64,000 nt of DNA, taken from assembly GCF_039654945.1 (NCBI RefSeq), contig NW_027361671.1, positions 26,226,001-26,290,000 on the forward strand, written 5' to 3'. Below, piece by piece: positions 1 to 64,000 of the stretch (its first letter is position 1; each line of letters starts with the position of its first letter). The notes beneath the pieces are model-generated. The model was given only the letters and a program-made list of their open reading frames with translations. It made no database searches and was not told the origin of the DNA. The translations under genes were made by a program, and so were the position numbers. The DNA is from Dendrobates tinctorius (taxonomy: Eukaryota).

Positions 1-59
1 AACAACTTGGTTATATGCTCAGTCTTTTGAGCTTTGAAAAATGCCTGGTGGGAGAATAG

Positions 60-510
60 AAAGTGCATCTCCCTCTTTGAAAGTAAATATGCAAATGGTC
101 TCTTCAGAGAGGAAGAGGACTTGAAATCTAGTGCCACCCATTGGAAGTAACAATCCTACAAGGCAACATCGACCCTTTAACGAGCCTTGTAATATGACTT
201 AGGATAAAAGCCAAAACAGAATCTCAATTTGCAGACATGGTGTTTCGGGGTGCTACCCCCCAAAAGCGCAATGCATGAGATCTGATTTGGCTAGGAGAGA
301 GGGTTGAGACTGGGATCTAAGGGGTAACGTTTCTTCTTGTAAAGACTGGCAAGCAAGGCCTGGCATGTCAAGTTGCAGAATTAATTTCTCAGAAGAGCAT
401 GCATGTTTTATAAGTCTCCTCACGCTAAGATGCCAGGCCTGTCTTGTCACTCTCCAGAAAGAGAAACGTTATCCTTTAGGTTCCTTAGTTATAAGGTTAT
501 ACTTGCCCTG
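60..510 (-). mobile_element. Degenerate hammerhead-bearing repeat monomer (retrozyme / amphibian satellite-2-like); boundaries approximate
   Basis: Minus strand 271-229 reads ttgcg-cttttgg-gggg-tagca-cccc-gaaac-accat-gtc-tgcaa, a type I hammerhead layout with a decayed CUGANGA box. Octamer ATGCAAAT near 89-96; imperfect inverted repeat at ~312-367 / ~430-484. Confidence 0.5.
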
Positions 511-1195
511 GTTTATACTGCTGAAGCTCTGCCCTGATTCAGCTTGCAAGATTCCCATTGCTCACCCCCGATTGACTTTACCCTCCATTTGCCTGCTAAT
601 TTTGCCTATGCCTCTGTCCACCTAGTTCACATCTCAATTATCTCCTGACCTTGTCCCTGTTTTCTGATTTTGTCTTCTATATGCCCATATTGATTTTTCC
701 CCAGCATGACGTTCAACCTCTACGAGCTCTCTTCTCCGGCCAGCAAACATTTCTTAGTAAGTACCCTTGAAGGCCAGACTTCCTTTGGGACCTGCTAAAT
801 GGAGTGGCTTGTGGAAAGTCTGTCCATGGAAGACCTAATAAAAGCTGGCAGGTCTCCATGCTCAGTGCACACCTACAAAACCCCTTGCTATGTAGCCCAG
901 GTACGTTAAAAAAAAATATACAGTATATATATATATATATGTGTTAGGTTAGTATTAATTTTGTTTATCTTTTCTCAACTCTTGAATGACAAGTTACTCC
1001 ATAGTGGGCAACTACTTTAGACACTGAACATGTACGGCACTTGTCAGGAGTGGGTGTATGGAGCAGGGTCAGGAGCCGAGCATGCATCATGCCTGGATGG
1101 CAAGACCGAGGGACTACTGAAGACCCTAATTCCTGCCATAATGGGCTCCTATGAAAACCAGCCTATGGCTAGTGCTCATAGGAAACTGAATATGA

Positions 1196-1558
1196 GGCTG
1201 TTTGCCCACGTAAGCGTTTTTTAAGTGTTTTTACCAGCAAAAATGCTTAAAAGTCGCTTAAAAGAAGCATCCCATTCATTTTAATGCATTTTGCACTTTT
1301 GGTGCATATTGATGTTTTTTTTCCACAAAAAAATGCATCGCGGTAAAAAACGCAGCATGCTCATTAATTTTGCGGAAAAGTCCGCGTTTTTAGCTATTTT
1401 CTATGAGACTGGGGACGAGCGGAAAAAAACGCATAAAAACACGTTTTTTCCCAAAAACGCGTGGAAAATGCGCAAAAAACGCTCAGAAAAAACTCACGTT
1501 TTCTGGGAAGGAGTCTGGTTTTCATGCAGAAATTTTCTGCATATGTGGGCACATAGCC
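1196..1558. mobile_element. PIF/Harbinger-type MITE
   Basis: Imperfect TIRs ggctgtttgcccac / gtgggcacatagcc; 3-bp TWA-like flanks (tga/tta); internal aaaaacgc repeats; no ORF. Confidence 0.72.
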
Positions 1559-1559
1559 T

Positions 1560-2085
1560 TACTATACACTGCAATACAGCTGCATTGCATTATATAGTAC
1601 AGACAATCAGATGATCACAGGTTCAAGTTCCCTACAGAGGTTAAAAAAAATTGTAATGTAAATGTAAAAATTAAAAGTAAAAACTCGAGTCAGACCGTTT
1701 TCCCCATTAAAACTACGGATATTAAAAATATAAAAAAAATTAATATATTTTAAATCACCATGTTTGGGCAAGTCTGATCTATTAAAATACAAAATTAATT
1801 AACATGATTTGTGAAAACTGTGAAGAAAAAAAAATGTAAACGGTAGATCAAAACATAATATCTACCCCAAATTGGAATCAATAAAAATGTTGGCTCACCT
1901 AGTAAAAAACAAGTTGACCAGCTCTAATGAACAAAAAATGAAATGGTAGATGTATCTTAAAAGTACAAAAACAATCCCTCATATGTCTAAGTCAAAATAA
2001 AAAAGGTATGGCTCTTCGAAAAAGTGGAGGAAAATACAAGAGCTCAAAAGCAAAAAAAAATCATCTGGTTCTAAAAGAGTTTTTC
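1560..2085. mobile_element. Degraded fragment of a non-autonomous piggyBac-type element
   Basis: Shares blocks with 26460-27276 and 57043-58304 (e.g. atggctct...ggag, terminal aatcatctggttctaaaagagtt resembling ggtccttaagggttaa). Confidence 0.4.
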
Positions 2086-2739
2086 AAGTTTGATGTAAAA
2101 TTGATGTTAATTGTCCCTCAAACTGAATTGAAATAAAAAAAAAAACTTGGCAATTAAATTACCCACACACCTGTAAAAATGTTTCAGTGAGGCAGGTAAT
2201 TGGCAGCAGCAGTCTTTAGATGCATGCAATATAGGTAGAATTTCCATGAAAAACCCAACAAGAGTATTTTTATTCTCCTCACTTCTCTTCTATAGAATCC
2301 TTCCTAGCAATAAGTGTGTAAGCACACAGCCAACAGATATGTATAAAGCCACATTATTTGTTAATGAAATTGTATACAGCAGATATTGCATTCACTTTGC
2401 ATTGCAAAACAATTTAATTGAATTGGTGTCATGTCTGATTTGTTTATTAACAGCAAACATAGAATTAGAAGAGTCGTAGTTATAAAGTTCGGTCACAGAG
2501 CTGTAGGGGCTAAATGTTAATACTCTCCTTCATAGCTGACAGTAAGCCTAAGATTTTATTAAAGAGCTTGTCCACTACTTTTAAACTGATGACCTATCAT
2601 TATTATATCCTAATCACATCAATAGGAGGCAGATATGCAGTACCTGGCCGCAGTCACTACCAGAAGATGGAGCAGCTCCGCGATCAGGAAGTTCTGGCCG
2701 GTGGCCGCCAACAATTAGAACAGCGACCGGCGGGGGAGC

Positions 2740-4691
2740 CCACCACTGCCCCCTCCAACTTCCCTAATCTCTGCCGAGGACTTTGCCTCACACTTCAAAA
2801 ATAAGATAGACCAAACACGGCAAGTCTTTATTGCTCAACCACAACAACCCCTTTATATACCAGACCAATGCCCAAACCCCATAACCTCCTTATCTAACAT
2901 CACTGAAGGGGATCTTGCTCATCTTCTCTCCAAATCACACCTCACCATTTGTGCACTTGACCCTATCCCCTGCCACCTCCTCCCCAACATCACCACCACT
3001 CTTATCCCATCCCTAACCCACCTCTTCAACCTATCACTAACTTCTGGTACCTTCCCTTCTGCTTTCAAACATGCCACAATCACGCCTATCCTTAAAAAGC
3101 CAACCCTCAATCCAACAGCCACGTCCAGCTATCGCTCAATATCGCAGCTCCCATTCGCTTCTAAACTCCTGGAGCAGCATGTCTACACTGAACTTTCCTC
3201 CCACCTCTCTTCTAACTTGCTCTTTGACAATCTACAATCTGGCTTCCACCGCCATCATTCCACTGAGACATACCTGACCAAAATTACCAACGACCTACAT
3301 ACAGGCAAAGCTAACGGACAATACTCTATACTCCTGCTTCTAGACCTGTCCTCTGCTTTCGACACAGTTGACCACTGCCTCCTACTACAGATCCTTTCCT
3401 CCTTTGGCATCGAAGACCTCGCCCTATCCTGGATCTCCTCATACCTTTCCAACTGCATATTCAGCGTCTCCCACTCCCACACTACCTCCTCATCCCACCC
3501 TCTCTCTGTTGGAGTCCCCAAAGGCTCTGTTCTAGGACCCCTACTCTTCAAAATCTACACATTTGGCCTGGGGCAACTCAAAGTCCCACGGATTCCAGTA
3601 CCACCTTTATGCCGATGATACTCAGATCTACCTCTCTGGCCCAGACATCACCTCTCTGCTTTCCAGAATCCCAGAGTGTCTATCAGCCTCCTTCTCCTCT
3701 CGATTCCTCAAACTCAATGTGGACACATCAGAACTAATCATTTTCCCCCATCTCACAGACCTTCCTTACCCGACCATACTATAACAATTGACAACATCAC
3801 GCTTTCCCCCGTACCGGAGGTCCGCTGCCTCAGAGTAACCCTTGACTCTGCCCTGTCCTTCAAACCGCACATCCAAGCTCTCTCCACCTCCTGTCGCCTC
3901 CAGCTCAAAAATATTTCCAGAATCCGTCCCTTCCTCACCCCTCAATCTACTAAAATGCTTGTACATGCCTTCATCATCTCCCGCCTCGACTATTGCAACA
4001 TCCTTTTCTGTGGCCTCCCTGCTAACACCCTTGCACCTCTCCAGTCCAACTTCTACTCTGCCGCCTGACTAATTCATCTCTCTCCTCGCTATTCCTCCGC
4101 TTCTCCCCTCTGCAAATCTCTTCACTGGCTCCCTTTCCCTCAGTGTATCCAATTCAAATTACTAATACTGACCTACAAGGCCATCTACAACCTGTCTCCT
4201 CCATACATCTCTGAACTAATCTCCCGATACCTTCCCTCACGTAATCTCTGGGCCTCCAAAGACCTCTTTCTCTCCTCCACACTTATTCACTCCTCACCCA
4301 ACCACCTCCAGGACTTCTCCCGAATAGCCCCCATCCTCTAGAATTCCCTGCTCCAACACTTTCGGCTATCAACCACACTCGGATCCTTCAGACGGAACCT
4401 GAAAACCCACCTCTTCAGGAAAGCCTACAGCCTGCAATGATCCCCGCTGCCTCCTCATCACTACTGGAGCTACCGCCTCACCATCACTGGAGCTGCTGCA
4501 ACCCCCCAAACTACTGTCTCCTTCCCCACCATCCTCTAGCATGTAAGCCCGAAAGGGCAGGGTCCTCTCTCCCCTCTATATCAGTCTGTGATTGTTAGTT
4601 TGTTTACTGTAAGTGATATCTGTAATTTGTATGTAACCCCTTCTCATGTACAGCACCATGGAACCAATGGTGCTTTATAAATAAATAATAA
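2740..4691 (+). mobile_element. 5'-truncated L2-clade LINE (RT pseudogene plus 3' tail)
   Basis: Frameshifted RT motifs in ORFs 3217-3618 (LQSGF, LLLLDLSSAFDTVDH, GVPKGSVLGPLLF), 3563-3784 (YADDTQIY) and 3676-4068 (SRLDYCN). L2-type tail tgtacagcaccatggaaccaatggtgctttataaataaataataa. Confidence 0.92.
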
Positions 4692-4784
4692 GTGAGTACC
4701 TACTATCATATATTATTATATTGCATTATAGTGGCTGATGCTAGCAGTCTAGTGTATATGACAGGTGTCCAGATTTCATACACA

Positions 4785-6367
4785 CAGCGGGTGAAAAAAG
4801 TATTGATCACATCACCAGTCTTCAAAGTAAATATATTTCTAAAGGTTCTATCGACATGAATTTCTCACCAGATGTCGGCCACAGCATATTCAATCCACAC
4901 AGGCAAGGAAATCAAGCCATAGATGTCCATAAATTAAGCTATGTATAATAGTGAGAAAAGACACAGGGACAAAGTATTGAACACACAAAGAAAGTCTGGT
5001 GCAAACAGCCATGGGAAGTCATGACACCAGCTGAAATCTATCAGTAATTAGAAAGCAATCCTACAACTTAATGAAAAAAAATATGAGCTGGTTCAACTGA
5101 TGTTTTATAAAAAGATCTCTCTTTACCAAGAGGCTACACAGGAAACATCTCATTATGGGTAACACTAATTATCTGTCTCAAGACCTTTGCAACCTTATTG
5201 TTGCAAAATATACTGATAGCATTGGTTACTGAAGAATTTCCAGTGAGCACTGTTGGAGCCATAATCTGGAAGTGGAAATAACATCATTTCATTAGAAACT
5301 AGTTACGAGCAGGTGCTTCCCTCAAGATTTCAGACAGGGAAATGAAAAGAATTATTAGAAGAGCTGTCCAAGAGCCAAGGACCACCTGTGGAGAGCTACA
5401 GAAAGACAGAATCAGCTGTTACAATTGTTTCAAAGATAACTATAAGTAATGCACTCAACATCAAGAGCCTGTACGAATGCTTACCATGCAAGACTCTATT
5501 GCTGAATAAAAAGCATGTTCAAGCGTGTTTTAAGTTTGCACAACAACATTTAGGCAAGCTTATAAATACTGGGAAAATATAGTCTGGTCAGTTGAGACCA
5601 AAATTGAAATCTTTGGATGCCATAATGCACATTGTGTTTGGATGTTAAAATGCACTGCACATTACCCAAAAATCACCATGCCAAAAGTGAAATTTGGAGG
5701 TGAAAACATAATGGTGTGGGGCTTTTTCATCATACAAGCATATGGCACTGGCAAACCTCATATAACTGAAGGAAGGATGAATGGACAAATGTACTGAGAC
5801 ATTCTTGATAAAAATCTGCTGCCATCTACTAGGATGATGAAGATGAAATGAGGGTGAACATATCAGCAAGACAATGATTCCAAACATAGAGCAAGGAAAT
5901 TGTCAAATGTTTTCAGAGAAAGAAAATAAAGCTGCCAGAATGGCCCAGCCAATCACCTGACCTGAATACAATAGAAATTTTGTGAAAGAAACTAAAACTC
6001 AGAGATCATAGAATCTTCAGGATTTGAAGAGTGTTTATGGGAAAAATGGGACAAAAAAATCACACCTGAGCAATGCATGTGACTAGTTTCTCCATTCAGG
6101 AGGCGTCTTGAAGCTGTCATCACCAACAAAGGCTTTTGTATAAAGTATTAATTAAATTTCAGTAGGAGTGATCAATACTTTTTCCTTGTGTCACATCTCA
6201 TAATTACACACAAAGTAATTTATGAACCTCTATGGATTCATTTCTTTATCTGTGTGGATTGGATGGATTTTTACTGACAACTCGTGAAAATTTCATGTCA
6301 ATAGCACATTTAGAAATATATTTACTTGGAAAAATGGTGACGAGTTCAATACTTATTTCACCCACTG
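4785..6367 (+). mobile_element. Degenerate Tc1 transposon (ZB-like)
   Basis: TIR ends cagcgggtgaaaaaagtattga / tcaatacttatttcacccactg with ~200-bp inverted ends. Broken transposase ~5155-6151 (LLNKKHVQACFKFAQQHL; WPSQSPDLN-like; C-terminal ITNKGF..KY). Confidence 0.9.
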
Positions 6368-6403
6368 TATATATGAAATCTGGACACCTGTCATATACCC
6401 GAG

Positions 6404-7339
6404 TGTGGTAGCATCTGCCACTATATCACAATCTAATGCTAATTTCAACCCACTTTTGCCTGACCCTTCAGTAAGTGTGAATCCAATTTAATATAATGTA
6501 AGAAATAAAACAAGTTTAAAACACGAATAAGCACCTGTTGGTGAATATAATGCATATATATTGTAAGGTAGCGCTTGTTATTCAGGTAGTGGACAATCGC
6601 TAGGCAATCAAATAACCAGGTCCGGTACGGGTTTCTCATATAACTCCAACAGTCCATGTGGTTTATTAAGCATCATAAACCATGAACAGCAACAGAAAGT
6701 TCATATCAACAGCATAGCGTCCATGACAGAGCTTCACTCTGTTAACCCTGTAGTCACACAGGTTATGCAATGTCCAATACGCAGGCTCTCTAGCCTCACA
6801 GTTATCTCACCCTGTGGTTGGGTTAGCTCATGGTTGCTTCACCACACTGCAGACATCCATTCCCTCCCCTGGGAACTCTCAGGCACTTGCAGCCATTAAA
6901 CACAGCGTCCACATGCTGTCAGGAAGGCAGCCACGTCAGCCCAGATGAGACCTTCCATACGGACCAACCGGGTCCAAGTATTCACTCATGTGACCTACCC
7001 TGGCCACCAGGGCCGCAGTCACGCCCACCGGGTCACATGGCTATGACCTCATCACAGGTCCTACAAGCATTCATACATTCTTTACTATGGCATTATAGAC
7101 ACACCTCTGGTTGGATTTGTAGGTAGTTGGTTCTGCCCGTCTCATCAGCTACCTGAAACGCTCTCCCTGACAGTGTAACAGAAGCTCAGCAGTACCTCTA
7201 CTGATCAACACACAAATTCAAGATTACATCCCAAGGCCACCTACCTTGGGATACATAACAATCATTCAGCACCCTACCACTCATCCTCTCTCCTGGGACA
7301 CCCACACAGTGCCCCCTAGTGGACACAGTGGTCACTACA
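6404..7339 (-). mobile_element. Putative solo LTR
   Basis: Minus strand starts tgtagtg and ends ...ctaccaca (TG...CA) with an internal AATAAA (plus tttatt ~6662). No convincing TSD. Confidence 0.42.
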
Positions 7340-7351
7340 TCACTATATATA

Positions 7352-8957
7352 CAGTGGGGAAAAAAAGTATTTAGTCAGTCAGCAATAGTGCAAGTTCCAC
7401 CACTTAAAAAGATGAGAGGCGTCTGTAATTTACATCATAGGTAGACCTCAACTATGGGAGACAAACTGAGAAAAAAAAATCCAGAAAATCACATTGTCTG
7501 TTTTTTTTTCATTTTATTTGCATATTATGGTGGAAAATAAGTATTTGGTCAGAAACAAGCAATCAAGATTTCTGGCTCTCACAGACCTGTAACTTCTTCT
7601 TTAAGAGTCTCCTCTTTCCTCCACTCATTACCTGTAGTAATGGCACCTGTTTAAACTTGTTATCAGTATAAAAAGACACCTGTGCACACCCTCAAACAGT
7701 CTGACTCCAAACTCCACTATGGTGAATACCAAAGAGCTGTCAGAGGACACCAGAAACAAAATTGTAGCCCTGCACCAGGCTGGGAAGACTGAATCTGCAA
7801 TAGCCAACCAGCTTGGAGTGAAGAAATCAACTGTGGGAGCAATAATTAGAAAATGGAAGACATACAAGACCACTGATAATCTCCCTCGATCTGGTGCTCC
7901 ACGCAAAATCCCACCCCGTGGGGTCAGAATGATCACAAGAACGGTGAGCAAAAATCCCAGAACCACGCGGGGGGACCTAGTGAATGAACTGCAGAGAGCT
8001 GGGACCAATGTAACAAGGCCTACCATAAGTAACACACTACGCCACCATGGACTCAGATCCTGCAGTGCCAGACGTGTCCCACTGCTTAAACCTGTACATG
8101 TCCGGGCCTGTCTGAAGTTTGCTAGAGAGCATTTGGATGATCCAGAGGAGTTTTGGGAGAATGTCCTATGGTCTGATGAAACCAAACTGGAACTGTTTGG
8201 TAGAAACACAACTTGTCGTGTTTGGAGAAAAAAGAATACTGAGTTGCATCCATCAAACACCATACTTACTGTAAAGCATGGTGGTGGAAACATCATGCTT
8301 TGGGGCTGTTTCTCTGCAAAGGGGACAGGACGACTGATCCGGGTACATGAAAGAATGAATGGGGCCATGTATCGTGAGATTTTGAGTGCAAACCTCCTTC
8401 CATCAGCAAGGGCATTGATGATGAAACGTGGCTGGGTCTTTCAACATGACAATGATCCAAAGCACACCGCCAGGGCAATGAAGGAGTGGCTTCGTAAGAA
8501 GCATTTCAAGGTCCTGGAGTGGCCTAGCCAGTCTCCAGATCTCAACCCTATAGAAAACCTTTGGAGGGAGTTGAAAGTCCGTGTTGCCAAGCGAAAAGCC
8601 AAAAACATCACTGCTCTAGAGGAGATCTGCATGGAGGAATGGGCCAACATACCAACAACAGTGTGTGGCAACCTTGTGAAGACTTACAGAAAACGTTTGA
8701 CCTCTGTCATTGCCAACAAAGGATATATCACAAAGTATTGAGATGAAATTTTGTTTCTGACCAAATACTTATTTTCCACCATAATATGCAAATAAAATGA
8801 AAAAAAAACAGACAATGTGATTTTCTGGATTTTTTTTCCTCAGTTTGTCTCCCATAGTTGAGGTCTACCTATGATGTAAATTACAGACGCCTCTCATCTT
8901 TTTAAGTGGTGGAACTTGCACTATTGCTGACTGACTAAATACTTTTTTTCCCCACTG
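7352..8957 (+). mobile_element. Full-length Tc1 transposon with IR/DR-type TIRs
   Basis: 207-bp TIRs at 7352-7558 and 8751-8957 differing at about one position; TA on both sides; single uninterrupted transposase ORF. Confidence 0.97.
7719..8741 (+). CDS. Tc1 transposase, DD34E, 340 aa, uninterrupted
   Basis: Paired-like HTH N-terminus, GAPRK linker, [30 protein letters not shown]; 34 residues between the second D and E. Confidence 0.95.
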
Positions 8958-9182
8958 TATATATTATATATACATTGTATATATACACATTTTCATGCTA
9001 CACCCACAAACTTAAATGTATTTTATTGGGATTTTATCAACACAAATTAGCAAGTATTTGTAGTCTAAAACCCCTAAATAAAATCTGGAATGACCACATG
9101 TGTGAACTTTATTCTCAGTACAACTGCAATTCTGTGAAGGCCTCAGAGGATTGTTTGAGAACATTAGGAATCAAACAGCATC

Positions 9183-10183
9183 ATGAAAACCAAACACACT
9201 AGGCAGGTCAGAGATATAAGTTGAGGAAAAAAGTAAAGCAGGGTAAGGTTATTAAAAAAAATTGCCCAAGCTCTGAACAACTCACAGACGACTGTACAAT
9301 CCATCATCCAAAAATGGAAGGAGTATGGCACAACTTCAAACCTAGGAAAACATGGCCATCTATCTAAATTGACCTCCAAAGCAAGGAAAACAATAATTAG
9401 AGAAGCAACCAACAGGTCCATGGTCACTCTGGAGCAGCTCCAGAAATCCACAGCTAAGGTGAGAGAATCTGTCCACAGGACAACTATAATTTGTATACTC
9501 CACAAATCCTGGCAAAAAGAAACATATTTTTGAAAGCAAGCCATAAGAAATCCTTTTTGCAGTTTGCAAAAAGCCATATAGGGGACATGGCTAGTACGTG
9601 GTTGAAGGCGCTCTGGTCAAATGACACCAAAGTAGAACTTATTGGGCTAAATAGAAAACATTGTGTGTGAGAAAACTAACACTGCACATCACACTGAAAT
9701 CACCATTCTCTCCATCAAACATGGTGGTGGCAGCATCATGCTGCGGGTATATTTTTTTCAGCAGGGACGGGGAAGCTGGTCAGAGTTGATGGGAAGATGA
9801 ATGGAGCGAAATACACGGCAGTCCAGAGGAAAACCTTTTAGAGGCTGCAAAAGACTGGAGACTGGAGTGTAGGTTCACCTTCCAGCAGGACAATGACCCT
9901 AAACACACTGCCAGAGCTACAATGGAGTGATTTAGATCAAAGCATATTCATGTGTGTGAATGGCCCAGTCACCGTCCTGACCTAAATCCCATTGAGAATC
10001 TGTGTCAAGACTTGAAAACTGCTGTTCACAAATGCCTCCATTCAATGTCGCTGAGCTAGAGCTGGTTTGCAAAGAAGAATGGGCAAACATTTCAGCCTCT
10101 ACATCTACAATGCTGGTAGAGAGACATACCCCAAATGACTTACAACAGTAATTGCTGTGAAAGGTGGTTCTACAAAGTATTGA
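9183..10183 (+). pseudogene. Degenerate Tc1 transposase (Passport-like)
   Basis: Recognisable but frameshifted motifs: [56 protein letters not shown]. TIRs largely lost. Confidence 0.85.
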
Positions 10184-10706
10184 ATCACAGGGGCTGAATT
10201 CAAATGCACATTAGAGTGACAATGCGTTCTATAGAAAAAATAAAATTTAGTTTTTTTTAAAGTTTTACCCCCTAAAATGGTTACGCATAATGATCTGTAA
10301 TATCCTTTAAAAAAATGTTTCCTTTGATTGTATTTAAAGGTATCTGAATGTCAGCCCTTGACCACTTAATACCCATTAAAATAGGATTTGGGGACTTTTA
10401 ATATAGAGCAGCAATAAGGGCCACACCGCTCCTTGATATTCTCTCTAATTTACTTATTTGTAATTTGTAATGAATATTTAATATTAGTTTATATTTCCTG
10501 TTTCAAAGTAAAGATTTCAGACAACATTCTTTATTATGATGGGTATATGGCAGTAGGGGAGTATATCAACACACTCACTATAGTATACATGTACACATAT
10601 TCACAGATTTAGTGAAAAAAAATCATTAAGGGTACAGCTTCTTTAAAAAGCCCTGGAATATGACTAATGGCTAAGATTAAGTGTAGTATCTGTTGTTATC
10701 AGTTTA

Positions 10707-12695
10707 CCGTATTTTTCAGACTATAAGACGCACCGGACTATAAGACGCACCCAAGTATTAGAGGTGGAAAATAGGGAAAAAAATATTTGAAGCAAAAAAT
10801 GTGGTAAAATATTTAACGAAATAAATAACATACTATTATATGTCGCATTATTATGTATAATAGTATGTTATTATGTTGGAAGCTACAAGTAGGATATGGT
10901 GCTGCGGCACCAGTGTGGAGTCGGAAAAGTACTATATGAAGATGCTGGAGGGCGAGTATAAGAATGGGGGCACAGGGCTTATATTTAAAGCACCACTCCA
11001 GCACTGAAAAATAACACAGGAGTGCTGCTTTAAGATCCCATGGGAGAACTACAGTTAGGTCCATATATATTTAGACAGAGACAACATTTTTCTAATTTTG
11101 GTACTAGACATTACCACAATGAATTTTAAACAAAACAATTCAGATGCAGTTGAAGTTCAGACTTTCAGCTTTCATTTGAGGGTATCCACATTAAAATTGG
11201 ATGAAGGGTTTAGGAGTTTCAGCTCCTTAATATGTGCCACCCTGTTTTTAAAGGGACCAAAAGTAATTGGACAATTGACTCCAAGGCTATTTCATGGACA
11301 GGTGTGGGCAATCCCTTCGTTATGTCATTCTCAATTAAGCAGATAAAAGGCCTGGAGTTGATTTGAGGTGTGGTGCTTGCATTTGGAAGGTTTTGCTGTG
11401 AAGGAAACATTCGGTCAAAGGAGCTCTCCATGCAGGTGAAACAAGCCATCCTTAAGCTGCAAAAACAGAAAAAACCCATCCGAGAAATTGCTACAACATT
11501 AGGAGCGGCAAAATCTACACTTTGGTACATCCTGAGAAAGAAAGCACAGGTGATCTCATCAATGCAAAATGACCTGGGCGCCCATCTGAATTGTTTTGTT
11601 TAAAATTCATGGTGGTAATGTCGAGAATCAAAATTAGAAAAATGTTGTCTTTGTCCAAATATATATGGACCTAACTGTATAACTCCCAGCATGCCCTGCA
11701 GATCATATGGCATGCTCGGAGTTATACGGTATCAAAAAATCTTTATTAAATATTTTAGACATATATAGTACAAAAAATACCTCAAAGAAATAAAGGAAAA
11801 ATGACCCTAGTAAAACAAGTGGGTCCAAAACATCAATGCATGTACATAGTGACTATCATCAAGGTAATAAAAAAGGCACTTTAAATCATAAAGGTATCAG
11901 TGCACCTTATCAGCCATAATAATTTCAGGAAAAAAACTTTAAAGCCAATTCAAATCAATAATTATGCTGACCCAAATGCACATATTATCAAAAGAAATGA
12001 AAGACAGATTTGTCAAAGACGCCGATCATGAAAAAAAGTCCCTGGGGCTGCCATAGTGAGTGACATTGCACACCAAACTGCCTTTAATTGCTTTAATGCT
12101 CACCCCATGATGTGAGTGGAAAGATGCCCAGGAGCCAAGCACACCCCTATGACACGTGGTGTCTGCAGGACCTGTGATGACAACATGAAGAGGGAGGGCT
12201 CTGTGCTGTCATGTGATGCTCCAGCTCGCCCTCTTCATGACCTCACCACAGGTCCTATATGGGGAGCACTCGCCATCAGTAGAAGCCCTGCTGTGCTGTC
12301 AGGTATTAGATCCCTCGTGTGGCACCCTGCTCCTGCCTTCTCCTCCACCGGACACACGATCTACCCGGCCACTGCAGGAATCAGGTGCTGGGGAAACCAT
12401 GTGGGTCCGCTGTTTAAGTGAAGAAATATTCATTTGCTGCTCCACATTCACTGCTGAGCGCTGACAGGTGGGCGAGGAAGCGGCTAACGAATATTCACTT
12501 CACTTTAAGCAGCGGGACCACGTGGTTTACCCAGCGCTGGAATCCTGCAGGGGAGACATTTTCCTGCTTCCTGCGAGTGTGATCCCACTTGCCTTTTCCC
12601 CCTCACCACATTACATTTGGACCGATATACGCACCCCACACTTTCCTCCCAAATTTGGAGGAAAAAAAGTGTATCTTATGGTCCGAAAAATTCGA
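10707..12695. mobile_element. Non-autonomous Tc1/mariner-superfamily element hosting nested insertions
   Basis: TA then ccgtatttttcagactataagacgcac (duplicated motif) at left; degenerate complement gtatcttatggtccgaaaaattcg at right. Confidence 0.68.
11052..11677 (+). mobile_element. Internally deleted Tc1 element
   Basis: TIRs cagttaggtccatatatattt / aaatatatatggacctaactg with TA TSD. Retains only the N-terminal HTH (MQVKQAILKLQKQKKPIREIATTLG). Same family as 55085-55521. Confidence 0.87.
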
Positions 12696-14063
12696 AAATA
12701 TCTGATACGTCCCCTTTCTGGGGACCATATATTAACTGGGAGATAGAAAAAGAGCTTGCTCTGTCCACTCCACGCATTGACCTGGTATTGCAGTACCTCC
12801 AGGACTGGTGCACCCCTTCCCTAATCCAGTTTCCAAAAACAGATTGAACTGAAATTAATGCAAGTTGTATTTTCGGACTGTTATTTTAATGATAGTCACA
12901 GTTGTCACAGGAGAGACCTTTTTTTTTTTGTCTAGAATAGAGCAGCTATAATAACGATATCTTTTCCCCAGGAAGTATTGCTTTGCCTGTAAGACTTCCT
13001 ACACCAGCTGGTGGTCTGCAGAAGAAGAAGCAGTACTCCGCTAGACATTTGGCACAAAGTCATACTTAGTTCCCCTGTGATAACGTTGAAGGGGAGCTCA
13101 ACACTTGGTGCCAGGTTTTAGCTTTGCATTGAGTCACAAGAGAGTCCTAGCACTGGTGAATCTTATTACCAGGGAAATCTCTAGACCAGGAGCATTGCTA
13201 GGGTTATAAAAGATCAGAGGCCCAAGCTCCAAGGCATATTTTGTGCCCCCTCCCTTTCCCCTTGCCTTAGAAAAAAATTACGCTACAGAAAACAGCAATA
13301 ACTCACTGAGAACAGATAATTTAATAGATGTCACATACAGTCCTGTGTAACACCACAAAAACAGTGATGACTAAGTACAGATAGTGTTGTACAATAGATG
13401 TTACCTGCAGTCCTACGTAACACCGCATATAACACAGTGATAACACTCTGAATACAGATAATGCAAATGTTACCAGTAGGCTTATGTAACACTATGGACA
13501 CCATGTGTAGTGGCACAGGCACAAGGCATCAATGTTTTGCTTGATAGAAGTGCCGCTGTCTGCTAGGGAAAGGACATGTCTTCTGCAGTCTAGCTGCTAC
13601 TGAAGCCATTCTGCCGTGTACAATGGTCTTCCTGAGTGCCCCAGAAAAAATAGAAATATACAACTACAGGATCCTATTGAAAGGGTTACTATGACTGTGG
13701 CACTGTATAAGTTGGCAATCTTTGAGGAGGGAACTGTATTTAGGGTCACTTTCCATGGGTCTCTGGGACACAATGGATGTCAAGTCTTGTTTGGGAATTT
13801 TTTATTATCTATGGGACTGTGGATACACATGAGTTTGTCCTTGACATTCTCCAACAATCCCACAGACAAAGAATGGAGTGGAGGTGAAGCATACATACTA
13901 CCACTCTCGATCCAAGACCAGGCTCTGTAGGGCCCAGTTCCCAGGTTCCAAAACCCTGTTTTTGGGATGATTGATGGCCTATAGATCAGACCCACATTGA
14001 TCAGTAAGTTACCCCATATTCAAAGAATAATGGATAATTTACTATCTTAGTAAGACCCCTTAA

Positions 14064-14280
14064 ATGGGTTGTCCGGTTCTGCAATATTGATGACCAGGCC
14101 TTGGGATGGATCATCAGTATCACATTGGTTGGGTTTGGACACCCCCCCACAACCATCTGTTATCATCTTGACTTGTGGCTGAAGTCGAATACAAGGTAGT
14201 GGCTGATAACAGCTAATCTAATATTAATGACCTATGCAATGGATAATTCATTAATGTCATCATATGACCAGACAACCCCT
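14064..14280. mobile_element. T2/Kolobok-type MITE
   Basis: ttaa|atgggttgtcc ... agacaacccct|ttaa. Confidence 0.6.
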
Positions 14281-14577
14281 TTAATGTTTATTAGCAAAGT
14301 AAAAACACTTCTCTTAGCATTTTTAATGGGAATCTATCCAGAGATTTATACTGTCCAAATCACAGGTAACGTGAATAAGACACAGCCTGCATTATGCAGT
14401 CATGTATGTATAGGGAGAAGCCTGTCAGTTTAGGGGGACAGATTTGGGAGAACCTACCTAGGGACTATTCTCAGACTAGTCAGTCAAGACACATAGGCTC
14501 TGATTTATTAAAGAGCTGGTCCACATGTCAGGATTCTCAATTGCCATGAGCAGGTGGTCATGTGACCACAAGTATGT

Positions 14578-15243
14578 TGTCAGGAACACCGCACTGCACT
14601 TGCTCACTGAGCCAGTGCGTGTGTCCTGAGTACAAAAATAGTGCTCAAAGATACCTGTGGAGCAGGGCAGCAGTGGTGACGATGCGTGCTTCAGACTATC
14701 AGGACCTGAAGCACGTGACTGCTGGGGGCGTGACCTAAGCTCCACAGAGCAAGGAGCTGCAGGGAAACTCCTAGAAAGGTAACTAAGGGACAAGTTACCA
14801 AGGGGCATAGACAGGGACGTAAACCAGATAAAGCCGGGTCAAAACATGAGATAGCAGGACAGTACCAAAGGGTTAGACAGAGCGAATAGTCAGGACGTAG
14901 CAACAGATCAGGAAACCAGAATGGGCAATGGACGGTACAATAGGGACAAACTGTAACGGAGTAACAATAGCCAAGCCAGGAGGTCAGAACTGGAGAAGAC
15001 AATAGTACCAAAACGTGAGACAGAGAACAGAGTGAGGGGACAGACCGGGTCATACACGGGAATCAAACAAGCAATGCAGTATACATGCACACCAGGGGGG
15101 TCAGACAAACAGCCAGAATAATAGTATAGCTGACAGTGAATCCTAGTCTGGATTGAGTATAAATACCCCTCCCAGATCCAAAGAGAGGCCGGCAAACGTT
15201 AACCCACTGAGAACAGGCCATTAACCATGTCCTAACCATGACA
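14578..15243 (-). repeat. 3' LTR of the Gypsy element
   Basis: Direct repeat of 19493-20156 (7 differences counted in the first ~125 bp); abuts the polypurine tract (minus agaggagggtac). Confidence 0.95.
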
Positions 15244-15254
15244 GTACCCTCCTC

Positions 15255-18200
15255 TTAATGGGGGGCCACTGGACCCCCAAGTTTCTCAGGGTATCTGGCA
15301 TGAAAAGCCCGCACCATTCGATCAGCGTGCACCGAACTGGCCGGAACCCATGACCGATCCTCAACGGAATATCCCTTCCAATGAATAAGGTACTGAAGTC
15401 TCCGGCGCACCCACCGTGAATCAATGATGCGCCCTACCTCGTACTCCAGTTGACCCTCTACCAACACTGGTGGAGCCACAGATGAGGGATCTTCTCTAAC
15501 TGTCCCCGCAGGTTTTAATAGGGACCTGTGGAAGACGTTAGATATTTTGAAGGAGGTGGGCAACTGTAATCAGTATGCCACCGGGTGGATCACCTCTACA
15601 ATCTTGTATGGTCCAATAAATTTTGGGCCCAACTTCATAGAGGGTATTTTAAGTTTGATGTTACGGGTGGACAACCAGACTTTTTCCCCCACTGTTAACG
15701 CAGGACCCAACCCCCTCCTCCTGTCCGCAAAATGTTTGTACTTCTTCTGAGCTTTGGGGATGTTCCCCTGCACCTCCCTCCAGAGGGTTTTTAACTGTTG
15801 TACCATCCCCTCGGCACCAGGGCAATCCGAATCCATACGGGAAAATTCCCCAAACTGCGGAACAAACCCATAATTGACCTGAAAGGGAGACTTTCCGGTA
15901 GACTGATTAATACGACAGTTGAATGCAAATTCTGCCATGGGTAATACCTCACACCAGTCTTCCTGTCTGGAGGAGGCCAGGCATCTCAGAATCTGCTCCA
16001 ACGACTGGTTGGTGCGATCAGTCTGTCCATTAGATTCCCGGTGATAGGCAGAGGAGAATGACAAAGAGACCCACAACTTAATACAAAACGCTCTCCAAAA
16101 CCTGGCCACAAATTGCACACACCTGTCCGACACCACGTTCACGGGCACTCCATGCAATCGAACAATGTGCTGTATAAACAAGCGGGCCAAGGTTTAAGCA
16201 GATGGTAAGGCAGGTAATGGCACAAAGTGGGCTTGCTTAGAAAATCTATCAACCACTACCCATACCACTGAGTTGCCCTTGGAAGATGGAAGATTAGTGA
16301 TAAAGTCCATGGACAGGTGTGTCCATGCTTTATCCGGAATTGGCAAAGGCACCAATTCCCCGGCCGGCCAGACCTGAGAGCTTTTAGAGCACTCGCACAC
16401 CCCACAAGTATTTACAAACCTTTTTATATCAGTATCCATAGAGGGCCACCAAAAAACCCCTAGCTACTGCCCCCCGGGTAGCTGCAATACCTGGGTGTGC
16501 ACTTAACACAGAATCATGAAATTCTTGAAGGAGTGTGAGACGGAATTGTTCGGATACAAAAAATTTACCTGGGGGTTTATTCCTGGGAGCTTGTGCTTGT
16601 GCTTCCAGAATCTCTCTCTGTAACTCAGAGGAGATTTTGGCTACAACCACTCCCGGTTGAAGAATGGAGGAAGGAGGTTCTGGAGGGGACACAGAATCAA
16701 AACTTCGGGATAAGGCATCCACCTTTACATTTTTAGACCCTGGTCGGAACGTGATGGTAAAATGAAATCGAGAAAAAAAAATTGCCCACTGAGCCTGTCT
16801 GGGGGTCAATCTCTTAGCTGACTCGATATAGGCCAGGTTTTTATCATCAGTGATGACCGTAATGGGATGAGCGGCCCCCTCCAAAAAATGCCTCCATTCT
16901 TCGATGGCCAATTTAACCGCTAACAATTCCCTGTTACCGACATCATAGTTTCTCTCAGCCGAAGAGAACTTCTTAGAGAAAAAGGCACAGGGTTTGAGGT
17001 TAGTCAGGGTAGAGGGGCCCTGTGACAATACTGCCCCCACCCCCACCTCCGAAGCGTCGACCTTGACGATAAAAGGTCTTGACAAATCAGGTTGTACGAA
17101 CACAGGGGCTGTGGTAAAACACTTCTTTAATGTAAGGAAGGAATTTTTTGTGGCCACGGACCAATTTTTTACATCTGCCCCTTTAAGAGTGAGGTCCGTC
17201 AAGGGTTTCACCACCTGCGAGAACCTTTTAATGAACTTCCTATAATAATTAGCGAAGCCCAGAAATCGCTGCAACCCCTTCAGGTCATGAGGCTGCACTC
17301 AATCGGTAATGGCCTGAACCTTCCCTGGATCCACGCGGAATCGCTCCCCAGATACAATTACACCCATAAAAGACAGTTCTTGCATAAAAAATGAGCACTT
17401 CTCCAGCTTAGCATACAAATGGTTCTCCAGAAATCTCATAAGAACCGTACGTAAATGGTGTAAGTGTGACTGACTGTCCTCAGAGTATATCAAGATGTCA
17501 TCCAAGTAGATGACTACATAACGCCCAATCAAGTCAGAAAAAACAACATTAATGAAGTTCTGAAAAACAGCAGGAGCGTTAGTGAGGCCGAAGGGCATAA
17601 CCAGGTTTTCAAACAGCCCCTCAGTTGTCAGGAACGCTGTTTTCCATTCGTTCCCCTCCCGAATCCTTATAAGGTTATAAGCCCCTCGTAGATCAAGCTT
17701 AGAAAACGGGAGAGGGAACGTGTTCTTAACAGTAATTTTGTTCATTTCCCGAAAGTCGAGGCACGGTCGCAACCCACCATCTTTTTTCTTTACAAAGAAA
17801 AACCCCGCTGCCATGGGTGAGACCGAGGGCCGAATATGCCCCTTGCGAAGGCTCTCTTTGATGTACTCTTTCATAGCTTGGCTCTCAGGCCCGGACAAAT
17901 TAAACAAACCAGCCTTGGGTAATTTGGCTCCAGGTACTAAATCGATAGCACAATCAAATGGTCTATGTGGTGGGAGCGCCTCAGCCTCACTTTCAGAAAA
18001 CACTTCTTCAAAGTCTCTCAGGTACTCCGGAATACCCTCCAGACCGACAGACGACACGGATACAAATCTTATCGGATTGACAAAAGGAACGGGGTTACAA
18101 CACATACCATTATCATTACATCCCCATCGGATGATCTCCCCCTTCACCCAATCAATGAGAGGATTGTGGCGTTGCAACCAGGGCATCCCCAATACCAGTC

Positions 18201-18540
18201 CTGCAGGCAGATTATTCATCATGAAACAACATAACTTTTCCACATGAGTAGAACCCATTTTCATAGAAAAAACTTCAGACATAAAGCAAATTCCATCCCG
18301 TATAAGAGGGGATGAATCCACAGCCAAAATTTTAACAGGGTCTTTTAACCTGACTGTCCCTATCTTATTAAGAGTCCCAACTTGGGCATCAATCAGATTA
18401 ATGGAGGAACCACAGTCAACAAAGGCGGTGGTCATAACAGGACCGCCAGCAAGTTCCAATTCAACCTGGAGCACCATCTTTGTATGTGAGAAAAAATGTA
18501 CCTGGGAGTCTGGACAACCTCCTCGATTGTTGCCCAGACT
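15255..18540 (-). pseudogene. Gypsy pol (protease, RT, RNase H, integrase, chromodomain), disrupted
   Basis: AFVDCGS protease; YLDDILIYS RT; VDASEVGVGAVL and ELLAVK RNase H; SMDFIT, VVSDR, ESNGQTDRTN integrase; YEVGRIIDSR...YLIHWKGY...SWVP chromodomain. Apparent in-frame deletion between FPLP and FSKLDL in RT. Confidence 0.93.
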
Positions 18541-19432
18541 CAGTCGTTTCTCTAATGGTTTCTCTGAAGAAGGGCAGGAGGGGCAATTCCTTTTCCAATG
18601 TCCAGAGGCTCCACAGTAAAAGCATAGTAGGTTGTCTCTACGGTGCCTTCTCTCTTTCTCCTTAACCGAGACTGACCCAACCACCAAGGGCTCAGATACA
18701 GGTGCAGTGTCATACAATTTGGGGTACAAGGGAGACTCTTGTTGCATCATTCCTCTAGCACGGAGTCTCCAGTCCATACGGACCGCCTGCATCATGGCAT
18801 CCTCCAGGGTATCAGGGGGAGGATGTAATGCCAGAGCGTCATGCATACGGTCAGACAGGACCCTGCGGATCAAACCCCTCAGGGCGTCGTCATTCTAGGA
18901 TATTTCGGTGGTCCAACGTCTAAACTCTGAGCAGAACCATTCAGCAGAGTGCCTCCCCTGTGTCTCTCATCACCATATCCTCTGCCAGACGCGCTCTATC
19001 AGGCTCATCATAAATGTGCCCCAGAGCCTCAAAGAACAAATTCACAGACATACGTTCAGGAGCAGAGGAAGAGAGAGAGAAAGCCTATGCCTGTGGAGCC
19101 CCCCGAAGTAGGGAAATGACGACCCCCACCCTCTGGAACTGATCCCTGGAGGAGCGGGGCCTCAGAGAAAAAAAAAGCTTGCATCCTTCTCTGAACGACC
19201 TGAACTCCCTTTTATCCCCTGAGAAAGGGTCTGGCAATTTGACCGGAGATTCGGGGGATGCCAATGACACATCTCTATCCCCAGCACTAGGAGACCCTGC
19301 AGCGACAGCCCCCTGCACAGTATCCACCAACTGTTGCTGGGTATGGGCCATCGTGCGCTGTTCCACATTAAGTTTGTGGAATATTTGGGTCAGGTGCTTG
19401 ACCTGATCAGCCAAAGCTTGTATGGGATCCAT
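18540..19432 (-). pseudogene. Gypsy gag (capsid plus CCHC knuckle), disrupted
   Basis: MDPIQALADQV...KLPDPFSGD...VISLLRG and CFYCGASGHWKRNC in ORFs 19085-19432 and 17299-18873. Confidence 0.9.
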
Positions 19433-19492
19433 GAGGATAACACACTTTTTTTTTCCTTCAGAGGAAAAAAAAACTGAAATGGTCAGCTATAA

Positions 19493-20156
19493 TGTCAGGA
19501 ACACCGCACTGCACTTGCTCACTGAGCCAGTGCGCATGTCCTGAGTACAAAAACAGTGATCAAAGATACCTGTGGAGCATGGCAGCAGCGGTGACAATGC
19601 GTGCTTCAGACTATCAGGACCTGAAGCAAGTGACTGCTGGGGCGTGACCTAATATCCACAAAGCTAGGAGCTGAAGGGAAACTCCTAGAAAGGTAACTAA
19701 GGGACAAGTTACCAAGGGGCATAGACAGGGACGTAAACCAGATCAAGCCAGGTCAAAGCACGAGATAGCAGGACAGTACCAAAGGGTTGGACAGAGCGAA
19801 TAGTCAGGACGTAGCAATAGATCAGAAAACCAGAACGGGCAATGGACGGTACAATAGGGACAAACTGAAATGGAGTAACAATAGCAAAGCCAGGAGGTCA
19901 GAACCGGAGAAGACAATAGTACCAAAACGTGACACAGAGAACAGAGTGAGGGGCAGACCGGGTCATACACTGGAATCAAACAAGCAATGCAGTATACACA
20001 CACACCAGGGGGGTCAGACACACAGCCAGAATAACAGTATAGTTGACAGTGAATCCTAGTCTGGATTGAGTATAAATACCCCTCCCAGATCCAAAGAGAG
20101 GCCGGCAAAAGTTAACCCTGTGAGAACAGGACATTATCCATGTCCTAACCATGACA
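19493..20156 (-). repeat. 5' LTR of the Gypsy element
   Basis: Direct repeat of 14578-15243; TATA-like tatttata on the minus strand; followed by a non-tRNA primer site and the gag ATG at 19432. Confidence 0.95.
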
Positions 20157-20857
20157 TATGTGATATGTATGCTTCCAGCCACATTCCAACTAGACATGCG
20201 AGACCTCATTCAATACATGTGAATAGAGATTAAAAAAGGTATCAACCACTGAGTTTCCTGTATCAGTCACATATAGTGACTGCAAACTTTAGTGCCAAAT
20301 CAGGAAATCACCTTTAAGGTGTTTTACGTCAAATTTCAGCCATAAAACACCTTAGGTCACAACATTTATGAGCAATATGGAATTTGTGTAAAAATTGATG
20401 TCCAGTGGCCGTGGATAACTTCGGCTGTCGCTGCTTAACGTTGCGTGGCTGCTGAGCCATCCTGGACGTATAGCCCATGTGGACACTTCGGGCACCCTAG
20501 CCCCGTCTCAACTAACTTCCCTTCTACTCTAACCTTAACTCCCGGCAGCCCCTCCTACACTTAACCCTATACTACTAAGAGTTCTATATACTACAGTGCC
20601 CCTCCTAGTGTTCCAAAAGGAGCACTACGCTTTCCCTATTCTACAAATGACAATCTCTAAAATGTAGTAAACATTACCACACTTATGTGCAGATAAAAGC
20701 AACAATAACAATAAGACAAAGAGACACACAATGGTAATACCCAAAAAGGAGTAGCAGTACCATTCCATATGTGTGGTAATACATGTAAACGTAGCAGAAC
20801 CATTTAGCAAAGAATAATACATACAACAATGAACATTTTTTACTTAATCCCCTTTGC

Positions 20858-21004
20858 AGTGGCTCACCTGCTCTGGGGAATACAGCAGAGAATTCCTGGC
20901 TGTGGCTCACCTGGTCAGGGGAATACAGCAGAGAATTTCTGGCTGTGGCTCACCTGGTCTGGGGACTACGGCAGAGAATTCCTGGCTGTGGCTCACCTGG
21001 TCTG
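20858..21004. repeat. Short tandem array, ~43-bp unit, ~3.5 copies
   Basis: gtggctcacctggtc...ggggaatacagcagagaattcctggct repeated head to tail. Confidence 0.85.
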
Positions 21005-21486
21005 CAGAGTCAGTGAGAACCTGCAGGAGCTGACAGCTGGTGGAGCTCCGAGCACACCGTGCCCAAATGCTGATCAGTATATACTGAATGCAGTAAGCTG
21101 TGCTGGCCGAGAGTAGAAACTAAACAAGCAGGGAAAAATGCAGATCCAGAGATCCGGGGCAGTGCACTTATGATCCGTGACTGAGGCCTCAAATCAAAGT
21201 GCCTAGCAGCTCCTCTGCTCCTGACAAAAGAGAATGTCCATCAATAATAACCTTCAAGTCATGTGAAAAATCACCACTAATGTAATCAATCACTGCCAGA
21301 TTTAAATGTATATTTTGTGTTGTAAAAGTCACAAGTAGTATGCAGCAGGCCCATACTGTAGGGTAATGCCATGGTATCAGATTTTCTGGATTATTACATT
21401 CAGGGATAGAGGAAGTTGTTGTCCACTCTGGACTGTTCTTGACCATATTAATCTTCGCCTATGCATGTGGCCAGGAGCTGCCGACA

Positions 21487-21753
21487 TCTACTATATAATC
21501 GTCTAATTCTGTCTGTCTGTCTCTCTGTTTGTAACGGAAATCCCGCGTCGCTGATTGGTCACGGCCGGGCGCGACCAATCAGCGACAGGCGCAGTCCGGC
21601 CGCGAATTGGCGCGGAATTCGAACGACGCACGCCACTCCTACCGTCGGGAGATCTATAGTGCTAGCCGCTGATCTCCCGACGGTTGCCGCGGGTCAATAA
21701 ACTACATACATATTCTAGAATACCTGATGCGTTAGAATCGGGCCACCATCTAG
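21487..21753 (+). mobile_element. Non-autonomous Helitron
   Basis: Inserted between A and T; 5' TCtactatataa; 3' CTAG preceded by hairpin cctgat-gcgttaga-atcggg; no TSD. Confidence 0.85.
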
Positions 21754-22454
21754 TAGATTATAAATGGCCTGCCTGGGGCGAGTGTAAGACTCCTATCACA
21801 TGACTGACAGAGCAATTAACAGCAAAATGACTGGTGCAATGTAAACCAGTACTCAAATAAGTAGAATTACTGCTGTATGTTAAAGAAAAACTAAGCTGCT
21901 GGAGGCCATACTGCACCTGATTGTGTGCGCTCATTCCCATCGTTCGGGCACCCGGCTGTGTCCCTATAATATCTTTGCACTGTAATTTATTCTCTTACTT
22001 AGAAGCCCACCGTCATAATCTTGAGTTATTCACCCTTGACAGCCATTGTCTTCAGAAAACAATTTCCCTGAGAAGTCAGTTGAGAAGGATAACCATCTAA
22101 TGTAACATGGCTTGCGATAATTACCTGAACATGAACACGGGTGGGGGGGGCAGATAGAAACACAGTAGCACGGAGAAAAGCTAACGTAAACTAGATTATG
22201 GAGCATGAAAGAACAAACAGACAAATACAGCAAAAAGTCAATAGGCCATGACGTACCTGCAAAGTGATGTAATAAAAAATGCCCTTTTCTTTTGCTTTTT
22301 GGTGTTGTTTTTATTGTTTTTATTTATTGGATTATAGTTTGGTAAATCACACAATAATGCACCATTAAACTGAACTACTATACTGAAAGGTTTTATTATA
22401 GTCATCCAACATGTATAGAACAGTGAGCCCCACATAGATGGCTGGACATATATT

Positions 22455-23280
22455 TATCTTTTTATCTCCTTTTATGCCCATAGCAGCCAATGACTCAGAG
22501 GTATTCTTTGTAGCATGAGATGGTGCATTGTCATGCATGAAGATGATTTTGCTCCTGAAGGCACGTTTCTGCTTTCTATACCATGGAAGAAAGTGGTCAG
22601 TCAGAAACTCTATATACTTTGCAGAGGTCATTTTCACACCTTCAGGAATCTTTCCCTATGATTCTGGCTCAAAACATGACTCCTCCACCTCCTTGCTGAC
22701 GTCATGTGTGTTTGTGTATTGCATAGTATATGTCTATGTCTGTTGCATAGTGTAGGTCTATGCCTGTTTCATAATACCTCTGAGTCATTGGCTGCTATGG
22801 GCATAAAAGGAGATAAACTCATGGTGTGGCCACCATCTTCCAAAACAGCAGCTCTGGGAGACTATTCTGACTTCCTGCAAAGAAATACAAGCAGAAACTC
22901 TCCAAAAACTCACAGGTTCAATGGATGCAAGAATTGCAAAGGTGATATCAAAGAAGGGTTCCTATGTTAACATGTAACTTGGCCTGTTGGGATGTTTTGG
23001 AGTTAAATAGCTTTTTTGTTCAGTGAATGTGACCTCCTAATGCTGCAAATTCCACAAATGAGCATTTTCAGTGCTTTAAAACATATCAAATGTTTAGAAA
23101 TTCTACTGTGCCTAATAATTTGGAACAGTGCATTTTGAGGTTTTGTTCATTTTGGAGATTATACTGTTACCATTGGGAGGTTTCTTCAATAAAATTCGAT
23201 GTATACTCTAACGGGTGATGACTTTTATTAGACTGACTGTCATTTGCACCGACCATTTAGGAAAATCAGAGAAAAATATA
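22455..23280. mobile_element. Rearranged Tc1-superfamily relic (probably DD37E/TRT-like)
   Basis: IIFMHDNAPSHA on minus and SESLAAMGIKGDKLMVWPPSS on plus. Spacing from D to WPPSS fits DD37E if the deleted PDLNPIE is restored. Partial right TIR follows. Confidence 0.7.
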
Positions 23281-23404
23281 ATCTATCTATCTATCTATCT
23301 ATCTATCTATTCCAAAAAAGGCAGCACTCCATAGTAACTTTTTTTCAAAGTGGTAGGTGAGTTTTATTCAGCCCACATATCTATCTATCTATCTATCTAT
23401 CTAT
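23281..23404. repeat. (ATCT)n microsatellite interrupted by a ~68-bp insert
   Basis: atct runs at 23281-23309 and ~23379-23404 flanking aaaaaggcagcactcca...ttttattcagcccac. Confidence 0.85.
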
Positions 23405-23739
23405 GTAATGGAGTGTGGGTTGGACAAATGTAAAAGAGGAGGTTGGAACAGAAATTACATCACAAATCTTTTTTTAACTAACATATCTTTATTTAGCTTA
23501 CAAAAATGCATAAAATCTAAATAAAAATCCGCATAAAAAAAAGCAGATTTTTACATGCGTTTTCTGCCAAGAGGCGCAGATTCTGTGCAGAAAATTCTGC
23601 AGGCAAATCTGCAACATGTGCACATACCCAAAAGAGGAACTGAAGGCTGTGACAGCAGAGCCGCTGACAGGGGACAGGAAGTGAAGCAAAAAAGTATAAA
23701 ATATGAAACCTGGCAGAAAAAGTATATAGGTTGCCTCTA

Positions 23740-26455
23740 CCTTATTCTCCTGCGGCTTGATTTCGCCCCTACCGACGAAATAACCTCATCAATCCCCATG
23801 GCACATTTCTTCAGGTTTATTGTAAACCCCACCTTCCTCAGTGCGTTCAGAACCACCTGGACCTTCTGCAGATGAATTTCCCAATCCGGGCTGAAGATCA
23901 CAATATTGTCTAGGTAAGCTGCAACATATTTCTTGTGAGGAGTTAGGACCCAATCCATGGCCCTATGGAAAGTGGCTGGGGCTCCTAGCAAATCAAAAAG
24001 CATCCTGGTGTATTGAAAACAACCATCAGGAGTACAGAAGGCCGTCTTCTCCTTGGTTGTTTGAGACATGGGGATTTGCCAGTACCCTTTCGTTAGGTCA
24101 AGGGTGGTGATGTATTTTGCTGATCCAACCTCTCTCTAACAATCATCATTACCTCTGCAATTCTCTCCTGTATCTGGGCCACATGCTTGATGATGCTCCG
24201 TTGTAGTGTAACTTCTGCTTCCCAGGTCTCCTTTGCAACATCCAGGAGACCCTGAGGGTTCCAGCCATACAACAGTTCAAATGGAGAGAACCCCGTTGAG
24301 GCCTGGGGACCTTCCTTGATGGAAAACAACAGATAAGGGAGTAGGCAGTACCAGTCTCAACCATCCTTCTCCATGACCTTCTTGAGCATGGCCTTCAGGA
24401 TTTTATTAAACCACTCCATCAGGCCGTCCGTTTGTGGATCGTATACCCATGTCCTGAGTTGCGTAATCTGGAGGACCTTGCACAACTCTCTTATCACTTT
24501 GGTCATTGATGGAGTTGCTTGGTCCGTCAGAATCTCCTTTGGTAGGCCGGTCTGGGAAAAGATATGGGCTAGTTCTTGGACTATACTTCTGTCTGAAGAG
24601 TATCTTAGGGGTACCGCCTCCAGGTACTGTGTCCATAGTCCTGGACGACCAGGATATACCGATGCCCACAGGTGGACTTTACCCACCTTCTGACTAGATC
24701 CATTGCAATGCGGTAAAAAAGGGGCCTCTATAATGGGTAACGGCACTAGGGAATTATGGAAGTGAGAGACCAGGGCAGTTAGGTGGCAATTGCGACAGGA
24801 CCTACAATAGTTTGAAATCTCTTGGTAACATCAGGGCCAGTAGAATCTACAAGGGATCCGTTATTGGTTCTTGTCTACAACCAGATGACCATCCAAGAAA
24901 TGAGAATTTGCTAGTTCTAACACACTACGCCTATAGGGCCCTGGTATTACCAGATGTTCTAATACCTCTCCCCCTAGCTTAGCCTAGCTTAGTCACCCAA
25001 TATTTCAAATTCCTGTTTACTGCAAAATGTGGAAGCCTGGTGTCAGCCCCCAGCTTTTAAGCAATTCCGTTTAACATGGTGACATGAACAAACACCCCAT
25101 TTAGCGTAAGGACATTCAGTTGAGCAGCCCCAAAGTTCTCCCCGGAAACCCCCAACTCAGGGATGTTGGCCTATTGGGTCGCTGTCTCGTCTGCAAGCAC
25201 ATACAGAGGAAACCCATCCGCCTCCGATGGGGTTTTTTTTACAGACGAACCTGCTATTATTGGAGTCACTTGGTACCTCCCCTTTTCACCATATTTCCCA
25301 GAATAAGGTAAAGTCCTGCCCTAATACAACCGGGTGTATCAGATCCTTGACCACTCTCACCTCATGGAACAGAATTCATTTCTATGATCACTCTGGCAAC
25401 AGGATAGTCCTTAGCATCCCCATGAATACAGCGGATGACCACAATCTTTTAAGGGATCAACTGATGGGGAAGGTGAACCTTATGAGGGTCCCTAGGTTCA
25501 CGATGTCTAAGAGTCCAGATACCAGTTCTCCATTTATTATCACAGGACATATCTGAAGCACCTTCTCGGGTTGACAGTACACACTTAAGGCCAGATGAGT
25601 GTAATATGAACTGCGCTGCCCTTGGCTGCAATCTATTGGTTCGGTGGACATGGGACAACAAGCGGCTATGTGTCCTGTACCCTGACACCTCCAACAAATT
25701 AAGTCCTTAACCCAGACCCTTGGCTAACCCGACCCTTGGCAACCTGATAACGGGCCCTTAGATGCCCCCATTTGTGGCTCTAGTACCCCTTTATTTTAAT
25801 CAGTCTCCTTTTGGGTACACCAGTCGGGGGATGCGATGACACTTGGTTTCACTATTTCACTTTTGAGGATCTCCCTGGGCAACCTAGGAAAAGCACGAAT
25901 AAACCTGTCCATTACTATGCATTCAACCATCTGGGCTGGGGGGGTGAACTCCATCTGCAATCACTTCTGAACTATATGTGGCAAATCAAACATTTGGAAG
26001 AGGGTAATTGTTGCTGAAATATGCCCAGTGGTGGACCCATTGTGCCCTGACAAAGTCACGCCGAGGCATGCCAATATGTATGTCTTTAGTTTGGCATATT
26101 CCTTTTCCGTCCTGTAAGGCGAGGTCATAATAAGCCTTTTGAGGTTCACCTGTTAGATAGGGCGCCAGCACCTGTGCCCACTGCTCTGGCCGCAGCCTCT
26201 CCCACTCTGCGACCCTTTCAAATACCGCCAAAAATGCCTCATCATTGTCCCCTTGGGTTATATTTTGCATGGCACGTCTTACCGCCTTCTGGTCGTGAGA
26301 GCTATTATCTGTACTTGGGGTGGGCGGTTTCTCTGCTGCAGACATCCCCTGCTAGGAGTTCCATCTGCCATTGCTCCTGTTGTATCTGTTGTATCAGGAG
26401 TTTAATTGTCTCCTGTTGGTGCTGCTGGCTTTGGGCCAGATCCAGGCTTTGGATC
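23740..26455 (-). mobile_element. Degenerate Gmr1-like Gypsy internal region (gag/SCAN-like, PR, INT, RT order)
   Basis: Minus strand order: EAFLAVFERVA...WAQVLAPYLTGEPQKAY (~26300-26100); VSGLLD protease (~25500); integrase GLPKEILTDQ...PQTDGLMEWFN (24746-24357); then RT KTAFCTPDG...YLDNIVIFS (24069-23737). No LTRs found. Confidence 0.85.
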
Positions 26456-26459
26456 TGAT

Positions 26460-27276
26460 CATCGCCTGTATGTCGCAGAGCCAATCAAATTATGGCAGCT
26501 TCTAGTCTCCCATGGAGACTATTGAAGCATGCCAAAAGTAAAAAAAAATGTTTTTAAAAATATATAAAAAAAAATATAAAAGTTCAAATCACCCCACTTT
26601 CGCCCCATTCAAAATAAAAAAAACCTCAAACATAAACATATTTGGTATCGCCGCGTTCAGAATTGCCCGATTTATCAAAATAAAAAAAGAATTAACCCGA
26701 TCGCTAAACGGCGTAATGAGAAAAAGAGTCAAAACGCCAGAATTACGTTTTTTGGTCGCCGCAACATTGCATTGAAATGCAATAATGAGCGGTCAAAAGA
26801 TTGTATCTGTACCAAGATTGTATCATTAAAAATGTCTGCTAGGCACGCAAAAAATAAGCCTTCATCCAACCTGAGATCACGAAAAATGTTGACGCTACGG
26901 GTATCGGAAAATGGCGCTTCTTTTTTTAACAAACTTTTGATTTTTTTTCACCACTTAAATAAAAAAATAACCTAGATACTGTATGTTGGTGTCCATGAAC
27001 TTGTAATGACCTGGAGAATCAGAATTGCTGGTCAGTTTTAGCATTTAGTGAACATACAGTAGTAAAAAAGAAAAACAAAAAGACAATTGTATAATTACGC
27101 TTTTTTTGCAATTTCACCACACTTGGAATTTTTTCCCGTTTTCCAGTAAACAATAGGTTAAAAACAATAGAGTCGTTCAAAAGTACAACTTGTCCCGCAA
27201 AAAAACAATTGCCATTTTGACCGAAAAATATAAAAGTTATGGCTCTGGGAAGAAGGGGAGCAAAGAACGAAAACAT
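26460..27276. mobile_element. Fragment of non-autonomous piggyBac-type element
   Basis: Colinear and highly similar to ~57470-58270 (aagttcaaatcacccc, catatttggtatc, gtaatgacctggagaatca, aaagtacaact). Confidence 0.75.
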
Positions 27277-27774
27277 TATATAAATACAAGCAGTATAACA
27301 TAACCTTGGATCAATTCAAAAACTAAAGTTTTATTTTTTAAGCAGTAGGTAAAGCTTTTACTAGCTTTCATTTACTAATATACAATCATGCTCTTGAAAA
27401 ATGAAGGTTGGCAGAAATTCTGCTAACCTTTACTAAATGCTGTAAACTGTTATTAAGGAGCCACAATTAGTTAGAAAACAACTGAAAGGAAAATTTAACT
27501 TCCCAAATAACACCAGAGCAGCAGAGGGTATTTATTATACTGTGTATACTGTATAGTCTAAAACTTGTAACATTTTCATGAAGCACTTTTGAAACTTTAT
27601 GATTAACAGGCAATAAGTACTTTCCTCTACACTGCAAAAACTGGTGGAGATCTGTGATTGTTCATCAGAAATGTGAACAACTATTTAATAACATTTAATA
27701 ACAGTGTTCTGTGTATGAAAAAAACAAATGAGAAATTATTATTGCAACATTATTTCAAAGGCTTACCTACTTAA

Positions 27775-28040
27775 AAAGAACCTGCCATATGAAAAAAAGC
27801 TATTATCCTGCAGATATGGGGTTAATCTGCAGGTTTATAGAATTCTGACATTGTTCGGTGCCAGGACTGACAGCCCCGCTCAAGGGAGGATAATAACTTT
27901 TATCACCCCAGCATCGTTCGGCTTCCAGTCATAGGGGTAGCGCAGGCACTATTTCAGCCACTTCTCAGTGTATAAAGAACTGCGACTGCAACTGTACCCC
28001 CTGCACTGACTGACAGCTGGACCTATTACTGCGCCTGTAC
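27775..28040. mobile_element. T2/Kolobok-type MITE, left portion
   Basis: ttaa|aaagaacctgcca start with cctgcagatatggggttaatctgcagg hairpin; right end not found. Confidence 0.5.
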
Positions 28041-28049
28041 CCATTAAGA

Positions 28050-29522
28050 AGTACTGATTATTCAGTACTTTATCAGAGGAGAAAAAAGGCACCTGGAAGT
28101 CTGGGTGACCTCCTAAACAATCACCTAGACCTAGGCATTTCTCAACGACTTACTTGCTTTAGGACGAGTTGGGTAGTTCTTCAGAAAATGTCCAGCGAGT
28201 CTACAGTAGAAATGGAGTCCTAGATGGTGCTAACATTTCCTTTCCATAGCATGAGAATTGGTGGTTCCAACCTCCTTTGGCGTGACCTCGGGTAACCGGA
28301 CATGCTCAGGGGGAATATAAAAGGCATCCTGCTGCTCACATCTCTCACAAATTCTGCGGTCCATTCGTATGGCCTGGGTCATGGCCTCCACCAAAGAACA
28401 AGGCAGAGCATCAAGAGCCAGAGCATCCTTAAGAGCTTCGGGAAAGGCCCCTATGGAACTGGCACCTGAGGGCCGCATTGTCCAACTGAACCTCAGTGGA
28501 CAGTTGCAGGAATTCGGTACTATATTCCTCATTGGCGCAGCTCCCCTGTGTCAAATTTATGATCTTAGCCTTTGTGACCTGGATTCTGTCTGGTTTGTCA
28601 TAAATTACACCTAAGGTGTCAAAGAAGACATCAACAGAAACCCACTCTTGAGCTTGGGGTAATAAAGGAAATGCCCAGGTCTTATTTCTACCTGCTGGGA
28701 CTCAACCCCTGAAGAAGGGGAGGTTGCAGGGTAAAAAATAGGTTACAGGTCTCCCTGAACACCTTAAACTGGTTTTTCTCTCCCAAAATGTTTCAGGGAG
28801 GGCCAATACAGTTTTGAGAGAGATCAACTACATGTCTTAGGGTACAGATATCACAGTCACAGCTGGCAGCGGAGAGCTATAGGGCGCTTTCATCAAACTG
28901 ACCCTGCAACTGCAATTGCGATAATTCAAGATCTCGGTATTCTTTAGCCAGATCCTGAATCATTTGTGGCAGATTTGACACCTGATCACAAAATGTATGT
29001 ACTAGATCCATATTGGGAAAAAAAATGTAACTGCAAGTCGTAATGTAACGCTGAGTAACTTCTCACAGACAAGTGGTGAGGCAGGAAAGTCAAGGAGTCC
29101 AAGGTCAAATGCCAGGAGAATACGTCAAAGACAAAAGGGATAAGGCAAACGTATAGTCAAAGGCAAAGTGAACGGTCAAGCCACTATGATCAGAGTAAGC
29201 CAAAGGCAAAAGGGGTAATACAAACAGGCAAATCTGAGGTCTGGCAACAAAGATCAGAATATCAGATACAGAGCAAACACACCACCGAGCAAGGCTATTA
29301 TTCACAATGGTCTGATCATTGCCAGCCAGCTAATTAGCCAGGTAATCACCCTGAACAGGTGACATCTGGGTGAAACCAAGCAGGCTCAGACAGAGCCTGC
29401 TTGATAGTCTCTTGGCTCTAGCTGCTGTGTGAATCCTGATACCACAGTTGGTCTGCAGAGCTTCAGGAAGGAAGATATAGCTGTGCTGGCTTCTCAGGAT
29501 CATTGGTCCCGAACACATCACA
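28050..29522 (-). mobile_element. Truncated second sushi-like Gypsy: LTR (~29044-29522) plus decayed gag
   Basis: ORF 28230-28532 (LKDALAL...SLVEAMTQAIRMDRRI) matches the gag of 14578-20156 (TLEDAMMQAVRMDWRL). ATG at ~29011 lies next to a tgtaac...catcaca LTR-like block. Confidence 0.72.
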
Positions 29523-29713
29523 CTTTATAAGGTTGGTATGTAATGTTTTTAGTCATTACTATTGTTTATTTAGCTTGTTTTATGAATGGATAGAGAAAGG
29601 TTTGTGGATATTTCATATAAATAAGGCAGATTTTCTTACAAATGAAAGTGTGCTTCTCAGGCACATTGTTCCCTAATGCATATTCTCTCTCTTGCTTCAG
29701 ATTATCTTCTGAA

Positions 29714-30630
29714 ATGGAGAAGAAAATGTATGATCTTTCAAAACCCCATCATGTTGAGGAAGTGGGAAACATGCTGTTAGATGATGATGATGATGCAGAC
29801 CCCACAATGAATGAGGATTTTGAAGAAAGTGAGATTGATTCTCATGATGAGGTGGAAGTCTGTGAACTAAATTCTGAAACAGAGCAAGATGGTGACAGTG
29901 ATGAGGCGGAAGAAGATATAGAATCTTATTATATGGGAAAAGATAAAAAACCAAATGGAACAAGAATCCACCCATAAAAAAACGTATGGAACCTCATAAC
30001 ATTATCACTCACCTTCCCGCAGTTATGGGAACAGCACGTAATGCAAAAAATGCAGCTGAATGCTGGAATACTTTTTTCACAGATGACATTCTGGACTCTA
30101 TTGTCATATACACTAATCAATATATAGACAATATAAAGCACAAGTTCATCTGTGACAGAATCCTGAAGCCCACGGATGAAATCGAACTGCGTGAATTTTT
30201 TGGATTATTGTACCTTGCAGGAGCTTATAGGGCAAATCGGCAAAGTTTGGAGGAACTTTGGGGTATAGAAAGTGATGGAATTGAAAAATTTAGCCTTGTT
30301 ATGTCTCTAAAAAGATTCAAGGTTCTAATTCGTTGCCTTCGGTTTGATGACAGAACTGATGACAAAAAATTGGCCCATGAACTAATGCTTGGAGAGCTAC
30401 GCAGGAGAAGTATGAAAACCATCGGTATCCCCTCTGGCCTTCAAGTTAGGCTCAAAAGATTCCGCCCAGATATTGATACTGAAAATCCAACACCTGTACC
30501 ACCTCCCAAAAGAAGGAGATGCACCACCTGCACCATGGAAAGCGGGAACAGAAGGCTTTCTAATTATGAATGTCTCAAATGTCGTCATGCAATCTGCCTG
30601 ACACATGCAAAAATGTATTGCAATTCTTGA
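29714..30630 (+). pseudogene. piggyBac transposase with catalytic core deleted (element ~29525-30990)
   Basis: Acidic N-terminus; FFTDDILDSIVIYTN, ELREFFGLLYLAG and MSLKRFKVLIRCLRFDD joined directly to the C-terminal Cys-rich domain RRRCTTC...CLKCRHAICLTH. Frameshift near 29950. Confidence 0.87.
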
Positions 30631-30993
30631 ACTTTGCTTTGCAAATGTGTTTTTTCTGGGGAACCTTCAGGATCTAATTCAGATTAATTCGGTGTGTAAT
30701 ATTAGTCTAGGTGCCTAGAAAATGTTTTTGTGCCAAAATATTCTCATTTTAATAACCGTTACTTGATATCTTTGGGGGCTATTTGGTGGGAGTTTTGAAA
30801 TTTGTGTATATCAAATTTATTACTTTTATGTTGAGTAAATGGGTTTGTTTTGCACCTGATAATGTGTAGTCTCTTTTATTACATCCCTATGAAGATCTCT
30901 GATCACTTTTAGATCACTGAAATTGAGAAAATTAGATATTCTAGGCATTTTTCTAGCTTGCGCTTGACAGGCACATTGTTCCATTACGAGTTA

Positions 30994-31656
30994 AGGCCCC
31001 GTCACACTAAGCGACTCACCAGCGATCCCGACACCGATATGAAGGTGTCAGGATCGCTGGTAAGTCGCTATGTGATCACTGGTGAGCTGTCACACAGACA
31101 GCTTCACCAGCGATCAGCACAGCGACGCCGAGCGCCTGGCATCGCTGGCTATCGCTGTAGAAAATAGTATCAAAATAAAAAATATAGTTATTCTCACCTT
31201 CCGACGTCCCGTTCAGCCATCCTGCCTCTCTCCACGCTCCGGTCCCAGTGATCCTTTGCACGAATGACCGCAAGATGTCACGGTCTTGCGGGATAACAAA
31301 GTCTCGCGGTCATTCATGCAAAGGATCACTGGGACCGGAGCGTGGAGAGAGGCAGGATGGCTGAACGGGACATCGGAAGGTGAGAATAACTATATTTTTT
31401 ATTTTTTTTGATTATTTTTTTACACCTGATCGCTGGTCTCCCGCTGTCACACACAGCGATGCGTGCTGGCCAGCGGGAGACCAGCGACCAAAGAAATGTC
31501 CAGAGGTTTCTTGCAGCGATCAGCGATACCGGCAGGGGGGCCGCTCGCTGATCGCTGTCACACACAGCGATCTCGCTGGTGAGATCGCTGTTACGTCACA
31601 AAAGTTGTGACTCAGCAGCGATCTTGCTACCGAGATTGCTTAGTGAGACGGGGCCT
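30994..31656. mobile_element. PIF/Harbinger-type MITE with long internal palindrome
   Basis: TIRs aggccccgtcacactaagc / gcttagtgagacggggcct; TTA on both flanks. Confidence 0.85.
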
Positions 31657-31719
31657 TTAGTGCGATATGTACACACACACACACAGTCATGAGGAAAAGT
31701 ATACCCTTTCGAATTCCAT

Positions 31720-33455
31720 GGTTTTATATAGAAATATATGGGGCCCATTACACTGTATGGAGCAATATATGGGGGTAATTTTACTATATGAAGCACTATG
31801 TGGGGCCTGTAATGAATGGGTCACCGAGGAAGATAGCAGGCCAGGCTAAGCCACAGAAAACAAGATAGGTTGGTAACTAAGCAGATGCAGACCCCTGATC
31901 CTGTCCACACAACTAGCAGTAGCCGTGGAGCGTACCTACGATGATCCTAGATGCCTCTGCACAGCCGGAGAGCTAACTAAGCCTAAAGCAAGAAAGGGGA
32001 AATCTAAGCTGCCCTGGAGCAGACTCCCAAAGGAATAGATAGCCCCCAAACATATATTGTCGGTGAGACAAGATGAAAACACAAACGCAGGCAGAAAAAT
32101 AGACTGAGCAAACGATGGGACCCACACTGACAGGACAGGAAAGGAAAGACACTGTCTGCAATCACGCAAAAAACCCTGCATAAAGTCCAACACATCTGAT
32201 GCACAAAAACACTGAAGTCGCACAACTTCACCCCACTATATCAGCACTCTGGTATATTCTCAAATCAAAACAAAAAGAGACCAATATAAAAGGGGACAAA
32301 ACAAACTGGCACATGCAGTAACATATGGGCGGTGATTCAGCTCTGCCCCAGCCGGAGCTAGCTGACCCGCACAAAGCAGAGATACACAAAACCAGATCAA
32401 ATGCAAACAGAATAGCAAATGAACCACTTAGCTGAACATGCAGGGAAAGAGCAGGAGACATCAGACCTCAGCAGAAACAGGAAGAAAATCACCAGCAGGT
32501 ATAGAGGGAGTCAGCTGTCTTAAATACCAATCAGAAACCCCAGATCTCCAATCGTCTTCCTCATTATCAGGTGGCAAGCCTCGGTCAATCAGATCAGCTC
32601 CACTACCTCCAGTACCCACCAGAGGGAGCCCAGAAAGAGAGCTCTCAATCTGACCAGCTCCACTATCTTTAGTAATCACCAGAGGGAAGCCAGAGAGAGA
32701 ATTCACACCAGGGGCCATTATACTATATGGAGCAATATATGGGGCCCATTATTCTGCATGTAGCAATATAAGGAACCCATTATACTCTATGGAACAATAT
32801 ATGGGGCCCATTATACTGTATGGAGCAATATATGGGGGTAATTTTACTGTATGGAGCACTATGTGGGGTCAATATATTGCATGGAGCAATGTATGGGGCC
32901 CAGTATACTGTATGGAGCAAAATATGAGGACCATTATTGTGTATGGAGCAATATATGGGACCCATTATACTGTATGGAGCCATATATGGGGCCTATTATT
33001 CTGTATGGAGCAATATATGGGACCGATTATGCTGTATGGAACAACATAAAGGGCCCATTATAATGTATGGAGCAATATATGGGACCCATTATTCTGTATG
33101 GAGAAATATATAGGACCCATTATACTGTATGGAGCCATATAAGGGGCCCATTATACTGTATGGAGCAATATATGGGACCCATTATTCTGTGTGGAGAAAT
33201 ATATAGGACCCATTATACTGTATGGAGCCATATAAGGGGCCCATTATACTGTATGGAGCAATATATGGGACCCATTATTCTGTATGGAGAAATATATAGG
33301 ACCCATTATACTGTATGGAGCCATATAAGGGGCCCATTATTCTGTATGGAACACTATATGGGGCCCATTAAACTATATGAAGCAATATATGGGACCCATT
33401 ATACCGTAGGGAACGATATATGGGTCCCATTATACTGTATGGAGCAATATATGAG
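31720..33455. repeat. 31-bp minisatellite array split by a solo LTR
   Basis: Unit ggggcccattatactgtatggagcaatatat at ~31720-31807 and 32711-33455. Confidence 0.92.
31808..32710. mobile_element. Solo LTR (Gypsy-type)
   Basis: tgtaatg...ttcacacca (TG...CA) flanked by ggggcc on both sides, cleanly interrupting the minisatellite. Confidence 0.8.
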
Positions 33456-35235
33456 GCTGGAGTAAGCTATATAGCAAGGTGCACACATAGGTGAATAATG
33501 GCAGTCTTGTTGAATTGAACCCCAAAAATCTTTTAGAAAGCTTTCCCAGGAGAGTGGAAGATGTTTCAGCTTGAAAGGGCCGACAGACTCCATATTAATG
33601 TCTACGGATTTAGAATTGGATGTCATAAAAGTTCCTGTAAATGTCATATGCAGCTGTCTCAATAGTTTTGTCTGTATAGAGTCTACTGTATATAGATTTT
33701 TATGCAGTAATATGTGAATACAGAGCACAGTTACCCATGATCCATCACTTGCTGGATTGTTGAAAGCTGCATCTATTCTATCAGGTAATTCTCCCAATCT
33801 GAACTAGGACTATATATGGTGCATGCCTAAATACTGGGATTTTATAATGATTTCAGGTACAAGGGTAATGCAGTTTCCTGTATATATACGTTTACATTTA
33901 CATATGTTAGCTTGCATAATCAGATATACCCATCTAGTATAATAAAACATTGGCTAATCGACAGATTATTGGCCTTTCTCCTCGCAATGTATAGCTACCT
34001 CCTTTAGGTTAAAGACACAATTAAAATTCTCCTTGAGCATAAAGGAGGCTGCCTTAAAAAGGTTAAATCTCCAGAATGAATTAGAAAATCTCCAGGGTCG
34101 AGAAACTCCCAGTGCTGATAGTCAGGCTCCTTGTGCATGATGCCACAACTTCTGCACATTCTGGGGGCATTAAAGAGAAATAAAGGAAGCATGGAAGAGA
34201 CATTGAGGAATAGCTAGAAAGTGACGTGACTCCATGCACCGCTCACTAAAACCCACCCATAAACGTTGTGAAATATGGTTAATGACATGGGGGCACTGGT
34301 CCTGTACAATGAGTGCTCTACACAACCACAAATAAAAGTGGACCTGGGAAAATTCAGAAATGAATATAGCAGTGGAAACATGTTGTATTGGTGTGCATGC
34401 CCGATCCTTATAGTGGCCCTGGATGAATAAGATGCTCATACCATGGAGTCGGATTCTCTAGATATAACCCTTTAAATGAATCAAGCTGTCCAACCCTGCT
34501 GCTGAAAGGAGAATAATCTCATGCCTACACCCAAATTTATGTTGCAGAAAACACTAATGGCCCCAGGCTTATGTTGCAATTGGTACGAATCCTGTTGCTA
34601 ATCAGTTGGCTTCCAAATTCCATGGTTGTCTAATAAAAAAGAAAAATAACACATTTGAAAAAAAAAAAAAACAACAAAAAACTGTGACCGAATCAATTAC
34701 TTTAAATCGTAAATTGGATTCAATTCAGTTTTCAAATTACACAGCAAAATTCAAATATTCATAGGAATGCTATCCATTAGAAAACTATTGACTGTTTTAT
34801 AACAGGCTGCATCTCTTTTACAGATTGCCAGAAAAAGCAGTTTATAGCATGCTGTCGGGTGCTCAGGGAAACTGGACAGAATTTAGGATAAAACTCCAGC
34901 CAAAATTAATATACTTGGGCTTATCTACTGTACTATTCTACATGGGCTAGAAATCTTGTTTGATTTGTGCCCCCAAAAACCCTCAATTTTATGCCTTGCA
35001 CCACATTTATTATGTGCTTTAGACAAATTAGAGATGTGTGACAAAAGAAAGTGACCAACCGAAAAGTGGATACAGAAAAGGAGTAGCCTAAATTGTGATA
35101 TTGTGTGAATTGCACCCTAAAAGCTAGTCCAAAGATGCGCCAAATTTTGCATTGTCTAAAAGTTAAAAAGCTTTAGTAAGTCACCTCTACTGAGTTTTGA
35201 CTGGAGGCTGAAGAGAACTGTATGTATTTGGTAAA

Positions 35236-35490
35236 AGTGGTTAGCACTGCAGCCTTGCAGAGCTGGAGTCCTGGGTTCGACTCCCACCAAGGACAACATC
35301 TGCAAGGAGTTTGTATGTTCTCCCCGAGTTTGCGTGGGTTTCCTCTGGTTACTCCAGTTTCCTCCCACACTCCAAAGACATACTGATAGGGAATTTAGAT
35401 TGTGAGCCCCATCGGGGACAGCGATGATAATGTGTGCAAGCTGTAAAGTGCTGCAGAATATGTTAGTGCTATATAAAGATTATTATTATT
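35236..35490 (+). mobile_element. tRNA-derived V-SINE, slightly 5'-truncated
   Basis: B box ggttcgactcc; V-domain-like gtttgcgtgggtttcctc...tttcctcccacactccaaagacat; LINE-like tail ending (att)n. Confidence 0.88.
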
Positions 35491-36052
35491 AAAAAAGATG
35501 GAGTCGCAGTGTCATGCAAAACCTTCTTGGGCCACAACAGTTAAAAAAAGTAAATAAATATCAGCCGCTAAGACGGAAAACTAACAAGAAGCGCCGGCCT
35601 AGTAAGTAGTGCTCAAGTTTATAACACTCATACGTAAATTCAGATTATCTGCTTAAGAAGTGAGAAGAAAAATGAGAAGTGTTACCTTAGATCTGTCTTC
35701 CACCAGCTTACATATTTGAACCCATTGTAATTTTTGGTACGCTTTAATCTATGTGCACATACTAGATTACCCCCAAACAGAAACCAGCATTGAGTGGAGA
35801 AAGTAATGCAACTAAAAAATTTTAAGTAGTCTTGGGTTACAATACTTGGACTTTATAATGTTCTTGTGGATGTGCCATAACATCCTAAATGGGCATTCAT
35901 ATCATAAAGCATCCAGCATTACCTATCTGTGGAACATGTGGTTGGCAGGGTGACCCGGTGTAACAGGCCATGGTATAGCCCGAGTCCAGACTATAGCTGG
36001 GGTTAAAGTGGCCTAGGCTTGAGTTTCCCCCCGGGTATATTATGGTCTAGGT

Positions 36053-37491
36053 CAGTGATGGCGAACCTTTCTGAGACCGAGTGCCCAAACTGCAACCTAA
36101 AACACTTATTTATGACGAAGTGCCAACACGTGCCAAATGCCCCATCATGATCCCCTTCATGCAGAAATGCCCTATCATGATCCCCTTCATGCAGAAATAT
36201 GCCCCATCATGATCCCCTTCATGTAGAAATATGCCCCATCATGATCCCCTTCATGCAGAAATGCCAAATCATGATCCCCTTCATGCAGAAATATGCCCCA
36301 TCATGATCCCCTTCATGCAGAAATATGCCCCATCATGATCCCCTTCATGCAGAAATTTGCCCCATCATGATCCCCTTCATGCAGAAATATGCCCCATCAT
36401 GATCCCCTTCATGTAGAAATATGCCCCATCATGATCCCCTTCATGCAGAAACAGGCCCCATCATGATCCCTTTCATGCAGAAATATGCCCCATCATGATC
36501 CCCTTCATGCAGAAATATGCCCCATCGTGATCCCTTACATGCAGAAATATGCCCCATCATGATCCCCTTCATGTAGAAATATGCCCCATCATGATCCCCT
36601 TCATGCAGAAATATGCCCCATCATGATCCCCTTCATGTAGAATTTGTCCATTCCACCACCTCCATCATTTCCTTCTCCCCATCACTCCCACCACCCCCAT
36701 CATTGGCCCTCTCCACATCACTGGCCATCTCCCCATCAATGGCCATCTCCCCATCAATGGCCATCTCCCCATCAATGGCCATCTCCCCATCAATGGCCAT
36801 CTCCCCATCAATAGTCCTCTCCCCATCACTGGCCCTCTCCCCATCACTGGCCCTCTACCCATCAATGGCCCTCTACCCATCAATGGCCCTCTCCCCATCA
36901 CTGGCCATCTCCCCATATCACTGGCCATCTCCCCATCACTGGCCATCTCCCCATCAATAGCCCTTTCCGCATATCACTGGCCATCTCCCCATCAGCGGCA
37001 ATCTCCCCATCACTGGCCATCTCCCCATATCACTGGCCATCTCCCCATCGGCAGCCATCTCCCCATCACTGGCCATCTCCCCATCATTGGCAAACACACA
37101 CACACCACAGCGGCCACACTCTCGGCCACACTCACACAGACACACCAGCGGCCACACACACAGACACACACACCAGCGGCCACACACACCAGGAGCCACA
37201 CACACACCAGCGGCCACATACAAACACACACCAGCGGCCACACACACACACCAGCGGCCACACTCACCTCTCCTCGCGCCAGCATCTTCCTCGGCTCTCA
37301 CTTCCTCTCACACATTGAGAGGCGTTGCCACAGCTGGATGACATCATCATTCAGCCCCGGGGCCGCGCTGCTCAATGTGTGAGAGGCAGCCAGGAAGCTG
37401 CAGCTCCGGATCAATGAGGCGAGGCCGCTTGCCAGCTGAGAGGGCTCTGCGTGCCCTCTCTGGCACGCGTGCCATAGGTTCGCCAATACTG
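36053..37491. mobile_element. Non-autonomous hAT (Charlie-type) element filled with minisatellites
   Basis: TIRs cagtgatggcgaacct / aggttcgccaatactg; perfect 8-bp TSD gtctaggt (36045-36052, 37492-37499). Confidence 0.92.
36136..37265. repeat. Three consecutive tandem arrays (30-32 bp, 18 bp, ~16-20 bp CA-rich)
   Basis: gccccatcatgatccccttcatgcagaaatat (~36136-36642); ggccatctccccatcaat/cact (~36700-37090); cacacacaccagcggc (~37095-37265). Confidence 0.93.
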
Positions 37492-37715
37492 GTCTAGGTC
37501 AATTTATACTTCAAGGTATAAATTGGCCTAGGGCTGCGCCATTTCATACCCCCTCATATCAGATTATATCCCCTTGATATCAGCAGCTTTGAGTGATATA
37601 CACAAGAATTACTTAATTTTTCAACATCTTATTGGGGTTCAGGTTTGTCAGGTAAGTTAGGTAAGACGATAACTAATTTAAATCTTAAAGGTCTAAACAC
37701 ATAGACTTTTATTAA

Positions 37716-40242
37716 CCCCTTCATGACCCAGCCTATTTTGACCCTAATGACCTGGCCATTTTTTGCAATTCTGACCAGTGTACATTTATGAGGCAATAAC
37801 TCTGGAACGCTTCAACGCATCATAGCGATTCTGAGATTGTTTTTTCGTGACATATTGGGCTTCATGATAGTGGTAAATTTAGGTCGATAATTTTTGCGTT
37901 TATTTGTGAAAAAATGGAAATTTGGCAAAAATTTTGAAAATGTCGCAATTTTCACATTTTGAATTTTTATTCTGTTAAACTAGAGAGTTATTTGACACAA
38001 AATAGTTACTAAATAACATTTTACATATGTCTACTTTACATCAGCACAATTTTGGAAACAAAATTTTTTTTTGTTAGGAAGTTATAAGGGTTAAAAGTTG
38101 ACCAGTGATTTCTCATTTTTGCAACAAAATTTACAAAACCATTTTTTTAGGGACCACCTCACATTTGAAGTCACTTTGAGGGGGTCTATATGGCAGAAAA
38201 TACCCAAAAGTGACACCATTCTAAAAACTGCACCCCTCAAGCTACTCAAAACTACATTCAAGAAGATTATTAACCCTTCAGGTGCTTCACAGGAAGGAAA
38301 CGTGGAAGGAAAAAATGGACATTTTAATTTTTCCAACAAAAATTTTCTTTTAGCATCAATTTTTTCATTTTCACATGGGTAACATGATAAAATGGATCCT
38401 AAAATTTGTTGGGCAATTTCTCCTGAGTACACCGATACCTCATATGTGGCTATAAACCACTGTTTGGGCGCACGGCAGGGCTCAGAATGGAAGGAGCGCC
38501 ATTTGACTTTTTGAAAGGAAAATATGCTGGAATATTTAGCGGTTGCCATGTCGCGTTTGGAGAGTCCCTGTGTGCCTAAACATTGGAGCTTCCCCACAAG
38601 TGACCCCATTTTAGAAACTAGACCGTCCAAGGAACTTATCTAGATGCATAGTGAGCACTTTGAACCCCCAGGTGCTTCACAAATCGATATGTAAAAAAAA
38701 AGGACTTTTTTTTCGCAAAAATTTTCTTTTAGCCTGTTTTTTCATTTTCACATGGGCAACAGGATAAAATGGATCCTAAAATTTGTTGGGCAATTTCTCC
38801 TGAGTACACCGGTACCTCATATGTGGTCATAAACCACTGTTTGGACGCATGGGAGAGCTCAGAAGGGAAGGAGCATGATTTTGGAATGCAGACTTTGATG
38901 GAATGTTCTGCGGGCATCATGTTACATTTGCAGAGCCCCTGATGTGCCTAAACAGTAGAAAATCCCCACAAGTGACCCCATTTTGGAAACTAGACCCCCC
39001 CCAGGGGCTTATCAAGAGAAATTGGACCCCTAAAGTTGTTGTTCAGTTTGTCCTGAGTACGCTGGCACCCCATATGTGGGGGGGAACAACTGTTTGGGTG
39101 CACGGCAGGGCTCAGAAGGGAAGGAGCGCCATTTGACTTTTTGAATGGAAAATTAGCTCCAATCGTTAGCGGGCACCATGTTGTGTTTGGAGAGCCCCTG
39201 TGTGCCTAAACTTTGGATCTCCCCCACAAGTGACCCCATTTTGGAAACTAGACCACCCAAGGAACTTATCTAGATGTGTGGTGAGCACTTTGAACCTCTA
39301 AGTGCTTCACAGAAGTTTATAACGCAGAGCTGTGAAAATAAAAAATCATTTTTTTTTAAACAAAAATCATTTTTTTAGCCCCCAATTTTCTATTTTCCCA
39401 AGGGTAACAGGAGAAATTAGACCCCCAAAGTTGTTGTGCAATTTTTCCTGAGTACGCTGATACCCCATATGTGGGGGTAAACCACTGTTTGGGCACACAT
39501 TGGGGCTCGGAATGTTTTACTTTTTGAACGCAAAATTGGCTGGAATAAATCATGGCGCCATGTCATGTTCGGAGACCCCGTGCTGAGCCTAAACAGTCGA
39601 AACCCCTCAATTCTAACTCCAACTCTAACCCCAACACACCCCTAACCCAAACCCAACCCTAATCAAAACCCTAACCACAACCCTAACCCCAACACACCCC
39701 TAACCCTATTCCCAACTCTAACACTAGCCACAAGCCTAACCATAATCCCAACCCCAACCCACCCCTAACCCTAATGGCGGCGCCCATGATCCGGGACGGC
39801 GGGACCCCGGGAGCCACAGCAGGACATCGGAGGTACCGGCGGCATCAGGGGTGGATCGGAAAGTTTAAGGGGAGGGGGATAGATGAGGACAACGGCGACT
39901 GATCGCCGCCGTCCGTCGGTGGCGGGGGGCCCATCACCCCCGCCAGTCGGTGTGAGGGGGTCAGGTCTCGGTGTCCAGCCATGTCCGATGCTATTGCAGC
40001 ATCGGCCATGGCTGGATTGTAATATTTCACCAAATTTCATTGGTGAAATATTACAAATCGCTCTGATTGGCTGTTTCACTTTTAACAGCTAATCAGAGCG
40101 ATCGTAGGCACATGGGGGCTAAGCCATGCCCCCTGGGGTTAACTCTAAGGTGTCCTCTGTCCGCAGGGGGGCAATCAATTCATGACGCCACATTGGCTTG
40201 ACTTTTCATGACGCCTATCTGGCGTCAAAGGTCGGGAAGGGG
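37716..40242. mobile_element. Non-autonomous piggyBac-type element with internal long repeats
   Basis: ttaa|ccccttcatgacc ... ggtcgggaagggg|ttaa; several diverged ~300-400-bp internal repeats (38270-39600); ccctaa-rich tract. Confidence 0.88.
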
Positions 40243-41393
40243 TTAATTGAACCAGAAAAACTTCAATCAGTAAAAATATTAGACTTCCACAAAGACATAA
40301 TGAGGCAAAGAATCCTGCCGCACTTCTCAGTAGTTGCACATTAAAAGCAGCTGTGTCTGAGTATAATAGAAAGAGATCTGCACATTTTTCAACCAAACAG
40401 AGACAGTGTGAGAAAACCAATGAAGTGAAAAGATTATGTTACAATTGCATTCTAAGGTAAAAGCTCTTATATTACTGGACAACAGTGTAATTTCAGTAAT
40501 AACTGTTGTCCATTACCAGTCACATTGTATTGTAACATCAATCTTCATCATGTGATTAACAACATAAATAACTTCCCACTGTGTGTCAGTTTTAGGTTAT
40601 TAAAAAATGGCATCTAAACTCTGTCTCCTTTACAAGGGTTCATAAAGTAGAGGAGCATATTGCAGCCTGGAGGGGTATAACTTGGTCTAGCCTATATTAT
40701 AGTTTGGCCTAGGACAGCTTATCCTCCGAGCATACTCTGGCCTGGACCAATCTATACCCAGGTTTAGTCTGTTCAGGGGTTAATTTGGCCTGTTACACTG
40801 GCATTCAGCATGGCATTTCACTTTTCAAACACCATCACACAGAGATAGAACCATCAGCTTTCACTGTGCTAAAAGTGACTGCTTGGCCTACATATCTTAC
40901 AATAATTTTGTTTCGTACTTCATGCACACAGGTTTATACGTAGTTTTTATATATTTTTTTTAAGATTTGATTTTATTGACATTTAACAAAATAAGCACAG
41001 CTCAAATTGTAAGGTTTAATTAAATATTAACTTGCTTTCCCACATTTACAACCATTCATTATTTATGATTCCCACAAGAGTTTACCAATTTAAGTACATG
41101 ACATTTTTCAAAACATCCAGTTGCTGCTAGAATAACTCATCTTCCCACTATAACATAGAAATGTATATACACCAGACCTGTACTGTGTTTTAACAGCAAA
41201 ATATAATGTTTACAAAATGCACTATCTGAATTTGCCAAAAGCCAAACACATATAATCATCAGTAGACAAACACAAAAGGGTTAGTATAAAAGAACTACTA
41301 TAAATATACAAATATTACTACACATAAACACAAAATAATAACTACATGTACATACACAAAAGAACAGCTACATAAACAGAAAAGAATAGCAGC

Positions 41394-41868
41394 TGTAGCA
41401 AAGATAGGTAGGACAGGGTTAAATTTTAACTCTGCAGGGTTTGATTAGAGGAACCTGCATAGCTTTTTATTAGAAGCAGGAAGTAGGCTCACTTGGTGTG
41501 CAGTGTGCTGGGGAACTAAGCAGAGTGTAGATTCTGCTGGGAGCTGCAGACTACACTGAGCCAGGTGAACAGCCAGTATTGCAGCACAGAAGAGAGACTG
41601 AGGTTTGTGTCTTGGAGGAGAGGTGAAAATACCTCTTGGTGCTGATCTCTCTAGCAGAACTTGAGAAACAACTGGACATTTATCTGAATGGGTGAGTCCG
41701 CATGTGCCTGTGTATGGATTATTTATTTTGTTCCTTTATACCAGAGAAAGGCTGTTTACCGTTCTGCTAAAAGTTTATGCACTTTAATAAATCTCCTTGT
41801 TTGACCCAGAAAATGTGTGCCTGTGTGAATTCTAGCTGCCTAAAAGCGAGTAAACCCTTAGATCTACA
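41394..41868 (+). mobile_element. Putative solo LTR
   Basis: tgtagc...atctaca with AATAAA near 41786, interrupting the minisatellite; 4-bp flanks only partly match (cagc/tatc). Confidence 0.5.
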
Positions 41869-42295
41869 TATCAGCATTCAAATATTACTACACATAAAAG
41901 AATAGCTACATGTAAACATGCAAATATTTATACACTTAAAAGAATAGCTACATATAAACATACAAATATTTCTACAGATACAAGAATAGCTATGTAAACA
42001 TACAAATATTTCTAATTTGTCTTAAATGAAAAAACACAAAAAGAATTGTCCTAAAGCCAAATTGGATATAATTCCACACCAAACATAAAAGAGGGTGGAC
42101 AAAAGTATTGGCACTGTTCGAAAAATCATGTGATGCTTGCTTCTCTAATTTGTGCAATTATAATTAACAGCACCTGTAACTTACCTGTGGCACCTAACAG
42201 GTGTTGGCAATAACTAAATCACACTTGCAGCCAGTTGACATGGATTAAAGTTGACTCAACCTCTCTCCTGTGTCCTTGTGTGTACCACATTGAGC

Positions 42296-43329
<1,034 letters not shown>

Positions 43330-43505
43330 GCTGAGGGTGCCAATACTTTTGTCTGGCCCATTTTGGGAGTGTTGTGTGAAATGATCAATGTTTTGCTTTT
43401 TGCTTCATTCTCTTTTGTGTTTTTTCATTTAAGACAAATTAAATGAAGATAATAATACCAAAGAATTTGTGATTGCAATCATTTTCAGGAAGAAACTGAG
43501 TATTA

Positions 43506-44817
43506 CACTGGTCAACAGCATTTTTGGTGCCAAAGATATTTCATCGAATTTAGGGTATTTTTGGGGTGCTGATTCTGAATATGTCATCAGTTTTGCCAGA
43601 TTGGCTCAAGTTTTTGAGATTTTTGGTATCTTATTTATAGCACTTGTTGGTAAATGCGACGCATCATCTCATTAATTTCTTTGGATTAGTACTTGAACTG
43701 AGCAGTTCTCAATATAGTTTTGTGTTAATTAGTGTTCTAAAAGTTTGTTCATAGCTTGATTTTTGCACTAACTTTATGTTGTTGTCTGTTTTCCAGTGAA
43801 AAGCATGAACTCATCAAGAAGAAGTTGTCTTAACGATCCAGACTCATTCTGTTACATTTGTGGTGAATACACACTGCCAAAACATAGAAGAAACATAACA
43901 GACTTCGTAAAAAAAGTGTATTTTGCCTATTTTGGGGTTATGCTTGGGGACCAAGACAAGTTTTGGGCACCACACATAGTGTGCAAAGCATGTATCGAAT
44001 TATTACGAAAATGGAGCAAAGGACAAAGAAAAAGCTTCAAATTTGGTGTTCCAATGGTGTGGAGAGAGCCAAAAAATCATCATGATGACTGTTATTTATG
44101 GTAAACACAGGTACAGGCACATCTTCACAATGAGGGACAGGCCTTCTTGCAGATTCCATGTTACTCCCATTTTCGTTTCTTATGCTTATTGAATCCTTGC
44201 ACTTGCACTGCACAGAAATAACAGTCATCATGATGATTTTTTGGCTCTCTCCACACCATTGGAACACCAAATTTGAAGCTTTTTCTTTGTCCTTTGCTCC
44301 ATTTTCGTAATAATTCGATACATGCTTTGCACACTATGTGTGGTGCCCAAAACTTGTCTTGGTCCCCAAGCATAACCCCAAAATAGGCAAAATACACTTT
44401 TTTTACGAAGTGTGTTATGTTTCTTCTATGTTTTGGCAGTGTATATTCACCACAAATGTAACAGAATGAGTCTGGATCGTTAAGACAACTTCTTCATGAT
44501 GAGTTCATGCTTTTCACTGGAAAACAGACAACAACATAAAGTTAGTGCAAAAATCAAGCTATGAACAAACTTTTAGAACACTAATTAACACAAAACTATA
44601 TTGAGAACTGCTCAGTTCAAGTACTAATCCAAAGAAATTAATGAGATGATGCGTCGCATTTACCAACAAGTGCTATAAATAAGATACCAAAAATCTCAAA
44701 AACTTGAGCCAATCTGGCAAAACTGATGACATATTCAGAATCAGCACCCCAAAAATACCCCAAATTCATTAAAATATTTTGGACACCAGAAAAAAAATTT
44801 TTTTTCGTTGACCTGTG
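43506..44817. mobile_element. Chapaev3 (CMC superfamily) fold-back derivative
   Basis: CAC...GTG termini (cactggtcaac / gttgacctgtg); TTA TSD (43503-43505, 44818-44820); two inverted copies of an N-terminal Cys-rich region (FCYICGE, GDQDKFWAPHIVC, WREPKNHHDDCYFC). Confidence 0.88.
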
Positions 44818-47800
44818 TTATCTGACAGAATTGCAGGGGTGTCAATACTTTTGGCCACAACTGTACACGTACAAATATTACTACATATAAAGGATAGCTG
44901 CCTATAAACATATGTCTACACATATAAGGATAGCTACATGTAAACATATAAATTTTACTACACATATAAGGATAGCTACATGTGAACATACAAATATTAC
45001 TACACATAAACACAAAAGGATATCTACATGTAAACACAAATCTTACTACACAAAAACTACATTGAAACATAAAAGTAAAACTATATATACACACATTGCT
45101 ACACATAAAAACAAAAGCTCTACTTGTAATGCTGCATAAAAGCAAAGTAGTACAATAGCTTATTGACATAGGAAACCTTACCATTTTGACAGGCATATAG
45201 TGTAAGACGTATTACAGTGCTAGTGGGCGTATGAAGGGCTCTCCTAACAGATTTGTGGGATAACAAAGCATGACAATACATGGCATGATGTCAATCATAA
45301 TGTAGTCCTGTACACATAAGTTTTCTCCTTACAGTATTATTTATTATAATAACTCAATTTTGTGCCTATTTTACTCTTGGAGGACCCATTATAAGTTTAA
45401 AAAATATATATATTTTTAAGCAATCTGATGTCATGGCTAGTTGGCTACAATCAAAAAACACTGCCATCTTACTGAAATACATTTCTGGTACCTAAACTTT
45501 ACAAGAATTCAACTGGAATTGACTATGTACCATAAACTATTGAATACATTCAAATAGTAATAGTAGCATTTTTAGCTCAATGGTATTTGGTATAGGCATT
45601 AAACAGAGCAGATAATCAGACAAGATCTCATCTACTACTACATCATGTGTCCAAGTTAGCTGTCCCACACACAACCCTTATCATTTACCAACATATGTTG
45701 CATGTGAATATGTCATAAGATTCTCAATGTGCAATATACACTTTTATGCATTTACATTTTAGGATATAATAAAATTACATTATGATTTAATGCATATGGA
45801 AAAGCAAAACGACCACCTCTTTGATGACACAGTAAGCACACACAAATAATACATAAACTGGCAGTGAAAGTTCCAATAAAATAAGATCATAGACTGTACC
45901 TGAGCAGACAGCAGTGGCAAGGTGCCTATATTTTTCAGCTTGCAGATGTCTAACATAATGCTGCAATAGTGGATAACACATCTTCAGACTGACACTACAC
46001 CTCCACATTCATGGCTAGCCTATCCTGATCTGTACACATCCCCAGCTTCATGTTCAGATATCACTTGCCTCTGCATTCAAATTGCAGGCAGTAATGGAGA
46101 GGGATGGGACGTGACGGAGAGGCACTGTTGCTCCACAATATGGGAAGGAAATGATTTACCGGTATGGTGGCAGGCTCTTATATTGAAACACAAATCTGCA
46201 CCTAGTATTACTACATTTTTGTATTCCGTAAGTTTATCACATTGCAAAGAACACAGCATTTCCTTCAGCTCAAGGCAGGCAAACAGTACCATACAGTATG
46301 CAGAAGCTGGCTAAATGTTGTTAAAGGGTCGGAGCGAGCACAGATGACTAGCAAGACTTACCATAATATCCTTAACTTTCTAGATCTTGTATTCAGTTTC
46401 TCAAGGCAAATACGTGGAACGTAAGTCTTGGATAGGTGTCCCAGAATGTATCCATCTTATTTCACCTCCTTTCTACTAATGCTGGTTAATCTGAGAGAGG
46501 GGGTGATGGTATATAGGTGGGGCTTAGGCTGTTCAATTGTTCTTTCCGCAACACAGAGCGGGTGAGCTACAGCCAACCATGTCATAAAAGGCACCCACCA
46601 TAACCAATCCGAGACCACATATGAAGGACTGCATATCTATGAACGCTTATATCTCCTCTTTTCGGTCTCCTGTAAAACTAAACCCTTATCTGCTCAGTCA
46701 GATCAGATTTTGACCACACTGTTTTGACAACTTGTAGAAAATTATGCAAAAACAATACATATGTGCCTTCTTTTGTTTTCATTTCAAAAGATATTCGATG
46801 AAAGACTGATAAAGTGTGTGCATTCTTGAGCAGGGCTTGAGTAGAAGGAGAGTATAACACAAAGAAATTGAAAAGTAACAAAAATAAAACTGTGTGCTCA
46901 GGACTCCCACCAGGAATTTCAGGGCCCCACACTGGCAACATTTTTGGGCTCTCTTGAGACTCTATCCAGGCTCCAACCCAGCTCCACCTCCACCCCTTCC
47001 ACAGAACATTGCCCCTGCCCACTCGGAAAAACTCCATCATGTCCTCACCAATCAAACTAACAGTTTCCATCGAACACCAGATCACATACATCAGCTTCTG
47101 TTTTTGCCAAAAAGATTTTTTTAAGCCACCACAACAAGCTAGAATCTTTTGGCCAGGTTCTACTCTACTCTAACCTATTAACCTTTTTTTAAAATGTCCA
47201 TTACTCTTTTTAGGCATATGCTTATTTTTTTGTAATGGAATGAGTCACATACATTTTTTAAAGTAATCGAACCCAGATTGTGATAGTTTTTTTAGAATCT
47301 GTACTTCTGATTGCAGATTATTGTATTATGTTTCCCTTATGTTTATAGGAGCTGCTCTCTTGCCTGTTTGGTGATATGGACATTGGATATATGCATGTAT
47401 ATATATCATAAGTCATTATAGGGGAGTCTATTTTCTTGGGTACAGAAAGTACTCAGACCCCTTTAAAATTTTCACTCTGTTTCATTGCAGTCATTTGGTA
47501 AATTCAAAAAAGTTCATTTATTTTCTCATTAATGTACACTCTGAACCCCATCTTGACTGAAAAAAACAGAAATGTAGAATTTTTTGCAAATCTATTAAAA
47601 AAGAAAAACTGAAATATTACATGGTCATAAGTATTCAGACCCTTTGCTCAGTATTGAGCAGAAGCACCCTTTTGAGCTAGTACAGCCATGAGTCTTCTTA
47701 GGAATGATGCAACAAGTTTTTCTCTAGCAACCTTCCGCGACAGGATAGGAGGTTGTCTCAACGCCCTAATGGGGGACAGGAAGCACAAAGAGGTTAAAAG

Positions 47801-48205
47801 GTCCCTCCCACCTCCCTCTCACCAGTGTCTTTCCTGTCCCCCATGGGGCATGGAGAGGTTACGGGTATGCTGCGTGGCCGGCTGCTGCAGTGTATCTGAG
47901 GATTTTATTGATGGGCAGTGGTGGTCGGTGGCTCTGCCTTCCCTCCTCCGTGCTGCTCCCATCATCGCTTGAATTCGGGACCTTCCTGGCCCACCCGCGC
48001 TCCCTCTGGGAGTAAAGCGGGCCAGTGATCCCCGACCGGAGGCCTCCCTCAGCTCTCCGGTCTCTCCTCCACCTTTCGCGGCTGTCGGCGACCCGGAAGT
48101 GACATCACGCACGCGGGTCACTTCCGGGGTACGCGTTCCTTCAGGGAGCTCAGATGAAACGTCAGGACCTATGGCGGTCCCCGGGCAGCACGTGGAGCAC
48201 GCCGG

Positions 48206-49895
48206 TTGGATCCGTGCCTGCTCGGACCCCGGGAGGGGGAGGGGGAAAGTGAGTATGAGCAAAGCACTGAGGGCATGGTCGGTTCTTCCCACCCTGCATC
48301 TGCGGAGCCCAGTGCTGCCCCAGCCACAGTAAGTGTGCTATTGGGGTGGGTCCTAGTGGTGCAATTTTGGGTAGGGGTCATCAAAATGCTTCTCTCCTTT
48401 CTTGTAGGGAGAAAAGTCTGCCTATAAAAGCACCAATACCACCAGTAAACCAGCTAAATGTGCCATATGTAGTACAAAGCTTCCCTCAAGCTGGGGGAAA
48501 AAATTATGTCAGGCATGCACGGACGGAGTGGTCAGGTCTGAGCACCCCTCATTGATTGAGGAAATCCGCAGCCTGGTCACACAACAGGTTCAGTGTCAAG
48601 TATAGCGTGGCACCACCACAAGGTGCACAAGTAGGTTACCCAGACCGAAGTGAATAATGAAAATAACTTGGCACTCAACTGAATGATCCTTTGCACATGA
48701 AGTTTTTATTTTTCTATATATTTTAAAAACTTCATGTGCAAAGGATCATTCATTTGAGTGCCAAGTTATTTTCATTATACACAACAGGTTCAGACCTCCC
48801 TAGCCGCCTTGTCTCCCCCTCCACCTCCTCCATTTCTACCAGCCGTGGGTTCACCTTCCACAAAAAAGCGAAGGCTGCAGTTAGAGGAATCGGACTCTGA
48901 GTCAGAGCATTCCTATAATTCAGGATCTGAAAAATGGGAGGAACCAACAACCTCTAAATCAGCCGAGGCCAGAAGATACCTCTTTTCCTCAGAATATGTG
49001 GAGGAGCTGATCAGTGCGGTGCGTGCCTCCATGGGACTAGAGGATGAACCAGTCCCTGAGTCGGCACAAGACAAAATGTTTGGAGGGTTCAAAGGGCCCA
49101 GACTGGCAGGGTTTCCAGTACATAGGAGCATAACGGATATGATCTCCCAAGAATGGGAATACCCAGAGAAATGCTACTCGGCTCCTTTGGAGCTCAGGCA
49201 TAGATTCTCCCTGGAGGGAGATGCATTTAAATGGGACATACCAAAAGTTGATGTCCAGGTAGCAAGAGTAGTGAAGAAAATAGTCCTTCCATTTGACGAT
49301 GTATCCCAGCTTAGGGATCCAATGGACCGCGAAGCTGAAAGCCTCTTAAGAAAGTCCTGGGAAACCTCTGCCTTTGCCTTAAAGTCAGGAATTGCTTTCA
49401 CATGTGTTTCTAGATCCCTCTTCCAGTGGATAGAGGAGCTAGAGAATCATATTGCTCGGGGGACATCAAGGGGCGAACATCTTGGATCCCTCCCCATACT
49501 ACAGAGAGCTACAGGCTTCTTGGCGGACGCATCCATGGAGATGATCCGCACCTCTGCCAGGTCTATGGTACAATCTAATTCTGCCAGGAGAGCCCTCTGG
49601 CATAAAACATGGAGCGGGGATGTTACCTCCAAGGTTAAGCTCTGCTCTATCCCCTTCATGGGTGAACACGTCTTTGGCCCAGCCCTGGATGAAATCCTTG
49701 AGAAGTCCACAGATAGAAAGAAAGCGCTCCCTGAGCAGAAGGCCCCAAGGAGGCAGTTTTATCGAGCCCCCCCAGAACCGGTCATCCCAGCTGGAAGGGA
49801 AGGGAAAGACAGAAAGATGGAGCTATGCTAAGGGGAAAGGCAAGAACATCTTGGTCCCCCAGCAGCAGCAGCAACACCAGCAGGAAAAACAATGA
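48206..49895 (+). pseudogene. DIRS ORF1 (gag-like), apparently spliced, interrupted by a 185-bp insertion
   Basis: CAIC...LCQAC motif at ~48458-48520, then ORF 48758-49831 (WDIPKVDVQVARV, LRDPMDR, ARRALWHKTW, IPFMGEHVFGPALDEIL). Start codon uncertain. Confidence 0.8.
48594..48778. mobile_element. Short hairpin insertion, Penelope-like
   Basis: 15-bp TSD acacaacaggttcag (48579-48593, 48779-48793); 55-bp inverted arms 48654-48708 / 48724-48778. Confidence 0.7.
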
Positions 49896-49899
49896 CTCG

Positions 49900-52023
49900 G
49901 TCCCGGTGGGGGGGGGGGAAGGCTTAAGAATTTTTTCCATTCTTGGCAGTTGATCTCCAACAGCCCCTGGGTCCTCAGTGTGATCAAGGAGAGCTTTCTT
50001 CTAGAATTCGAATCCACCCCCCCGCGGTGCCTGAGAGTCACCTCCCTACCATCTTGAGAGGCCTTGGCAACGCTAGAGTCTGGCATGCAGCTCCTTCTGC
50101 AATCAGGTGCCATTTCTCGAGTCCCTGTGGAAGAGCAAGGAAAGGGCTATTATTCCAAGCTGTTCTTAGTAAAGAAGCCCACAGGAGAGGCGAGAATAAT
50201 AATAAACTTGAAAAATCTCAACCGCCACATTGCATACCGCAAATTCAAAATGGAGTCGATGAGGACTGCCATCCCCTTGATAAGGCCTCTTTCCTTCATG
50301 GCGACCATAGATCTGATGGATGCCTATTTTCACATCCCTATATATCATGCTCACAGGAAATATCTATGGTTCGCGATCCGTCAGGGTCCCGAGATCAGGC
50401 ATTATCAGTACAACGTGCTTCCCTTTGGGATATCCTCTGCCCCACGAGTGTTTTCAAAAGTTATGGCGGAAGCTGTGTCCCACATCAGAAGTCGAGGTAT
50501 ATGTGTGGTGCCCTACCTGGACGACCTATTGATGATAGGAACCTCCTACCAGACCCTGAAAAATCAGGTGACTCAAACTCTGGACATTCTTCAATCCCTG
50601 GGGTGGATCCCGAATATAAAAAAAAATAAAAAAATCGCAGATCCAGCCCTCTTAGGAAATAAGATTTTTGGGAGTCCTCTTAGACTCAAGAAGACAGATG
50701 TCCTTCCCGCCGGAGGATCATTAGGTGGCTATAGAATCAAAGATCTTGAGTTTCAGAAAACAGAGGTCCCCGACCCTCCAGTCAGCTATGTCAATACTGG
50801 GGCCGATGATGTCCTGTATCCAGTCAGTACCGTGGGCGCAGGCCCATTCCAGAATCCTCCAGTCCCATATGTTAGGAAATTGGAACAGACACCACAATTG
50901 CCTGAACAAGAGTCCTGACCCCAGAAAGGGTAAAGGCTTCACTAGCCTGGTGGCTGGACCGCCAAAACCTGCGCAAAGGGATCAGCTGGTCCCAGGTCCC
51001 CTTGATCACGGTAACATCAGATGCCAGCAAAAAAGGCTGGGGAGCTGTAGTATCCCAGCTGCCATTCCAGGGGTTATGGAGTCGAGAAGTGAGTACGACA
51101 TCTTCAAATTTCAGAGAGCTCAAGGCAGTGGAAGAAGCTCTCCTGGCCGCAAGACACCTGGTCCAGGGTCATCATATCAAAGTCGACTCCGACAACATAA
51201 CGACAGTGGCACACCTCAGGCACCAGGGTGGCACGAGGTCGAACAGCCTACAAAACCTTTCGGGACGAATATTTTCTTGGGCCGAAAGGCACCTCCTTTC
51301 ACTTACAGCAGTGCACCTAAAGGGGACCTCCAATCTTCAGGCAGACTTCCTAAGGCCTGTTTTACACATCCATTTTTTTGCATCCATCAGAGTGTGAAAA
51401 AACAGATCCGTTTCCGTTTTGCCGCAAACGGATGCAAAAGGATCCTTTTTTTGACGGATCAGCGGTAGCCGCTAATGGAAGTCTATGGGACTAAACGGAT
51501 CCTCCAAAAAAATGGCGGATCCGTTTTTTAACGGAAACCAACGGATTTTGACGGATTTACAAAAACGGAAGTGTGATCCAGGCCTAAGCAGGAGATGTAT
51601 CCAGCCTGGCGTGTGGAGTCTGAACGGAAGAATCTTTCAGAAACTAGTGAGCAGGTGGGGCCTTCCGGAGGTGGATCTGCTAGCATCAAGCAGAAATGCT
51701 CAGGTGGGGAAATACTTCCCCCTGAACCCCAGGGACAGATCTCTGGGAGTAGATGCCTTGTGGGAGTTCTGTCTGGCGTATGTCTCCCCCCAGTTCCAAT
51801 CCTTGCTGCAACCCTGAGAAAGATCCGAGAAGATCAAACTCAAACCATCCTGGTGGCTCCGCTATGGCCAAAGAAGAGCTGGTATTCTTTAATCACGGAA
51901 CTCCAGGTAGATGGGCCACTCCTCCTACCCCTGGAAGATGACCTCCTCCTGCAGGGTCCCCTATGCCACCCAAACCTTCGGGGGATGAAGTTAGCGGCAT
52001 GGTTACTGAGGCCCAAATCTTGA
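49900..52023 (+). pseudogene. DIRS RT, RNase H and methyltransferase-like domain, frameshifted
   Basis: YSKLFLVKKP, IDLMDAYFHIPI, LPFGISSAPRVFSK, PYLDDLL; SDASKKGWGA, RELKAV, SDNITTVAHL; WGLPEVDLLAS, ILVAPLWPKKSWY. Confidence 0.92.
51354..51584. mobile_element. PIF/Harbinger-type MITE in the DIRS RNase H
   Basis: taa|ggcctgttttacac ... gtgtgatccaggcc|taa; removal restores ADFLSR. Confidence 0.87.
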
Positions 52024-53054
52024 GGGCCAAGGGTCTATCACAGGCGGTAGTCGCGACCCTTCAGAAGGCAAGAAAGCCGGTCACCAATGCCATATACAAC
52101 AAAGTATGGAAGAATCATTTTCATCATGGTGTCTGCCGAACCCTCCTGACCCAGCAAATCCTAACATCTCCCGTATACTAGACTTCTTGCAGAATGGGCT
52201 CGAGTTAGGCCTAAAGCCTAGCACCCTGAAGGGACAGGTCTCGGCCTCCATGTTCCATGTTCAACTGCGAATTAGCCAGCCACCGCTGGATAAGAAGATT
52301 CGTGACATCAGCTACTAGGCTACACCCAAAAAAACAAATTGACATTCCTTCATGGGACTTGAATGTGGTGCTTAAGGGGCTCACTCAATCCCCCTTTGAG
52401 CCCCTGTCGTCTTGTACTTCTCAACTTCTTGCCTGTAAAATAGCCTTCCTTGTAGCAATAACCTCGGCAAGACGTATAGGAGAGCTCCAGGCTCTTTCAA
52501 TCAGAGAGCCCTACCTAACTATTAGAGATGATTTCATAGTCCTCTCTCTTGATCCATCCTTTCTCCCAAAGATTGTGTCTGACTTTCATAGGTCACAGGA
52601 GATAATTCTTCCCTCGTTTTGCCAGAACCCAACGAATCCTAAAGAGGAGGTATTTCATACGCTTGATGTAAGGAGCATAGTTCTTCACTACCTGAGTTTT
52701 ACGAAATCCTACAGAATCGACCACAATCTGTTTATCCATTCGTCGGGTGCAAACAAAGGAAAGAAGGTGGCAAAGAACACCATTGCCAACTGGATCAAGA
52801 AAGCCATCTCTGAAGCATATCTAGCGCAGAACATCATATCCCCTATGGGGATCAGGGCTCATTCAACACGATCTACCTCTGCATCATGGGCTGAGAGGGC
52901 AGGCGCATCCTCAGAGCAGATCTGCAAAGCGGCAACTTGGTCCTCGTTACATACCTTTACCAAACATTATCGGTTGGACCTTGTGTCCAATAGGGATTTA
53001 GTCTTTGGCCAAAAAGTTCTTCAGGCCATTGTTCCCACCCTAAGTGCAGTATAG
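52000..53054 (+). pseudogene. DIRS tyrosine recombinase (catalytic part open, 52257-53054)
   Basis: AITSARRIGELQAL (R), AHSTR (HxxR), ATW, FTKHY (Y); N-terminal part frameshifted. Confidence 0.92.
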
Positions 53055-53063
53055 GTTGTTATG

Positions 53064-53149
53064 CCTCCTATGCTGTCGTGGAAGGTTGCTAGCGAAAATA
53101 GAATTTGACTTACCGGTAATTCGGTTTCTAGAAACCTTCCACGACAGCA
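53064..53149 (+). other. DIRS internal complementary region (ICR)
   Basis: First half is complementary to the element start (ttttctctagcaaccttcc); second half to the element end (ctagaaaccgaattaccggtaagtc...ttcta). Confidence 0.9.
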
Positions 53150-53799
53150 CTATTTCCCTCCCTGTATTCTTGGACAAATTCTGAGAATCGCAAGGTAACC
53201 GGTGCTACAGTGTTCAGTTATAAGTCACTGGTGAGAGGGAGGTGGGAGGGACCTTTTAACCTCTTTGTGCTTCCTGTCCCCCATTAGGGTGTGGAGACAA
53301 CCTCCTATGCTGTCGTGGAAGGTTTCTAGAAACCGAATTACCGGTAAGTCTAATTCTATTTTCACACCTGGATTTGGGGATCCTCTGCCATTTTTCCTTG
53401 CAGATCCTCTCCAGTTCTGTCAGGTTGGATGGTGAACATTGGTGGACAGCCATTTTCAGGTCTATCCAGAGATGCTCAATTGGGTTTAGGTCAGAGCTCT
53501 GGCTGGGCCAGTCAAGAATGGTCAAAGAGTTCTTGTGAAGCCACTCCTTTGTTATTTTAGCTGTGGGCTTAGGGTTATTGTCTTGTTGGAAGGTGAACCT
53601 TCGGCCAAGTCTGAGGTCCAGAGCACTCTGGAAGAGGTTTTCATCCAGGATATCTCTGTACTTCGCCGCATTAATGTTTCCTTCAATTGCAACCAGTTGT
53701 CCTGTCCATGCAGCTGAAAAACACCCCCATAGCATGATGCTGCCACCACATACCGCTTACAATTATCACCAAAAGCGTGCATTGGAAATAAGATGACAG

Positions 53800-54600
53800 G
53801 TGCCCACGGGGTTTGAATCAAGAGCGCGCACCGCAAGTCAACTGGATGGGAAAAGAGAAGGGAGGCACCCTTCCTGTATTAAAGAAAGGTATTTAAAGGG
53901 GAGGCAGAAGTGCTGGCAGAACCAGCAGCAGGAGCCAGAAGGGCGGTCGTGCTCACAGGAGAAGAAACAGCCACGCAGCAGCAGCGGGGGCCGCTCGGGC
54001 AGAACACAGACGGATCTCCGTGATTCCAGGAAGGAGAGGACCATCGTCTCTGGAGGAGACATTAAGAACACCATTCAACCTCCGGATCCGGTACCCATTT
54101 GAAGCGTCTGAGTGGTGAGTGAGCTCAGAGAAAGTACAGCACACTAATGTCTGTTCTCTTTCTCACTCTCCTGTCTCCTACCCTTTCCCTTTTTTTTTCT
54201 ATACATTGGTGGGGTGGAGTATAGGGGGTCCCTAAAAAGAGCAAAACCAAGCTTAAAACTAGGGAGAGTCCCCTATGCAGACGGTGGTTAGGAGCCTCCT
54301 AGAATAAAAAGCTATGTCAGGACTGTATTGACAGGACAACTGGAGAAGAGACTCACACTTTTTCTGAAAGCTTAAAATCCCTGATACAGTCCAAAGTCTG
54401 TAAGTCAGTTAAGGTGTTGCAGGCCACAACGGACACAGACAGGAAGGGGAGAGATAGATCCAGCCCCTCTTTTGTATCACAAGAAGACTCCACAGGTTCA
54501 GAGCCAGAGGACTCAGATCAATCGCAATACCCTGAGAGTAGTTCAGGAGAAGATATTACGTTCCCGACAGAGGCAACGGACAAACTAATAAAAGAGTGAA
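53800..54600 (+). mobile_element. 5' fragment of a second, divergent DIRS element (ORF1 start)
   Basis: From 54225: GVPKKSKTKLKTRESPLCRR...KKLCQDCIDR...SLKSLIQ, later FPTEATDKLIKE, paralleling ORF1 of 47717-53362. Confidence 0.65.
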
Positions 54601-54611
54601 ACACAAAGAAA

Positions 54612-55083
54612 AAACACAGTATGACAAATGTGCAAAAATACTCTGCTGTAAAAAATATATAACAGTAGGCAGCAAGTGCTAGTAAAAAAAAAGATAACAA
54701 AAACAGGGTATTTAGTTGATACTTTTTTGCAAAAAATGCATACTAAGCCACCTCACCAACGTCATGGTATACCCATCTCGGAGCAGTCCTATCTAATGTA
54801 TTTAAAACCTGATCATGTGAACAGTACCTATAGGAGCAGGATTCCGAAAGACGCTTCCTGATGTGGGCACGCTGTGTAAGACGGCTCTTTATATGCATGT
54901 CACACAAGAGAGGGGCGGGGATGTCCCAAAACTTGCACAAGCAAGAAACTAATAGATTAAAAACACATGTGACATGCATAAAAGTAAACAGGTCGGTTGG
55001 ACAATGTTCACACCACCCAAAGACTGAAACATGAAGAAACACAGTATGACAAACGTGCAAAAATACTCTGCTGTAAAAAATAT
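54612..55083. repeat. Segment bounded by 47-bp direct repeats (possibly Penelope pLTR-derived)
   Basis: aaacacagtatgacaaa(t/c)gtgcaaaaatactctgctgtaaaaaatat at 54612-54658 and 55037-55083. Confidence 0.6.
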
Positions 55084-55084
55084 G

Positions 55085-55521
55085 TGCATTTCACTTGTTA
55101 AAGACTAAACTTCAGACAGAAAGGCCCACAAACAAACAGCAACTGAAAACCACTGCAGTGAAAGCCTGGCAGAGCATCAAAAAGGAGGAAACACAGCGTC
55201 TGGTGATGTCCATGAGTTCAAGACTTCAGGCAATCATTGCCAACAAATGGTTTTCAACCAAGTACTAGAAATGAACACTTTATTTACAATTATTTAATCA
55301 GTCCAATTACTTTTGGTCCCTTTAAAAACAGGGTGGCACATGTTAAGGAGCTGAAACTCCTAAACCCTTCATCCAATCTTAATGTGGATACCCTCAAATG
55401 AAAGCTGAAAGTCTGAACTTCAATTGCATCTGAATTGTTTTGTTTAAAATTCATTGTCGTAATGTCTAGAACCAAAATTAGAAAAATGTTGTCTCTGTCT
55501 AAATATATTTGGACCTAACTG
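55085..55521 (+). mobile_element. Right end of a Tc1 element (family of 11052-11677)
   Basis: Transposase C-terminus (...IIANKWFSTKY*) and a long TIR ending ggacctaactg|ta, complementary to 11052-11270. Confidence 0.88.
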
Positions 55522-56045
55522 TATATATAATTCTTTTTGTACCGTCCCCCCTCCTTATTTGTGATGGGTAATAGATTTTGAATACTGCCTATATCCTATT
55601 GTGTATTCCATCAGGCTATAATTATTATATGCAACTGTTTTTATATATTGCCATTTTTACCATTCCCTCATCTGTGTGTGGTAACTAGGTGTTGCTTATT
55701 CCCGTTTTCATATTTTGTGATTGAGTCATCCTAAGTTTGTATTTTATCAATTTTTTGAATAACAATAAAATTATATATTTTATCTATTTACTGCTCTTGG
55801 TTCCATTATTTTTTGGTTTGTATATCCATTCTATGTAGGTAGGTTACCTTGCAAAATCGTCGTTGTATCAAATATTTATTTTCCCCGCTGTACATAGCTA
55901 TCTCTCAATCCATTCGCTGCTTCACCATTTGGTAAGGAAAATCTCATTCCCAGATGCAGAATTTGCACCCATCAGATATGTATTGCAAATCCTTTGGCTA
56001 TGCAAAAATGAATATAATGAGAACACTTCTTTACTGCAGCTTTAA

Positions 56046-57038
56046 ATGGAATCTGTCATCAGGTTTTGCTATGTATGCAACCAGAAGAAAAAGGAGTTCA
56101 AATACCCATATAAAATATTATTTTTATTAATTATTATCAATAAAAACAATTTTCAAAAAATTCCTCTATAACCATATATTTTTTTCCCATAAAAATAATA
56201 ATAATAACTAACACAGTGAAGGACACATGACCATGAATCTAACACATTTACATAGTTGTATGGGCTTGGGATTTAGAGATTTTAAAGCTTTCATAGCACT
56301 ATGTATACCTATTGTGACACTATCATAGTGCTGGGTACTTCTAAAATAATAACCATGGGTATTATCAACTATTATATAACCATCAATATGGCCCCATACA
56401 GACCCTAGAAATACCAAGGTAGCAATTCCAGCACAAGATAAATTCTCACTCAAATTAGTCCCAGTAAATGGTCAGAATGGGCAGCCCCAACGCGCGTTTC
56501 GCGTTGGCTTCCTCATGAGGCTATATATATGTATTTGAACTCCTTTTTCTTCTGGTTGCATATGGTAGTTGGAGTATACCTTTTATTGGTGAGTTTTATT
56601 GGTTTAACCCCTTCTTTTCTGGATTTTTATTCCTAGGTTTTGCTATGTAGTCTGATGACAGCATGATATAGGGGCTGAGACACTGATTTCAGTGATGTCA
56701 CTTAGTAGGCAGTGTGCTGCTGTTTCAATGCAATGAGTGTTTTATGTGCAGTAGATTATCCCTGCTGAACTGGTGTCCGTGTGCATTCTGGTTCAACTCT
56801 GCCACCACCACTGATTAGAAGTTTACTGCCAATATAAAATGTACACAAAAAGCTGCTAAGCAGGGGTGTGGGTGGGGGCAGCTCTCTGAGCTCTGCTACA
56901 TGCTACATTTAAAAACTCTCATTGTATCACAATTACTGATCCCAGTAAACTAAGTGATACATCGCTGGAGTCAGGGTCTCTTTTCCTACATTTTGCTACT
57001 CTGAGATGAGGTAGCAAAAACTTGCTGACAGATTCCTT
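56046..57038. mobile_element. T2/Kolobok-type MITE carrying a nested insertion
   Basis: ttaa|atggaatctgtcatcaggttttgcta ... tagcaaaaacttgctgacagattcctt|ttaa. Confidence 0.78.
56076..56634 (-). mobile_element. Penelope-like terminal fragment with minimal hammerhead motif
   Basis: 15-bp TSD aggttttgctatgta (56061-56075, 56635-56649); ~30-bp inverted repeat 56076-56105 / 56531-56560; hammerhead-like motif 56483-56522. Confidence 0.72.
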
Positions 57039-57042
57039 TTAA

Positions 57043-58304
57043 CACCTTAACGTCCAATGACGGGCAGACTCCGTCTTTGGACGCCTCCCCGTTTGGTGCG
57101 GGCTCCGGCGATGAGCCCGCACCTTTTCCGGCACATAACAGCTGTCTGATCACCTGACATGTGCCCCTAACAGCCAGAATTGCGATCGACCCGCGGCTGT
57201 TAACATGTTAAATGCCGCTGCCAAACTTTGACTGTGGCATTTAACATGTACGCTCAGGAATCGTGTCATTGCCTCCACCCATCTAAGCCCGTGTCACATG
57301 ACCATGGGTCGCTGATGGGTTGGAATGACAACCCGGGGTCAGCAGGAGACCCCTGTGGTTGTCATAGCCAGATAGTTATGGGCGGCGCCCAACAGTCGGC
57401 ACTCATAGCAAGTGAGCATATGTGCTACATAGAGGAGGGCTGCAGCCCTTCTGTATGTAGCAGAGGCAATCAGACAACTGCAGATTCAAGTCTCCCTTGG
57501 TGACTATTGAAGCAAGTAAAAAAAAAATGTTTTTTATATATTTTTTTATATTTTTAAAAAGTTCAAATCACCCCCCTGTTTCGCCCCATTCAAAATAAAC
57601 CAATACAAAAATCAATTACGCACATATTTGGTATCACTGCGTTCAGAATCGCCCGACCTATCAATATATAAAAAGAATTAATCCAATCAGTAAACGACGC
57701 AGCGAGAAAAAATTGAAACGCCAGAATTATGTTTTTCAGGTTGCTGCAACATTGAAATAGAATGCAATAACAGGCGATCAAAAGATTGTATACACATCAA
57801 AAAGGTATCAATAGAAACGTCAGATCGGCGTGCAAAAAATAAGCCCTCACCCAGCCCTAGATCTCGAAAAATAGAGACGCTACGGGTCTCGGAAAATGGC
57901 AACTTTTTTCTTTTTTTTTTTTTTACAAACTTTGGAATTTTTTTTCATCACTTAAATAAAAAAAGAACCTACACATGTTTGGTGTCTATGAACTCGTAAT
58001 GACCTGGAGAATCATAATCACCGGTCAGTTTTAGCAGTTAGTGAACATTGTAAAAAAAAATCCAAAAAACAACTGTGGGATTGCACTTTTTTTTTTTTCG
58101 ATTTCACCGCATTTGGAAATTTTTTCCTGCTTTCCAGTACATGATATGGTAAAACCAATGGTGCCATTCAAAAGTACAACTCATCCTGTAAAAAACAAGC
58201 CCTCACATGGCCATTCTGACAGAAAAATAGAAACGTTATGGCCGTGGGAAGAAAGGGAGCAAAAATAGAAATGCAAAAATGGAAATACCCCTGGTCCTTA
58301 AGGG
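57043..58304. mobile_element. Non-autonomous piggyBac-type element
   Basis: ttaa|caccttaacgtcc ... ggtccttaaggg|ttaa; no ORF; related fragment at 26460-27276. Confidence 0.83.
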
Positions 58305-58687
58305 TTAATGTTTATTTTTATATCTGTACATTTATGTTTAGTATATCTTTTGGCCTTATGGCATAAGGGGTTTATCTATTTCATTAATGTGATGAAACAC
58401 TTTGGATGTCCTACTTATTCAGCAGGCAGAAGTGGCATTAATGTTGAAATGACTCAGTTTAATATTGTATGACTGGTTATGGATTACACATTTGTAAAAG
58501 ATGCTGGATCTGATCCAAAACCCATCTAGAAATTTAATGAAGGATGATTTTCCACACCATGAGCTCCATTATTCTGTGAAATGCAGTGTTTAAAGGGATT
58601 GCATGATTTTAAGGCCGGCGTCACACTTGAGAGAAATACAGACGAGAGACAGGCGCAAAAACAACGCATTGCACTGGGACCAATGTT

Positions 58688-58900
58688 TCATTGATTCTTC
58701 TTCAGTCTTGTTTCTTTATCATCAAGGTTTCGCATGCATATGTTACTGCAGAAAAAAAACAAACTATGTATAAGACGTGCCTTCATTGCCAGTTGAATGT
58801 TCCTAGATTTGACGACCCTTTCCAGTGACTTCATTGTTGACTTGCTCATATCTATTATTTTTGACTTTCGATGTTGTCGCTGCATCTTGAGTGATCGAGA
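58688..58900 (-). pseudogene. RTE-clade LINE fragment
   Basis: MSKSTMKSLERVVKSRNIQLAMKARLIHSLFF resembles the post-RT region of RTE elements. Confidence 0.6.
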
Positions 58901-60101
58901 AAACAGGGATGGTAATAAACCATAGGTTCCTTCTCTATCGGAAGTCCAGCTGTGTTTTACAGCTGACTACCCAGTCCCGCAGGGTGTAGCTGCTCTACTA
59001 TGAAGGAATGTTTTAGAACATCACTGCAAAGTGAAAAATGGACCACCCAAACTTATATGGGCAGTCTGAAAGTGGTTAAAAAATGTGAACAACTAATGTC
59101 TGATAATTTTTAAAAAATGGTGAGCCGAAAGTCATAAATGACTGAAAGATCCCCTACAATTACCTGGACTTGCACCCCAAAATCTCATGTGTATAGATGT
59201 AACGTACAGGGTGCTGAATGATCTGCAGAAATATTCACTGCCTTAGTTTGATTTTGTTTAATAGGAGAATCTAGCCTTGGAGGAAATTGTATCCGGAAAC
59301 AAATTATTCAATTTCTTGGGAGTACGGAGTTGTTTTTTAATACAATGTAACTTTTTATATTGAACTAAAAGCACCTCAGGCCCTGCTTCCACTCATTTTA
59401 ATTGGATTATATGCAACCTTGAAGCATTAAATCTACAGATAACACCGAATTATATAAGATAATGAACTGAGAGCCGGAATGTGTTCCTCTGCACATTGAT
59501 TTCAATAAATAGCTTTTCCACCTTTAACTTTCTTGATCTAGAGCATCCAGCACCACTAACAGATGTTTCAGCCCGTTCTTAAATATCTGGGTTTTCGAGG
59601 TGGCAAAATGGGATTTTTCTGTAGAACCAAATGATCTCAGTGCATAGGAAGAATTATTTTTTAACTCTCCAGGACTTAAAGCCCTGGGGAAAATTTATTG
59701 CCGGCATCATGTCAAATCTTGTGTACGGCTTTCTTCAGCCACGTTATTGTTCCTCTGAAGTCGGGTGTACACTTCCCGGTCTTCAGAGGTGCACTGCGCA
59801 TGACCGGAAGTCCAGAAAATGACTTGCGCACACTGAGAGAAGCAGGAACAAGCAAAACTATCTGTAAGCACTGCTAAAGAAAGCTGGATGCACGCACGAG
59901 ACCTGCAGACAGCTGGCCATGACGCTGCCTCCTGCAAATCATGTTCTCATGCCCACAGGGGCGTGATAACATACAGAGAGAACGACTAGTCTGTATAAAA
60001 AAACAAAGCTTATAAATACTTTTTTTAAATGTGTTTAGGAGTCTAAAGTTATAAAGGCACGGTTAGGTAATAAATTTAGCAATACACATACAAATGTTAA
60101 C

Positions 60102-61109
60102 AATAATAATCTTTATTTTTATATAGCACTAACATATTCCGCAGCGCTTTACAGTTTGCACACATTATCATTATCCCTGATGGGGCTCACAATCTAAATT
60201 CCCTATCAGTATGTCTGTCTTTGGAATGTGGGAGGAAACTGGAGTACCCGGAGGAAACCCACGCAAACACAGTGTTAGGAACGGCGGAACACACTAAATG
60301 AAAATAATAATACAGTGCGTTCGCCGCTCGGGGTCCACCGTGCAGTAGGTGATATAACTGCTGCTAAGTGGTGGCAGGAGCAATATGGCGGAAATGCATA
60401 CAGGGTTAAACTTCACCCAAGTGCGCAGAGCAATCTCAGTTAACTCACAGAGATGCCAAAAAGTACAAACACAAATGACTGAGCCTGTTGTAGTCACAGT
60501 ACTCAGTAAAAAACACACACGATGTTGCAACTGCGAATGCAAAGGAGCTGCTACTGCAGCGCGGTGTGGACAGTGCCGCTAAACGACATAAGCAAGGCGC
60601 AAGCGCAATGTCGGACGCTAGCAGCTGTGGAAGCAGAGGAGCGCTGGCTCTAACTCAGTCCCTATCCACATGTGTAATATCAGAGAAAAGGGGTTTCAAA
60701 TGTCAGTCACCAGAATCATGCATCCGTCTATATATACACACACACCTTTTATAGCAGCCAGGACCTTCTGCACGCTTCCAGATCTCTGAGATGGACCAAT
60801 GAGAACTGGAGTGGGACCTGAGCACATGACTCCCAATCTCCAATGGGCATGAGCATGCCCAGTAAGAGGACAGAAGGGCTTAGCCTCAGGAGAGATTGGC
60901 TGCAAGGCAATCTCCTCTGCAGTGGATAAATAGGAGGAGAGTGCAGAATGTGAGGATCTGGATCCCTGCTGAGTAAACACAGAAATCCAACTCCAAACAC
61001 ACGGTGAGAACATACAAACTCCTTGTAGATGTTGTCCTTGGTGGGATTCGAACCCAGGACTCCAGCGCTGCAAGGCAACAGTGCTATCCACTGAGCCACC
61101 GTGCTACCC
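60102..61109 (-). mobile_element. V-SINE split by a solo LTR
   Basis: Reverse complement of the 35236-35490 family; A box tggctcagtgg and B box ggttcgaatcc on minus; halves at 60102-60272 and 61000-61109. Confidence 0.88.
60273..60999. mobile_element. Solo LTR
   Basis: tgttagg...ccaaaca (TG...CA) with 5-bp TSD cacag/cacgg inside the SINE. Confidence 0.82.
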
Positions 61110-62066
61110 AATGTTGAGGGTTGTGGGGGACCTGACAGGTTCTCTTTAAGTTTACACTTTATGACTATTGAGCTTTATTCACACATCATTATTTTTGATC
61201 AATATTTGTATGCCAAAACTAGTAAAGTCTCCAACACACAGAACAGGTGTCAAACTTTTCAATTATACTTTTCTTCTGTAAGTTCCATCCCTGGTTTTAG
61301 CAAACACTGACACTGATTTTGGCTTACACAACTGATGTAAAATACTGACCAAATCCTGAACGTGTGAATGTGGCCTTATAGAAGCCTTTGTTTCAAGGAT
61401 GTAAGGATTCTAATGACTTTTTACGCTTTCCATCCAAGCACAATAGGAATTTTATTTGTCCGTTAGATCTCAGCTTTGCTCAGTGCTTTTTATTACACCT
61501 GAATTACTTATAAAGCAGAGTAATAGTTAAAAACTCCTAATGGTGCACATGAGAAATGTATTACTGGACATCTCAAAATTGCTGCCATTATTAAGCTATC
61601 ATTTTTTTTCAATGCTCTTTTCCAGTGTTATTTCCAATCTCCATCATCATTAATGACACAATTCGAAGACATACCTATATGTTATCAGTGTCTTCCATTT
61701 TTAGATTTTTTTGCTTTGCGGCATTATATAATGCTTCACTATTCTTTTCATAGAACAGTCCTGACGGGGAAGCATATGTAGAGGCTTCACAGGGTCTTAC
61801 GTGGCATTTGCTGGGTGGGCGTAGTAGGAACAGCACAATTATTAGTACTTGTGGCAGTGGCATCGTGATTCCAAAATGACTGGGATCACAATATTTCATG
61901 GAGGACTAAAGAGGTAAGTGATATTGTCAGTAGTGAAAGCAAAGAAAAAAAAAATTTCTTCGACATTGAAGTGAAAGCTCTGCATTAATAACGAGGGTCA
62001 TAAAGGAATTGTATTATCAGCAATTCATCATATACAGTATGTCTTTTTTAAGATTGCTTCCTTTAA

Positions 62067-62518
62067 AGGGGTTTTTCACCACAGGCTTGTTTCTTATGAA
62101 TAGTCCTGTGGTGGTCTTAAAAGAAAAACATATACTTACTGACTATACCCCAGTGTCCCTCCTCGCTACTGGCAATGGAACTACCCTTCTGCCATTCTCG
62201 CTTCCTCTTCAAATTCGGAAAGTCATGTGATCCCTACATCAAAACAGCCGCCACTGATTGCTGTTCCGTCTTAGCCGGTAGAGAGACTTAAGAGATCATT
62301 TCTTATGGCTCCGACAAGATGTCACGGTTGCAGCTAATCAAAGGCTAGTGATTGGCTACAGCTGTAACATGACATCCTCCACTAAAACAGGAAGAGAGTA
62401 GACTAGTGGGGATACAGTAAGGATAAAGTCCAGAACTCCTGTAGTTGTTCTGCAGATTTTTTTTTTAAGACCATCATGCGCCCATTTGTAAGACACAATA
62501 TTTGAGTGAATAACTCCT
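62067..62518. mobile_element. T2/Kolobok-type MITE, degenerate
   Basis: ttaa|aggggtttttcac ... gtgaataactcct|gtaa, with subterminal ggtcttaaaa / ttttaagacc. Confidence 0.6.
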
Positions 62519-62829
62519 GTAAAAATAGTATGATCAGTTTAAACAGCACTAAATAGGAGAGATGCCAACTTTTTTTTACAATTTTTGTGGTGCTTTAGCA
62601 CCATGAATATGAAAACAAATTGTTAAAATGGAGCCCAAAGCTACTGTAAGTACCTTCAAGCCATTCCCTAACACAGCTGAGCTGAAAGCTGTCTGCATTA
62701 AGGGCTCTACAACCCTTCCCTCTGCTCTTGATTGGCAGATGTAGCATCTAACCAGCAGTCTGCAACGGCCATGGCTGGAAAGAGTAGAAAACAGCCGCAG
62801 GGAGATCCGGAATCCTGTGTGTGTCCTTG

Positions 62830-63149
62830 GGATATGTTCACACGCAGTGCTTTTGCAGCATTTTTTTAGGCGAAAAAAGATGAATTTTACAGCAAAAGCT
62901 TTGAGATTTCAGAAATCTCGTTCACATGCTTGTTTTTTTTTTCTGACTGAATTTGACAACTGAAGATTGTTTGAAATCTGCAGTATGTCAATTTTTTTCA
63001 GTATTTTTGCAGCGTTTTTTGATTTGTAGAATGCAATAAGAAAGTGAAAAAATGCTTCAAAAATGTAGCAAAACAGTTTTTGGTACCAAAAGAGCAGGTT
63101 TTGGCTGCTTTAAAAAGCTGCAACAAAAAGGCTGCATGTGAACATAGCC
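62830..63149. mobile_element. PIF/Harbinger-type MITE
   Basis: ggatatgttcacacgcag / ctgcatgtgaacatagcc TIRs, similar to 1196-1558. Confidence 0.68.
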
Positions 63150-63499
63150 TAGGTGTTAAATGTGTATATGATGTATAGACTGTAACAAAACTTAGATAGT
63201 TTAACTTCTACTTTGAAATTATTTTCTGTATATTTATGTCTGTTATTCCATATAAAAAATGTAAATTCCTTACTTCCTTACTCTTATCATGCTGAACAAG
63301 CAAAATGTTTTGAAGTGAAAGGAGTCGAGCAGATTGATGTACCGTCGAGTTTTGTAGGAGCAGAGTCAGTGTAGCTTCATTTTTTCATATAACAGAACCC
63401 AGGCTCAAATCCCCAAACAGACATAAAAAACCTGTTAGTAAATCCACCAGATTCCCGGGTCCAATAACTCAGTGTAACATATGACTTTGTTTTTTTCTA

Positions 63500-63677
63500 T
63501 TAACCACAAATTCAAGCCCTCACTGCCGCCTGCTGCATCCAACTCAAAACATTTCAAGAATCTACTCATTTTTCAGCTTTGAATCAACAAAAAATATTAA
63601 GGACTACCCATACTGTTTCCAGTCTAGACTACTGCAACATTTTTCTGTGAGGCTTTCCACCTAACAATCTTACACAC
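63500..63677 (+). pseudogene. Old L2 LINE fragment
   Basis: Similar to ~3865-4040 (tcaagccctc...caactcaaaac...gactactgcaacat). Confidence 0.7.
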
Positions 63678-64000
63678 TGTGGTGTGACTGGTGGTCGCGT
63701 GGTTAATGGGAGGTATATGTCACAGGGATGGATGCTCCCTGTGATGCAACCGAGTTTTTTTGTCTTTAGAGCCCATGAGCACTAATATCTCGTTTAGTGC
63801 ACCTGGGTCTGGGTTGCAGGTAGCTGAGAGATGGGATGGTCAGGCTACCTCTGGGTGACGGTGCTCACTGTACCCCTGTTTTCCTTCAGGACCTGCAGGT
63901 GTTTGAGGACCTGCAGTGAGGTCATGATCATGTGACCAGTGCATGTGATGTTACCTCACCTGTGGGTGTGGTTAGAGGCTATGTAATGGAGCCTGTGTGT
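63678..64000. mobile_element. Probable LTR start running off the window
   Basis: Abrupt tgtggtg start interrupting the L2 fragment, with catgtgacc motifs like those in 6404-7339; the other end is not visible. Confidence 0.4.

Follow-up and report, generated by a model that had tools for sequence, protein, structure and literature searches.

The element at positions 43506–44817 of the analysed window (the whole 64,000-nucleotide stretch of Dendrobates tinctorius DNA) is very probably an undiverged member of a non-autonomous fold-back family with many copies, one that derives from a poison-frog Chapaev3 (CMC superfamily) transposon, was founded by a strand switch and has been moved in trans. 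The element is 1312 bp long, has CAC...GTG termini and is flanked by a TTA target-site duplication. The unit transposes as a whole, making TWA duplications as it does so, and it cannot encode a transposase.

Sequence comparison resolved two inverted arms of 545 bp that differ at exactly three positions (43817/44496, 43870/44443 and 43901/44412). An inverted-repeat search of the element returned a longer repeat (580 nt, 98%), because the outer ends (47 bp on the left, 57 bp on the right) are also related to each other, differing by substitutions and indels. The features are listed below with the basis for each in brackets; L001 is a whole related element and the P numbers denote related proteins, both described later.

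43503–43505, no strand: left copy of the TTA target-site duplication (A at 43502; empty-site contigs join 43502 to 44818).
43506–43552, minus strand: 3′-type terminus of 47 bp, beginning CACTGGTCAAC and lying outside the perfect arms (diverged from the other end, with indels; aligns with the 3′ end of L001).
43553–44097, plus strand: left arm, the inverted secondary copy of the parent 5′ region, with subterminal sequence, leader, ttttccag (43789–43796) and codons 1–97 from the ATG at 43805 (repeat search, arm comparison and open reading frames).
44098–44215, minus strand: spacer (hairpin loop) of 118 bp, with approximately codons 98–137 of the transposase frame but, at 44161/44162, lacking 5 bp that the parent type has (alignment to P0181, P0202, P0236 and P0253; TAGGA in run X16 and in one contig of run X6).
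44216–44760, minus strand: right arm, the original parent 5′ region, with subterminal sequence, leader and codons 1–97 from the ATG at 44508, carrying a stop at codon 5 (44496) and a D>H change (44412) (the parent-type contig of X16 is colinear with the right arm and spacer).
44761–44817, minus strand: 5′-type terminus of 57 bp, reading CACAGGTCAAC and then an A8/T8 tract on the minus strand (an A-run/T-run also marks the 5′ end of L001, with which this terminus aligns).
44818–44820, no strand: right copy of the TTA target-site duplication (T at 44821; empty-site contigs).
42251–44863, plus strand: host Tc1-like copy, with transposase reading-frame pieces at 42251–42811 and 42880–43329 and its right end near 44863 (HTH_SB and HTH_Tnp_Tc3_2 domains; very high flank depth; empty paralogues).

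This anatomy agrees with the initial annotation, which had described 545-bp inverted arms with three differences around a 118-bp spacer, each arm holding the leader, ttttccag and about 97 codons; the ttttccag of the left arm is mirrored at 44517–44524 in the right arm, as the ATG at 43805 is mirrored at 44508.

The fold-back lies ~46 bp inside the right end of the host Tc1. Among the Logan contigs that make up the sequencing runs, other Tc1 copies pass straight from 43502 to 44818 (17 contigs in DNA run X1 and 28 in DNA run X6), skipping 1315 bp, which is the 1312-bp element plus one TTA. These empty paralogous sites read GTA-TTA-TCTG, and loose contig ends at the insertion point read GTATTA/TCTGACAG and also ...GAGTATTA/TCTGACAGAATTGCAGG. 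The Tc1 contigs without the element are paralogous empty sites and define its boundaries and its TTA duplication with single-base precision. Within the window we found no second Tc1 right end that could serve as an empty site, and the left end of the host Tc1 is too diverged to do so. The 64-kb window likewise holds no other family copy; the subterminal motif occurs in it only twice, both times in the element. A 42-bp AT-rich minisatellite is present on both sides of the host Tc1 (41864–42014 and 44862–45057), from which it follows that the Tc1 entered the array before the fold-back entered the Tc1. The host Tc1 has departed from the consensus of its family at several sites (43283, 43371 and 43472), and this divergence fits the same nesting order of minisatellite, then Tc1, then fold-back.

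The 64-kb window is transposon-rich throughout. An uninterrupted 340-residue Tc1/Sleeping-Beauty-type transposase frame with HTH_SB, Tc3 HTH and DDE_3 domains is present at 7719–8741 (plus strand) and may belong to an intact Tc1. Gypsy-like pol sequence (RVT_1, RNase H and integrase zinc finger) occupies 16429–18873 (minus strand), and a fragment of a piggyBac-type transposase (DDE_Tnp_1_7) lies at 29986–30630 (plus strand). A DIRS-like unit with RVT_1 and a weak tyrosine-recombinase match spans 48758–53054 (plus strand); its first reading frame matches LAP2alpha.

The number of copies was estimated from contig depths, which when summed are not copy numbers and so give the order of magnitude only. 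In X6, arm contigs without differences reached depths of 13,905 (43582–43816) and 13,593 (43939–44070), while the contig across the spacer–arm junction (44162–44244) had a depth of 6,934. A 2:1 ratio of arm to spacer is expected of a palindrome whose k-mers are counted on both strands. Set against a depth of 3.81 for a unique right-flank contig (2,049 nt, identical to the window over 261 nt), the junction depth of 6,934 gives ~1,800 copies, which we claim only as ~10^3. Solving arm depth as 2F+P and spacer depth as F+P, for fold-back and parent-type copies respectively, puts the parent type at a few per cent of copies at most, in agreement with the depth of 358 for the one X6 contig of parent type. 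As a check of scale, the Tc1 depth of ~10^6 would equal ~0.4 Gb of Tc1; a published account gives 0.4 Gb of Tc1/mariner in a poison frog (PMC6278860). These depths suggest that the family numbers ~10^3 and that almost every copy is a fold-back. The initial annotation had described a young element, which is not a single oddity but one copy of a large family. That the unit had moved in one piece, as the TTA duplication within a Tc1 had first implied, is supported by the empty sites, the ~10^3 copies and the 2:1 arm-to-spacer depth.

No alternative letter reaches a share of 10% or more anywhere within the element in X6, which means that this copy equals the family consensus. The right-arm states at 44496 (including the codon-5 stop) and 44412 have depths above 10^4 in X6 (organism C) and of 0–357 in X1 (organism A), so that at least two of the three arm mismatches mark a subfamily and not the age of the copy. 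The two frog taxa represented by X1 and X6 seem to carry different fold-back subfamilies, and the abundance of the family relative to Tc1 is about ten times higher in X1. Single X1 contigs carry internal arm deletions of 113 bp (43956 to 44070) and 267 bp (44471 to 44739), and resemble additional deletion derivatives of the fold-back family.

Palindromes of this size are a recognised class of assembly artefact, arising when a chimeric long read (through a missed adapter or a fold-back read) creates a false inverted duplication. We rejected this origin as extremely improbable here. The spacer is asymmetric, the outer ends are distinct and the target-site duplication is precise; of the words sampled from the element, 81–93% recur in independent short-read contigs from several studies, in runs that bear four organism labels; and the 2:1 ratio of arm to spacer is seen at depths of ~10^4. 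None of the contigs listed spans the fold-back junction at 44097/44098 with at least 31 letters on each side, and support for this junction beyond the assembly is indirect, coming from the depth ratio and from the share of words found under the four labels.

Chapaev3 transposons are characterised by CAC...GTG termini and by a 3-bp TWA duplication between A and T (PMC4079192). The element begins with CACTGGTCAAC (43506–43516) and ends with GTTGACCTGTG (44807–44817), and its target site reads A (43502), TTA (43503–43505), element, TTA (44818–44820), T (44821). The polyA RNA library X16 holds a second locus, in which TAA follows A: its record 17 places the 3′-type family tip (window 43505–43615) beside a different flank (...GGTGATAA/CACTGG), the TAA duplication after A marking another insertion site, and the tip differs from the window at 43544, 43558 and 43559. 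In Anolis, Chapaev3 has the inverted-repeat head CACWGSCCAAC and autonomous reading frames of 485–561 residues (PMC3014272); the frog tips resemble this head, and the proteins of the relatives, at 560–568 residues, fit the autonomous length.

The arms encode a cysteine-rich N-terminal domain of ~97 codons. A search of 1.84 billion proteins with this domain found 2,999 relatives (E ≤ 0.001), of which the named ones belong to beetles, a mantis shrimp, a spider and a copepod. Among proteins that share the domain at 49–72% identity, P0181, P0236 and the second reading frame of L001 (6412–7512) carry CCF(L/I)C, PPLH and H-x4-H, which correspond to the motifs C(2)C, LH and H(4)H that characterise the group. 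Pfam and PDB sequence searches with the N-terminal domain gave only sub-threshold zinc-finger-like matches, which leaves it outside any curated family, and the Pfam search of the element found no THAP domain. The supplements of PMC4079192 contain none of the Chapaev3 protein or inverted-repeat motifs that we sought, and CMC elements, hairpins, MITEs and piRNA all go unmentioned in the poison-frog genome paper. The ends, the target rule and an N-terminal domain homologous to that of DDE proteins in which C(2)C, LH and H(4)H are present support a Chapaev3 (CMC superfamily) type for the element, as had been proposed from the first inspection of the sequence.

Four whole related elements (L001–L004; ENA assemblies, 2.4–3.4 kb, N-terminal domain 64–72% identical) show what the ends of such transposons normally look like. 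Their inverted ends are imperfect (76–86%), measure 73–125 nt, and in no case extend into the coding region. In alignment A1 the left end of the frog element groups with the 3′ end of L001 and the right end with its 5′ end, the latter two both having an A-run/T-run after CACAG.TCAAC, so the suggestion that the outer ends are true left and right termini (3′-type and 5′-type) holds. L001 (5621–8124) and L002–L004 all have asymmetric ends with the A-run/T-run at the 5′ end only, and a block conserved in both of their ends, TTGGCTC(A/T)AGTTTTTGAGAT, is a candidate transposase-binding site. As in the frog element, ttttcag lies just upstream of the ATG in L001.

Long terminal inverted repeats native to the autonomous family, as in Foldback and Galileo, could in principle account for the 545-bp arms, and the outer ~100 nt of the relatives do resemble an inverted repeat. 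We nevertheless give this reading a negligible probability and rejected it. The arms include the start codon and 97 codons, a parent-type contig exits the palindrome at 44098 with its reading frame continuing, and all four whole relatives have short inverted ends. Because the natural ends measure only 73–125 nt in four of four cases, far below 545 bp, the long arms are secondary; the length of the natural inverted ends was the comparison that the initial annotation had named as a test of its claim.

The parent-type contig comes from X16. It is 739 nt long and colinear with the window from 44727 down to 44098, through the right arm and spacer, and then continues for 104 nt in sequence that is not left arm. 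Over 635 nt it differs from the window at eight positions, so the arms are ~99% identical to the parent 5′ UTR and codons 1–97. Beyond 44098, thirty letters translated by eye stay in frame (...VPVFTMLPDLPPPDD). Behind 44161 the contig has five extra bases, TAGGA, which restore the frame and give KRKWEYPNMESARRPVPH, the YPN..SA.RPVPH block of the relatives. At 44496 and 44412 it has the left-arm states, and hence no stop codon. The TAGGA form also occurs in DNA run X6, in one contig with a depth of 358. A parent-type sequence with an open frame across the arm–spacer region thus exists and appears in a polyA RNA library.

In the window copy the frame runs on from the right arm through the spacer on the minus strand and, when read with XX at the break, aligns with P0181, P0202, P0236 and P0253 to the last spacer codons. 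The initial annotation was right that the spacer extends the minus-strand transposase, and this continuation is now seen in the alignment; a frameshift interrupts the extension, five bases of the parent type being absent. The stop at codon 5 of the right arm and the spacer frameshift, two defects absent from that annotation, make this copy coding-dead. Exact-protein look-ups of three reading frames of the element in public assemblies returned no match. The known coding span in the element copy is approximately the first 137 codons, and the catalytic domain of the frog parent is not among the sequences recovered.

Read on the minus strand, the element would consist of the parent 5′ end, leader and ~137 codons (right arm and spacer), an inverted copy of the first ~590 nt (left arm), and the true 3′-terminal 47 bp of the parent. 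The founder was most likely made during excision-gap repair or replication: a nascent strand may have been extended inward from the 5′ end and, after a jump to the complementary strand, outward again. The inner junction at 44097/44098 has no clear microhomology. We infer that the strand was resolved by annealing where the two terminal inverted repeats are naturally homologous (~100 nt), and the genuine 3′ tip would thereby have been kept; the change from 3′-type to 5′-type sequence falls at ~43545–43557, inside this natural end-to-end homology. The initial annotation had placed a template switch at a shared subterminal motif, and the switch point does lie inside the natural terminal homology; it is from the end points alone that the mechanism is deduced. 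With both tips kept and the subterminal regions symmetric, the element would have been mobilised in trans, presumably cut and pasted by parent-type transposase from the rare copies that encode it.

Founding by a strand switch and mobilisation in trans are compatible with, and could be refined by, an advantage in cis, in which the fold-back form owes its spread to being a better substrate for transposition (for instance because transposase-binding sites of the 5′ subterminal region stand on both sides, or because the ends are brought together by snapping back) and RNA plays no role. We hold this to be possible, if on balance doubtful. Fold-backs outnumber the parent type by roughly 20–50 to 1 in X6 (6,934 versus 358), but non-autonomous elements commonly exceed their parents in number regardless of shape. 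The long inverted repeats of Galileo carry multiple transposase-binding sites, according to PMC3688188 and the discussion in PMC3573991, whereas the first 305 bp of the frog arm contain no short direct or inverted subterminal repeats.

Taken as RNA, the whole unit gives one predicted hairpin of −1043 kcal/mol, and for any read-through transcript the predicted fold is a near-perfect hairpin of 545 bp over the transposase 5′ UTR and codons 1–97. We take the hairpin to be a by-product of the structure, not a demonstrated function. It is conceivable that hairpin RNA from the fold-backs gives rise to small RNAs (endo-siRNAs or piRNA precursors) or to some other repression of the autonomous Chapaev3, in the manner of Mu killer in maize, so that the family would act as a mobile brake on its parent; we regard this as unlikely. 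The predicted 545-bp duplex would match the parent 5′ UTR and codons 1–97 at ~99% identity, frog embryos produce small RNAs from intronic transposon remnants (PMC3875865), and Mu killer provides a precedent (PMC3440606). Against these points, the ~10^3 copies needed continued transposase while hairpin copies built up, which means that the hairpin brought no rapid shutdown of the family and that any silencing would have been weak or late. Vertebrate cells outside oocytes, moreover, handle long double-stranded RNA poorly.

Run X11, annotated as ‘RNA?’, holds both arms and spacer and has eight differences of its own, all of them T>C and all in the arms (44044, 44092, 44093, 44359, 44360, 44661, 44676 and 44680), a pattern expected from A-to-I editing of double-stranded RNA. 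These eight are absent from DNA runs X1 and X6, and from X16 at all five of the sites that its contig covers. Some form adjacent pairs, two contigs at 44630–44710 carry seven changes in 81 nt, and none of the eight sites has a 5′ G on the edited strand. The set looks like A-to-I hyper-editing, an unproven reading given that the run type is guessed and the strand label of a contig is arbitrary within a palindrome. As evidence for silencing it is tempered by X11 being only guessed to be RNA and coming from a different individual from every DNA run, and the clear polyA run X16 has the parent-type contig through 44098 and no fold-back junction. The boldest version, a mobile vertebrate Mu killer amplified ~10^3-fold whose copies in transcribed DNA would yield double-stranded RNA of the transposase 5′ end that is A-to-I edited, diced or both and dampens the Chapaev3 parent, is in our judgement slightly less likely again. 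If true, fold-back derivatives would be a general, self-generated route by which bursts of DNA transposons end.

Whatever the fate of its RNA, the family is a clean and datable example of a cut-and-paste transposon yielding a fold-back that outcompetes its parent, with both break points visible and parent-type sequence at hand. Near-perfect arms from the 5′ end of a transposase gene, in ~10^3 copies, amount to a natural experiment on whether long hairpin RNA restrains DNA transposons in the vertebrate germline, and the family also bears on how genomes tolerate abundant double-stranded RNA. Palindromes of such size break short-read assemblies, and intronic copies would put 545-bp hairpins and a splice-acceptor-like site into pre-mRNAs.

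The closest known elements are the Chapaev3 MITEs (Merrow, Garfield and Conan, and Chapaev3-1N1/1N2 of Anolis), with which the frog element shares CAC...GTG termini, TWA between A and T, and an inverted-repeat head near CACWGSCCAAC (PMC4079192, PMC3014272). Common to both, too, are relatives of ~560 residues with C(2)C, LH and H(4)H, and non-autonomous derivatives that exceed their parents in number (PMC4079192, PMC3014272). The non-autonomous Chapaev3 elements described are simple internal-deletion MITEs of less than 600 bp (PMC4079192), whereas the frog element is a 1.3-kb fold-back whose arms contain the transposase start and 97 codons. MITEs are defined as generally shorter than 600 bp, non-coding, homogeneous and high-copy; the frog element is high-copy and homogeneous, but at 1312 bp and derived from coding sequence it falls outside this definition.

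Galileo (P superfamily) copies with extended inverted repeats, and Foldback-like elements of Drosophila, have likewise recruited internal single-copy sequence in inverted orientation beside the other inverted repeat and kept their mobility (PMC3573991). The frog element has the same type of extension, with arms of 545 bp compared with natural ends of 73–125 nt. Galileo differs in that it belongs to the P/THAP superfamily, whereas the termini, target-site duplication and N-terminal domain of the frog element are of Chapaev3 type; in that its recruited sequence is non-coding spacer; and in that its extended copies are not reduced to the palindrome alone.

In architecture the frog element matches Mu killer, an inverted partial duplication of the 5′ part of a transposase gene and the adjacent terminal inverted repeat (PMC3440606). 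Mu killer is a single locus, transcribed from a flanking gene, for which siRNAs and heritable silencing of MuDR with a quick shutdown have been demonstrated; the frog fold-back, in contrast, is itself mobile and present in ~10^3 copies, and a silencing role for it is hypothetical.

Another fold-back is Tc7 of C. elegans, which has Tc1 ends and is moved by the Tc1 transposase. Tc7 and the frog element are both non-autonomous, and the frog element is probably, like Tc7, moved in trans by a canonical cut-and-paste transposase; the arms of Tc7 are not known to come from transposase coding sequence. The fold-back lifestyle itself is known, and what we file as new is a fold-back non-autonomous Chapaev3 family, notable for its coding-sequence arms and its high copy number in a vertebrate.
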